Below, piece after piece: positions 1-64,000 of a stretch of 64,000 nucleotides of DNA. The notes beneath the pieces were generated by a model that ran no database searches, was not told the DNA's origin, and saw only the letters and a program-made list of their open reading frames with translations. Both the position numbers and the translations under genes were made by a program. Numbering within the stretch: position 1 is the stretch's first letter; the number at the start of each line of letters is the position of its first letter. Source of the stretch: Marsupella aquatica (lineage: Eukaryota; Plantae; Marchantiophyta); contig OZ316892.1 of NCBI GenBank assembly GCA_973895155.1, positions 1,615,223-1,679,222 of the forward strand, written 5' to 3'.

Positions 1-1095
1 ACTGCATCAGTTGCTCCTCCTTCCAGTGGCAAAGCAACCAGTGCCAACAAATTGCCTAAGCAACCACAGAAGCAACCCGCTCAGAAGGAGGCTCACAACG
101 CACAGGCAACTCAACTCCAGTCTCTGACTCATGAGGTTGAGTCATTACATGCCCAACTTGCCAACATCAAAGGCAAGTCTATTGCCTCTACTGGTCCTTC
201 TCAACCGGCTGGTCACGTGCAACCCATCCCTGGCCCAGGCACCACTGACAGTTCAGCACCCCTACCCCGCTCTTTCTATGGCTTGCCATTTGATGCTCAT
301 ATGGGTGAGTGTGTGCTGTCCTCTGCGACACAGCCTGGCCTTACAGCAGCATTTTCAGATTCATTCTGCCCTTCCTATTTTGCTTACCAGCAGGCCAGTG
401 CTGCCTCCCGTATTGCTCCCACACGCCGCATTGTACAAGCTGATGGTCTTGCTGCTGGTCCTATGACTAGAGCCAAGTGAGCTCGGGCTGTCATGCCCCA
501 ATCTTTTCAGCCACTCACACTTGCTGAAGAGCGCACCTTGTTGGCGAGGGGGGAGGGAGCTGCAGCTACATCCATTCCACCACCAGGTGCTGCTGACATT
601 TCACAGGGAGTTGTTTTTCCTGAGCTGCTTGAGCATTTCACCTCCGGTATGGCACAAAGGATTCTTACCACTCCACTTTTCAGTTGCCATGATTTACAGC
701 TGGATGCTAGAGCTGTCATCAGAGCGCTAGAGGGCTCACTACATTCTTCATCAACCCCTGTGACACCGGTTTTGGAGGTCCAATCTCATGTTAATACTGG
801 ACCTTCTTCTTCTCCACTGCATGCTTCCACTGGTTTGGCTATCCCAGTACCGATTTCCAGTGGTAGAGATGACAGTATTGCTACAGATTGTGTGACCAGA
901 GCTACACTTGATTCTGGTCATGCTGCTCCATCTTTCCTGGCTATGCTATTGAGTGGGAAGACCATGGACACTAACTCCCTTCACAAGGTACCTCATCATT
1001 TGCCAAAAGTGGTGCCTAGTGACAGGACTTTAGTTTCCACCACCATTGCCATTGTTGACAACAGGAATTCAGCAGTCAAGTTGGAGGGTCACACT

Positions 1096-1420
1096 CATCA
1101 GGTGGTCATGCTAGACACAGGCGCTCAACCAGTAATCTTGGGCATTCAGTTTGCCAAGAAGATGGGATTGCTGACTGATCATTTATAGCAATCCAGGTGG
1201 CACATTCGGACTGCTAGTGGCACTGTGGAGGATGTGTTGGGTGAGAGTTCTACTTTACTCACTCTCACTTTTAATGGAGGTACAGATCAGGAACTGCATT
1301 TCCCAGTCAGATGTTTGGTTACCAATGCTACTACGTATGATGTGCTCATTGGCCAGGAGGCTTTGTTCCCACCAGGTTTTACCATTGACAACTGGCATGA
1401 GCATGCATACTATAGAGTTG
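1096..1420 (+). pseudogene. Retroelement aspartic protease domain, interrupted by an in-frame TAG
   Basis: VMLDTGAQPVILG (DTG catalytic motif, ~1105-1143), then IRTASG and YDVLIG after the stop at 1186-1188. Confidence 0.85.
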
Positions 1421-1770
1421 ATTGGCATACGGATGGCTCACACTTGGGATACATTCCACTTGATTTGCATGGTGCCCATACCCCTATGGCTCACCACTGT
1501 GTGTTGAAAGTAGTGCACATAGCTACCTATGTCAACCACCCATTGCAGGATTGGATTGAGGATGAGGTGGCTACTGCACATGCTGCTGCACGTGTAGCAG
1601 CACTTTCCAGCAACGTGGATCATCAACCAGAGGTGGTACAACGGCTCCAAGCAGCCCATGGACCTTTGGTGGCTGCATTGCACAAATTTGAGGACCTTGG
1701 GCAGCATAATGGACAACCAATGCCCCCAATCTTGAGCGCACCAGTTACCTGGACTCCTCCTTCAGATGGC

Positions 1771-2715
1771 CTTACATTGCTTGAGCTTTTTGGTGGCATT
1801 TCTACAGGCCTGGAAGCTCTCCTAAAGTTTGGCATGGTGGTGAAGCAGTACATCTATGTGGATATTGATCCAAGTGCAAGGCAAGTGGCTGAATCCCGTC
1901 TGCTGGAATTTTCAGAGCGATTTCCTCAGCAGTTTCCACACAGTGCATGGAAGTCTGCATTTTCTTTCTTTCCTCCAGATATCCAGCTTGTCCAGCACCG
2001 CCACTTAACCCTTCTTGGCTCCCTTGATTTGATCATAGCTGGTTGGGAATGCCAAGGGTTTTTAGCTGCTGGTCACGGTGCTGGACTGCATGATTCTCGT
2101 TCTGGCCTTTTCACAGCATTGGTTCAGATTCTCACCTGGGCTCAATCCCTTTATCCTGCTATTGGTTATATCATTGAGAATACTCCATCTCAGTTTGACC
2201 AGCATCCACAGGTCAAAGAGGATTTCAGTGTGGTCCAGCACTACTTGGGACCACCCCTTCTCATTGATGCAGTGCACTGTGGTTCTTATGCACATCGTCT
2301 TCGTAACTTTTGGACTAACCTTGCACCACCTTCCTTGCTAGAGATGGCTCTTCACCACACATCCAGGGACACTAACCTTATAGTGGACCAGATTTTGGAT
2401 CCTGACAGTTCTTGCCAACCAGTTACACGGCAAGAGCCAGCACCTTGGTATCCAGCTAATACCATTGGACAACCCCGTGCTGCTTGGCCTACATTTGTGT
2501 CCTTTCCAGGTGCACATGCTTTTCAGGGTGATGGTCCTGGGCTGGTTTATCGACATTCTATCGGTACATGGGATGAACCTAGTCCTGAGGAGAGAGAACG
2601 GGCTATGGGCTTCCAACCCGGTACTACAGGTCACACCAAAATCACCAGGCTGGCCAGGAATGCTTTACTTGGCAGGGTAATGGATCTCAATGCTCTCACT
2701 TGGCTTCTGGTCACT
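1771..2715 (+). CDS. C5 cytosine DNA methyltransferase domain (Dnmt3/DRM-like) within Pol
   Basis: Motifs in canonical order: I LLELFGGIS (~1777), II YVDID, IV DLIIAGWECQGF (Cys ~2050), VI YIIENT (~2176), VIII AHRLRNFWTNL (~2296), IX ERERAMGFQPGTT, X RNALLGRVMD (~2656-2685). Confidence 0.9.
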
Positions 2716-3189
2716 TGCATCCTTTTTCAGATGTACATTCCTCCAACATTAGGAGCTCCAGCCCTACCCCTCCACAGTGCTGCTACATGGCATCCAGACC
2801 AGGTGCACTTACCTCTATTCAACACTCACCACTTCAGTCCAAGTGTTGGGGGGGAGGAGGTCCCTTGTAATGTGGCTGACATTATTTCTGAGTTTCATGG
2901 TGTGGATCAGACCAGAGCAACAGATACAGCAGGCCTTGGAGAGGCCTCATCACCTTATCAGCAGCATGCTAGCAGCTTGGACAGTGGAGAGGCTGGCACT
3001 TCTGGCTCTTCAAGCACGAGTACATCAGGTCCTATTCCTAGTGTTGCCAACTACACATTTATCATGGGCAACCACCTGAGTAAAAGACAGAAAGACCAGC
3101 TGCTGAATTTTCTCCTCAAGCATGAGAATGTGTTTGCTTTCTCTATGAAGGACTTGGGTAAGTGCAAGACTATGCAGTTCTCCATTGAG

Positions 3190-3830
3190 TTGGCTGATGA
3201 AACACCTATCTTTAGGCGGAGACACCGTTTGAGTAAGCATGAGTGGCAGCTGGTGGATGAGAGGTGCCAAGAGCTTTATGAAGCTGGTCTTATTCAGCCA
3301 TCTACATCAGATTTTGCGGCAGCTACAGTGATGCCAGCAAAGAAGGATTCCAGTGGATTGTGGACAGAGAAGCGCATGTGTGGGGACTACAGGCCATTGA
3401 ACCTGGTCACACCCCAGGACAGGTACCCCATGCCGTGGCCAGAGGAGCTATTTGACAGCATTGGAGACTCATACATCTTCACTCTTGTGGATCTAAGGCA
3501 AGGCTTCAACCAGATTTTGCTGCTTGCAAAGGATCGCAAGAAAACAACTTTCCATGGTAGTAACCAACTATGGGAGTGGTTGGTGATGCCATTTGGCTTG
3601 AAGAATGCGCCCATATTCTTTCAAAGAGTCATGGACCAGGTTCTGCAAGGTGCTGTGTTTCTGAAATGCTACATTGATGATGTGTTGGTCCACAGCAAAG
3701 GATTTGACCAGCATCTACTTGACCTTGAGGAGCTATTCATGAGGCTTAAGAAGGTGAACCTAAAGATACACCCCAAGAAGTGTGAATTTGCTGTCAGATC
3801 AGTAGTATATCTTGGGCATCGCATTCTTCC
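3190..3830 (+). CDS. Reverse transcriptase domain
   Basis: KRMCGDYRPLN, DRYPMP, VDLRQGFNQI, VMPFGLKNAP, YIDD (3670-3681), KIHPKKC, YLGH. Confidence 0.97.
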
Positions 3831-4089
3831 AAATGGAACCATGGCTCACTGGGCCAAGGTGGTATCCATCTTGGAAATGCCCACTCCTACCGATGTTCAC
3901 ACTTTGAGGAGTTTTATTGGGTTGTGCAATTACTACCGGATCTACATCAAAGATTTCAGTACCATTGCACACCCATTGTATTCTTTGTTGAAAAAGAATG
4001 TGACTTGGACATGGAGTACAGATGCTGAGGCAGCATTTGCCACTTTGAAGGAGAAGCTCTCAGAATACCCGGTGCTGAGAAGACCTGAT

Positions 4090-4470
4090 TTCAACAAGGT
4101 CTTTGTGCTACACACAGATTGGAGTGCCCTTGGGATTGGTGCCATTCTGGGCCAGCATGATGAGGAAGGTAAAGAGTATGTCATTGCCTATGCATCTAGG
4201 AGCAACAATCAGGCAGAGAGTCATTATTCTTCTTATGAGGGTGAATGCCTTGCTGTTGTGTGGGCTGTCATACATTACAGGCCCTACCTCTATGGGACCA
4301 GGTTTGTTCTCTACACCGACCACCAGCCCTTGAAGTGGTTGATGACCAACGACAAGCTTACTGGCAAGCTTGCTCGTTGGGCACTCATACTCCAGGAGTA
4401 TGATTTTGAGGTAATTCATAGGCCTGGTGTGACACATCAAAATGCTGACACTATGTCCCGCAGCCCTTTG
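4090..4470 (+). CDS. RNase H domain (Ty3 type)
   Basis: FVLHTDWSALGIGAILGQ, VIAYASR, YSSYEGECLAVVWA, YTDHQPL, HRPGVTHQNADTMSR. Confidence 0.95.
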
Positions 4471-4779
4471 ATTGCCTCTGATGATCCCTCAGATGCACGG
4501 CAGGATTTTGACCAGGTTTCCATCCTGCCTACATTTCATGCATCTACCTATCTTGCTTTGCTGCCATGCTACATTGTTGACCAACCTGTGGTGGACATAT
4601 GGGAGGACAGCGACACTCTGAGATTTCTGCAGGATGGGGAGTACCCCACCCATGTTACTGCTGCCCAGAGAGACCGAATTCAGCAAAGGTCCAAGCGCTA
4701 CTTGTGGAAAGGAGATCATCTTGTGCGCTGCTTGTCAGACAGGGAAATGGTGGTTCCACCCATTCATGAGAGGGTTGGC

Positions 4780-5800
4780 CTTATCCGTAAGGTACATTCT
4801 GAGCTTGGTCATTTTGGTGTTAAGAGGACTTATAGCCTCTTGGTCCCCCATTATCATTGGAGAGGCATGCATGGCCAGGTTCGAGATGTTATTGCCCGGT
4901 GTGAGCAGTGTGATAGGGTAAGGACTTCTTTCACATCTCGGCAACCCACACTTCATCCACTCCCTATTCAGGGCATGTTTTATCGTTGGTCATGTGATTT
5001 GGCTGGAGAATTACCCCTCACATCTCGGGGTAATCTCTACATCATGATCATGATAGAGCATTTCTCCAAGTGGATAGAACTTGTGGCATTGCCGGATAAG
5101 ACCTCCCGTAGCACCAGCCAGGCATTCTTGCAACAAGTTCTCAGCCGCTTTGGAGCTTGTGCAGAATGTCTCACTGACCAGGGCTCAGAGTTTAGAGGAG
5201 AGTTCCAGGAGCTGCTTGATCAGGCTCTCATTGATCATCGCCGGACATCACGAGATCACCCACAGGCAGATGGCTTGGCAGAGCGCATGGTTCAGACATG
5301 CAAGAAGGGCCTTCGGAAGATCTGCCTCACCAAAAACAAGGAGGATTGGGACCTGGCCTTACCCTACATTGCCATGGGGTATAGGATGTCCAGACATGCA
5401 TCACTGTCTAACTTTTCTCCCTACTTCTTGTTGTTTGGTCGTCACCCAGTTCCACCTTCTACTATTGCTTCTCACATGCTTCAGGTGGTGGACTTGGATT
5501 CAGCTGTGACTTGGTCTGATGTGATCTCTGAGAGGGCTGCCCTATTCAGGAGGGTTATGCCCATGGCCATGGAGAATTTGGCCATTGCACAGCATAGGGA
5601 CACACTGCGTTATGCACACACACGAGGGGGCACTTTTCAGCCCAAGGTCAGGAAGTTTGAAGTGGGAGATTTTGTGTACTTGCAGCGGCAAGCTAACGAC
5701 ACCCTGGACACCTCTACCAGTCGTACTATTCTCAGGGTTAAAGCTATTCGACCGTCTGGAGTGCTAGAGTTACAAGGGGCAGATGGGCGCACAATTGCTG
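4780..5800 (+). CDS. Integrase (HHCC zinc finger, DDE core, C-terminal region)
   Basis: HSELGH...CEQC; WSCDLAG, LTDQGSEF, HPQADGLAERMVQ; SPYFLLFGR; FEVGDFVYL. Confidence 0.95.
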
Positions 5801-5889
5801 ACAATGCCAAGAATTGCGCCCCTTGTCATCTGCCTAACCTAGATCCCACCATTGTGACTTCTACTTGGATTCCACCTGTGGACTACCCT

Positions 5890-6041
5890 TGCAAGGTGTG
5901 TTTGCGAATTGATGATGCTGACCAGATGCTGCTGTGTGACAATTGCATGGAGGGTACCATCTTTTCTGCCTTCGGCCTGAACTTACCCAGGTGCTAGAAG
6001 GGTTATGGTTTTGCCCTTCTTGTGCTCCACGTGCTACCTGA
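5890..6041 (+). pseudogene. C-terminal PHD finger of Pol, split by a 1-bp frameshift
   Basis: CKVCLRIDDADQMLLCDNC in the pol frame, then in the shifted frame GGYHLFCLRPELTQVLEGLWFCPSCAPRAT*. Together these give the C4HC3 pattern with the conserved W before the last CxxC. Confidence 0.88.
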
Positions 6042-6617
6042 ATTTTCTTCAGCCCTCCTTTTGGCTGTGGTCTGGGGGGGATACAGAGGTTTACACCTCC
6101 ACTACGTACATACCACTTCATTTGCTTTTTCTTGGCACTTGTGAATGTGATTGGACTTTTTCTATGCATGTTGGTTGCTAGCAGCTTGCACATATGCCTT
6201 GCCGGTGACTTGTATGTTTTCGATACACTATGGCTACGATACTATATGTCACGACAGGGCAGCTGTGGTTTAAAGGCCTGAGAGATGGTCCAGCAATATG
6301 CAACCTAAAGTCATCAGTGTTTGACTGCACTGCTCTCGTTGTTGCCCAGCAATTTGCAACCGAAAAACCTCTGTTGATTATGCCTCAGTATGATCCTATC
6401 TAGTATGAACCCTTTCATTTTGTCTGTGCATTAAAGAAGAGGGCTACCGATGCACTTATGGAATAAATTCAGAAAGGAGGCTAGCCTGGGCACAACAGGA
6501 GACTGAACGCGCCAATAATTGGGTTGCAACACCACAGAAGACACTGTTGTTTATGCAAAGGATGTCTTATCATGAGAGCTTCTATGGCCATGATCGATTA
6601 ACAGGTTCAATCAAATC

Positions 6618-6750
6618 AATTATGTGAACAGTATCTGTGAATCTGGATGCAGTAGAATTCAACATCGCAAAAACCATAAGTGCAATTCTATGAATTATGT
6701 GAACACTATCTGTGAATCTGGATGTGGTGGAATTCTACATCACGAAAACA
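6618..6750. repeat. ~75-bp imperfect direct repeat (2 copies)
   Basis: aattatgtgaaca-tatctgtgaatctggatg...gaattc-acatc occurs at ~6618 and ~6694. Confidence 0.8.
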
Positions 6751-6972
6751 AAACAAATACTTAGGGGTCCACGAACTTATTAAATTTTCCTGGCGCCGGA
6801 AATGCCATATGTGAAGAGATATTTGGCGAGCAGGGCAGGGGCGAGTGACCAACTTCAGTTGGGATAGAGCAGGTTGGATAAAGATTTTTTGAGGAAAATC
6901 CACACCCTAGGATGCAAACATGTGGCATGATTTGAGCCATCAGATGCTTATGAGTTAAGTGGTAAACTTAAA

Positions 6973-7260
6973 CATTGCTAGAAAAAGGTGACATTCTAGT
7001 CAAAAATAAAATAAAATCAGGACAAGGTATCAATTTCAGACAAAAAAGTGGCAAATAGTAAATTTGAGAAGCTAGAAATCAGAAAAGTCTTAAAGCATTA
7101 AGAACGTGTTAACTTAGCCATTGCTAGAAAAAGGTGACATTCTAGTCAAAATTTTTAAAAATCATGACAAGGTATTAATTTCACACAAAATAGTGGCCAA
7201 TAGTAAATCTCAGGAGCTAGAAATCAGAAAAGTCTTTAAGGCATTAAGAACGTGTTCAAC
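6973..7260. repeat. ~146-bp tandem duplication
   Basis: cattgctagaaaaaggtgacattctagtcaaaa...gcattaagaacgtgtt occurs at ~6973 and ~7119. Confidence 0.9.
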
Positions 7261-7622
7261 GAAAGAACGAAGGGAAAGACCGCGAAATGGCCCCGATCAT
7301 CATTTTCATCACCCGAAAGATCGAGCGAGAGATTGGCGGAGTTGTGAGCACCACACGATCGCTCCATAGCCGAGGCTGGAAAATAACATTGACCACCAAC
7401 GACATAACCCATCCACCCATTACTGTGTCTCCATCCCTCTCCATGTCTGATGTCCCCGAGCAAGCAAGCAAGCAAGCAAAGAAAGAGCTCCAGCAGTGAA
7501 GTAGAAGTGCAGTAGTCACTGGCAGCAAGCCTCCTCCACCAGGCCCAGATTCATTGCCCACAGCACACTGCCATCTCGCACCCATTCGGCCAGGATTCAT
7601 TTCAATTTCCACATTGAGAGCC

Positions 7623-7656
7623 CACGCATTGATCACGCATTGATCACGCATTGATC
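7623..7656. repeat. 11-bp tandem repeat (cacgcattgat x3)
   Basis: Directly visible upstream of the SEP-like gene. Confidence 0.85.
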
Positions 7657-7811
7657 CCGAGTTCCACAAATCCAGTCGAAAGCTGCAGTAGCAGTTCACC
7701 TGCGCTGGGTTTTTGGGTGCCATTGGGATTCAAGTATGACGGAGGATGTTTGAAAACTTCTTAATGTGGCTTTGATTGCAGTGCTTCAGCATTGAGGGTC
7801 GTCGTCCATCC

Positions 7812-8453
7812 ATGGCAACAACAACCATGCAATCGTTAGTGGGTCTCTCATCCCGCTCTGGAATCGCTGGTATTCCCTGCCAATTCTCCAGCAGGGCGGT
7901 CAGGACGCAGAGAAGAAATTTGGGGGGAGGGGGAGTTGCAGCGAACATCAGGGCGCAAGCTGCAGCAGAGGAAGGAGAAGCATCATCATCGGCAGCAGCA
8001 GCGACAGAAGCAGGGACAGAAGTTGGAGGAGATGGAGATGGGGATGACTTTGAAGCTAGGCTAGCAAGGCTTCAAAGGAAGGTCACCAGTGGAACAGGGA
8101 AGAAGGCCGAGGCAAGGAAAGCGAGGAAAGAAGCGGGGGGAGATCCGTATTCTGCAACAACTGCAGCAAAGCCTAAGAAGGATGACATGTTCATTCCACC
8201 GGTGCCCCTCAAGGAGCCTGTTTCGGACGGATTGACTGTCGAGTTGGGGATGACGCCCTACACGGAGAGGTTGAATGGCAGACTAGCAGCTCTGGGACTT
8301 GCAGCGGTGCTGCTCGTAGAGCTTGCCACTGGAGACAGCTTCATCAAGTTTCATGACACCGGAACCCTCACCGTGCAGGTATATACCGTTCTTGGGTTGG
8401 CTGCCCTCTTCGTCAAGTATGAGAAAGAGAAGATTAGCATCTGGCCCAAGTAG
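7812..8453 (+). CDS. LHC-like / stress-enhanced protein (SEP family, SEP4-like), chloroplast-targeted, single exon
   Basis: Ser/Thr/Arg-rich transit peptide (MATTTMQSLVGLSSRS), chlorophyll-binding helix TPYTERLNGRLAALGLAAVLLVELATG, and a second hydrophobic helix. Confidence 0.8.
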   Translation: MATTTMQSLVGLSSRSGIAGIPCQFSSRAVRTQRRNLGGGGVAANIRAQAAAEEGEASSSAAAATEAGTEVGGDGDGDDFEARLARLQRKVTSGTGKKAEARKARKEAGGDPYSATTAAKPKKDDMFIPPVPLKEPVSDGLTVELGMTPYTERLNGRLAALGLAAVLLVELATGDSFIKFHDTGTLTVQVYTVLGLAALFVKYEKEKISIWPK

Positions 8454-11400
8454 ATGTTTAGTGGCTGGCGGCCTGGATGGATGGGTTTAAGGAGTCCTAC
8501 TTATGTATTTCCTGCCCAAATGGTAGTCAACGTAGGTGGATGAGATTTTGGAACCCATTGATCTGTAAGGACAGATTCGGAGAGAGGAGAAGTCGTTTAG
8601 ATGTCTCTCTTTCCCCAGTGAAATTGCGATTAGGACTGATTGAAAGAGAGGACGCCAGAATGTATTCTTTGCTATTGATTGCTGGCGATTTTTGCGCCAT
8701 GGTCACAGCGTTGTGCATTATTTTTTCCATCATCATGTTTTTCTGCTTCTTCCTCGTCCGATTCGACACAGCCTTTTGCAATGTCCAGTGAGGTATGGCA
8801 ATTGCCTAGTTAAACGCTCAACTTAGCAAGAATTGCTCTTCTTTTGGCTTGCATTCGGTTGGTTCAGTTTGTCGACTGAGAGACGTTGAATGCATTGTCT
8901 CATGGCCTTGTCAATTGAGTTTTCAATTCCGTTTCTCCATTTTTTTACGGGCCCGGCCCTCCGTCCGTTGAGATTGCCTTTGAACTCTTAACTGCACATC
9001 TTCTCTCTTTTCTCGCTGATTATAGCGCATCTCAGTCATTTGACATCCAGGGCTCGAAGACCCACGACGGATGCCATGGATTTCCCCTCATGCCCTGAAA
9101 TTCTAACTTGATTCGAAAGCTGGCACCTTCTCTGCTCTCAGGGCCGAAAAGGTCACACTTAAAGACGAATCTCAATATCTGATTCATTCTCTTTCCCTGC
9201 AGTCCGGAAAGGGTCACATCTAAATCTGATCAAATGATTCATTCTCTCTCTACGCGTTTGCCCTTCCCATCTTGAGTTTTATGCGTTTCTCTTCTATTCA
9301 GAGTGTGTGCTGTATAGCCAGAGTGCAGTCCTTCGAGAACTCTGCTTGCGTTGGATTGCAAAAAGAATTTAAAATTCTGGTCAGAAGAGGCTTGTTCACT
9401 GACAGTAATTGAATTCTCTACCCTCGACTGCACTAAGCGTTCGCTCGTCAAGAACAACCACGGCCGCAATCAGTTGGGATAAACCTTCTCGCGCAAGTCT
9501 TCACCCTCTCATTATACCATGCATTAACCTTGTTCTGAGGCTTGGTGAGGCTGACTTCAGGAGGGAACTATCATAACTCCTACTAAAGATCTCCAATGCA
9601 ATATACTTAGTGCACCCGTCTCGAGAAATGTATCGGAGGATTGTTTGACAAAGCTGCACTGATGCTTAATTAGGACTGGAGGTCCTACGGGAAACAAACG
9701 CTCGAAGGAATGATTCGCGTTGCACTCGAGGAGAAATTTGAATGACAATACAAAGAAGCTTTCCGAGTGAGATTGTTGAAAGTTGTCTCCATGTGTTCCG
9801 ATAAGAAGATTCACCTAATCGGTCAGCCAAATGGACTGGCTTGGAGCAGAGAGTGACAGGTCACGCTGTTTTGAGCTTCGCCGGGATTGATTCACCTGAG
9901 TGGGCGAAAGACGCCAGCGAGTGATTTGACTGAGTTGGACATAATAATGGATAATGTCGACCACTCCTTGGGTGTGCAAGGTTGATTATCCCATGGGCAA
10001 ACCATTCATTTTTTACTCTTTAAGGACCAGCAACTATCTGCTCCGGAATGAAATGACCGGTTCGAATTCAGTCAGCAGATCTGGACTTGGGGGTTTATTG
10101 GACTCGCCGTTGATACTTTCTCGGGTTTGCCCCACTTCTTTCTACAAATCCGATTACCCTCATGGAGGGCAGTGACTCTGAGGATGCACTTGTACAACTG
10201 ACTTCAATCATAACTGATCTGCTCGATGATCAAACGCGGGATGTAAGACCTTTGCTAGGCTTTGATTGATGATCTGCAGTCAATACCCTGGTTGCCTTAT
10301 CTCCAGTACAGATTCTTCATGTTTGAATTTATTCGGTGGTTTTGGGGTTTACCGTAAATCAGGAAGGTCCTTCAGTATGTTGACCATCTTGCACTTCAGA
10401 ACTCCAGCACTTTCGTGGCGTCAATCACAGGTTAGTCTGTCAGTGTATAGATACTCATCTCTACTCGTTGTCTGGTATGCTTTTTCACGGATTGAAATCT
10501 TCTAGTTGATTGTTTAGCCTCGCCATTTTAAGTGTTTCCAGTCAGACCTCGACAGTTGGAAGTCAGTTACAGCAATGATCTTGCCTTGGGACATTGCGAT
10601 TGATTCGTACAATAATTGCAGTATCGGAAAGAGCAATTAAACAAATACTTTTCGCTCATCAGGGTTCTGATAGGGCACTTTGTCCATACACACTTCATGC
10701 TATCAGTTTATGCAGTCGAGGTCACGTTCATAAGTATGACCTACTAAGTGCAATTTCTCCATACTCAAACTTAGTGGAATTCGTCTGTGTACGTAGAGAT
10801 CAATTTCAAAAGTATTACGTCAATAAGTGTACCGTCTATTCATAGAGTTGCACTACCCAATAACTGCAAGTACTATTCAAGAAATCGCACTTATCGGTCA
10901 TGTTCGCTCGAGAAAATTTATATTATGCATTCTTGCACTACGCAAAGTTATCCAGGGAGGGAAGCTGTTATTTACATACTAAGGATTGCACGAAAAATCT
11001 TGCACTTATTGTGTATTTTCAAGTATCACGGTCCGACCGTATTCTTGGTTTGACACATTATTTGTTCCTGTGGAGCGTTAGCTACATATTATTCCTGGGG
11101 GCTATAATATGTCGGTCTGGGCATGCGACATTTGTCCATAGTTTCACTGATAGGTTGCAGCCAGAGTTTAAGCTTGTGAGCGACAAATCGAAGGCGAATT
11201 TGCCACTCAATGTGGACCTTCTGTGAAGTTGCAGACAATGGATTTAAATCGTGCCTCATGTGCACCTCCTCAGGTCCATCCACAAGTGCACAGGACTCGT
11301 GAGAGAATAAGTGAGCTCATTTACGGGTTCGACAACGATATGACCAAACATTGGTTTACAGCATAAGGTTAACAGCACGCAGATTCGTACATGCAGCCAT

Positions 11401-14400
11401 TTGCATGGTCGTTACAACCCCCTGCTGGTAATCACACATCAAAATGTGGCCGCATTCATTGATTGAAAGGAAAAAACTAGTATTATCACTGTATGCAGGG
11501 GTGTCGTACATAGTATATGTCATATTTTGATGTGCAGTTCCGGAGACCCGTTAAAACCAATGCTACATCCACACATCACCTGCAAGGGACCTTCGGACAT
11601 ATTACACATCCACAACAATCCTATACATGTGCCAGGTAGTCCTGTGCTAAAACACCAAAGTTACATGGTAACCCACAAATCTCTACGGTTGGGTTTGCTA
11701 TTTCTGGGCTTGTCAATGAACTGTCAAGGTCATCGGACGAGGTGATCAAAACCATTGATGATAACGCACATTAAAAAAGCATCTAAGCAGAGTCCAAAAC
11801 CGGCAACGACTCGTTATTGAAACGTAATTCCCACATGTCAATTACTACGTCTGGAGGAATGCTGAAAATATTGCCAAGTCAGTCTGAATTACATGTTATA
11901 AAAATTAAATGTTATAAAGTCAAATACATTGATCAACTTCAAAGCTTTCCTAGCACAATCCACTTCACTAGCCCTCAGAAACTAAACTTCTACTGAGAAA
12001 ACACCTGCTGCTAAGTAGAAGATCACTAGTCAAGCACGGAGCTGAACTCCAAGGTCTATAACGAACTACAACTGTAAATTACTAAATTCAAAATCTGAAG
12101 TAATGATTTCTGGCCCTGAAAGTTTGTGTTTCTCAATCAACTCGGAGTTCCGGCCAAATTAGTACAGATTTTATATGAAGTCCCTTCTGTGAAGTTCGGT
12201 AAATGGTTCCTTCTGACCAATTGAGGAAGACGCTTTCCCAGAATGGTGTGCACATGTGACCAAATCTGGCTTATTTACCTGTAGAATACTCGTCCCACGG
12301 TATTGACAAACCCTAAATTGACACAAATCCTAGAATTGTCAGCCCCTTCCCCCAATTAGATCACATATGTTCCTGTTCGCTGTCTCGGATGCTCATGACA
12401 GGGACAAAAGAATAGCTTCTTCGCCAGGTCGCGACATTGTATATTTGGCTCAAATTCTTCAAAGGTGTCACATGCCTCGGCGTTAAAGACCGTTCCACAA
12501 CCATGCCAATGTTATCCAAAAGCTTTCTAGATCGAAAGGGGTGGTAACCTGTATGCAAAAAGGAAGAAGAGGCCCTCGGGATTATCACTCCAAGCAAACG
12601 GACACTCTGTCAGAGATGTTCCAGGCACGACCCGGCTCTATTTCTGCCTACAGGATTCCGAGTCCTCCAAGACCTTGAGCCCCAATCCTTGCTCCTGAAC
12701 GTATGAAACCATTTTTGGAAACGACAGGACGTCTGAAACGCCTTGTCTTCAAAATGAGCAGAAACATGTCATTTGAGCTGACAAATGAGGCTTCCAATAG
12801 TGCAATGGATCACCTTCATTACAACTTATGCGCGATACGTCTAGCGAGGCCACCAGACGATAAAGTTTCCACAATTAGGTGAAACGAATACCTGTACCAA
12901 ACCCAAATCTAATCGTTGAAATATATTGCTCGTTGCCATGAAACGACAGTCCAGGAAGTAAGAATCAGATATGCTGTATTCCTGAGAAATTCGTTCTCTT
13001 GAGGCAGAAGAGACCGACGACTGTAACTCGAGCATTGACAACAAACGCCCACCAACAATCCTAAAGAGGGTGGAGAATAAAATATAACTGCTAACCGCAA
13101 TCGTTCATAAAGCACGTCCACAACGTTGCAGATGACATCTGCAGTTGAGCTTGGATGAAACACGTAGGTGTCTCGGTTCACCAGGACTAGAAGTCTCATC
13201 GAATTGCAAGAGCGCCAAATGATTGCCCCACTGGAGAAGTAGCGTTTCGTGATATAAATCGCCTTCAAAGGGATCTCACGGATAAGCAACGGCATTGAAG
13301 TCTCTACCCAGGACTGCACTGAACTGACTTGCACGAATTCATCGATGTTCGGACCCTCCAAAGTGGTTAAGCAGTGAAGCAGACCTTTGCCAGTCTAAAA
13401 GCTAGGAAGCTAGACTGAAATAAAATTTCAATCATCTAATTTCACCACAGTAAAAAAGGTCCATCGACCTGGGTAACTAACGGAAGATTAAACGTATGCA
13501 AGTTAACACGCGAAAGCTACGAAATGGACAAGCTCTAGACACGGGAAAGCCAGTCTCCTATTCTCTCAGCACAAGAAAACAAGAATATTGACCTGTAAGA
13601 AAGAGCACTTCAAACATCTCTGTCCACCTCAAATTCAGTAAAGTTATAGGGAATAATGTTCAACGAAAGTAAGTCCGGACATAGACCAAATTATAATGAA
13701 AGAAACTTTCCAGAAATTGTGATACTCTTTAAATTACGAAATTGTGTCATGGAGGCCGAATTATTAGAGCATGAAGAACAAATCATTGGAACGGGAGACG
13801 TTAGTTTCGTAACTTTCTTGCAGGTGATTCATAGCGTTTGCACTCCTACTGAGATGAGTTTTACGCACAACTTAGTTCCAAACCCTGCGCAGCTAGCCAC
13901 AACCTAAGCCTAACATCGCTTACACATACCAGAAGGACTTCGAAGGGTATAACAGCTTTTCCGAAGTAGCTCTCTAACTATACTACAGAGCACATTAGCC
14001 TCGAATTTTTGAAGTAAGCTCTCAAGGCAGGGAATCCTACTATCCCCTGCCAGACTGCTTTCAGCGAACTCTACACTTCTTGAATATGAGAACTCACACA
14101 AGGTTGCCCACAATCACGTGAGAGTTGCGTTAATCACCGATTTGGTCGCTACGATACAGCTCTCGTAGGCTGACTTTCGGTCAAAGCCCATAAGCGCAAG
14201 TGCGTAATCAATGGCAATTGTAACACCAAGAACAGCTGCAGAAGACCGACCGATCCACAGAAAAACTTCGTTTGCGGGGTATACTCGATCCACGACATAG
14301 TACCGACGCACAACGTTGCTGCACGTCTCTGTCTGTCTGTCATCCTGACGGAAAAGGCTCGATCGAAAGACGAACTGCACGAAATAGTTCCAACAGTCAC

Positions 14401-15107
14401 GATATATTCCTATTCTATCCATATCGTGCTTTCGCCACGTATGTACATAAGCGACAACACTAAAATGGTCAGCGACAGCGCATGGTTATTAAGCGTGGTA
14501 CTGTATCCTTCAAAGGCGTTAATAGACTTGAAACGAGACTTGAAACGAGGTGGGTGCATGCGCATTCAAACGAGGCTGACCAAGCCAAGACGAATATAAC
14601 GAAAACGCTTCTCGCTGGGTTTGTTTGTAAGCTGATCGAATGAGGAGAGGGGTTGCAAGCACTGCTCGAGGTGATCTAAGCGGAGACTGGCAAACGAGGG
14701 TAGGTGGGTAAAACGAGGGTGAAGGGCAAACGAGGATAAGAGCAGGATAAATTTTGAACGAATTACGTCCACGTTTCTAAAACGGACCGAAATGAGAGAG
14801 GATGCCAATCACCCGCCCGGTTCTGTTCCCGTTTCCTTACGAAGTTGTCTTGAAGGTATTCCCACAGGCCCCCGTGAGAGAGATGAGGCAGAAAAGCAGT
14901 ATCAACCGGCTGTTCAGATCCACAACTCAATGTGGAGACTGAACCGTGGCTGTGCATTCGTGCTCAAATCATACTGTAGAGGGATACACTTCCTGCCCAT
15001 TTGCTTGTGCTACGACCTCAAGTTGCACTTGCTTTTGACAGGGGAGAACAGAAGGCTGACATTCATTGTAAAAACACAAATCTTTGCCTTACCCTGACAG
15101 ACTGATC

Positions 15108-18100
15108 TCAGCGACGAGCAGGCCGACGTCGATCTCCATACTGATCATCCCGACCGCCACGCCCACCACGGTAGCTGTCGTCTCGTGGAGGTGGTCCTCT
15201 AGGTCCAGCATGGCGAGCAAACGACAGGCGCAGTGCATAAGACTCTTGGTCTGTTTCATCAAACTTGTATCCTGGCAGACCATTTGAGAAACGACCAGTC
15301 AGAATACTCAATCAGAAGAGAAGATTGGTTTAAGTCCCTAAAGTTTCAAAACTTGAAAAAGACATTTTGGGAAACTGATGGTTCACAACCCGGCGATGAA
15401 AGGACCACAAATATTTCTGGGTATTACATCCAGTTAATGTCCTATGTAATTATGTGAATATCTGTATATTATAAAAGTGCATATGCCACCTAGGATTTCA
15501 CAATTACAGAAAGGATATTTCAGTGGATAAATCAGACTGATAGGTCACAATCAGTACATTCATGTGCCAGCGACTTAAATATATCCTTACTGCAGTGAGG
15601 AAATGCCAGAGCTCAAATTATCAAAGAATATTCATAATTAAAGAAAAATTAAGACCCTCATAATTAAATTAAATGGAAGAAGTATATGGATATTAAAGAA
15701 AGGACGACATTTCAAGGAAAGAAGGGACGACCTATAAAATACCACCTCGGATTCCACAACTAGCTAAGACTTTGGGTAGGTCAATCAGACTGCTACTCCA
15801 CATCCAGGTCATAGAGGAGACCAACAGTATCATTGCCCTTATTTTCGAGGAGTATTTTCATACTACAGAAGTGACGTCTGCACTTGTATTAGCTGAAATT
15901 ACGACGCCCAGGTCATGTCTATTAATTTCACATAGGGTCTCATTATCTTGTCTGAAGATGTGTGGATGTATGAGATCATCAAAGCAAATCAAACTTACTA
16001 AAGCTCAGCCTCGTTACTCACTCACATGTTGTGATGGCACAGTGATGCAATTGAGAGTGAGGGAAAGATGTCCTTTAGTGCTTTAAATGTTCAACCACAT
16101 TAAACAAATTCTGACAGAGTGGATTGCACTTGTTTTACAAATGTAAGCTTATATAACATTCCCTTGGGTGCCTGATGCTAATAGCCAGGAACCAGAAGCA
16201 GATTCAGCATTAGAGAATGTATGGACTTCCACATTGGCAGCGTCTATACCTTGCAAGGCCTCTAAAGCGGTGGCTGCACATCTAGCATCTGCAAACTCCA
16301 CGAAGCACAGCACCACCTGACCTCGAGAATCACCACACAGAAGTTAGGTCCACCTATCTCTGCACACAGTTTGAAACAAAACGACTGAATTTAAGCAAAA
16401 CCTGTAAACAGAAGGGAACGTATCACTTACTCGCTTAGCATCCTTGTGAACAAGCCGCACTTCTTTGAATCCAATAAATGGGCGAAAGATATCTGAGGTT
16501 CTATGATCAAGGATACCATCAAATAACCTCACTGCACAGCCGTTGCAACTGCCCAACTCGTCTTCAGAAAAAGTATAATAGCAAACACACGTATTAACGA
16601 AAACTCGGTGGCGATATGATAGATACACCAACACTAAGTGGCAAATTGTTTTCTAAAATGTATGGTGAGAGGATACGGGCAGCTTCACGTCTGGAGCAAT
16701 CAAGAGGTAGACCATCCACGAACAGTGTAGACGCAGCGTCCGGGGGCAGATGCATGTCAAGCCCTCCATGCAGGGGATCTGATTCTTGGGCCACACCATT
16801 TAACCCAAGGTTTGATTGTCTGAGGCCACCGTCCAATCCAACCATCCCACGACCTGGTCCCAGAAGATTAGGGTCCTCTCCCATACCCCCCAGGCCGAGG
16901 CTTCCCATGTTCCCAGCACCAGGAATACCAGGAAGCCCAATGCCCGGACCTCCAGTAATTGCCAGATCAGTTCCCAAGACTCCTCCGCCATATCCCAACT
17001 GCAAGCAAAACGGTTAAGAGTTATCAATCCAGCTCAAGGAAACAGTCCCAATTTTGACGGCCGATGCGTAGGGCACAAAAATCTACCGGAACCGCCAGAA
17101 CTATATTTTCGCGCAAACTTCACCGATGTATACTAGACGAATTGTGCTTTCACGATAATTCTACCCGCACGAGAACTCCGAAAAGAAATAGACGTTATGC
17201 AAGCGATTTGCAACTACACGGTGCCAGCCAGATCTTCCAGAGCTGATGACTGAAGTTGATTGACACTGCGCCTTCCCCATCACGAAGTAAGCGGGTCAGT
17301 CAGTCAGCCAATAAAGACTTAACGTCAAAAACCTACCTGGTTCAGATAATCCGGTAACATAGCCGACGAACCGAAGGATAGTTGTCCAACCTGTGGTGTG
17401 ACAACACCTAGCTGCTTCTGATCCAAACGATGTTCACATCAGAGGCACGTAGTAGTAGTGGAAGTAGTGCTAGAAATTCATCGTGTTTGTTGATGCTTCT
17501 TAAGGTCTTCAAAACAAGAGCACAATAGCGTTCGTTTGTTGAGCGACTATGCTGTGCACGGCCCCTATCTATCTATATATCTATCTATCTCCGGCACGAT
17601 GATGCTGTCTAGGGTCCAGCACGGCTTCGTCGCGGAAACGCACTACTACACGAGAAAAAATGGAGTAAAGAGAAAACATGAACCCTGAAGCGATAATAGT
17701 CGAAGACTTAAACAGAAACAGGCGGCATCTGAAGGAAGGACGGCGTGGTGGCTTCTGGTACGTTCACTTAGGCACTCCTTGTAAATGCTCAGCAATGACT
17801 CAATCCATTGCGTGAGACCGGTAGTGGGCCACTGCTGTTACTTAATGTGCATACTCACGAAGAAAATAAGTAAAAAGGAGAGTGCGAACATATGAGTTCC
17901 GGCACTAATTATCATGATGATCATCGTCGTCGACGAAACTTTTGACAACAAGCGAAAGAAAGAAACGATGCCCTAACCTACAGACCGCCCACGTTGTGGG
18001 CTGCCCTTACAAGATCTGTCGTTCCGCCGAGACCGTCCGCCTCACGCCATCCGCCGCGGTTGCCACGGCCATCGTCATAACGTTCGGCCCCTCTTGGAGT

Positions 18101-18788
18101 GTACCCTCCGACTTCGTGCCCTACTGCTGGCACCACCCCAGGACCCCCCCTTGCAGAGCCGTAGGCTCCTCGCGCAGGAGGTACATCATCTACATTCAAC
18201 CACTCCATGCTCTCAGCACAAAAATGACGGTGAAGGAACGGAACTTGCTTTGCTAACACTCCTACGAACAAATATCACAACACCAGATGATGATAATGTT
18301 TTGATTCAGCTCGTTTCTTCAACGCTCATTCAACCGACATTGGTAGCCTTCTTCTTCTTTCAACAACGACGATGATGCAACCTCTAGCTGCCAATGCACG
18401 ATGCCCTCAACCCATTCACCGTGGCCGTCATAACGGTCTCCTGTGATGATGATCTAAATAGGTTATGTAACAGTTAGACGACAGCCTTTCGTTCCTTCCT
18501 TAGAAACACATCATCATCCGAAACAAACGCCTACATACAATCCCCAACCAAACTCCTTTCTAGCAGTCCATTGAGTAGCAGAGCAGCCAAGCAACGCCAA
18601 GCCAGAGACACTGCTGATCACAATCAATAGGAGAATAATGAGAGACCGTAGTCGCCACCAAAATCTCGACGAGGCCTTTTCGCACCCGGCGATGGCACTC
18701 TGTTCCTGGTGTCCGCTCCTGCTTGTCCTGCTTGAGCTCCTCCTCCGCCTCCTCCACCTCCCCTCCAAGCTGCCCCGAAATCCCCCAT
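15108..18788 (-). CDS. NSR: Nuclear speckle RNA-binding protein-like (single RRM), multi-exon
   Basis: Approximate exons 18660-18788 (MGDF...KRPRRDF), 18010-18190, 17337-17417, 16676-16999 (LPPDAASTLFVDGLPLDCSRREAA), 16428-16492 (IFRPFIGFKEVRLVHK), 16250-16317 (VLCFVEF...ALEALQG), 15108-15270 (YKFDETD...LRLSFAR). The 5' junctions are uncertain. Confidence 0.85.
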
Positions 18789-19198
18789 GCCCCAAGCCCC
18801 TTGCGAATCAACCCCTCCTGGCCCTAATAACAACCCCGTCTCCTCTTCTCCGTCCGTCCTTCCTGATGCTTGCACCTCCTCCCTGTTAAATTTTCACCAC
18901 CACCTTTTCCTCCTCTTCCCTACTGAATTTTCAACACCACCTCTTCTTCCTCCTCCCTATTGAGTTTTCACCACCACCTCTTCCTCCTCCTCCCGATCAC
19001 TGCTCTCCACGCCCCGACCAAGTCCGTGCAGACCTCGTCCTCCTCCTTCCGTTTCACAGGCTCTGTTTCTGTTTCCTGCGGCGTGCTCCCTTCCCTTCCC
19101 TTTCCCTTCTGTTCCGTTCCTCCGTTCCGTTCCCTCACCAAGCTTCCTCCTCCTGTCACCAACGCTGTTCTTTTTCGTCTGCAGCACACCACGACGAG

Positions 19199-19600
19199 GA
19201 TGCGTGCGTGCGTGCGTGCGTCCGTGTCTGCGTGGGAGCCCGAGCGAGGGGAGTGGGAAAAAAAAAACCACGGATCGACAGCTACGACGACGACAACGGG
19301 CGGTAATTGTGTCCCGAAGGTCCGAGAGGACGAATGAATAGTAGTGTGTAATAACGTGGATGACGACGAGAAGCAGAGGGAGAGAGCGAGAGAGAGAGAG
19401 CGAGAGAGGGAGGGAGGGAGGAAGGGAGAGAGAGAGAGGGAGGGACGACGGACGAACTGCTGCACCGGACTCGACACACTTGGGTGGCTGCAGCCCAACC
19501 GAAAACTCCAACTGAAAACGCCCCTCAATTGCGCTCCCTGCTGCTTCCAACCAAATCCACCGTTCCCGTCCCGTCCCGTCCCGTCTCGTCTCGTCTCGGT
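19199..19600. repeat. Microsatellite cluster (GCGT, GA, CCCGT) at the 5' end of the NSR-like gene
   Basis: (tgcg)n ~19200, (ga)n ~19375-19445, (cccgt)n ~19564. These explain the overlapping low-complexity ORFs. Confidence 0.8.
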
Positions 19601-20826
19601 CCCAGACTTTTACGGGCTCGTTCTTTGCCCGGTTTCTCTCGCTCGCTACTGTGCGTCACTTTGGAGATTTATTACTCTGCCACTGTTTTGGTCACTTTTT
19701 CTGGGTGTTAAATTATAATCTTGCCATGTTTTTTTAATTAGTTACCATAATCAGCATTTTCTTATGTGGCGTTTTAACAAATAATTCAAAAATCATGACA
19801 AGGTAATAATTTCATACCTAAAAGGTGGCAAAGTAATCAATCTAAGCGCTGCTTGATAAAGTAATGTCATTTTTGAAGCTGCTATATATATATGGTGAAT
19901 GTACATTTCAGATTTTGTCTGACTCATATTTTTGTGTCATATATTTTCATTTCAATCTCCTTTTGTATTCTATACATTTTTAATTAAATTTTAGATCTCT
20001 TTAGTTTTAGGTATTCTAGAGTGTTTTGAACTTATTTTGACAGCCACCAAAGACTCCACCACCACTAGTGAGAGAACCACCACTAGTGAGAGAAATGATG
20101 TTGAAGAACATGAATGCATAGCCTCTTAAGTTCTCCTCATGTTTTTCTTTCCTAGGTTTATGGTTTTTATTGAAAGGAGTGTCATTCATAAGGCACCCTG
20201 AGTTAAGTGCACACATCATAGCATGATTTGACTGTACCTTTTCTTGGTCAGTGTGCTTTTCTTGGCAGACACTTCACTTATATAACAGCACTTCTATGCT
20301 CTCATATTTTATTTACTTTCAGATCACCACAAGACAAAAAACAAAGCATGTTCCAGGATGAGCATGTTATATCACTACATCAATGCCCCATAAAAAGGTG
20401 TACTATTAAGTTCAGGGAACTCTGGATAAACTCACTCTCCATAAACACTTACCCTGGATTATTGCATGCTATCTTGTTCTTCCCTTTTTTTTACACGGGA
20501 TAAGTGGTTTTTAAGTGTTTTTTCTAAGCGCACATAGGGCTAAAATCCTTCCACTAAACGACAACTTTCTAAGTGCTTACCCTGGATAAGTGATTGAATG
20601 TGCTTATATGTAAATGCATAAACTCCAGAAAAGTCATTTATTGATAAAGGCATGCTCATTATTAGTAGAGTACATAATGCACTTAAGGAGTTTGGGCAAA
20701 GAATTAGGGCAGGGATCAAGGTACGAGGCTGACTACGGGGTCCATACTGCCGTCGGTACTAAAGAAGTTGTGTAGGCCCAATGTAGGAACTGTAGTCCAC
20801 TTTTGTTTTTACTACGCATTGGACAC

Positions 20827-21001
20827 GAGAGATATGCTTAGTATACCCCCTTCTGGAAAAAGTTTGCTTAATCAACCCCCTCAATATTTTTCCCCAATCT
20901 GGACCGTTGATGGACTTTCCGATCTCAGATCTTTTCGATAGACTTCAGGGGGTCGATCAAGTAACAATTTTCATTTTGGGGGTCGATCAAGCAAATCTCT
21001 C
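20827..21001. mobile_element. Mutator-like MITE (175 bp)
   Basis: Terminal inverted repeats gagagatatgctt...ccccc and ggggg...aagcaaatctctc, internal subterminal repeats, and a perfect 10-bp direct flank cattggacac at 20817-20826 and 21002-21011. Confidence 0.85.
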
Positions 21002-22989
21002 CATTGGACACATAATGTTGTCATTTTGAAATAAAGTTTGATTTCATGGAATGTTGTTGTGATCTGGGTGTATTGTAATATTTACAATGTGCATGGTGAG
21101 TTTTGGAGTCCATATCATTGTTCATTCACTTGGTAGTGCTCAATCTGCCATCGCCCACACAACTTGGTCTCAAACACCTGGAAACCCGGGATAATTACAC
21201 ATTTAACAAAGGATCCCAAATTAAGCACACTTGTCTATTACAGCACTTTTAGCGGGATGTGCGCTTATCAAGTCACGCAACACCTGGTTTAGTGCACGCT
21301 AGATCTGTCTTCCCGAGAGGGTGTGTTTATCCAGAGTTCACTGTATATTCTAAAGTCCTATTTAGAGGGCGTTCTCCGATATAATGCCCCTCAAAGTGGG
21401 AGTTTCAGCTCCACCCATAATGATCGGGAAACAATACCTTATACACATAAAGGCCTAGGAAAGTTTTATTTTTTTGACCTTTGTCAAAGTAAAGGTGAAT
21501 CTTCCTAAAGATGTGATCTGGATCTCGACCTGGGCATTATGCATTATGCTTTGATAATGCCCTGAAAAATACAAACAGAAATATTGGGAACGGCTTATGT
21601 GTCAGCTTTTCAGTGATCTAAAATGTGGATATAAGCCCAGATGACCTTAACAAGCCCTTCAGCGCAACTTAGGAGGGGCTGGTATCACCCATAGTGCTCT
21701 TGTAATAGGTTCTTGAGTCATTTAAAGTCTAAATAAATAACTTTTGTAATAAGCATGTACAAATCCATCCTATAATGCCCCAACAAAGCCTTAGCTCAAG
21801 TTTTGAGGGGCTAGTATTGATTTGGCAATAATATTTTAATAGATTTGAAGCCTACAAGATGGAGAATATTCATAATGAAGAGATCCAAATCTTGACTTTG
21901 CATCCTTTTCCGTAAATGCCAGAAAATTACATAGAGAAAAATCACAAAGAGCATAACGTCTATGATCACTCATTGGCTAGAGGGGATCATGGGGTGATCC
22001 TTGAGGGCGCAAGCGTAAATCCTCTCTGTGAGTCTTTAAAAATTATTCTCAGGAGGGATTGCACCCTTGACCAGTGTTTGTAACACAAAGATTTAAGTCA
22101 TTGAATCTTGGGGTCAGGCTGGTGAAGGGGTTGTGGTCCATAACCTATCAATCAATGAATGAGCTTGCCACTTACAATAGTCCTTCCTTCCAAATTACAA
22201 CTTGAAAGTGAATGACCAGGCTAGACCCTAGCCTTCATTAATAAAGTTTCATTCAGGGATATGTAAGTTTTAAAGTCATGAAAAGGTTCTTCTTGTGACA
22301 ATAAGATGTTTTCATTCTAAGCCCACTTCATCCTTCAAGTTTAGATATCTACGTACTTATGAAGCCTATAAGGACTAAGATGTTGTCCATGCCCGTCCAG
22401 TGAAGAGAAACTTTGCACTAAAAGAAAAAGGGACCAGCATGTTTTGGATTGCCATCATAATTATAAACTAAGTAGTTCACAACTTTGACAACCCTGCGGA
22501 GTAAGTACTCAAGACATGAAGTCACACTTTTGAAATTGTCCTCTGCTCAGTGTAGTGTGGTCTGAACGGCTGAGCAATGTTGGCTGGAGAAGGATGCAGC
22601 TTCCTTGCCTTGAAGCTATGATGAAAGCAAGCAAATGGATCAATGAGCTGGAATGCGTGGTTGTAAACATTTGTGCCACTCTATTGCTTCCATATCATGG
22701 ATCCGAGCCCTCTGCTTACAATAATTGTCACTTTGTCATGGACACAAGTACATAGTACATTTTCAAATGCAACATGACATCTTGACAACTTATCCTCCAG
22801 GGTCATAACATTTCTCAACTGTTTTGCAACAAAAATGTCAACTTTAAATTTGACACAGTGTCCAATTATTTGGAGAACTCTTGGATAATTTTTAAGCTAA
22901 ATGTTTCTAGCGTGGTCTCTGATGTTTAATATATTGCCTGACAAAGTTTGGGACTTTTATGAGATCACTAGCTCGATGCCTGTGCGTTG

Positions 22990-23432
22990 CACAAAAGATG
23001 TTGAGGCAAGAAAAGATGTCGATGTGAGGAAAAGATATTGAGGTGAAAAAAGCAAGGAAAAAGATGTCAATGAGAAAAAAATATCGAGGTGAGAAAAAGA
23101 AGTCGAGGTGAGAAAAATTGTTGAGGAGAAAAGATGACGAGGTGACAAAGAGATGTAAAGATGAAGGAAAGATCTCAAGGAGAGAAAAAATGTAAAGGGT
23201 GAGGAACAGACCTGAAGGTGAGAAAAAGATGGCAAGATTAGAAAAAAATAAGTGCTGAGGCAAGGAAAAGATGTCAAGCCAGGCGAGAAAAGATCTCAAG
23301 GAAAGAAAAGATGTCAAGAATGAGAAAAAATGTTGTGGTGAGAGAGATGTCAATGTAAGAAAAATATAAAGGCAACATAAAGATGTTGAGAAGAAATGAA
23401 TATGTAAAGACTAGAAAAAATGTCAAGGCAAG
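22990..23432. repeat. Degenerate purine-rich ~20-bp minisatellite
   Basis: Recurrent gaggtgagaaaaagatgtc-like units. Confidence 0.8.
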
Positions 23433-23994
23433 GCAAACAAATATGCTTTGCAATGTAGTGGTGAGAGATGTTATGTGTGATCTTGAATGACTATATACTT
23501 GTTGTGGTCGTGTTCAATAACCCATGCGTTGCACATAAAAATTAGAGACCCGAGATAGTGGCCACCACATCATAAAGTTTAATTATGATTTTATGAAGCA
23601 GTTGTGGGCAGGCTAAAGGGCAAGCATTTATTCTAAATGTGGTTCATGGATAAATCTAATGAAAATCCAAAAAAATTAATTTAGATGAATGATCAAGATT
23701 GGTTCCCACTTTTCCATGAGTTTGTTTTGGCCTCCAATAATTACGTTTTAGCATTTTGAAAAAAAATTACTTAAGTTCACGTCCATTAAAAAATATATTC
23801 TTCACATTTTCATACACCCATTTTTGTTTATTTCATATTCCTAATTTTATATCTATTTCCTTTTAAATACATAGTCTTTTAACATGTAATGATTGAGCAC
23901 CTCTATTATATATAAACATGTGTACCAAAAAGTTTTGGTGTACTTAATTCTAATTAGTCCCCCTTAGGTATCCCTCATAATTATTACCACCTAC

Positions 23995-24214
23995 TACCCT
24001 AAGGTTCTATTTGCTTTGGTGGACACTTAGTTCTAGCTGATCAAAGGCTAGAATTAAACCTAACATAAATGGTCAGGCTGTGTTCCCACCAAATTTGAGT
24101 TTGTACCCTAAGGTCCTATTTGCTTTGGTGGACACTTAGTTCTAGCTGATCAAAGGCTAGAATTAAACCTAACATAAATGGTCAGGCTTTGTTCCCACCA
24201 AATTTGAGTTTGTA
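23995..24214. repeat. ~110-bp near-perfect tandem duplication
   Basis: taccctaagg...tttgctttggtggacacttag...aaatttgagtttg occurs twice in tandem. Confidence 0.92.
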
Positions 24215-24242
24215 AAGGGACTATTGACAACTTTTGGCAAGC

Positions 24243-24313
24243 TTCTTTATTATAGTTGTAGATTAGCTCCATTTGGATTGTTTCTTTATTATAGTTGTAG
24301 ATTAGCTCCATTT
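24243..24313. repeat. ~31-bp direct repeat (2 copies)
   Basis: ttctttattatagttgtagattagctccattt occurs twice. Confidence 0.85.
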
Positions 24314-25881
24314 CCATTGCAGCACAAACATGGTCAAGGACTACAAATCATGATTTCACTTATCAATTCCAAAATTCATGTGGGTCAACTGAAAACCTGT
24401 GCTACCAAGGAATGACATGATGTTATGATAATATTATCAAAGTTTTTCAATATGAGGTTTTCTTATTCAATAAGAGTTCATCCTCATATCAACACACCTG
24501 ACATCAGAATCCAATCTCAGATTGAGACTTTAGACAAATAGACGGAAGCAGTTAGATATGGAATCCAAAAAAGATTTTCTGGGCTCTGGGCCCTGGATAC
24601 TAGAGGGATTTTATTTTTAGGAGGACAAGAAAGACGAGAACCAGTATTTGTTTTTATAAATCTAGGAAGTACAATAGCTGAGGTGGCACTCCCCCTGCCT
24701 CGGGAAATGTTACATTCTCACATGCATAATTATGAGGTGCACGGTCTTCCGTAATCTAAGGAGAACCTTTAGATTTGGCAACAGTAAGTTTATGAAGTTT
24801 AGCAAGGATTTAGGCGAATGAATTTTAAACAATTCAATCATGTTCTTTAATTAAACTTCGTGCTGGAGTAGTGTGAAGGTGAAATGGACTTTTTGCAACC
24901 TGATGTACTGCAGTGAAACCCTCTTTCCTGCTCATATAAGACATTATATCGATGGATAGAAAGTGCAAGAAAGGAGACAACCATCTTTGGATATTGGTAG
25001 GTTTCTTAATCCTCAATGAAATTTGACAATGCTAGGCTAGTTGGAAAGATCTTTCCAAGCTGTTTCTACCAAATCCAAGAAACTCAAAATCCATTGGAAA
25101 GAGAGGGAGATACTAATGTCAAAGTTAGTGTAAATTGTGGACAACAAATGGCTAAAGCGCAAAGAGTGGCACAGAGTGACGGTCTGATCTTTAGAAATCC
25201 ACAACTCTCTCAATTGTTCATGGAAACTAGAGATATTAGACTAGTTTGAAAGATCTCTCCAAGCCATATCTAAGTAGCCAACAAAGAGCCAATTATGCTC
25301 CACATCAAGGGAGACATTGAAGGTCAAATAATTATATTATTATTTTTGGAAGTGAGAAGGGTGTCAATTAGCGAAGGTGTAAATGGTGTAATGGTCCCAT
25401 GAAGGTTGCATGATTGAGGGGCTGGGTCCATGGGAGAATCATTCTCGACGCTCAGATGTAATTTGCCTATTAAAATACAGACTTGATGCTGGAATGGTAA
25501 CATTTTTAAATAGTGGCAAGTTTCGAGACACATGGTCGAACGAAGGGCCATAATTCAAGGGCACGCATCCTTATTTTATCAACGATAAGAACCCAAACTG
25601 GCCATAAGACCATAAACTGCGAATACAGGGACACTGACTACTGACAAGGGTCTCAATCTGCAATCTCTTGTCAGTGTACTGACTACTTCATTTCTGCTGT
25701 GTTTGCCAAAAACCTGTCTACAGATTGATTTTTCTCAAAGGAAGGGTGCTGCAATTCAGAGGAGGTAACTGAAAGTAGACGAGGCTCATCCAGCCTGATT
25801 TGATTGACAGGAACTCAGGATCTGAAACACAACAGATGTTCTTCATGGAAGAAGTTCAGCAGGGCACTTGAAATTATTTCT

Positions 25882-26514
25882 TTATAGCTCATCCATCCGG
25901 ATATCCTTGTCAAGATTAAAAAAAACGCCATACTCCTCTTCTGCCAACGTAATGGCTTCGCTCACAAAAGCAGTGGTCACAACCGGCGGTTTTCCAGGAG
26001 CATGGCGATTGAAGATAGGTTTCCCAACTTGCAGAAACCATTGATCAGCTCCACCAGGGGCATATGTGAGAACCATTTGAGCAGGTTTGTCAGATTTATT
26101 GATGAACGAATGAGGTACCAACCTAGGCAAGTGCACAAAGCATCCCTTTGTTGCACGGAACGATCGGCTTCCAACAGTCCAGACCATCTCGCCATCGAGC
26201 ATGTACCAAGTCTCTTCCTCCCGAGTATGCATGTGCATTGGTGGACCGGCCCCTGGAGGTACAATGTCCTCAAATAGAGCATAAGTTCCTCCTGTTTCGT
26301 TTGACATGGCCTTCAAGGTGACCATAACTCCTAAGACCCACACACTGATTCCCCCACCTGCAATCCAAGTCGAACCATCATAATAAGGGCGGAAGTTATT
26401 CAAACCTTTGTCCCCGGATCGACCTTTGGAGCAGATCATTCCTAGTAAGGCATTGTTTTTTGCAAAAATTGTCACAAAGATTATCGAAGCAAAATGAAGT
26501 GATAGAATTAGCAT
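25882..26514 (-). CDS. Cupin-domain protein (quercetin dioxygenase-like monocupin) with a hydrophobic N-terminus; intronless ORF
   Basis: Motif 1 PPGAGPPMHMHTREEETWYMLDG and motif 2 GCFVHLPRLVPHSFIN, giving H-H-E-H metal ligands. Confidence 0.85.
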   Translation of the reverse strand: MLILSLHFASIIFVTIFAKNNALLGMICSKGRSGDKGLNNFRPYYDGSTWIAGGGISVWVLGVMVTLKAMSNETGGTYALFEDIVPPGAGPPMHMHTREEETWYMLDGEMVWTVGSRSFRATKGCFVHLPRLVPHSFINKSDKPAQMVLTYAPGGADQWFLQVGKPIFNRHAPGKPPVVTTAFVSEAITLAEEEYGVFFNLDKDIRMDEL

Positions 26515-28730
26515 GTACCTGGACCAATCATGGTCGTATCTCGTAAAGTATTAGAAGTGAACACCTCGTGACTGTACGATACCTGATCCATGGCTGCTCT
26601 GCTTGTGTGTATCCCAACACCAAGGGTCCAAGTTAGATCTTTATTCGCAAGCTTAAGAGATAGGTTTCGTTTCTATGGAAAGCAACTGCGGACTAACGCC
26701 AATGCGGATGTTCTGGAATCCGCTTTCGTATGCACAACCGATCTTCCCGATCCTTTCACTTATTTCAGCTTCCAAGTAGAAGATTAAACTCATCCTGACA
26801 TTTTTGTCCAGTAGATTCAAGGGAAGTAGAAGCAACAGCATACTTTAAAGGTGAATCCTATCCAACTTGATCTTCAAGCATTCTCAATTGAATACGTTCT
26901 GTATATTCAAATATTGCTGGATAAAAGTGTTGGTTCTATCAACACAAGGTTTACCAGAACATCCCAAAAGAGTCTGGTCCCCCCTTTGAAAACTCGACCC
27001 TGTTAAAACTAGTTCAGAATCGAGATCTGCCCTAGGGGACTTCAGCTTTGAAGTATAAGGATGGCTCACGTCCGTAACATCAAGCTTTCGGGTCTCAAAA
27101 GTTGCTTCAAAACACAACAGAAGGTTGAACAAGCAAAACACACAGCGCGTTCATCATCTGGCGTTTCACTAGCCATCGTCGCACCAGAGAGAAGAGCGAT
27201 GGGAGTATGAGAAGAGGATTGGACAAAATCCCCAACGTAAAGAAAAACTGCTGATTAGAGACATTAAGGCTCATCGGGCAGCGAGAGACAGAGAATCCTA
27301 ATTACAGTGAGCAGAGAGTACTGCATCAACCAAACTGACAGAAACCTGACCTGACTGATGAATTATCTATCTCACAAAGAGTAAAATAATGGGAAAATCT
27401 TCTGGAGATGGCACACCCAGAGTAAAGGAGATAAAATAGCAGATGATTAGGAGTCAAAGAGACACAGAACGACCGAAATCCAGGGAGCAAACAGAGACAG
27501 GCTACCTTATCAAATAGTGGAAAGAGAGAAATAATTGAAGAATTTCACAACCAAAACAGTGAATAAGGACAAAAAGCATATGGGGAATGAACGGAGGCAT
27601 ATTGACTGAGTTCAAGCAAAAACAGAGAACCAGAACGCCCGAAACTCAGGAAGCAAACAAAGACAAAGAATGACTACAACACAAATCGCAAACAATGACA
27701 ACATGACTGGACCGTCGAACTAAAACAATGCCTCAATCTCAAATTCAAGATGTGCGTAAATGAGAAAAGCCTCGTTAGAAGCCAGACATGGAATTAACGG
27801 AGACAAACTGACTGAAATCTCGGGAGTTAAGCAGACACAGAACTGCTGAGAATCAGGTGGCACACACTGAATGAACCTTTCCCCAGCAATGACAGAGTGA
27901 GTGGATCTAGGAGCATCAATTGCCACAAATGAGCCACAACAAGCACGAAATCAAAGAGCGAAAAGAACACAGACCGAATGACACGTTGTCAGCGAGCTAA
28001 GACATGAAGCACGAGTGAACCTCGGGGTCCCTGACCTGGCGAAACAAGTGAGAGAGAGAATGGCTTAAGCATTCTCGACAGGAAGTGGAGAAAGAACGAA
28101 CCGCAGAGGAAGTGGAGAGGAAGGAGCAGGAGAGCGGAAGGAGATGCAGCTCAGATTACTTACTCAAATCTTCTTCACAATTTGGATTCTCACCCTTCTT
28201 CTTCTTCTTCTTCCTTGCTCACTGCGGTCAGTCACGACGGTAGAGAGTCCCCAGACTTCCCCTCCACATGCAAAACAGTCGTTGCTTCTCGTCGATTCAT
28301 TTCGCATTTGGGTCAATGATCTAACCTGAACTTTCGCTTCGTAAGTTGTCGTCAATTCGTTTCGCATTGGGTTGCTTCAACTGAACGGACGCGTTCTCCG
28401 TACTCTGCGTTTCTTTTCCGTCCTAAAACGTGTGCTCTTCACAACTGCGAATATACCTCTTCCATGTGTGCGATGCCTGCTTATAGTATTGACATTGGGA
28501 CGGTGCGTAGAAAGAGAAAACTAGGAAAAGAAGATTTGATTGAATAAATGATCTGTCCAATCCAGAAAAATATATTTAATCTGAACAGTTTTCGGCCTTT
28601 CGTGGTACTTTAAAACTTTATTGGCAATTTGATCTACAGCCAATATTGAGTTAAAACGTAAACTTGGCCGCGAACTCTCCTACTGAAAGATTTTATTGGA
28701 TGCTGAGCCAGCTGTGCAAGGCAATTGGAA

Positions 28731-28806
28731 AAAAATGACCAAGATCGAACGGTGTACATATAGCATATAACAACAAAAATGACCAAGATCGAACGGTGTA
28801 CATATA
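28731..28806. repeat. ~44-bp period tandem duplication
   Basis: aaaaatgaccaagatcgaacggtgtacatata occurs twice. Confidence 0.85.
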
Positions 28807-29806
28807 ACAACTGTACAGAGCAAAATCTAGTGCTGTAGACCATGTCATCATCATACAAATTATAACTCAAGATTCAGTGCAAACTTTAAACGGTCCACAC
28901 GGCACTTCTCTGAAGAAACCGAAAGGAAAGTGCAGATATTCATCAATTTAGTGGTTGAGCTTTTGGAGACACTTGACGGGTGACTCCTGGAGTTCAGCTA
29001 GGGACGGTTCAGTTGTGGCGGGTCCATTACGTTGTTTACATGTCTAGTGGCGGAGAGTCTAGAGTGACACTGAGAATTTCGCGAGTGTAGGCCTTCCGCA
29101 TTTGAATTGGTACGACACATGTCCTGGAGATGAAACGGGTGACTTTGTACTGCGTGGCCTACATGCCATTCCAAAGTGCCTTTTGCTCAGTGCCTTAGTC
29201 CGTCGTTCCAGATTCAAGCCCTGCGCATGTTAACCAGTGTGTGTTTGTACGAATCAACGTATTAAAAGAAAATGAAGGGATGACTCAATTACAAAAATGT
29301 CGTAGGAATTAATCTTCCTTCAATTAGGTTGTGATGCTGCTGTATCACTGGAACAACCACCATTGTGGTATCATGAATACAATTTCCATTGACCGACAGA
29401 ACTAATATGAGTTGGAATGCCCTTCTTCCAAATCAGACATTGAAACTATCTCTTGCAATCTATCAATACAAATTAACACGATCGGTAATCCAGAGACTGA
29501 CAAAATTGAGGTATCCCAACTAATTCTATTTCTGGGTATACAGTTTCCGGGCTTACTCTGTGAAAAAGGCTGGCTGCCTAGGGGTGACATATTCCCCTCT
29601 AAGAATCTGCTTTTTAGCAATGCCAAGATTGCTCGCCATCACTACAGATAGCGCAGAACTCAAATGTACAGCTAATTTCATCCATCATTTCAGGCAATTT
29701 GCTTGAGATGAATTGGGTAACATTGTGGTTATCTTTCAAAGCCCAACCTTGAGGCTCCATGTCAGAATGAGCAAAGTTGCTCCAGTTGAAAAGTTAAGGT
29801 TACAAG

Positions 29807-32800
29807 TCAGTCAATGCGTTTCAAGCCCTTTCTGAAACAGCAACTGGGACAGAAGAAGCATTGGATGTAAGCTGATTACGGTAGTCGACCAATTCTTTTG
29901 CCACGGAAACTTTGTTGTACCGTTGTGCCTGCCAAGAAAGGAGTTAAAATTTTCCGTTGTCTATGGAGCAGTATGTCTTTCGTCCACAAAGAAAGCCAGA
30001 TAGTTTCTCTCCTGCAACATCTTACCAAGGAACAGCAAGGAAATCCTCGTAGATTTAGCAAATCAAACCCAAAACACACCTGAAGAATGAGTTGTTCCAG
30101 AAAATTGGTTTTGTCCACAGGAAAATCTGGAGATGAAAGTAGCTCAAAAAGCTGCAATACAGATTTGAGCAGATCAGTACCCGTGTCCCTTCTGAATCGA
30201 ATCAGGAAGAGTGATTGTTTCAAGTACAGCTATAGCATTTCAGTGCCACCAACTAACTACAAAGAGCACGGCGTTGCAGAAAGAGCAAAGAGGAACAACA
30301 AAATTACCTTCTGTGTATTACTAGCTTTTGAATATCTAAGTGCCTTCACAATAGTAAGAAGGAAGTTGATGACTTCATCTCGGTCTTTTTCTGTGCCCGA
30401 AGGTGTGCAGACTATAACTCTCCGTTTCCTGAGAGACCTTGCACCTTCATCTGGTCCTAAATCAAGCCTTTCTGATCCAGGAGATACTTCACCATATGTA
30501 TGATTCAATTTCTCTGAGGTAGTTGAATGGTCTAAAAACGTGGGTCCTGACTGTTTATCTGCTCCAGGCGAATATGAATTTCTCTGTACGTCCATGTTCC
30601 CATCTCCCATCTCAGCGTCAGGTCCAACTGAAGCCCTAGAGTCCAGAGCTGGAACTGCATCTTGTGAGTCACTTAATCTTACATCACTTGGCTTTTCACT
30701 GGATTTATTCCCGTCTGGACTACTGTTTGATCGAAGACCATCTGCACCTTGAGCTTCAGGTAAAGTTCTAGCAGGAGACGTGACCTCTGCATTCGCAGAA
30801 GCCCCCTCTGAATTGCCGTCTGCTGCAGAACCTGAACTAGACAGTGATGAATTGGAAACACCTGGAGACTCTGATCGACGTCGTCTTTTCCTTCCACGGA
30901 AAAGCGGTCCTCCTGTACCTTCCAGCCAAGCTTCGTCTGCGCCATCATTCTTTTCCTGCCTGTAAGGGTTACCGAACATAGTTCTCTGCTGCTTACTCCG
31001 ATCCTGCTCATCTATCTGTGCAAACCAACACGTAGTACACATAACACGAATCACTTAGTGGCTCAAGACCCCGGTTGACTTCCTAACCAAACGATCACCT
31101 TACTCCGAAGAGATAACTGTTTATAAAGCCAAGCCGGTAAGGGCCCTAATATGTAAGGCTTGTAAGAGCCAACTTACATAAGGATTTCGAGGAGGTTGCT
31201 GCTTCATAAGGGCCTCATTGAAATCACCCATCTGCACAGTAGTACGTTTCACAAAACTGAGATCCGACCCTATTAAAGAGCAATGAAAGCAGATAGGGAG
31301 GTCCTCTGACTGCATATACATTACCTTCCAAAGAATGTTATACACGAGAACTTAGCCTTTGCCCATTATCAAGGACGGTTAAAAACCTTACCCACACAAC
31401 ACACAGAAATCTCCCAGCAACAGATTCAACATAAGCTGCATATAAATAGAAAGTATTCAATCAATCTCACAGTGATACCAATGTTTACCCAGACGGGACG
31501 TAGATGACCAGATGGTGGCTCGTATATCCTCTTAAGAACTTTCCAAATCATACAACGAGATAACGAGAAGAATACAAGATCAACAAGGTACCATTGGGCT
31601 AAATTGTTGCAGATGACTTCACATGCAGAAGAAAATCTAACTACATAAATAGACAATATTTGACCAGCCGATACAGACCTTCTCTATGGGTAGAGAATGA
31701 CGAGCTTCATCTTCTTCTTTTGCTGCAATCCGGGCTGCAAGAATGCTGATGGCCGAGCTTTTCAGTTTCGCACTGTCTCTTTCCATCCTTCGATTATGGC
31801 GGGCATCCATTGCAACAGCAACACGAATAGGCAAATATTGTAACTGCCTGTACATGGGAGAGAAGTACGGTCTCAGTTCCTGGATCAACAAGAAGACAGA
31901 ATGACATCTACGACGTAAGTTCGAAAATCATAAAGTTAGAGAATGATTGGGAAAACTAAGAATACACACCTCAGCAGCTGGTCACGGGAGACATCGAAGG
32001 GATTTTTGAAGAGTGCTATGTCTTTCATTACTCCAACATTAGTTGATGATGACATATTGTCAATATTTGAGGCTCCCATACCAGATCCATACCCAGCTCC
32101 AGCAACACCAACTGGTCCTACGAAAGGGCTAGGGACAGGAGGAACCCAACTTGTCGAGGAGGGTCCAGAGGGAATAAGAGCTTCCCAGGCTTTTCGTCCA
32201 TTTATCTGATCACCATGTCCCACAGTGCGTGCATGCTGGGGTGCTGACGTGGACGTGGCGACGTTGTTGATAGCTCCAGGACTCATACCAGGCGTGAATC
32301 CAGGGGGTGCTTCTACTGTTAAAGTTGAGGACATCAAAGGCAAAGTTCTACCCTGCTGATTGGTACTCGTGACCCCCGGAGTAGTTGTTCCCAACAGTTG
32401 GTGCTCAGTCTGTCAACGAAACAACATGTGATATGAATAATTTTCGCACGTCTTCAATCGAGCAGCAGCTTCGACTTTTCAGCCCATCAAGAACCTACGG
32501 ATTAACGCCAAGACTGCTAAACCAGGTGGGCCAACATAGTGCCAATACAATACTTCAATGCCCCAAAGAAGGGTCAAGAATCAAACAACCAAATGCGTAC
32601 AAAGTAGGTAGGACAAGACATATACCAGAATTCGCTTCATGTCTTCCTCCAGATCTGCTTTGGCTTGCATTCTTAAGCGTTTCAACTGATTTCCTACGAA
32701 TCCAGCAACGAGGGAATTTTCCATTGCTTCAGGCACGACATGTGCACTCAAGCCCCAGCGTTTCAGTGCTGTTCGCAAAGGAGCACCATAATAGGAAGGA

Positions 32801-35800
32801 ATACTATTGCAGTATCTTTCTATCTCTTGACGCCATTGTGGAAGTGGTGGCATCTTGGCTGTACCAGGCACCTTTCCAGCACCTTGATCCAAAAGCTGCC
32901 AAAGAACCTGATGCCAAAGAACCGAGGGGACTACTCAGTCCCTGAAACTTTGTGATGGCATGAAAATATTAATTTATATATACAAATGCAAATGCAAACG
33001 CAAACGCCAATGCAAATGCAAATGCGAGTATTAACTATGCTTCAAGCTTACAAGTAGTGAAAGACTTATCGGCGTCCTCTCACTTCATATTTACAGTGAC
33101 AACTACCACGAAACGTCCAGACTTTTCCCTTGGCTATAGAAATTGACACAACCATTGCAAGGCTTGCAGCATAGCTCACCGGATAGTTATATGGAAGAAC
33201 AACTAACGTCAGAGTAGTCCCACCACGAGTGAGTCGCAAATACCTTACAAGTCCAAAATTTTCAAGAATCAGAGAGTAACTGAGTGTACTCACTGTACAA
33301 TGCAAGGACTCACTTGACATCTTATGGGCACTTATCTACATCACTGAACATTACTTGGAAGGTCAATCTTGGTGAGATCACCATAAGAGAAGACATTGAC
33401 AAGCGAAGCAACTGATGGAGACTTCAGGTACCCACCCAAAAGGATCACCGTAGCCATGATTTGTGCCCTTGCTGTTCCTGACATATACTTGCCAGCAAAC
33501 TCCTTGTGGGGCTTTTAATAGAAATCCCATTATAGGATTGGATTCAATCTGCATATATGAAGAGGATCACCTTAGACACGATATATATCTATGACAATGA
33601 GCTGTCGTCAACGGGGCACATAATAGACAACATCTGTATTTACGACTCCGCAAGTAAGCGCGATTCAACGGTATGTAAGTGGAGAAGGACACATGATGAA
33701 CATAATTTTCCAGGACTCTGACGGTCTCTTGTCATGTTCCCAGTGTCCTCATGGGGCAACCTCGTGGAAACTAAATAGAAGGACTCCTTTTTTCTGCGAA
33801 GTATCTCAGCACACGCGTCGCTCAAATCCTCCTCAAGTGATCAAAGCAGCCTTCTACATTTTTTTGATAGCAATCAAGTTTGAGCAGAGATCAAAATAAA
33901 TGCGTCTACAAGAACCTGGCTTGCCGGGCATCATTAACCCCTTGCCAATTGAAGTGAATTAATCATTTGATGATAAATTCACATAACAAACAACATACAT
34001 AGTTTTTACATTGCATATCGCTAATAGACTATGCCCAAGAACTACTTGCCTCATACTTGTCACATATAAAATTGTTGGGGATATGAGGATCCGCATCCAC
34101 AGCTTTGTATGCAATAGTTGGATGAGGCTCCCGTGGTGGTATCCCAGGATGAGCAGGATCCGGCCAAAAAGCTTCTGGAATGGGCCAATGGCCTTGCTGT
34201 GCCTGATTGCCCCTAACCAGTAGCATTTTCCGCTGGCAAGCGGCCTGGACCTGCGTACATGCATGCAGATGGGTGTTAACAGACACTCCTACCAGTCTGT
34301 GAAATGGACTTTAGAAGTCCAAAGAACGCTTCATACGTTCTATACTCATTTAAAGAAAAGCACTTATCCATGTCTTTTGACGGGCCTTGTTCTTGTTCCT
34401 TGAGAACCTCATATGCCATTCAGGAGGTTGAATGTCTAGTTGCTAATAATCCGCTCTGCACCAAACTGGACTGAATGACAAATCCGATTTTTTGGGGGGC
34501 TTACATAAGATTGTACCTGAGGAGGAAGAGTTTGAGATCCGGGAAGGGGCATATGCTCAAATGACACAATAACACAAGGTGGCAACCTTGTAGCTGTTAC
34601 TTCAGTATGCTGCATCAACACTTTCCAACTCGTGGCCACAAAGCACTTGCCCCTGCAAACGAAAGCTGAAATATTTAAACAGGTCCAGTAAGGCAGGGCT
34701 AATAAAAGGCACAAACATCGTAACTAGCCTTTCTATGCATAAGTACATATGAGACATCAACACATGCAACGATCTATCACTAATCTGGGCATTCAGTTTC
34801 ACACCTTCAGACAGCAAAGGCGCTGAAAGCAAGAGGTAAAATCTAACCCGGTGAATTCACAGAAGGCCGAAATTATGGTGTCCATTGCGAGAGCAGTCTG
34901 TGAACCCGATATTGGGGCATTTTGTGGAATGGGCCCACTTCTTTCCAAAACTGCTGAACTGACCGACGGTATCCTGTATCAGAAAGAGAATACACCCCAT
35001 CAGATTCGACAACACAAAATCCACTCTGAGCAGCTTCAAGAGAAACGAGTCTCACAGTACACCCCCTCCGCTAGTGTTCGGCAAGTGGAAGCCAGGAATA
35101 AATCACTCATTAGCTTACATACTTAAAAGAAAGTAGGGTCATCACTATCCACGACATGAAGTAATCTGAGATCATCGCCGTACCAAATCTAATAAAATAA
35201 CCGCACACAATGCCCGCAATAAGTATCACCTTAAAACCGTGGCAAAGACTCGTTGGTCCCATCTAAATGGTCGACTTGATAGGTCCGCACCTACTGGACT
35301 GGGACCATTCTGGAGAAGGTTCTGGGTCACTCCGGCCTGCAAACGAAAAACAATTTCACCAATGACGAGCAATGATAAGCATTTTAGTCCATCTTCAATT
35401 TCAAGACCATAGTAGGTTCAATTAATTTGAGACCGAACGGAGAAGCTGCCCATGACATCAGCAGTAAATGACCCAAGGTCGAACAGCAAATGAGGGCCTA
35501 ACGACGAACTGAGGATCTGTGGTAGAACACAAATCCTACAATGCATGAAATAGGAAAGAAACTTCACCAAGGAAGTCAATTCTGTGCCATCTGTTAAAAG
35601 CATAATAGTTGTTGGATCTATTGAGCATGGATTACGTCCCTGTCCTGCAACCAACCATGGTTCCATTCTTTCAGAATTTTCCGGATGACTGCACCATGAC
35701 AAATCCAAATCATCCTACAATTAAATCATAAGATATATGTGACGACACAAACAAACATAAGACGACTTACCGAACCTATCACTGTCCCTTTCAAGTCTCT

Positions 35801-36804
35801 GAACATGAAGGAAGCTGAATATCCTTTGCATTGCTGCACCAATGTTGGTGAGATCTCGTGCTTGTATACTCTTCAAAGCACGCATAAAGTGTGGAAACGG
35901 ATATTTATCCATAGCCTATAGCAAATCCCAAGAAAATAACACGTCAACGAGACCATTGCTAACAACAATACTCATTACCGACTGAAAAGTCAGTAGCTAG
36001 GGATGCTGACTGTGGGAAAATAATTATCCATAAGCTTCAACACACTTCAAAAGAGATTCGAAGTTTGAACTAAGTAAGCAAAGCTGTGAAGAGCTGAACG
36101 AATGAGAACTAAGAGATAAACTTGAAACTGTCAAATAGGCTAAGCTAAAGAAGTAGAGAGCCTAAATGGAAGTGCAATGCACTGGAGTATAAAAGGCACC
36201 CCGACGATGAACGAGAGGCAGAGATTTAAAAACTCTAACTACGAGACAAGTCAATTGGACGTTACCTTGATGCAATCTGGTCCATCTTCGCATGTGACCA
36301 GCATGTACCTGAAATAATAAAGCGCATTAGATGCAACCGAAAGTTTCCAAGCGGCAGCAGTGACATCAATGTGACTAGAACTGATCAAATTAGAAACCTA
36401 CTCATTACAAGGGAAAGGTATCAAACCTGTCCATTCGACATAATGCATCTCGTGATCGCACCTGGAAAAAGCCAGCAGGTCCAAAATCATAATCAAAATC
36501 AAAGATGCAACCTACCAAATGATTCCTGCAAGCACAATCACGTAAAGGTTTCCGACCACCTGAACTCAATCCTTGGACCGTCATTGGATAAACTTTCAAA
36601 TAAACGATTTTCTCAAATCCGAATTGTTCCTCTCGCTGCTGCCTCTTGGCTACCTGCCAGCCAAGGAGCCAGCGAATCTTCAATCCTCCCACCCACCTTG
36701 TGGAAATGCTCGACGGCACTCTTCGCACAATCCAACAGCGACAGCCCATTGGCGCAGCGCTGGTTCATGGACGCGCTGGTGTCCAGCAGAAAAACCACCA
36801 ACAT
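29807..36804 (-). CDS. INTS6: Integrator complex subunit 6 homologue (N-terminal vWA domain), many exons
   Basis: MLVVFLLDTSASMNQR (36804), GQGRNPCSIDPTTIMLLTDG, EPFRWDQRVF, GHWPIPEAFWPD, LPYNYP, HSLPIEK/MGDF, MFGNPYR; probable last exon AQRYNK...RID* ending at 29807. Confidence 0.9.
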
Positions 36805-39800
36805 TGTGGCTCCCTTGATTGTACTCTTCTCTGCACTCCTCCTCCTCCTCTTCTCCCTCCTCCTTCCCCTGCTCCTCTCCCTCCTCCACCTCCTCCTTCT
36901 TGGCAGTAAAACCTCCGCTATCTGCGTCCCCTACCACCACCTCCATACAACACCAATGTCACCATGCACTTTTTCTGCCTCCACGATCATGCACTTCTTC
37001 CACCTCCAAAACAACAGTAGCTCCTTGTTGTCCTCTCCTCCGGCTCCCTCTATTTCCTCCTCCATGATCATCATGCCTTCATCCCCTCCCCACCCTCTTG
37101 CCCGCTGCCTCCCCTCTCAGGCTCTCTCCCCCTGCTTGCCCTGGGAAGAAGATGCTTGCAAGTGCGGTACATCACTGAATGAAGGAGTGCAATCAGTACT
37201 TGTAGCTTCTGATGATCAATGAAGGCGAATCAGTCAGGGAGCCAGGCAGGTTGCCAACTGAGCCGAGCACCCAACAAGCGAACTTTTCGAAACGGGAAGC
37301 ACATTTTCAAGCCAACAGCACCCGACAGCGCACTTCATTCATAGCTTCCTAGCACTAGCATCATCATGTTTGCTCCCATGGCGGCCTCCCAAAAAGTAGA
37401 ACCTCGGAAACAGGAACCAGAGAGGACAGAGGACAGCTTACATGAGGACGCGTTGCCGAGTCTCATGAAGGTCCCATGGGTGACTTTTAATTAACGCCAT
37501 TTTTTGCCTTGCAAGGAACCTTTCCTAACGAGAAGGGTCCTGCACAGCCAAAAGCCCACCATCCAGAAAGGCAACCCACATACACAGGAGGAGTAATAAG
37601 GGGGCTGTGTTGCATTCTCCCCCTTTCAGGCCAACCCCCATTTTGCAACCCACTCCAAAATTGTTGGAGCAAGTCGCAGGCATTTGTGGTTTTGGGGGTC
37701 ACCCTCAAACAAGTGCCGCAGTCGTAGGGTAGCCTAAAAGAGCCCCATTCCACAGCCCTCAAACGTGCCTTCACCCTGCGGTGACTTGAGGGCTCCTTGA
37801 ATGAGAATGACCGGTGGGGGCTGGCCATCCACCCCTGACTCTAAGACTTGAGGGCTAGATGGAATAGACCCTCAAGTGATGCATGGCTGAGGCTACCTCC
37901 AACATCTTGGGAGATTTGAGGGCAGAGACCATGGACCTGGGTTGAGGGCAGATGGAATAGAGCCCTAGCCAAAAAAAGTTTGATACCATTTTGGTGCTTT
38001 ATCGTATTCAGTGTGCCCTGTTCTGTTCTTAGTACTTGCCTAGGAGGAAAATGCTCCTTCTTTGCAAGAGTCCAACTTTTTTTAGCCTCAAATGAGTATG
38101 TCTTTTTCTTATTAGTCCTTGAAAATTGGGCTGAAAAGGGGACCCTCGTATGTTATTTTGATGTTTCCGATTGTCACAATCATATGTTATTGAGTGGCCC
38201 TCACATCTAAACATTATGCCTTATCACAAATACTATGAAGTGAGACCTTGCAACACATTCAAACATTACACCTTATCACAAATGCAACGTAACCTTGCAG
38301 CCCCTAGTGAGCCACACATCCAAACATGATAATACCTTATCCATTATAATACCTTCTCACATATGCTATGTAGTCAGAGATGGCAATCCCTTGTGAATCT
38401 GACCTTAGTCCCTATCACGCCCATTCTGCCATGGGGTTGAAAGAAGGAAGTGTCACGCTGGGTCTTCACCCAATGCTTTCCCCGTTGCCCACAATGCCGT
38501 GCAGACGGAAGGATAGAAAACCTGTGCCGCTGAAGCCCTTACGAGCTCGGGAATATAAGTAGAATATAAAACTTTGCTTTCAACTTCAGCCTCCCATCTG
38601 AACAAGATCAGTAGCTCACAAACATTATAACCAGTCCACCAATGCAAGAATATGTGCTTAGTCTTGACCCACCCTAATTGTGCTGACCAGGACTCGTTTA
38701 AATCACAACTGCCCATGTAAAGACCTGTAACTCTCATTATAAAGTGCACATTTTCAGGAATGGGCTTGAGCTCCACAAAAGGCGGTGAGTGCTTCACCTT
38801 TGATTGGCAAGCTCCATCTTTTATGCTGAGACATTTTTCACCACATGACAGGAATGAGGAGTAGTGAGGGAGGGAATGGGGCTTTTATATGGGCAGGTGT
38901 GGTTTAATGTAATGACAAAGCAATGTATTTTGCTTGTTTTTGTTTGAGAAATAGACATTGCACCCAATGTTTAGCAATGTACATAAAAAGTATGAAAATA
39001 AATGGCTATCCAAGTCTCACAATCATCATCGTTGTCTCAAGTTAGGAGAAACTGTCCCCAAAATGGTGTCTGACCAACTTGGCACATTGCAGCCTTAAGG
39101 GATTATGAGGTTTGATGTATACAGTTAAGTCCTGTTTGGAGGAGATTGTGGGCCATAATGTCCTGAAAAACAAGTGTCAGCTTGAGTTTTGAGGGGCTAT
39201 TATTGCCTGTCATGCTACATAGCAGGACCTTTGTATAATGAAGTGAGCATGGAAGGGCCTCACAAATTTTGTTTTCACTAATGTTATTTTTTGGGGGAAT
39301 TTTTTTAATAATTTATTCTGCATGAACCCCACAGATGGGGGGAACCTGCAGGCCAAGGCAAGTGAAAACAGCACCCAACAGGGTGAACACAGGCAAAAAG
39401 GCAACAAAGAAAGAGGGTCCAGCCAAACCTACATCACAAGAGGAGAGGCAAGTTTCAGTGTCTCAACATCCCATACTCACAGATAAGAGTACAGTAGTTG
39501 ACAGGGGATTGACCCCAATACTCAATGTCATGCAAGATGACAGTTGGTCACCAAGTGACATCCTAATCAATCTATTCTGTAAGCACAAGGCAGCCTGTGG
39601 GGCAAGAGTATCATTATCTATGAATCCTACAAATATGAGATATTAGCCAAAGTAGGGTTGGGAACTAGGTCATATTGTTTTCACTACTGTAGTGTAAAAG
39701 GAGAAACAGATAGATCTGAATTTTGACAGTGCATTCTTGTTCAATAATACCCTGTAAATCACAAAGAGAAACATTGAGAAGGGCACTTACTAAACATATG

Positions 39801-40542
39801 GTAAAGTCCTATTTACAGGGCATGGTGGGTTTGTAATGTCCCCCAATACTAGAGTTTTGAGGGGCTTTTATTGCCCAAAATGTTCTGGTAAGAGGACCTT
39901 AATACACTTAGGTCCAAGAGAGGTCTATTTCTACTAACTTAAATAAAAGCAGAGGAGACTCTTCATGACAAGTTTGATCCAATCTTGAACTGATAAATGC
40001 AAAGAAGGAAGGAAAATTCCTTTTTCTCTTTGCATTGATCAGTTCAGATAAATTTCCTTTCCTAGTGCCTTTCATGATGTTTCTCGTTCCAATTAATATC
40101 AGTTCTGACCAATTACCGTCAGATTCAACATACAAGAAGAAAGAACGAGCTTGAATGTCTTGAAGCTTTCTTCTTTCGTTGAGTACCGGTTCTACACGAG
40201 AAGAAGGAGAATCGAGCAATGCACAGTGGAGGACGAGACAGGAGAAGAGCACGAGAACAGGACGAAAAGAGAAGAAATTAGAACAGAAGATAGAGACGAG
40301 AACAGGAGACGAGGGAAATAGTTTTCTTCAACCTGTGTAGTGTTTCTAGTTCACATTCTAAGGTTTTGTAGGGTCCTCTCTGGACTCTTCTCTTTCTTTT
40401 TGGGAACCTCCTTTTGAGGTTCTTGCTTGTCCTCGCCGGACCTCGTTTGCCTTTTGCTCCATTATACTCTGTTCGGCCCTTTTCTGTGAATCTGTGCTTT
40501 TCGTCTTCTGAGTGAAGTGGTTGATTTTTCTTCAAAGGAGAA

Positions 40543-40602
40543 AGAGAAGAGAAGAGAAGAGAAGAGAAGAGAAGAGAAGAGAAGAGAAGAGAAGAGAAGA
40601 GA
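40543..40602. repeat. (AGAGA)n microsatellite
   Basis: About 12 pentamer units just upstream of the F-box ATG. Confidence 0.95.
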
Positions 40603-40656
40603 GAGGAGAGAGGGACTAAAGCTTGCCATTTGATTATACGAAACGAAGTGAATTTG

Positions 40657-43600
40657 ATGGGGTTAGAGAACTCCAACAGCGATGAAGGCCAAATTAATCA
40701 GCAAAAGACAACTGCTACCGGTGGGGGAGCAGATGAGGAGGAGGACCTTCACAACCAGCAGGAGGGGGGGAAGCAGCAGCAGCAGGGCCTGCAGGAGTCG
40801 TCGACGTCGTGGTTGTTGCCGCAGGTGTTGTGCATTGTCAGTGCTCATCTCTCGCTGCGAGATGTGTGCGAGCTGCTCTGCGTTAGCACGTCCTGCCACC
40901 AAGTTCTCACCTCGCACGCTCCCCTTTGGAAGGTCAGTGCTGACTAAAATCGAGAATTTGAATTCATGAATGAATAGATATAATCAGCATGTTGTCTCGG
41001 GTGATGGAGATATGGTGATCATTTGGCCTTTCGCAGGCCCTTTGTTCTGATCTTCCTATCACATCTATGGCATACTTCCTGGCCATGGAATCTGAATTTT
41101 TCTTACAACATCTATAACTTTTATCAAGGAATGTAGAGAGATAGAATGTTCCTGGTGAGAAGTGTCTCTTACAGGATTCCAGCCATGGGAGTAAAAGATT
41201 TCACTTCCTGATACACGGAAATTGGTTTCGCATTTGGCATATTACGAATGTTACGTATTGAATCTATTCGCTTTCCCGATCACATTTGTGGAGATCAGTC
41301 GTGGGAAAATTTCACAAATTTGCTTCGGGTGGGGTTTTTCCTTCTCCTGTCATGACATCTCTCTGAATGTTTCTGAGCAGAACCTTGAGTTGAATGGCAA
41401 GAAGAAGGCTGGCGAGCGTATGCTGGCAGCTCTGTCTCTGGTGAGTTCTAGGAGTCGCTACATTGCATTCAACTTATGAGAAATTGATCGGTAGGGCTTA
41501 CGTGCTTTTTCTTCGAATAGTTGGATTTTGATTTTGCAAATTGGTACTGACTGTTTCTTTGAATTTGAGAGTTATCTCCATTCTTTTAGTATTTGACATA
41601 TACGCCCTCTTCATTCTGACATGATTGACAGTCAACGTAAATGTCCTTGTGTAGCGACGATATGAGGAGGTAGAAGAGATCAATCTCGAATTCGCGCAGG
41701 ATGTGGACGATTCGCACGTAAAGGCCATTTCAGTTCAGGTACGTCCTTACGAAGCACATCCGTTCTATGTCTTAGCTCTGCGGATCCAGTTGAAGTGCTT
41801 ATTCGTCATAGATGAGTATTCGATCTGTCACCCAAATGTCTGGGCAAAGAACTCTAAGAGAATCTGGTGAATGAGGTCTTCCGTGATTGTTATACGTATA
41901 TATCTCTGTGCGAGACTGGGTCCTTAATTCCGTCTCTGCACTCTTGCTGGATGTCTTTCCAGAGTTTGCAAAAGCTGAATCTCAATGCGTGTCAAAAAAT
42001 AACCGACAGCGCCGTTCAGGCAGTGGCTGCTTTTAACCCTGGGCTGAAGTCTTTCTCGATTTATTGGAACCTTAGGTACGTTATTCTGTCATGACTGGAT
42101 ATGTTTCGTCGTCGCTAAGAAAATGGTATCTGTACCCCGCGTATGACTGATTTTGGGAGGTGTTCTTAACGCAAGTATCATCCGTAGGTTTTTCGAACTA
42201 TTCATTTGATCATTGAACAAGTAGCTAGAAAGGAATCTTGTTAATTCATGGATGGGTTTAGTGGATGCAACTAGGTCCGGTTCGCAGCTGAAGGTTAGTT
42301 CTCTGAAAATTTTGAGGATGAGCAAAATTACGGTTTTAGTGAACTGCACATCTTTCTATCTCGGCGGTCTTTTGTCGCAGTCATTAATGCAGTGACATTG
42401 AATAGGAAATTAGCATGTTCGGATAGTGGCGTATTCTAAAAAAATTGCTGTTACCTTGAACAGTGTTTAGATGCAAGCAAGTACCGTCGTTTACTGACAT
42501 GAAAATCATGTGATGTTGATAGAATCACAGATGCTGCGGTAGAACATTTGGTCAAATCATGCGAAAACCTTACAGAGCTGAATTTGAGTGGATGCAAGGT
42601 TCTCTCTCTTCATCAAAATTCATAAGATGTAGGAAGTTTGTTATCTGTTGAAGAAGTATCCCTTCAAGTTCAAGAATTACTTCGGGAAATACAGGAGATC
42701 AAAATTTGGTGTGCTATCTGTCCTTAATAGGGGTTCAAAGATGTCCCGAGGATGTTTCATGGGTGTGTGTTGTGAGAACATGACCTAGTAACGAGACCGT
42801 TGAAGTTAGTCAGGCTTTGTGTTTGGATTTTTTCTCTTACAGAGCCTCTGCGCCGGCTTCATCTACTTTTGCAGAGTGTAAGTGACGAAGGCCTGAAAAT
42901 GATTGCCGTCCATTGCCCTGGAATTCAGAACTTGAATTTGACACGGTACGTATATGTTTTTATAATCTATCTTCACATTTGGGCTCTATGCTTTGGTATT
43001 TCCCATCTCAACCTAGTCATCAGCAGAGCCCTGCGATACATGAAGTCTCTGGAGGGGAAGTGGTTAGGAATCTATTCTTCCGACTGGAGTCGGTCCTATA
43101 TGGTGTTGATTTTATGACACGGCAAGCACCTTTAGGTACCTCTTCCTGTTTGAAGATTTCATGTTGCCGACTTGCACTCACCAGTCTTGTAATGGTCCTA
43201 GGTCGATGTCGGAAGTGCAGGTGTTTGAAGTTGACCGATGACGGCTTGACTCATTTATTGGGATCTTGCACAAATCTTCAGGAGTTATATCTTTATGCCA
43301 TCCCGAAGTGAGTTTCTATTGACTATGTGCTCTTCTAGTGGATGGTGATCTTCTTGAATCTTCTTATAATGGGAGATATATCCTTTCAACCTGAAAGCAT
43401 CCAACTTGATGTTAAGAGAATTGCTTCCTAATTTTTATTTCTCGTTTATTTCAATGATGTACTGCAGTTTTACAGACAAGGCATTCAAGATGTTTACCAA
43501 GGCTCATAACTTGAGGCTTCTTGATCTGTGTGGAGCACAGGTTGAATTTTTATGAACATAGTCTTTTTGATTGCGTGGTTGGCTATCTGATATATTCAAG

Positions 43601-44679
43601 TGATTGAGTTACAGCGGTATCATTTATGTGAAAATGGCACTTTTGGTAAACTGTGGGTAACATGCATGCAGTATCTCACCGATGAAGGGGTAGCAGCCAT
43701 TGGCCACTGCTCTAAGCTGGTTTCACTTAACCTGACATGGTGAGTTCTTGCTTTCACTGATGGCTGGAGTATGAAGCCACTGTTTTAGGTGTCAGAGTAT
43801 GAAGGATATCGTTCTTTTATCAGTGAGATATTATTGTTTTCCAAGCTAGTCCTTGGAATACTATCAACAGATTGGGCTATTATGAGCAAACAATATCGGT
43901 GACTTTTAGATTATGTCTACAGGTGTGTGCGTGTAACAAGCATAGGACTTGCAGCTCTGGCCCAGCACTGCACCTCCCTTGAGCTTCTGAGGTATTAAGT
44001 CAGCCTCATTGGGTATATTCTTCATGGCTGCTTCACAAGTAATAAGTTTTGGAAGAAACTTTGTTGACAAGTATAACAATCTGTATGGTTCTCTAGGAAG
44101 ATATGTCAGCTCATTGCAATATCTTTGATCAATTTGGACGTCTTTCTTCCCTGCAGCGTGCATGGTATTCTCGGGATCACTGATGAAGGGCTTGAGAAGT
44201 TGGCGAAATGTTGTTCGCAGTCTCTCCATACGTTGGATGTGAGTGGTTGTGTAAATATTCAGGTGCGCTTACCACGTCCAATGGCTGAAGGATTTGACAT
44301 CTCACAGTGATGTTTTATTGCTACGGTAGTGATTCCTAGGAATTCTATTTCTTTGTCTCTGAGCAGTTGAGGCAGCTTGAAGCTGGTCTCCTAGCGTACC
44401 TCAGCCAGATCATTGAGCTGATTAACAATAGCACTTCCCCGTGAATGAGTCCCTTCAATAGAAACTCTTTGATTTGTTTTTATCGCTTTCCCAAGAGCAA
44501 CGCTACGCGCCTGGCTTTGTTGTTCTAGCCAACAACAAAGAGAAACTCTTTGCTTTATAGGAGTGTATGAGCGAGGAATGTGGTCCTAATGTTCCTTTCA
44601 TTGTCTGGTACAGAGACGATCAAAGGAGGACCTGTTGCAGCTTTTTCCCAAACTCACAACATTTGTTGTCCACACATAA
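40657..44679 (+). CDS. F-box / cysteine-containing LRR (RNI-like) protein, multi-exon
   Basis: F-box LLPQVLCIVSAHLSLRDVCELLCVS...LWK; LRR exons INLEFAQD, LNLNACQKITD, LNLSGCK, LNLTRCLKLTD, LDLCGAQ, LNLTWCVRVT, LDVSGC; ends RRSKEDLLQLFPKLTTFVVHT* at 44679. Confidence 0.9.
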
Positions 44680-46177
44680 TTGGTGGCTAGAGGCCAACCT
44701 CAGTTGTGATTACCAAGCTAACACCTTCACAGAGTTTCAGATGCCTCGCAATGGAGAAAGCAGATCTCTATTGCTCGGCATTTTGCTTTTAACATGACGA
44801 CTTTCTTGCCGGCAGCTGGCTCTCGACTGATACAAGATGTTATTTTAAGTCTCCAATTTCTCCCCGGCTTTGATCCTACCGTAGTCTATTAGAGATTTTG
44901 CCTTTAGAGGTTGTATAGGATGATAAGCCAGTCATACAGTTTGACCGGACACCGCAGTAGATTATTTTCCAATCCTAAAAAATGCGTTTAGCAGATTCAG
45001 CCATGTCTCGTTTTAGTCTGTATTTAAAAGTGAAAGTTTGTCACCAACCAAGTACAGCCACCCCGATTTGGAAGAAAAAACTTCTTGGAAGACAACCACA
45101 GGTTGGAGGCCCTTACAATCCGTAAGGTTTCAATCACAACCAAAGTTGCCTAGGATCCGCATGTAGTCACAGCCATGTGTAAGTCCTGATGAGAATGAAG
45201 GCTTGAAGAAAACCAAGTTTCCTAGGATTTGAACTGGTTACCCACTTTTGGAAACGAGGTATTGAGAGCAAATCAAATGCAAGGAGGGAACCATTTGGAC
45301 AGCCCTTATGAGTATGGAGGTTGTAAGCACAATAAATCCTAGGATTTGCACTGGTCACCCACCTATTCATAAATCTGTATACTTTTTGGCATTTCTCTTC
45401 TAGTTCAAAGGCGGACACTGGAAATCAATAAGAGTTTGTGCATTTTACGTATAATGAATTCTTATGGTGTCTCCTTCAAATTAAAATGGAAGAGTGCGTT
45501 AGGCTGGTCTTTCTGTTGTAAAACCTGACTTGCACGGTTGCACGGTTGTATCATATTTAACCGAAGATTAACAATCTTATCCAACCAAAAGGTTTGAAGG
45601 ATTTAGAAACCCACAACATTCCAAATTAAGTTTTGGTTAACAAGACATCTTATAAGAGATCATTCAGGCCGGAGGCACCCATTCCAAATTCAGATTCTGT
45701 TATGTAATTCAGGCTTGAGGCACACTTACGCCGCTCATCACAAGGTGGGGTTGGGGAACATTAGGTAGATGGGGAGAGGGAGAGGGTACGATAATCCCTG
45801 ATGGACTAATTTCATACTTCTGCAACACATTAAAGGCGTGATTGCTGATTTCCCCAAAGGGCATCTTCTTTCCCAAAACTTATAAATGTGCATGAGAGAT
45901 GTATGTACAAAAGAATTTGCCCTGCCTCTGACGGTGGCTTTCCAGATTTACAAGGGCAGTGCACTATCCTAATTTTGACAAAAATGTTGTACACTACTTG
46001 TTCATTCATAATTCGTACCCGCTCGGAAAGGGTAACAATAATATTACGTTAAAAATTTCCTGCAGTTTCAACAGGTCATATGGATTAGTTGCAACTCACA
46101 GTGAAATAAATACTTTTTACCAAAATGACATAGATCGAAGTTAAGCTACTCTACAGGCACCTCGCAATAGGAACTGA

Positions 46178-49100
46178 TCAGATAAGCATGTAGCCGCTAT
46201 AATTGAACCATACAGTCGAAAACCCAAGAATATCAATCAGTCCCATCTTACGTGAGGAGTTGGCTTTAAAGTCGACATCTGAAGCCCAATTCCAAGACCA
46301 AGCAAGCCTAGGCAAATTATAAGATGATACCAAAAAGACCAATGGAACTCCCGTCAACAAATGTAATACAACTTTGGATTTTTGGTGTTGATCAAGATAC
46401 CTATCTGGTGCTGGACCATCCCCTTGTATAAATTCCATCTTCATGAGAAGTTCATAAACCTTGTCTGTTTTAATGGGATCGACCTTGAACATCCCATAAG
46501 CATCTGATCTTCTGACCTGCCCTTTCCTCGTGCTTTCATACATGAGAACCTCCTTCATTTTGAGGTAATGGCTGGGTAGCAGCCTACATTGCTGGCAAAG
46601 CTCCTGCTCCTGCAAAGACGACGGCTTCGTTGTTCAGGATACATCACAGTCCTCCAGATAAGGATTTTCCTCGCACGCTTCCAGTTTTCTATCACAACAG
46701 GATCAAGAAAGGGCCTTGCAGCTGTTTGTGACAACTCTCAATGGTGGAAATAGGCTGCAAGCGGTTTGTGTCCATTTCAACCTGACCAAAGATTTTGCAA
46801 TACTGTGGAATAGAGAATTGAGACTGAATGCACTTACTGCAAGAGACAGCATTTCCATTCCAGGATACCCTGTGAGGTCAGGAAGGACCGCAGATTTCTT
46901 TACAACTTTGACAGTTCCACTCGAATACGAGTGATGGCCACTGCTCCGAGGTTTCTGACTGCTCCTCACATCTCCAGAAGGACTGGGCTCTCCATCACCC
47001 GTTTCCCTCTTCATGTATCGGTTTGATCGATGTGTCACTTTTCCACCCTGAAAGAAAGTTGTACTGTCTCTTGCTTTTTTTATGGTTACCTCAGTGTCTT
47101 TTTTCTTCTTCTCTGAGCAATAAAGTTCTCCCTCTGCCAACAAGCGGCATCCTGCTGACCTCATCTCCTGGACATTCAGCAATGTCCAGACTGAATCAAT
47201 ATCAATCGCGCATCGGAATTTCAACACTCCTGAAACCTTCACAACAATCAATCATTATTCTAAGGGGTTTCTGTCCAAAGTTAGACTTCAAACCTGTAGT
47301 TCCTCGATTCTCTGTCGGATTCTCCGCTCTGAATTCAGACCATTCAAGAGGGCTTCATGGTCCTCATTGGAATGATATCGCATAAATATCCGAGCTCGTT
47401 GGTAAAGGTCTCTCTCTTCCTTAGTCCTCTTTCTATCCAGTGCTGCTTGCTTCTTTAGATCGATAAGTCCCCTTTCAATGACAAAGTCTTTCCTTCGCTT
47501 TCTTTCATCAAGCCTACAATGACAGCCACAAGTATAAATATACGCAAACTCGTGTCGTGGACTGAATTCGGCCAAGGTCAACATCATCCATCTGAACAAT
47601 AAAACCTTTGCACGCTCTACTTAAACTGGCCACCAGAAAGCCACAATACCAAAATTCAAGAAAACCGTCATCAGATAGCAGTTCTTACCTTGCTAAATAA
47701 ATGTGCAATATTCGTAGTTTCAACTCACGATCTGTCTCGGTATCATTATCTTTGAACTCCATATCAGCCAACTGAAGCTCTGCGTCATTGTCATACTCTG
47801 GGTCAAACTCTTGCCTATTGGCATTATATCCTGTTTGTTCTGCAGTAGCAGCTCCCGCCTTACCCTCCTCAGCCAACGGTTTGGGTTTCTTCCCACCGAG
47901 GCTGCGATTACTTTGTCCTTCTGCGTAAGTCCGAAACAAGATGGGGAATCAGGACTAAGAACACAATAACCCTGGTTAGTCAATTTCCAATGAATTGCAA
48001 GTAGACCAATTTTGCTAGGATAATGTTTACGATCTGCCCAAAAGTCCCACGGATTGACTATTAATCCTTAAAGCAGCAGTCATAAAAGCTATGAACTTGC
48101 ACATCAGCTAGTTTGAGGTCCACCTTCAGCATTGGCCGTGCCTTGGCTATCAAGGCTCTCTTTTGATTGTCCACCTACAGCGGTCTTCTTTGCTGAAGTT
48201 AAGGGGACACCAGAACTTCCTTCTCCCTGATCTCCTTCGAGTTTTCCATCTTTGCTCCCTAATACGACATCCAATAAGTTCTCAGGTCTAACAGTTTTAC
48301 AGTGATACAGCATAAACAACCAAATAATTACAACCAAATTGTGTCGGATTTGCAGTGAATTACTTTGAATGACCTCAGTCATGCAGATAACAAAGCCCAC
48401 TGAGGTCAATTGACAAGACCCTATAACCTAGATCTCATTCAGACAGCAGACAGCAAGCACACTTCCCCAAAACACGGCAATGGAGGACTACTTATTCCTA
48501 GAAAACTAGAAAGAGGCCAATAAAACCAACTCAACAGTCCTACACAATGACTTTTGAAGCGCTTGCTAATAAGAGGCTGAACAATTCTAAGCAATGGATA
48601 AGTAACACGTGTCACAAAAACCATAACTTTTAAGATCATCATCGGCGCACACAGATTAACTTTCAGCCGTAGAAACAAACCTATTAGGCCTGATGGTGAC
48701 CTTCCTGATGGTGACTCCTTAATTTCCTCAATTCTTCAGTTTCAAAGATTGACAACAAACGAGTAGTAAGCAAACAACAAACCGCCTTGCACAAATCAGT
48801 CACCAGAACTTAACAGAAGCAGCAATCAAATGAAGAAATAAATAAATCAATAAAACGGGATGTAGAAGCTGAAGTACATTTGAGAATACCAGTGACAAAA
48901 GTTACAAACTGGACAAGAACATGATAAAAATATGTTGTAATGCACTAGAATATTTTGGACGACTTGATCCTACAAACCTTGTAAATGTACAAAACAATCA
49001 GCCTTAGACTGTTCAAGACAATAAAAGACTAGACGTTACTTTAATCAACACGTGCAACGGGGACACAAACTCGATGACTTGAATGGATAGGACTGGCTAG

Positions 49101-51868
49101 CCCACACTGTATGATTCATCAGATCAGAGACGATGAATGCGCACTTGAAATGAACAGATCACAACTGTTTCCTGGCACAGCAGCTACTCTGAGATAAGAG
49201 CACATGACAAAAAGGTAGACATCGTACTTGATTCTGGCAGGAGAGATCGTGGGTTCTTGTTTAACAAGACGTAAAGAATCCATCCCAACCGATAAATCTG
49301 CGCAATGGTAAAGCAATCCAGCAGTAATATTGATTTAGCAAAGAATTACCAAAGATTCCTTCCATTGGCATGTAACATAGACAGATTAAAGTCACCACTT
49401 CTGAACCTCTTATGGGTTTTTGAAAAGGGTCCACACACCGTGTACGAATTCAGTTCTAGAAAAGTACTCATTATACAACTCATACTTTCAAAAGATTCCA
49501 CGTTGCAAGATACAAACGTACTTTTCTTTCCATCTGCTTGTAACTTGGCAAAAGCCAAAAGATCTGCTCGCGATTTCCCCATGACTTGTCTCATATCCTG
49601 GCATTGTATCAGTCGTTAGCAGTTACCAAAGTCAATTATCATCAACAAAACACAGATTCCCCAATCCTTTGAAGCAGTTCTCGCACATACACTCAACAAG
49701 AGAGGGATTACTAAATCTGGAACAAGATACTGTCTTTTCAGTGAAAACAAGGCCCTAACAAAATGTCATTATGGGAATCAAATCATAATGACATTTCATA
49801 AATAGGCACACTCCAGCCTTTAATAGGACTTTTTGAACAAAATTAACTATTTTCAGAACTAGATGCTTAATTTTGAAGTTGCACAAACACCAATAAGAAG
49901 TGAAGGTCATTACTGGCAGAGGAGAAAAAGGGGAATTCATGTATGCTGTCATGTAATGCTCGTAACACTGGGCTTTAGTCTTCGTCCCCACATGTTCTCC
50001 AACATCTCCCCAGTTGCCCACGCCACACATCTCAACTGCCTGCATTATCGATGTAATCTCAACCCTTGAAAAACCGAGTAAGGGACAGTGCTTCAACCAA
50101 CAGGCGTAAGGATAGAGCAGACAGTTAAACGGGCAAGCAAGTAGCACCAGATCATAAGTTCTAATACCCGCTGGGTGAAAAACAAACCTCAAGTAACAGG
50201 ATCTCCTCATCCGCATTCCAGTCTGGATGGATGAGAGGAAAAGCCAAGTTATCCTGTAACACAATCAAGGAAGGGAGTTGTGTCAAGTGTTTGAATCAGC
50301 AACTACTTATATCGGAGAGAGTAAATCCTTTGATGTACGCATCAGTAATTTAAACTAAAGGAGCCATCATGAAGCAAACATGAGCAGTGAGTGCTTGCCA
50401 CAAGTAATAAAAACCTTTGAAGCTTACCATGACCCTGTAAGGATGATTGCATTTGTGAGGATAGGTCTCTGCGCCAACGGAAAAACATTCCACGCAAAGG
50501 TCATAATCGGTGCATTTCGCACACTTGATGCGAATTGTTCCTGATATGTCCTTGTGGCAATAATTGCAATGATACAAAGGAGGCCTCTTTCCATCTCCTG
50601 CAATCACACAAGTAGTTGTCAGAAAACAAACCGAAACTCAAATAAAAATTTACCACCTCGGCCAAATCGTTGGTTCCTCGGAAGCAATTGCAGAAAATAT
50701 GGAAATAAACAAAATAAACGTATTTCAGAAATCCCCTTCCAGGATTTTCTTAGGATATGATTTTATATTATGATATGATGATATGATGCAGATGCCACAG
50801 ACAGCGCAGATAAGCCGACGGGTAGTTTATGCAAAGCCTTCAAGACATTCAGCCAGTCTTACCGGTTGCTCCTGAGTCCAAACTGTCGACACCCAGGACA
50901 ATCCGTCGGCGCTTCGATCTGCAGCGACAGTTGCGGTGGTCAAGAGCGTATGCATGGATTGGAATACAATCATGTAACTTCAAATTGCTTGCTCACAATT
51001 CCCGCATTGCATCTATTGTGATTGGAATTGCCGAGACTGATCGGACTTTTCGTTTAAAACTTCATCGTAGAAAGGGGGCCACCAGTTCAACTCGTATTCC
51101 CCTTAATTATGCTTCACCCCGAGGAATACGAGGCGATCCGATAAGATGGACTCACCACCCACCCAAGAAACAAAAAAAAGAGGTAACTTCTAGTAAATTC
51201 AGTTGGATACCGGGACATCATGACGTTCGGAACAAAAACATCAGCGCATTCCGGTCCTACATTGTCAGCCACCGTGTCTCAACTTGAATGTATACATTGC
51301 AGTAAGAAGCATCACACATCGTCTTCAGTCAGTCACGAGCAACAATTCTTCGCAATGCAGCTGTGAAACAAAGTGCCATAAGACCAATGCACCACCGCAC
51401 TAAGCACAAATTCAGCTGCAAATGCGCCTTCGCTAAATCAACCACAGTCCAGACCACTCGGGACACAGTGCCCATCAATTTCCCCCCAAAATTGTGCCCA
51501 AATTTCAAAATTCCGCAACCAGACTGCCCGCTTTTCGGTACAGTAGTATAGCACGCTCTCCACAGAAGCAATCTTTCCCCGTACCCCTCTCCCTGGCCTC
51601 AATCACGACGAAATTCCAAGCCCCCCGCCCTGCGACCCCGCACGTCGAAATCAAATATTTAACGAGGAAATTGTCCGAATTACGCGAAACCCTAAACAGC
51701 AATTTCGAACGTTAATTTCAGACCCTCCTGACCACGCGAGAGCGCTTTTTCAATGGGAAAATTTCGTATCTCCCGACGCGCCCCGAGTTTGCGCACGTAC
51801 CGGTGACCGAACCACGCCCCGTCGTCGTCTGCGGCAGCAGCAGCAAGCGGACCTCTGGATCGCCCCAT
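46178..51868 (-). CDS. ADA2: Transcriptional adaptor ADA2 (SAGA subunit; ZZ finger, SANT, SWIRM)
   Basis: Exon 1 MGRSRG (ATG 51868); ZZ YHCNYCHKDISGTIRIKCAKCTDYDLCVECF; SANT GVGNWGDVGEHVGTKTKAQCYEHY; GYNANRQEFDPEYDNDAE; SWIRM EQELCQQCRLLPSHYLKMK. The exact 3' end is uncertain because splicing may occur at ~46400. Confidence 0.93.
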
Positions 51869-52102
51869 CGCGTTCTTCGCGTTCTTCTTCTTCTTCTTGT
51901 TCCCTCTTCTTCCCCTGCTCTGCTGTTTTGCTTTCGCTTTGCGAAGTTTCAGTTCGCTCCTTCCGTCCTCTCACTTCTTCTCGACTTCCTTTCCTTTCCT
52001 TTCCTTTCCTTTCCATTCCTTTCCGTTCGTTTTCTTTTCTCGTCGTTTGTTCGTTCGTTCGTTCGCTCGCTCGCTCGCTTGTTCCCTCCTCCACACTACT
52101 GT

Positions 52103-53257
52103 ACTCAATCAATACACTTCCTACAGCTACAACAGTGGTTAGGCAATACTCAATACACTTCCTGGTGTAGTTAGGTGATTGTAAGAGTAGTCATTGTGTA
52201 AGTTACATGTATCCACACTAGTGTAGTCAATTGTGTAAGTTACATGTATCCACACTAATGTAGTCAGTCAATATGCTTCCCTATAGTAGTCAGGCAAATG
52301 TATTGTGTAAGTTATATCCACACTGGTGTAGTCACTCAATACACTTCCTGGTGTAGTTGGGTGATTGTAAGAGCAGTCAGTGTGTAAGTTACATGTATCC
52401 ACACTAGTGTAGTCAATCAATATGCGCCCTATAGTAGTCAGGCAAATGTAAGAGCAGTTGTTGTGTCAGTTATATCCACACTGGTGTAGTCACTCGATAC
52501 ACTTCCCGGTGTAGTTGGGTGATTGTAAGAGCAGTCAGTGTGTAAGTTACATGTATCCACACTAGTGTAGTCAGGCAAGTGTAAGAGCAGTTGTTGTGTA
52601 AGTTATATCCACACTGGTGTAGTCTCTCAATACACTTCTGACAATAATTAGGCAATTGTAAGAGCAATCGTTGTGTAAGATACATCCACACTGTCTAGTG
52701 TAGTCACCCAGTACACTTCCTACCCTAGGTAGGCAGTCATTGTGTAAGTTACATCCACACTATTGTAGTCACTAGGTACAATGCACTTCCTACCCTAGTT
52801 AGGCAATTGTTTGTATAAGTCACATCCACACTAGTGTAATCACTCAATACGCTTCCTACAGTAGTCAGGCAAGTGTAAGAGCGGTTGTTGTGTAAGTTAC
52901 ATCCACACTAGTGTAGTCAATACACTTCCAACAATAGTTAGGCAATTGTAAGAGCACTAGTTGTGTAAGATACATCCACCCTAGTGTAGTCACTTAGTAC
53001 ACTTCCTACCCTAGGTAGACAATTGTTTGTGTAAGTTACATCCACACTAGTGTAGTCACTCAAGACACTTCCAAGAGTAGTACATTAAGCAATTGTAAGA
53101 GTTGTGTAAGATACATCCACACTATTGTAGTCACTCAGTACACTTCCTACATAGATCATAGGCAATTGTTTTTGTAAGTTACATTACACTAGTGTAGTCA
53201 CTCAGTACACTTCCTACAATAGTTAGGCAATTGTAAGAGGAGTGATTGTGTAAGTTA
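52103..53257. repeat. Degenerate tandem array, ~70-80-bp unit, about 15 copies
   Basis: Recurrent tgtgtaagttacatccacactagtgtagtcactcaatacacttcc...aggcaattgtaagag. Confidence 0.95.
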
Positions 53258-53596
53258 TGCATAGACGACATTCGCAACGGCAAGCCCATGAACCATCCAA
53301 CGCACAAGAGTCGACACAGAGAGATACGTGATTCACCTCCACATGAAGCTACGTCCACGGGAACACACTAAAGTTTTATTGCACTCTAGGCCGACAGGCC
53401 ATACCAAGCATCCACAGCACAAGCTCTCCCTATCTCTCAACTAGCTCCGTAACAATGAGCCTAAGTTCCACCAAGGTCTGGCATCAGCCCTGGCTATATG
53501 CACAACAGCACTACCGCTAACATTAGCTAAGTCCTAACCCGAGTTAGACTAACTGTGGTTAGCTCATGAGTCACAAGACTAGAGCAATATCTAACA
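53258..53596 (-). mobile_element. Solo LTR (339 bp)
   Basis: TG...CA termini, 5-bp TSD agtta (53253-53257 and 53597-53601), minus-strand start TGTTAG and AATAAA (~53375). A related uninterrupted unit lies at ~53695-53730. Confidence 0.8.
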
Positions 53597-54424
53597 AGTT
53601 AATGTAATCAATCTTCTTCTTCTTGAAATGGGAAGCATGTTTTTGAGATGGCACCATTTGTTATAGCAATAAGGCAATTGTAAGAGGAGTCATTGTGTAA
53701 GTTACTATAATCAATCTTATTCTTCTTGAAAGGTGATCCATTTTATTTGAGTCGCCACCCCGGCAAAGACCAGTGGAGCACAACGCAAAACAAATCTAGG
53801 GCAAGGTCACCCTGACAGACTGCAAGGTCTCCGTGTAAAAGACTTGTGTCAAGAGTGGATCATAATCAACCACTTAAGAACAAGCATGTTATGAGTCCAA
53901 TAACTAATCTTGAGACAAGGGCAACAATAGTCCCCTCACTCCAAATTGGTAGAGTACAAGATGTGTAATCAATCTTCTTCCCTCAACTCATTCCCTATTC
54001 TCTGTAATGCAGAGGGGTTTTGTATTAGGGCCTCTATTCCTCTCCGTGACCCCATTATGTGACCCTATTATGCAACTTACCCCATAGCTCTACCAAACTT
54101 TAATTTCTGTTTGATGCTCAAAACGACAATAGTTTCTTAGCCCTTGTTGGGGACTTTTGGACTTTTGGACTTCTTGGCTCATTTTTTTGTGGGTCTTTAG
54201 TATTCCTCTCTTTTTCCTTCTATTCTCCCCTTTAGTGGGTCTGCCTTTAGGATCCTGTCTCTAGGTTTCGCCCTATTTGTTCTTTGACGGTTTGAAATAA
54301 ATCAAATCTTTCTCTTTGTTACTCTTCCAGATGACACTATTTGTCCTTCCAACTGGCCCTCTTTCCCTGTCGCCTGCCTTGGGTACTGTGGTTGAGCTCT
54401 TGACTGTGTGTTACTGCATAATGT

Positions 54425-54700
54425 GGATGAGTGCAAAATGATGGCTCCATCCCCAAAACTTCTGATGTTTTCCTTTGTGAATGCACAAAAGAATGCAGAA
54501 TGCAACTTTTGTAAGTGCACAGTGTAGATACCTGCAACTTGATGGCTCCCTCCCTAAAAATTTTGAACTGTTTGTTTGTGAATGCACAAAAATGCAGTTG
54601 TTATAAGTGCACATTGTGTATAAGTGCAAGTTCATGGCTCCTTCCCCAAACTTCACACGTTTTCCTTTATCAATGCACCAAAAAATGCAGTTTTCCAACT
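54425..54700. repeat. Degenerate ~95-100-bp tandem repeat (3 copies)
   Basis: atggctcc...ccc-aaa...aatgcac-aaaa...tgcag occurs at ~54440, ~54542 and ~54634. Confidence 0.7.
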
Positions 54701-57700
54701 GAGAGTATAATGGAAGTTTGTATAATTTGGGAATGCTTCCTTGCATTTGAGAATGGTCCAAAATTATTCCATATTCCACACCTTTTTACTCTTCAAGTGT
54801 TTCACACGGGTATCTTCGTATTTATGCCACTGCATTCCAAATGGAGCTAATGTAATTAGAAATTGCACAAGCACAGGTGTTTTGTAGTAGTGTTTCGTGC
54901 TCGGTTCATCACACAAAAGTAAGCAATGCACAGACAGGGTGTGAGATGAGAGGTAGTGACAAACGGTGAGTTGATGTAAGCTGAAAATATCTCTCTTTCT
55001 CTTAGTGTCCATGTTCACAAGATTGTAGTCACGAGATGGTTGTTTGATTTTGATAGCAGGCTTTCAAGTATGTCTTGGCCGTCACCTACGTCTAGACCAG
55101 ATTTCAAGTATGCAGCCTATAACTCAAACTTTCCTTAAATTAATAGCATACATCTGCACTTACAAAGGAATTCGTGTCCTAAGGCTTGACTGAAGCTAGG
55201 CTTTGCTGAAACTTCAGTCGAGATGGTTATGCCAGCAACTAATCTCTAAAAGAGTATGGAGATCATAAACTTCTGGAAAGATGGATAAAAATCTTCTCGA
55301 TTAGTTTCTCTAGAACTGAAAAAAGTTTAATCTGAAATTATTTTTGTAGCAGAGACACAGGGACTCCAGTATTCAAGGGTAGGAAATATTGTCTCAATAA
55401 GAGATGTGTGATCCCCTTAAGTTCTTTGACACATTGTTATGGCCAAAGTTCAAGCTCTTGCCTGCCCTCTTCGATTGACCAAGGCTATAGTGTGGATTCA
55501 ATCAATCTGTTCCATTCAGTATAGATTCAATTCAATTTTGGGTAAAAAGAGTTTCAATTGCTTTCATCAATGTCACCTCATTTCAATTTCTTCTGATCAA
55601 TTTGACTCTCAACTGATTACATTGTCAGTCACCAAATCCACGATTCTTTTGACGCAATAGAAATAATTCCTGTTACTTGTTTGTTCTACATTGAGGATCT
55701 GGGTTTTTGACACGAGAACTGGGGTTGTTTTAGTCCAAATGTGATTGTATAGTTATTTACAAGTTAGTGTAGAAGCAGGTGTACACTTTGTGTAGCGGCT
55801 GCAGGAGACAGTTTTAGGTTTGTATTTTTGAAAGCACCCATGTCCAGGCTAGGAAATGGCTGTATCATTATTGGACTACATGGCCGGCCTGCACTCAACT
55901 GTGGAATGCAGTTATTGGGTATTGATCTTTTCGTGAGGGTACAAATGCATCTATGGAAACTGCATTGTTTGGTGCATCTATTTAAAATATCAACTATATT
56001 AGAAAGGTTCCAAGGCAGGCCTGGAGTTCACCATGGAATGCAATTATTGACAGTGCATTTAGGCACTTTCGACAGTCTCTGATTGAAGGGACAATCCTGC
56101 ACTATCTCGTCCTTTTTGAACTTGTTTCATTTGTCATTAGTTAATTCTTGTGCATACTTGATCTTTGTGTTCATAGTGTGCTAAGTAGTAACCGTCACAT
56201 CCAAACATCATGCCTATCACATATGAGCCTGAATGCCCATTCTTTGAATGTGAATAGAAATAATGACAAAAGTTATGGAACATGATCATCATTTTGACAT
56301 ACATAATATCTCTTCATTCTTTCCATCCACACATATTTTGGTGGGGCCTAGAGTAGGCTTCACTCTAGAAGCTTAGACCCCAACTCTGGCTTCTCTAGCT
56401 AAACCTACTAAATGGAGAATTCATCCTAATTAAGTACATGATTAAAAGTTTTAGGGTGCTTGTTGTACCATAGCCCATAGGGCTGTGGGCTATTGGAACA
56501 TGGAAGACAATAAGCCCTTGCATCTTTGAGATTAAATTTGGTCCATATGTGAATGGGAAGCATGTGCACTTGGCTTTCTTTCAGGTATGGTGTCTTCCAT
56601 CCTGGCAAGGGGTGGGCCCAAATATATATGCTGATGTGGAGCATTAGAGATACAAAGAGCTGAGAGAATCTTGGTTAATCTACATTGCTAATGAAACTTA
56701 GTCCTGAGAAACTGGTCATCTCCTGTTGTTGAACAGAGAGCAGTTGAACCATCTCATCCACTGGTTTATCACAAGCCATGTCCAAGTTTTGTCTTTCTTT
56801 ACTCAACGGATTATCAGCATGGCTCACTGCATCACACCACCTGACCACCGCGACTGGTAGCCGTTCACCAGTATATGTTCGTATTGTTCACCAACTAAGC
56901 CAACCCCTGAGCTTAGGCTCGTTTACCCACCTTCTTCTCTGGGTTCAGATTTGTTCTTCTGAGGGACTGAGGATGGCCTTTGTTCAAACCCTGTTACACG
57001 TACGGTACTTTGAGATGAAACACATCAAATTCGCCTCTTGAAACCTTTACACAGGAAACTCAAATGTGATTAACGTGGACAAAAGTGGTAGGAACAATTC
57101 GGGAAGATGAACCACACTGACACTTAAGGCCTTTGTCAACTGCTCAACAGCTCATGCCAAAAAGTGCCCTTCCGGTCTCCTGAAATGAGAGCGCTTGTGC
57201 ACCTCACATGCTAATATAACTTGATCTAGCTGGGCTCGGTATGCAATGCCAATCAATGCATGCTTGCAAGTTGCCCCAATTGTAGCAGTGCAGCAGATCA
57301 ACTGGGTAGTAGCTAGGTAGGTCACTTGAAAGGCATTTGTGGTATGCCTCGTACGCCATTTTGAGACAGCAAATGGCACTCAACCTCCATGCCTATACGG
57401 TAGGACAACCTGGAGACAAACATTGCGAACTGGGTCTCGACTTCATGCACGGGTGGCTGGGTGAGCACATTCGATGAAGAGAGACTTCGATGATATCCAT
57501 GGACTTCGTTCGTACAGTCAACTTTTTCAGGCGATAAGGATCCACTTGTCACAATCCAGGCACTTAGTACGGGAGGGGGTGCCTTGGCTTTCAAGAAAGA
57601 CTTCAGGAGCATAAGAGCAAAGAATGACGTCAAGAGCATCAGAGCAAATCCGGAAGTAAACAATCTCTATACCAGACAATTTTCCAACCGGTTTGCAGGG

Positions 57701-58446
57701 GGACCACAGTTGTCGTCAGGATGGCAAAAAAATTGCAAGTCCTAGTCCGCTGAAGGGATTCTGGATTTTTAGAAACGGTTCTCCAATTAATTGCTCACGA
57801 GAGTGTAATGCTTCGTTAGCAAATGACTAGCTCATCATACAGGAGGAACTTCATCCAGTCAGGTTGGTCCACGCAGAAAATGAAATGTTACTTTGCCAAC
57901 TGGACAAGTTATTGCTTGATGGATTTTGATATATAAAAACGGATATATATACAAGAGGCATTGCACCTTCAGAAATAGGTTGCCATCTAAGAAACTCTGC
58001 TCGGACCCACGAGCCTCAAATGTCCAATTCAGTGTTCTACTTCCAGCTTAGCACTTCCGAACTTTGAGTGTGGAAGGTACTGACAAGCTCCCGGGAGCCA
58101 AAGTTCCAGCCAAAAAGAACCCCTCCATCTCCAGAAAATTTTGATGCAGACATGATCACAAATACAAGCTACCTGCCGCTCTGCTGCAGGTTGACTCCTT
58201 TCTCGCTCAGTGCAACATTATATCTCCAACGAGGGATAGATAAGGGTGGCGAAGGGGAACGTATTGCAAGCCGTGGAAAATTTTCTCATATACCATAGGA
58301 GACTTGTTTGAAGTTTTAACACTGCAATTGTTAAAGCTGCTTGGTCTCCAACGAAAGTTACAATGAAATTGTTAAAGCTGCTTGGTCCCCAATGAGCAAA
58401 ACAGCCTTCGGAGATCGCAGTAGCATTATTCAAGGGTAAGATTCCC

Positions 58447-61400
58447 TTATCTGTCTTTCACAATCTGGAAAGAATAGTCGATCTCCAGGTAGCAGATATT
58501 ATCATCATCGACAAACTGCAGGAGGAAAGAAATACTTTGTCAAAGACCACAGTCGAAACAACAGCAAACCATCAGGATACCACAATCAAATACAAGCCCT
58601 CTATGTAATGCTCTGAAACTGTCTGAAGCCTTCTGAACCCTGGAGCACATAACTCAAGAAAAGTATTGGCAGTTCCAGGTGAGTTTGTTATTGAGTGAAC
58701 ACCTATAATACCTGCCCGTACAACTAAAAGCTAGTGAACAAGGGGACAAGACAACCCAACTATTGAAGCCTGAAATGACGATACTTCATCAGGATTTCTT
58801 TCTGACAAAAATATCTCATTGAAAAGAAAGGGATTCCGTGAGTGACCTTAGTTTTGGCGGTGTATGAACCGTGGGCCAAGACTCCTGATGGAGTTTCTTC
58901 TTCCTCCATTGCGTAAGTATAAGGTTCTATTTGAGGAGCAAAAGTTCCGAGCATGACACGAGTTTGATCCACTGCAGCAAACAAAGTCAGATCAGAAATT
59001 GCCTTCAACCACCCACCAGTTCTACGCTCCAGCTTAGTAACCATGATGAGATTTTATCAGACGCTGCTGATAACAATCAAAAACATTTTGGACCAACTTC
59101 TATGATGCCACTGGGTAGCCTGTCAAAGTGATTAAAAAATGGTCTAAAGAACGAAGCCTGTACCCGAAACGGACTAAAGATGAAGACACAGCAGACAATA
59201 AACTGTCACGAAGGATTCACTTATGAATGTAGTGGGAAAGTGACCCTACCTAGCAAGCCTGATTTCCAAACTTTGTTAACATAAGTCAATCCCGGGACGA
59301 GATTCTTTTGCACCGAGAAGCTGAACTTGAGGCTGTACAAGCTCCCCTCTTTCAACACAAACGTGGGATCTTGGGAATTTGAAAGCGGTAGAGTAAATGT
59401 GACATCCTGCGAGCCCGGAGTTGTCATGCCTATTGTTAATATCTTCACCTCGGGTTCTTGTCCTGCAATCACCAAACCAAAATATATCAATATGCACCGT
59501 TATAGCAACAAATAAAATGATGACTCAAATGGCGGCTCCATCTCTCGTTGCCAACTGTATCTATTCTATTACCATTGTTTCCTTCCTTTCCCGATCAATT
59601 TCAGAGCATAAACAACATTTATCTATAATCTACATTTATCTATAATCATATGTGAGCAAATTTCGGTCCGAACTAACATTAGTGTCGTTGTTCGGAATCA
59701 TAACCTTGGAGCCAGAAGTCAGAGGGTATGCATCGTACAAACGGCGAGCATCAAAGAGAACGTGGCAACTAACCAACAGCACATCGATTTCATTGGCATT
59801 TGGAGTCACTGGGTCGGACAACCAAGCCTGCTCGACGACGCCTACGTGCAATTTTATTCTAATTAATCATGATAGCTCAACCCGGTGCACCTCCCTAAGT
59901 TACCGCGTCCACACCCTCACATCTACACAGCCACGCTGGACGAATTGACTGGAATTGGAACAAGTCTACTTTTGAAGGCACCGGTAGACTGAGACGGAAA
60001 TAAGCTCATGACTGCCATACAGATCAACGCCTACGCAGAACAGATCAACAACTGTACTACACTTCTAAAGTCCACGAAAGGTGTTTACAGTTGAGGTGGC
60101 CGTATTCGAGAAAGTGTTATTGAATCATGGAAGTCATTAGCTAACCATTTAGCTACCTGTGGTAGTAGCCTGGTGCGCCACCCAGTCAAGTCGTCAGTCA
60201 CTTTGGGAAGCCTAACGCCACAGGGGAGCTACGGATGGGCCCCGCCAGAACTACGGTGGGAGTAAAATTGATTAATGTGGAGTGGACTATATGTCCTTTC
60301 CTTGAATTGTCTTTTGACCATCCAATCCCGCGAGCTAGCGTCCTCTTCCTCATATCGACAAGAGTGGATGGATTGTAGAATTGTTGCCGTGCAGGCCATA
60401 AGCAAATGAGCCAGAAGCTATCAAGTCCCCAGGAATCTAACAGGGGCTAGAGGTGGATGTCCTAACTCCAAAATCCCGCTTTGAATCGCATGGGCACGTT
60501 CTACATACAGTGCCATAACAGAGACAACACCTTAACTTTAAATCAAACGAGGCAATGATTGCCGCACACGTTGAAGCCCACACAATCATAGTCATGCAAT
60601 AATGCAATATTGAGGTGCAAAACCAATTCAGACTCCTCAGATCAACCAACTGTTGCAATTTGCCCCACCTGCCTACGTGCAAGATCGAAGAAGAAAATCG
60701 TACAAAATAATCAGGGCCTACACTGTGCTTCTTACTGTTCACGACCGGGGCACTAAAGAAACTGGAGTGCTGGTGTCATCGCGTTCGTCCTGTTCTCGGA
60801 ACTACATCATCGACACATCATTTCATGCTGTTGGCCAAGTCTTCTTTCAACTCGACGTCCACAATCCTTACCAGAGGCTCACAGAGTCATCAAACGTGCG
60901 CGAATCCTTCGACCAATAACACCCGACAACCATTTGAAATTTTCATTCAGAGATCTTGGCAGGCTCTCGACGAAGGTGAATCTTGTGGGCAGGGATGCGT
61001 ACCATCAATCGAAAGCTTGTCCAACGAGAGTTGGCCCAGCAGTTGCTCTTTCCATCTTCTCAAGCTGTCATCGTCCTGCACTCAACCACATGCATCGTCA
61101 GAATCGTCCTGAGGTCTCCTTCACACGACAGATAGACTCGTGTGCACAACCACGCTCCATTTGCAAATTCGGAACTAGAGAAGAAGACGGACGCCTTAGA
61201 CCCACGATCGCGTAGAGAGCTGGCTCTGAGCAAACATTCAACGAATTTCGAGGTCTGCACGGGTATCTGTTGAGAGTAGCGAATGGTTCTCTAAGGTAAA
61301 GAATAATGACGAGACCAGCAATTGACATTAAACGCTCTTTCCGTTCCGTCTTCTACTGGGACAGTCCAAGTGGATATCGGGAACATTCAGCGGAAAGCTC

Positions 61401-62545
61401 CACAACGGAGATAGATCACAGAAAATATTCAGTTCATGACCAAATATTAATCTCCGACTCTACGGGTTTACAGCCTAGCCAAATGAACAGTTACCGATGT
61501 GCGTCTGGGACAAGCATAACATTGGCTAGAAAGTACGAGAATTCCTGACTGACTGACTGACTGACTGACTGACTGACAGAAGCGACGAACCACATACGTG
61601 CCCCTGGGATTGCCATGAGCAGACGGTGAGTATGAGCATGGAAATGAAACCTGAACGAATCCTCAAGTTCGAGACCGGGCAAAGAGTGACCAGCAATGTA
61701 AGAGACTACCACATGCAAAAGGAGAGAAAGAACGAGAAACTTTGCGGCAATAGAGTGGACATGACGGAGATAACCATATAATGTAAAAGGCTTCATTCTG
61801 TTTGCCAGGAAGAGTAGAGCAGGTGATTCCTAAAGAACAGCTTCTAGAAAGAGCCAACCAAGAGGGATCGATGATATTATGGCACATTGTGGTAATGTAT
61901 CCAGGAGACTCAGACACTAAGATTGCCCATCAGTCTCTGGCTTGTACGACCCTTACGAGCGAAGCCAAAAACAAACGCGACCAGTTCCTCTGCTGGGGGC
62001 TGCCAATCCAACAAGAACTTGTCTGGAATGCTCCAGAGACTAGCATGAGAGAATAAGAAGGTAGTCGACTGTAAGTCATGGAGTATAGTTTTGTTGTTGA
62101 GAGTATACAAGATTCTGAAAATCAGCATTTCACCTCCCTCTCATGGTGAGAGCTTGCAATGTTCTGTAAAATCGGAATCAGGAAAGAATGGAATACAGGA
62201 TGCTGAGACATTCTTGAACTCTCAGTCCACCCTCGTCCAAGTGGAACTGTGAAGAGCATTGGTTATGTAACATTGGGGGCTCGGGTATGGATATGCGATG
62301 AACAGCTTGGGACTCTGGAAAGAGAAGAGTGCAATTTGGTGAAATATGCACGAACTCACGGTGTTACTCTCGTCAAACTGGGACTGTGGAGAAAATTTGA
62401 GATAAAGAATCGGGAACGTAGCAGCAGTCTTCACACACACTAACACACTCACCTTGTCGAGTTCAAGTTGTTGTTTGAGGGGAACCATAGGCCCCAGATG
62501 AAAATCTTCATCCCTGAAACTGTCGATCCTCTCGAGCACATTCAT
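58447..62545 (-). CDS. RopGDI: Rho (ROP) GDP-dissociation inhibitor
   Basis: Exons ~62452-62545 (LGPMVPLKQQLELDK), 61002-61076 (DDDSLRRWKEQLLG), 59250-59463 (EPEVKIL...FVLKEGSLYSLKFSF), 58847-58972 (MLGTFAPQ...TPSGVLAHGSYTAKTK), 58447-58516 (FVDDDNICYLEIDYSFQIVKDR*). The start codon is uncertain. Confidence 0.92.
61546..61577. repeat. (GACT)n microsatellite in a RopGDI intron
   Basis: About 8 tetramer units. Confidence 0.9.
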
Positions 62546-64000
62546 CTTGAATGACTCGTGAAGTCCCCCTGCTGAGGAGCTTACAATGCGGGTTTCAATA
62601 GTCCTCTCTAAGCAACACCCGCGGTCCAGAAAAAAACTGTACACAGTCGTCCCCACACGACAATTCGCTCCTCTACTTGACGACGCTACGTCCACAAGCT
62701 TTCACCGATATGAATTTTGAGTCACTCTTCCGCCTCAATAACTTAGGAGGGCCTACATGCCATCATCCTCGATCCCAACAGGAAAGGGAGCAGCAGACAT
62801 GGTCGAGTATGAGCCAAGATGTGAGACAAACAGAGAACAGCAGTCCGTATTCCGCGCCAAATAGATGGTGAACCAATTACCAGCTCAATCCCTGTCTCTA
62901 CCTCCCTTCCACTCTTTCTCTCTTCCCGAAAACTATATCCCCATCGAAGTCTAACTACCCACAACTAGACAATCTGACAATGACGACGATACGCAGACTG
63001 ATGGAGGCAGTGGCGCACTTCATCAGCAGTAGCAAGCAATGTGACCACGAACTTTTAACTACAGATAATGGCCTCTCTCTCGCTCATCAACCACACATCA
63101 ATCAATGGAGCGCGTCTGTGGACTGCTGCCCTGATTGATTGATTAAGTGAGTGAGTGAGCTCAATGTCCGTCAAGGCCCACCCTACCTCAGTCCTCGACT
63201 TCCACCCCGAACCCATCTCGTCCCAATCCCAGCCAAGCGCCTCTCACCATCCTGGTAAATGCTCATTGAGGGCACACTCGGTTTCCCATCAAAGCCACTT
63301 TCAGTACTGTGTTGCATCAGCACAGCCCTGTCCCCCAGGGTGACAAGCAGAATCCAGGCCAGGCCTGCCACCAAAAGCCTCCTCAGAGCATCTTCACCCG
63401 TTTGGTTTGGCAGCAGTTTCAACACAAACAATTGGGGATTTGGGGGTCTCAAATATGGGGCCGTCATAGGTGTTCCCGGAAGGGTACCAGGGCCCATGAT
63501 AAGGGGGCTGCGGGCGAGTTTAGCGGCAGCGAGGCATTTGAAAACCTCAATTTCCATATGCACGTGTGACTTCCGGGTGGAGAAACTAGTCGTGATGGTG
63601 TCCATTTGGCACACAAGAACGCCCTCAGCATACACTGAAGAGTAAGTACACAAAGCCCGGCTCGTGAGTTCAGACTTGGCCCGTGGTGACTGATCGGTCA
63701 AGCCTCTGTCTGTGTCCTATAGCCTGAAGGTGTCTCACACATTTTTGGACCACTTCTGCCTGAACCTAGCTTGGGGGCCAACAAAACTCCCCGTCCTGAT
63801 ATTTGAGACCCCCTAATAGAAAGTGGTCTGATTACCAGTCCCTTCAATTTATATAGACAAGACACAAACAAAGACCTTGCAACAAATACTTTTTATTTTT
63901 ATATTTGCCCCCATCCTTGTTACGGCCATGAGAGGTCTCTTGCAAATTCCCTGCCACGAGGTTGCACCACATCACCACAACCAGCCACAAACAGGAATGA

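Follow-up and report, generated by a model that had tools for sequence, protein, structure and literature searches.

Why a transposon should keep an enzyme of the kind that silences transposons has been a question since 2018, and one reason that it persists is that its known hosts are difficult experimental subjects. In that year a Dnmt3 domain was described within the Pol of a Gypsy element of the alga Klebsormidium nitens, KnitGypsy-Dnmt3, and self-methylation was proposed (PMC5890265). The same question is raised by a 64,000-nt stretch of contig OZ316892.1 of the liverwort Marsupella aquatica (hereafter, the window), near the start of which a retrotransposon carries a methyltransferase-like insert. 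Here, we consider what the insert is, whether it belongs to the element, how far it extends among plants and what it may do.

The element and its methyltransferase domain

By its predicted order of protease, reverse transcriptase (RT), RNase H and integrase, the window element is a Ty3/Gypsy LTR retrotransposon; all of its features are on the forward strand. The 3′ part of gag and the gag-protease linker occupy 1..1080 in frame +1 pieces, with the element's 5′ end beyond the window, and compared by eye this region tracks the open Gag-protease-methyltransferase protein P0123 from about residue 350. An aspartic protease (1081..1400; DTG at 1114-1122) is matched on its first half by gag-asp_proteas (E 0.0044) and is whole in the relative P0007 (E 2.9e-7). 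It is followed by the methyltransferase domain (1771..2715), RT with a YIDD motif (3364..3825; RVT_1, E 3.1e-26), RNase H (4087..4401; RT_RNaseH, E 5.4e-38) and an integrase with H2C2 zinc finger and catalytic core (4759..5262; Integrase_H2C2, E 1.4e-13; rve, E 3.7e-13). Pol ends in a PHD finger (5890..6024), absent from the original prediction, with its first half in frame +1 and its second half in another frame. The PHD finger stands in place of a chromodomain, and a domain search of the window element matched neither a chromodomain nor Dam. Frame +1 is open from 1189 to 5997 (1602 codons, stop to stop); in it lie, between the second half of the protease and the first half of the PHD finger, the insert of 315 codons, RT, RNase H and integrase. 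The insert had been proposed to be part of Pol, and it does share its frame with RT, RNase H and integrase. The protease said to precede it is only partly in this frame, its DTG site standing ahead of the stop at 1186-1188.

Behind Pol lie a G run that is a putative polypurine tract (6073..6080) and a putative short 3′ terminal repeat (6081..6256), at whose limits loose contig ends with mixed flanks occur (8 contigs at 6081 and 10 at 6256); contig depth drops beyond 6300. No second copy of the putative repeat was found within the window, and no direct repeats of at least 14 nt linked to the element were found in 5800-7000, the 5′ end being outside the window. Folding of the 3′ end is no better than that of shuffled sequences (z −1.1). 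A G run and then CTACGTA also occur behind Pol of L018, a relative discussed below: window positions 6042-6100 and L018 positions 6905-6975 have in common a hairpin-like stretch, the G run, CTACGTA some 20 bases later and, farther down, CACGACAG. This common pattern is a putative conserved 3′ signal.

The window copy is dead and cannot yield an intact polyprotein: premature stops interrupt it at 478-480 and, within the protease, at 1186-1188, and the PHD finger is split by a frameshift near 5946. Two public read sets (X1 and X2), in which contig depth was compared with the window copy, indicate what other copies carry. The stop at 478-480 is absent in 64034/64288 of the depth in X1 and 66942/66942 in X2, that at 1186-1188 in 24087/26780 and 88702/89050, respectively, and other copies are one base longer near 5946 in 12058/14567 and 47033/73192; across the read sets, 90-100% of depth lacks the stops and 64-83% lacks the frameshift. 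Programmed readthrough at the 1186 stop, which is followed by CAA TCC, was rejected because the stop is missing in most copies. Between 1100 and 2250 the window copy deviates from most others at 21 (X1) or 27 (X2) sites, about half of them of C-to-T type; the copy-specific C-to-T type changes fall in CHH (8), CHG (7) and CG (2) contexts, and these 17 are too few to weigh. One near-invariant catalytic-loop position (2062..2064) has a copy-specific residue that occurs in the window alone among 119 domains, and other copies differ there.

Methyltransferase motifs I, II, IV, VI, VIII, IX and X had been read in canonical order, which is borne out by the sequence and by an alignment of 119 domains: motif I is at 1783-1797, IV at 2041-2055 (GWECQ, with the catalytic Cys at 2050-2052), VI at 2176-2181 (EN), VIII at 2296-2304 (R-x-R), IX from 2590 and X at 2668-2688. 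The suggested search with PF00145 gave a weak match (E 0.0013, 18.7 bits) that falls under the 22-bit gathering cut-off; four of four relatives with a match pass the cut-off (28.5-45.9 bits), and two further domain bearers have no match. The single window domain sequence matches DNMT3A (E 3e-7), and a profile of 33 family sequences matches DNMT3A at E 8e-25, DRM at 2.5e-11 and M.HhaI at 4e-9. Marine phage methylases (L038-L040, of Pelagibacter, Croceibacter and Vibrio phages) also match the domain at 27-29% identity, with E down to 8e-11. An AlphaFold2 model of the domain (pLDDT 93.4) matches DNMT3A in Foldseek (E 5e-18), and a structure comparison gave Z 28.4 for DNMT3B and 27.7 for DNMT3A (rmsd 2.7 and 2.4; 278 and 266 residues aligned), with lower scores for M.MpeI (Z 24.3) and DNMT1 (Z 18.4). 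DNMT3A/B is the top match in both structure searches, and the fold is nearer DNMT3 than DNMT2. The domain is thus a predicted Dnmt3-like C5 cytosine methyltransferase, non-permuted unlike DRM, as the profile E-values and Z-scores agree; the prospect that it would lack any C5-methyltransferase profile or structure match is countered by DNMT3A/B on both grounds.

The catalytic Cys of motif IV, Glu-Asn of VI and Arg-x-Arg of VIII are all present in the window copy. Among 119 near-full domains, the Cys is conserved in 117 and Glu-Asn in all 119; the two motif VIII Arg residues are kept in 115 and 111. Textbook motif IV contains PC. Motif IV was correctly located in the window element, but it reads EC rather than PC: the residue before the catalytic Cys is Glu in 76/119 domains, the window's included, and Pro in 41/119, with both states scattered across the methyltransferase tree. 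The Glu codon has no majority difference among other copies in X1 or X2.

The alternative that the domain exists in this copy only and evolves neutrally is at odds with its multi-copy depth and its dN/dS. Depth over 1801-2700 is 26013-53470 (X1) and 46879-150291 (X2), and that of a neighbouring host gene is about 80-165; these values are depth, not copy number. Depth in the tens of thousands extends across 1-6300, methyltransferase included, at hundreds of times the flank, so the domain is not a one-off capture. Its dN/dS is 0.105 against L001 (75% identical), a value from one pair only, in which dS approaches saturation (1.79) and L001 too is broken; two linkers compared in the same way have 0.24 and 0.29. 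The domain pN/pS is 0.24 (95% bootstrap 0.19-0.30) over 314 codons for the same pair. By these ratios the domain is under purifying selection. In trees of 36 elements, 12 of the 16 RT splits with support of at least 0.9 recur in the methyltransferase tree, which argues that the domain travelled with the element; the correlation between the two trees is modest (Mantel rho 0.29, p 0.004). No protein with protease and RT that lacks the methyltransferase was found among the collected relatives, a sample partly drawn by methyltransferase queries.

Elsewhere in the window, a host gene with a weak chlorophyll a/b-binding match (E 0.038) lies 1.5 kb beyond the element (7812-8453, forward strand). The reverse strand has a Cupin_2 frame of about 220 codons with no evident intron in an intron-rich region (25882-26550; E 1e-17) and exons of an ADA2b-like gene with Myb and Ada2b C-terminal matches (46178-50264). 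Repeats comprise a purine-rich degenerate array of 19-nt units together with a tandem pair of 109 nt (22991-23436 and 23995-24212) and a degenerate array of 66-81-nt units in about 13 copies (52117-53704).

Relatives in the green lineage

With E up to 1e-30, the family profile found 540 clusters (50% identity). The best 150 of them included 117 new ones, 79 of which have a neighbouring protease, RT, RNase H or integrase. A relative in Calypogeia fissa has 68% identity over 82% of the domain; other named domain relatives are from Sphagnum, Marchantia polymorpha, Closterium, Haematococcus, Chromochloris and Monoraphidium, and a Coleochaete transcriptome has an RT-integrase-PHD protein of the same lineage. 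No Klebsormidium names are among the domain relatives listed. Gene models of M. polymorpha with the domain include Mp4g09160, Mp8g17980, Mp5g06330 and MpVg00370. Many Marchantia models annotated as hypothetical proteins, several of them on the V chromosome, are pieces of a methyltransferase-Gypsy element. A diverged domain relative, P0210, has RNase_H (PF00075) and no Gypsy domains were found in it; it possibly represents another element class.

Three layouts occur, and in all of them the domain is in a Gag/Pol frame. In the window family and Closterium, protease, methyltransferase and RT share a single frame. In L018 and several Marchantia and Calypogeia models, a Gag-protease-methyltransferase frame ends about 100 residues past motif X and RT is separate. 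The third layout, with named members from chlorophytes, is RT-RNase H-methyltransferase-integrase-PHD. Among 293 methyltransferase-bearing proteins, 51 have RNase H before the domain and integrase after it, and 21 have protease before and RT after. The RNase H-methyltransferase-integrase group nests inside elements with the methyltransferase before RT in two trees with weak deep support, which suggests that this layout arose by one later move of the domain; rooting alters the picture. With midpoint rooting, streptophyte and chlorophyte domains are split (supports 0.99 and 0.93), whereas with phage rooting the window branch groups with chlorophyte domains (0.998). The RT tree, for which 118 of 151 sequences were kept and 33 animal outgroup rows dropped, unites all methyltransferase/PHD elements with support of 0.86. 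Trees were built with FastTree from sequences that did not include host DNMT3.

Beyond plants, 15 distant methylase loci were found in viral contigs, with no match as long as the element. Matches in GTDB comprise 17 loci, of which only L018 (9285 nt) and L019 (10362 nt) are elements: near-complete eukaryote-type retrotransposons in bacterial genome bins. No further elements were found in the two genomes that carry them and no tRNA genes in either element, and both are likely eukaryotic contaminants of the bins. The RT protein of L018 is filed under a cyanobacterium in NCBI and UniRef.

L018 is a circular 9.2-kb contig from a cyanobacterial bin and contains a whole element. Its Gag-protease-methyltransferase frame ends at 3489-3497 in TAG CAA TCA, after which RT-integrase-PHD continues in frame. 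CAR YYA after UAG is described, in the text available, as the tobacco mosaic virus (TMV) readthrough signal, and this context has a probability of 0.0012 by composition in L018. The nine sister proteins shown all end at the stop position; of 15 listed downstream proteins, 8 begin no more than a codon from it. The stop would thus be a TMV-type leaky stop, as predicted from the DNA of one element; the window family has no stop there. If readthrough occurs, production of the methyltransferase would match that of Gag, with RT at a fraction of it, which would suit action on the particle's cargo.

The PHD finger split in the window copy is whole in P0219, the closest RT relative (PF00628, E 4.7e-11). 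The intact PHD finger of L018 best matches those of CHD4, PHF12, KMT2D, UHRF1, KDM5 (PHD1) and PHF21A, which are mostly readers of unmodified H3 tails. PHD fingers that read K4me3 have Trp two positions before the His; 75 of 90 family PHD fingers have Gly there. Animal DNMT3 is joined to H3K4me0-type reading through its ADD domain, and by analogy the element would combine an enzyme of Dnmt3 type with a reader of H3K4me0 type.

Possible roles of the enzyme

On balance, we lean towards a role in methylation of the element's own new DNA. The methyltransferase would be packed into the particle as part of Gag/Pol, freed by the element protease and would methylate new cDNA, probably at CG; the PHD-bearing integrase would then likely insert the pre-methylated copy in silent chromatin without H3K4 methylation. 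A new copy would thereby resemble an old, silenced repeat, and the likely gain is that it would be spared de novo host defences or that its harm would be damped. Packaging and protease release are drawn from standard Ty3/Gypsy biology, and we infer the activity, its substrate, the CG preference and the PHD ligand. This role is consistent with the retained catalytic residues and DNMT3 fold and with the place of the domain within the Gag/Pol frame in all three layouts. Two domains of SymbioDIRS-Dnmt3, an element of Symbiodinium, methylate CG de novo in yeast, but no methyltransferase activity on yeast DNA was seen for KnitGypsy-Dnmt3, which its authors regard as inconclusive (PMC5890265). The motif IV Pro is missing in the window family and in 76/119 domains, selection was measured on one broken and nearly saturated pair, the correlation between trees is modest, and the readthrough motif is in the DNA of one element outside the window family. 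CG at codon junctions is observed 11 times against 107 expected, with CAG/CTG not depleted, as methylation at CG would predict. This depletion was nevertheless rejected as proof of self-methylation because it is non-specific: CG o/e is 0.82 in L018 and 0.66 in L019, both of which carry the domain, and drops to 0.34-0.35 in three 4-kb stretches elsewhere in the window, a loss nearly as great as that of the element. CG loss is not tied to the domain, so host MET1 can explain it.

It is unlikely, in our judgement, that the enzyme instead acts after integration, arriving with the integrase complex and methylating the insertion and its flanks in Dnmt3-like fashion through an H3K4me0 reader. The PHD type is consistent with such action, the chlorophyte layout puts the domain directly before integrase (51/293 proteins), and moss DNMT3b acts de novo in heterochromatin according to the available text. 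Streptophyte layouts, however, have the domain at a distance from integrase, and L018-type elements make it in a separate frame product.

Also improbable is retention of the domain for binding rather than methyl transfer, by which it would flip or hold CG and so steer integration or shield cDNA from self-integration. The change of motif IV Pro to Glu in 76/119 domains and the inactivity of the Klebsormidium domain in yeast (PMC5890265) would suit this explanation, as would the preference of the moss Phygy lineage, of similar size (7.7-10 kb), for NCGN targets (PMC6317226). Against it, conservation extends to the SAM-binding motifs (I, II and X) as well as to the catalytic Cys, Glu and Arg, the 4 nt that follow the putative element end at 6256 do not fit NCGN, and the Phygy link is a lead from description.

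We give still less credence to the idea that the enzyme restrains its own element, by acting on promoter CGs of new copies or on element RNA, so that milder elements survive with their hosts. Such restraint has been proposed for these elements (PMC5890265), and the CG content of the window family is very low; yet the family is abundant, and the fold is nearer DNMT3 than DNMT2. One-off host gene capture, nested insertion or misassembly, for which the weak Pfam score and a few contigs in which parts of the domain are missing (1621-2398, for example, at a depth of about 50) could be cited, can practically be dismissed given the depth, the placement in frame and without introns, the recurrence of this layout in 21 proteins, E < 3e-78 for the best 150 of 540 clusters at 50% identity, purifying selection and the lack of DUF3444, unlike host plant DNMT3.

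Known elements and significance

A Dnmt3 domain in Gypsy Pol and the idea of self-methylation have been in print since 2018; what is new is the green-lineage range, the pairing with PHD, the readthrough layout and the copies in Marchantia. KnitGypsy-Dnmt3 and the window element both have a non-permuted Dnmt3-like domain in a Gypsy frame with RT and RNase H, and purifying selection is reported for the former (Ka/Ks < 0.2; 0.105 for the window domain, from one pair). The capture of KnitGypsy-Dnmt3 was placed in the K. nitens lineage, whereas relatives of the window domain occur in liverworts, Sphagnum, Zygnematophyceae and chlorophytes; its available text describes no PHD finger, EC loop or leaky stop. 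It also has DIRS-like split repeats (A, coding, B-A-B), of which none was found in 5800-7000 of the window, the 5′ end being outside (PMC5890265). By comparison with the published text, the window element would share ancestry with the Klebsormidium clade. SymbioDIRS-Dnmt3 likewise has a Dnmt3 domain in Pol, in two domain orders, but is of the DIRS class with a tyrosine recombinase, a separate capture in a dinoflagellate host (PMC5890265). EpiLTRs of Cymbomonas and Euglena are LTR elements that also combine a methyltransferase with a histone reader; they have a DNMT4-related domain, Dam and a chromodomain, whereas the window element has a Dnmt3-like domain and PHD (bioRxiv 10.64898/2026.05.21.726589). 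The available text of that report mentions "streptophytes (Gypsy-DNMT3)"; later papers that refer to streptophyte elements, this one among them, name no land plants in the text available.

Among bryophyte elements, Phygy of Physcomitrium patens is a non-chromovirus Gypsy lineage outside OTA, 8.6 kb long and mostly coding, with a 4-bp NCGN target duplication and a tRNA-Trp primer site (PMC6317226). It resembles the window element as a bryophyte Gypsy without a chromodomain and with room for an extra kilobase, but its accessible description lists no extra domain (PMC6317226); compared by description only, the window lineage may be Phygy. Bryophyte host DNMT3 enzymes (PpDNMT3a/b, MpDNMT3b) share the non-permuted Dnmt3-type catalytic domain and carry DUF3444, whereas the window domain is intronless and in Pol, and a domain search of the window element found no DUF3444 (PMC6453930; bioRxiv 10.1101/2021.02.12.428880). 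No report of a land-plant methyltransferase-Gypsy element was found in the literature searched, outside which subscription journals lie, and supplements or figures may list members. Bryophyte chromatin papers, Marchantia included, deal in their available text with host enzymes only, and the accessible parts of PMC11244446, PMC7466625, PMC11982613 and bioRxiv 10.1101/2021.11.30.470311 contain nothing on such elements.

The wider picture can be drawn tentatively, with more doubt than confidence. One ancient green-plant Gypsy lineage, possibly predating the chlorophyte/streptophyte split and possibly the same as Phygy, may have rebuilt the Dnmt3 logic with an active, particle-loaded methyltransferase (at Gag level where the stop is leaky) that methylates cDNA, its catalytic loop being an unusual Glu-Cys type in most branches, and with a PHD finger on the integrase that reads unmethylated H3 tails. 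Its many bryophyte copies, including those of Marchantia, could then be an overlooked source of de novo methylation. The range of the relatives puts the capture well before the Klebsormidium lineage, and EC loops put the constancy of the textbook PC motif to the test. M. polymorpha carries the domain and has methylation mutants, which makes it a tractable host in which to ask why a transposon keeps such an enzyme.

Follow-up and report, generated by a model that had tools for sequence, protein, structure and literature searches.

A PHD finger behind the integrase of a Dnmt3-bearing Gypsy family from green algae and a liverwort

The 64,000-nucleotide stretch of Marsupella aquatica DNA analysed here (the window) begins with the 3' part of a Ty3/Gypsy retrotransposon (positions 1-6256), and a genuine C4HC3 PHD finger, broken by a frameshift, is confirmed behind its integrase. 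Relatives indicate that the finger is a standard part of a green-plant Gypsy family, partly described before, which is present in high copy and ranges across chlorophytes, charophytes and a liverwort. What would such an element do with a chromatin reader? We consider targeting by histone state its likeliest role, given that this is a true PHD, conserved, of the type that reads unmodified H3 and commonly accompanied by a Dnmt3-like methyltransferase.

The finger lies in two adjacent frames of the forward strand. Its N-terminal half (5881-5946) belongs to the Pol frame and carries Cys1-Cys4, an acidic patch and the motif MLLCD; near its end this frame (1189-5997) reads DYPCKVCLRIDDADQMLLCDNC and then continues into unrelated residues. 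The C-terminal half (5949-6041) opens in the shifted frame as GGYHLFC…GLWFCPSC, supplies the His, Cys5-Cys7, the GxW loop and a natural stop (6039-6041), and finds matches in the PDB. Scanned separately against PF00628, the halves cover positions 1-21 (18.2 bits, E 0.0027) and 23-47 (24.3 bits, E 3.2e-5, exceeding the gathering score of 24), so that they abut on the profile with zero overlap, and the set of eight zinc ligands is complete (Cys at 5890, 5899, 5935 and 5944, His at 5958, Cys at 5967, 6012 and 6021). The first-pass annotation had read this finger by restoring one base near 5947, and both the repair and its expectation of a PF00628 match hold; the relatives P0008, P0063 and P0048 reach 37-43 bits on the same profile.

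The frameshift is a lesion of the window copy, since most sister-copy depth is without the break. In runs X2, X4, X5 and X11, contigs with an extra base directly after 5946 make up 93-100% of the summed depth, in X3 83% and in X1 64%; the evidence consists of collapsed contigs from six public runs, in which depth is no copy count. The intact frame anticipated for sister copies was therefore found, and the relative P0001, 84% identical to the window over the integrase region, likewise has an intact finger. The window also departs from its sisters at the PHD proline (position 5995), a residue present in 112 of 113 relatives. The description of the finger as "hidden" does not carry beyond this locus, where the window copy has suffered damage to its frame.

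The element is ordered Gag-PR-Dnmt3-like-RT-RH-IN-PHD, all on the forward strand. The 3' part of a Gag-like region (1-1074) comes first, with sister-copy depth high from base 1 and the element's 5' end outside the window, and is followed by an aspartic protease with an LDTG motif (1075-1464), recognized by weak PF13975 and PF13650 matches and an analysis-built profile. From within the protease, an ORF of 1,602 codons (1189-5997) runs through the protease end, the cytosine methyltransferase, reverse transcriptase, RNase H and integrase. The Dnmt3-like C5 cytosine methyltransferase (DNMT; 1768-2733), between protease and RT, matches PF00145 at E 0.0013, and 25 of 25 PDB matches are DNMT3A, 3B or 3C. 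Then come the reverse transcriptase with its YIDD motif (3130-3825; PF00078 E 3e-26 and an analysis-built profile), RNase H (4012-4401; PF17917/PF17919) and a DDE integrase (4750-5826) comprising an HHCC zinc domain, the core and a predicted beta-barrel C-terminal domain (PF17921, PF00665 and a model of the relative P0121). Beyond the PHD, a G7 polypurine tract (6074-6080), read in the sequence and matched in place by sister loci, precedes terminal repeat unit B (6081-6256), the element's 3' end, which ends in GTCACGACA; many unrelated contigs end loosely at 6081 and 6256, depth drops past 6256, and sister-locus ends match. With premature stops in Gag (478-480) and protease (1186-1188) besides the PHD frameshift, the window copy is a dead retrotransposon. 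It ends about 1.5 kb upstream of a single-copy host gene outside the element (7812-8453, forward strand), whose light-harvesting-like product shares 80% identity with a protein of Calypogeia fissa and 54-61% with proteins of Riccia and Marchantia, which points to a leafy liverwort as the likely host. As side observations, the CpG observed/expected ratio is 0.24 in the element (1-6256) against 0.53-0.83 elsewhere in the window, with no depletion of CHG, and unit B (6081-6256) shows a summed contig depth several-fold above that of the coding region, with many unrelated flanks on both sides, a hint of solo repeats.

How general is the finger? Both searches for relatives used queries overlapping the PHD, so the following fractions may be somewhat overstated: among the best 120 of 348 protein relatives (query Pol residues 1150-1602), 117 carry a PHD by analysis-built profiles and 116 by precomputed Pfam, and in the best 80 of 686 metagenome DNA matches, analysed as loci, a PHD follows 54 of 54 complete integrases, in a single frame with the integrase in 45 of them, 18 of these 45 being stop-free. 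The three proteins without a match comprise P0087, which stops inside the integrase, P0031, which has a divergent Cys/His finger, and P0021, which has none; degenerate fingers occur in P0043, P0045 and P0031. Named relatives come from Klebsormidium, Coleochaete, Haematococcus, Volvox, Pleodorina, Tetrabaena and Chlamydomonas eustigma, and the remainder are mostly metagenome proteins. In one relative, P0132, DNMT, RT, IN and PHD share one natural ORF, with the His of the finger lost. Chlorophyte-type proteins extend a median of 324 residues beyond the PHD, and the two such extensions scanned (P0048 1811-2178, P0037 1764-2125) gave no Pfam match.

The finger is also conserved in sequence. Non-synonymous divergence (pN) from the window across 80 loci is 0.154 for the PHD, 0.132 for RT and IN, 0.231 for the DNMT and 0.30-0.36 for linkers; pN alone was used, synonymous sites being saturated (pS 1.02 in the PHD, 0.75 in RT). 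Among ten variant places listed within the finger, nine are synonymous and the tenth is the window's own proline change, with eight of the nine stemming mainly from one contig (X11) and at least 11 further entries beyond these ten. By these measures the PHD is conserved about as strongly as RT and IN.

The PHD also keeps a fixed place. In 114 of 115 proteins the gap between integrase and PHD measures 18-21 residues, about 19 overall; three proteins were set aside because a domain was doubled or split. In the P0121 model (mean pLDDT 74.6), the catalytic core leads through a long helix into a barrel of five strands, which a linker of low confidence connects to the PHD finger, and the fold matches the foamy-virus (PFV) and Ty3 integrases. 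In chromoviruses the chromodomain sits at the integrase C-terminus, and the proposal that the PHD occupies the equivalent place agrees with our finding that it comes after the predicted beta-barrel C-terminal domain. The PHD, on this evidence, probably belongs to the integrase.

A census of the ligand face, covering the 107 fingers of 115 inspected that match a strict pattern, suggests what the finger might read. The position two residues before the His, which we take to be the place of the H3K4me3 cage Trp in PHDs of the ING, BPTF and TAF3 type, holds Trp in none of the 107 and Gly in 103. Asp follows Cys3 in 104, and all 107 have a hydrophobic residue two positions before Cys3. Residues at the matching positions of KDM5A-PHD1 contact H3 R2 and A1 (bioRxiv 715474), contacts that we transferred to the family finger by position. 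The window further has an Asp at the "acidic wall" position ahead of beta-strand 1, a feature that PMC5415848 treats as nearly mutually exclusive with the K4me Trp. Of the 28 fingers of the window's clade, only 8 keep an acidic residue at this position or the one before it (five or six positions before Cys3), against 65 of the 79 of the chlorophyte-type clade, and in the window's clade the K4 pocket may therefore discriminate less. The sequence matches in the PDB are headed by the fingers of KDM5-PHD1, WSTF, CHD4, ATXR5, BAZ2A/B, BHC80, UHRF1, DPF, MOZ and AIRE, and TAF3, a reader of K4me3, comes much lower, at E 0.013 or worse. The leading fingers prefer unmodified tails, as is documented for part of them (PMC5415848, bioRxiv 715474). 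With the cage Trp of the H3K4me3-reader class missing and the residues of the unmodified-H3-tail class in place (the Asp, the A1 pocket, no cage Trp), the family PHD resembles, in its predicted contacts, readers of the unmodified H3 tail.

The element ends in sister loci reveal how copies integrate. Two layouts occur, A1-ORF-G tract-B1-(2 nt)-A2-B2 and A1-ORF-B, with A starting TGTCATG and B ending CACGACA. Where B1 meets A2 there is an att-like CA-NN-TG, its 2-nt spacer constant in the 25 of 25 joints listed; the point where A2 meets B2 differs by a few bases between loci. Across 17 independent two-ended sites (eight long form, nine short, counting L027 and L028 as one and including L069), the 4-bp target duplication is perfect in 11, has one mismatch in two and is absent in four. 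Sister-locus ends and target duplications together show integration by a DDE enzyme. PAT and DIRS elements use a tyrosine recombinase and make no target duplication, and such an identity, which we considered, is ruled out by the DDE integrase and by these duplications. One reading takes B+A as the true LTR and would have the integrase open circular cDNA at the internal joint; for foamy virus, integrase has been reported to cleave 2-LTR circles (PMC1180852), yet none of 24 left ends is A-B-A. If the integrase could open a 2-LTR circle at both att sites alike, A-B-A left ends would be expected, and the count rejects this symmetric model; the asymmetric version alone survives. The short form may simply arise from B1-B2 recombination. 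The window itself has the short 3' end with a single B unit, which gave no blastn match in the 80 loci, yet its two ends and the G tract align. A contig of run X11 reads B-end/356-nt/B-start. Split-repeat ends were seen in L009 (3396-13484), L027, L031, L032, L033, L069 and L011, and in the window at 6074-6256.

The DNMT, about 1,050 residues from the PHD in the window, is common in the family and has moved within it. It was found in 77 of the best 120 protein relatives and in 49 of the 53 metagenome loci (among the best 80 of 686) whose upstream region is covered; it stands before RT in seven of the 120, lies in 70 between RNase H and integrase, is absent in three that are covered from protease to PHD, and the other 40 are uninformative or partly covered. 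The 70 include proteins of Haematococcus, Pleodorina, Volvox and C. eustigma (P0028-P0120, chlorophyte-type). An integrase tree of 118 sequences (FastTree, midpoint root, no outgroup) has two clades, one uniting the window with Klebsormidium and Coleochaete, where the DNMT precedes RT wherever covered, versus the chlorophyte-type one; the window-Klebsormidium clade has support of 0.91 for the integrase and 0.99 for the DNMT, from trees built and rooted in this way. The Klebsormidium protein P0087, a member of the window's integrase clade, has the window's DNMT-before-RT order. Of the 58 chlorophyte-type proteins that have both RT and IN, 9 retain the PHD and have no DNMT at its site; they belong to two or more separate lineages. 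P0052, P0053, P0078 and P0095 represent such PHD-only lineages. With 35% identity between them, the two DNMT groups are one family, so that the simplest explanation is a single capture of the DNMT, which later changed place, with horizontal transfer as a possible alternative. The co-occurrence of PHD and DNMT that the first-pass annotation looked for is therefore common, but it is not obligatory, as lineages that keep the PHD have lost the DNMT.

Methyltransferase activity is predicted for the family from conserved residues: the window DNMT retains the catalytic Cys (WECQG) and the EN and RxR motifs, and the catalytic Cys is present in 65 of 69 DNMT relatives. Motif IV (window 2038-2058) reads WECQG in place of the usual Pro-Cys, with Glu in 40 of 69 and Pro in 17 of 69. 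A Klebsormidium DNMT produced no methylation in yeast, a result that its authors consider inconclusive in the text of PMC5890265.

We think it probable that, in active copies, protease processing would keep the PHD joined to the integrase and release the DNMT as part of a different chain, and that the PHD would grip the unmodified N-terminal tail of histone H3, tethering the integration complex to nucleosomes without H3K4 methylation and tilting new insertions away from H3K4me3-marked active promoters. The observations in hand are the fold signature, the family-wide PHD, its conservation, the fixed integrase spacing, the lack of a methyl-K4 cage and DDE-type integration with 4-bp duplications; histone binding, mark preference and insertion bias are what we infer. 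The DNMT would likely be a separate accessory that methylates the element's own cDNA inside the particle, linked to the PHD by co-packaging only. A PHD-bearing Chlamydomonas Gypsy that favours intergenic sites 2.6-fold over chance (PMC9940879) speaks for such a bias, and the place of the window copy, about 1.5 kb upstream of a host gene, speaks against it. Were this tether model true, the family's integrase would be steered by a missing histone mark, a counterpart to chromoviruses. CpG observed/expected ratios in the flanks of 14 sister insertions, mostly 0.05-0.5 and equal to those 3-8 kb away, are uninformative on targeting. The PHD, at about 50 residues, is easy to test, and the natural knock-outs, with a PHD and no DNMT, together with the two DNMT positions, offer a way to ask what a retrotransposon DNMT is for.

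Three other readings compete with such mark-sensitive tethering, and a broader one includes it. The near-invariant A1/R2 contact residues, the patchy acidic K4 side in the window's clade and the lack of sequence preference in the target duplications would also suit a general chromatin tether, in which the PHD holds the A1/R2 end of H3 on any nucleosome and docks or retains the integration complex with little mark preference; we regard this as possible but doubtful, since close structural relatives lose affinity upon K4 methylation, as the texts of PMC5415848 and bioRxiv 715474 report, and the window finger, like part of its clade, has the acidic wall. Some PHDs reportedly have atypical targets (PMC10124903), and the finger might bind a host factor or RNA, or stabilise integrase multimers or packaging, yet its conserved residues besides the zinc ligands make up the H3-binding face, and we find a non-histone role of this kind quite improbable.

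The first-pass annotation had instead envisaged a rebuilt reader-writer module. In Dnmt3 and ATRX, the ADD domain combines a GATA-like finger with a cysteine-only PHD-like finger, adjoins the catalytic domain and prefers H3K4me0. If the element's PHD coupled H3K4me0 reading to its DNMT in this manner, the new copy and its flank would be methylated on arrival. The Dnmt3-like enzyme with its conserved catalytic Cys, its frequent company with the PHD, its place directly before the integrase in the chlorophyte-type clade and a predicted mark preference equal to that of ADD all speak for it. However, the finger is of the His type rather than an ADD-like one, its spacing is tied to the integrase, the DNMT occupies two sites, far from the PHD in the window, and was lost while the PHD was kept, and the Klebsormidium enzyme was inactive in yeast, inconclusive as that is. 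A profile scan of the window and scanned relatives gave no ADD family match. An uncontrolled complex prediction (P0132 38-368 with P0121 290-347) scored 0.01 and bears neither way. The module as a physical unit is not supported, and we hold it to be about as improbable as a non-histone role. Slightly less remote, though still unlikely in our view, is a version in trans, in which an ancient green-lineage Gypsy clade rebuilt Dnmt3 logic: the PHD would dock on H3K4-unmethylated nucleosomes, the co-packaged Dnmt3 would methylate the incoming copy, which would arrive pre-silenced, and the DDE integrase would open circular cDNA at the internal CA-NN-TG to give the A…B and A…B-A-B forms.

The window element is kin of KnitGypsy-Dnmt3 and other streptophyte Gypsy-DNMT3 elements (PMC5890265, whose text describes them). 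They share a Dnmt3-type DNMT within Gypsy Pol, the set and order of PR, RT, RH and DDE IN, and terminal repeats noted there as "DIRS-like", which the A…B-A-B anatomy of the window's sister loci explains in detail. They differ in that the window's host is a land plant, a liverwort, and in its chlorophyte sister clade with the DNMT elsewhere in Pol. Neither the main text nor three supplementary files of that paper contain the word PHD, a scope outside which its figures fall, and Fig. 4c, of domain architectures, may draw one. The literature seen places Gypsy-DNMT3 in streptophytes only, and the chlorophyte-type clade here carries a DNMT too; retrotransposon DNMT3s are otherwise known from streptophytes and dinoflagellates (PMC12344493). 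PHDs, for their part, are described as widespread in retrotransposons and common in Chlamydomonas transposable elements (PMC6673714, PMC8557442). One of these, comparable by description, is Gypsy-7a_cRei of Chlamydomonas reinhardtii, for which the text of Craig et al. (PMC9940879) reports a PHD in Gag-Pol, proposes targeting and finds intergenic insertion 2.6 times chance, a bias that could reflect post-insertion selection; unlike the window's family, it has near-normal paired LTRs and no DNMT among its listed domains. Selgy elements were considered as PHD carriers and set aside, with 0 mentions of PHD in PMC6317226.

Chromoviruses likewise attach a targeting chromatin reader to the integrase (PMC6673714 and bioRxiv 2026.05.21.726589), whereas the reader of this family is a PHD with a predicted preference for unmodified H3K4, and a profile scan found no chromodomain in the window or scanned relatives. 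EpiLTRs combine a chromatin reader with a cytosine DNMT in a single LTR element, yet there the reader is a chromodomain, the enzyme is DNMT4-related and an adenine methyltransferase is added, and the text separates their acquisition from that of Gypsy-DNMT3 (bioRxiv 10.64898/2026.05.21.726589). With the KDM5-PHD1, BAZ2A/B, UHRF1, CHD4 and ATXR5 fingers, the window's family shares LLCD, the lack of a cage Trp, the GxW loop and, in the window finger and part of its clade, the acidic wall, but those are host proteins with binding measured in the work described in PMC5415848 and bioRxiv 715474, and here binding is predicted from sequence. A literature search found no published description of PHD plus DNMT3 for the family, though subscription papers, figures, bioRxiv supplements and Craig's 2021 thesis may contain one. 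One broken copy is nothing unusual, and all of the ingredients have been published before: a PHD-bearing Gypsy Pol with insertion bias and a targeting hypothesis, Gypsy-DNMT3, and reader-plus-DNMT elements. The search met no publication that assigns a PHD class across the family, reports a chlorophyte clade in which the DNMT has moved, or describes these element ends and their 4-bp duplications.

Elsewhere in the window, a 145-bp duplicated unit lies between the element and the host gene (6962-7240), with a third partial copy 12.6 kb off (19778-19831), and is possibly a small mobile element. An intronless ORF on the reverse strand (25882-26550) has a cupin-like HxHxxEEE motif, judged by eye, and a degenerate tandem array of roughly 70-80-bp units (families D1-D6) occupies 52117-53704.
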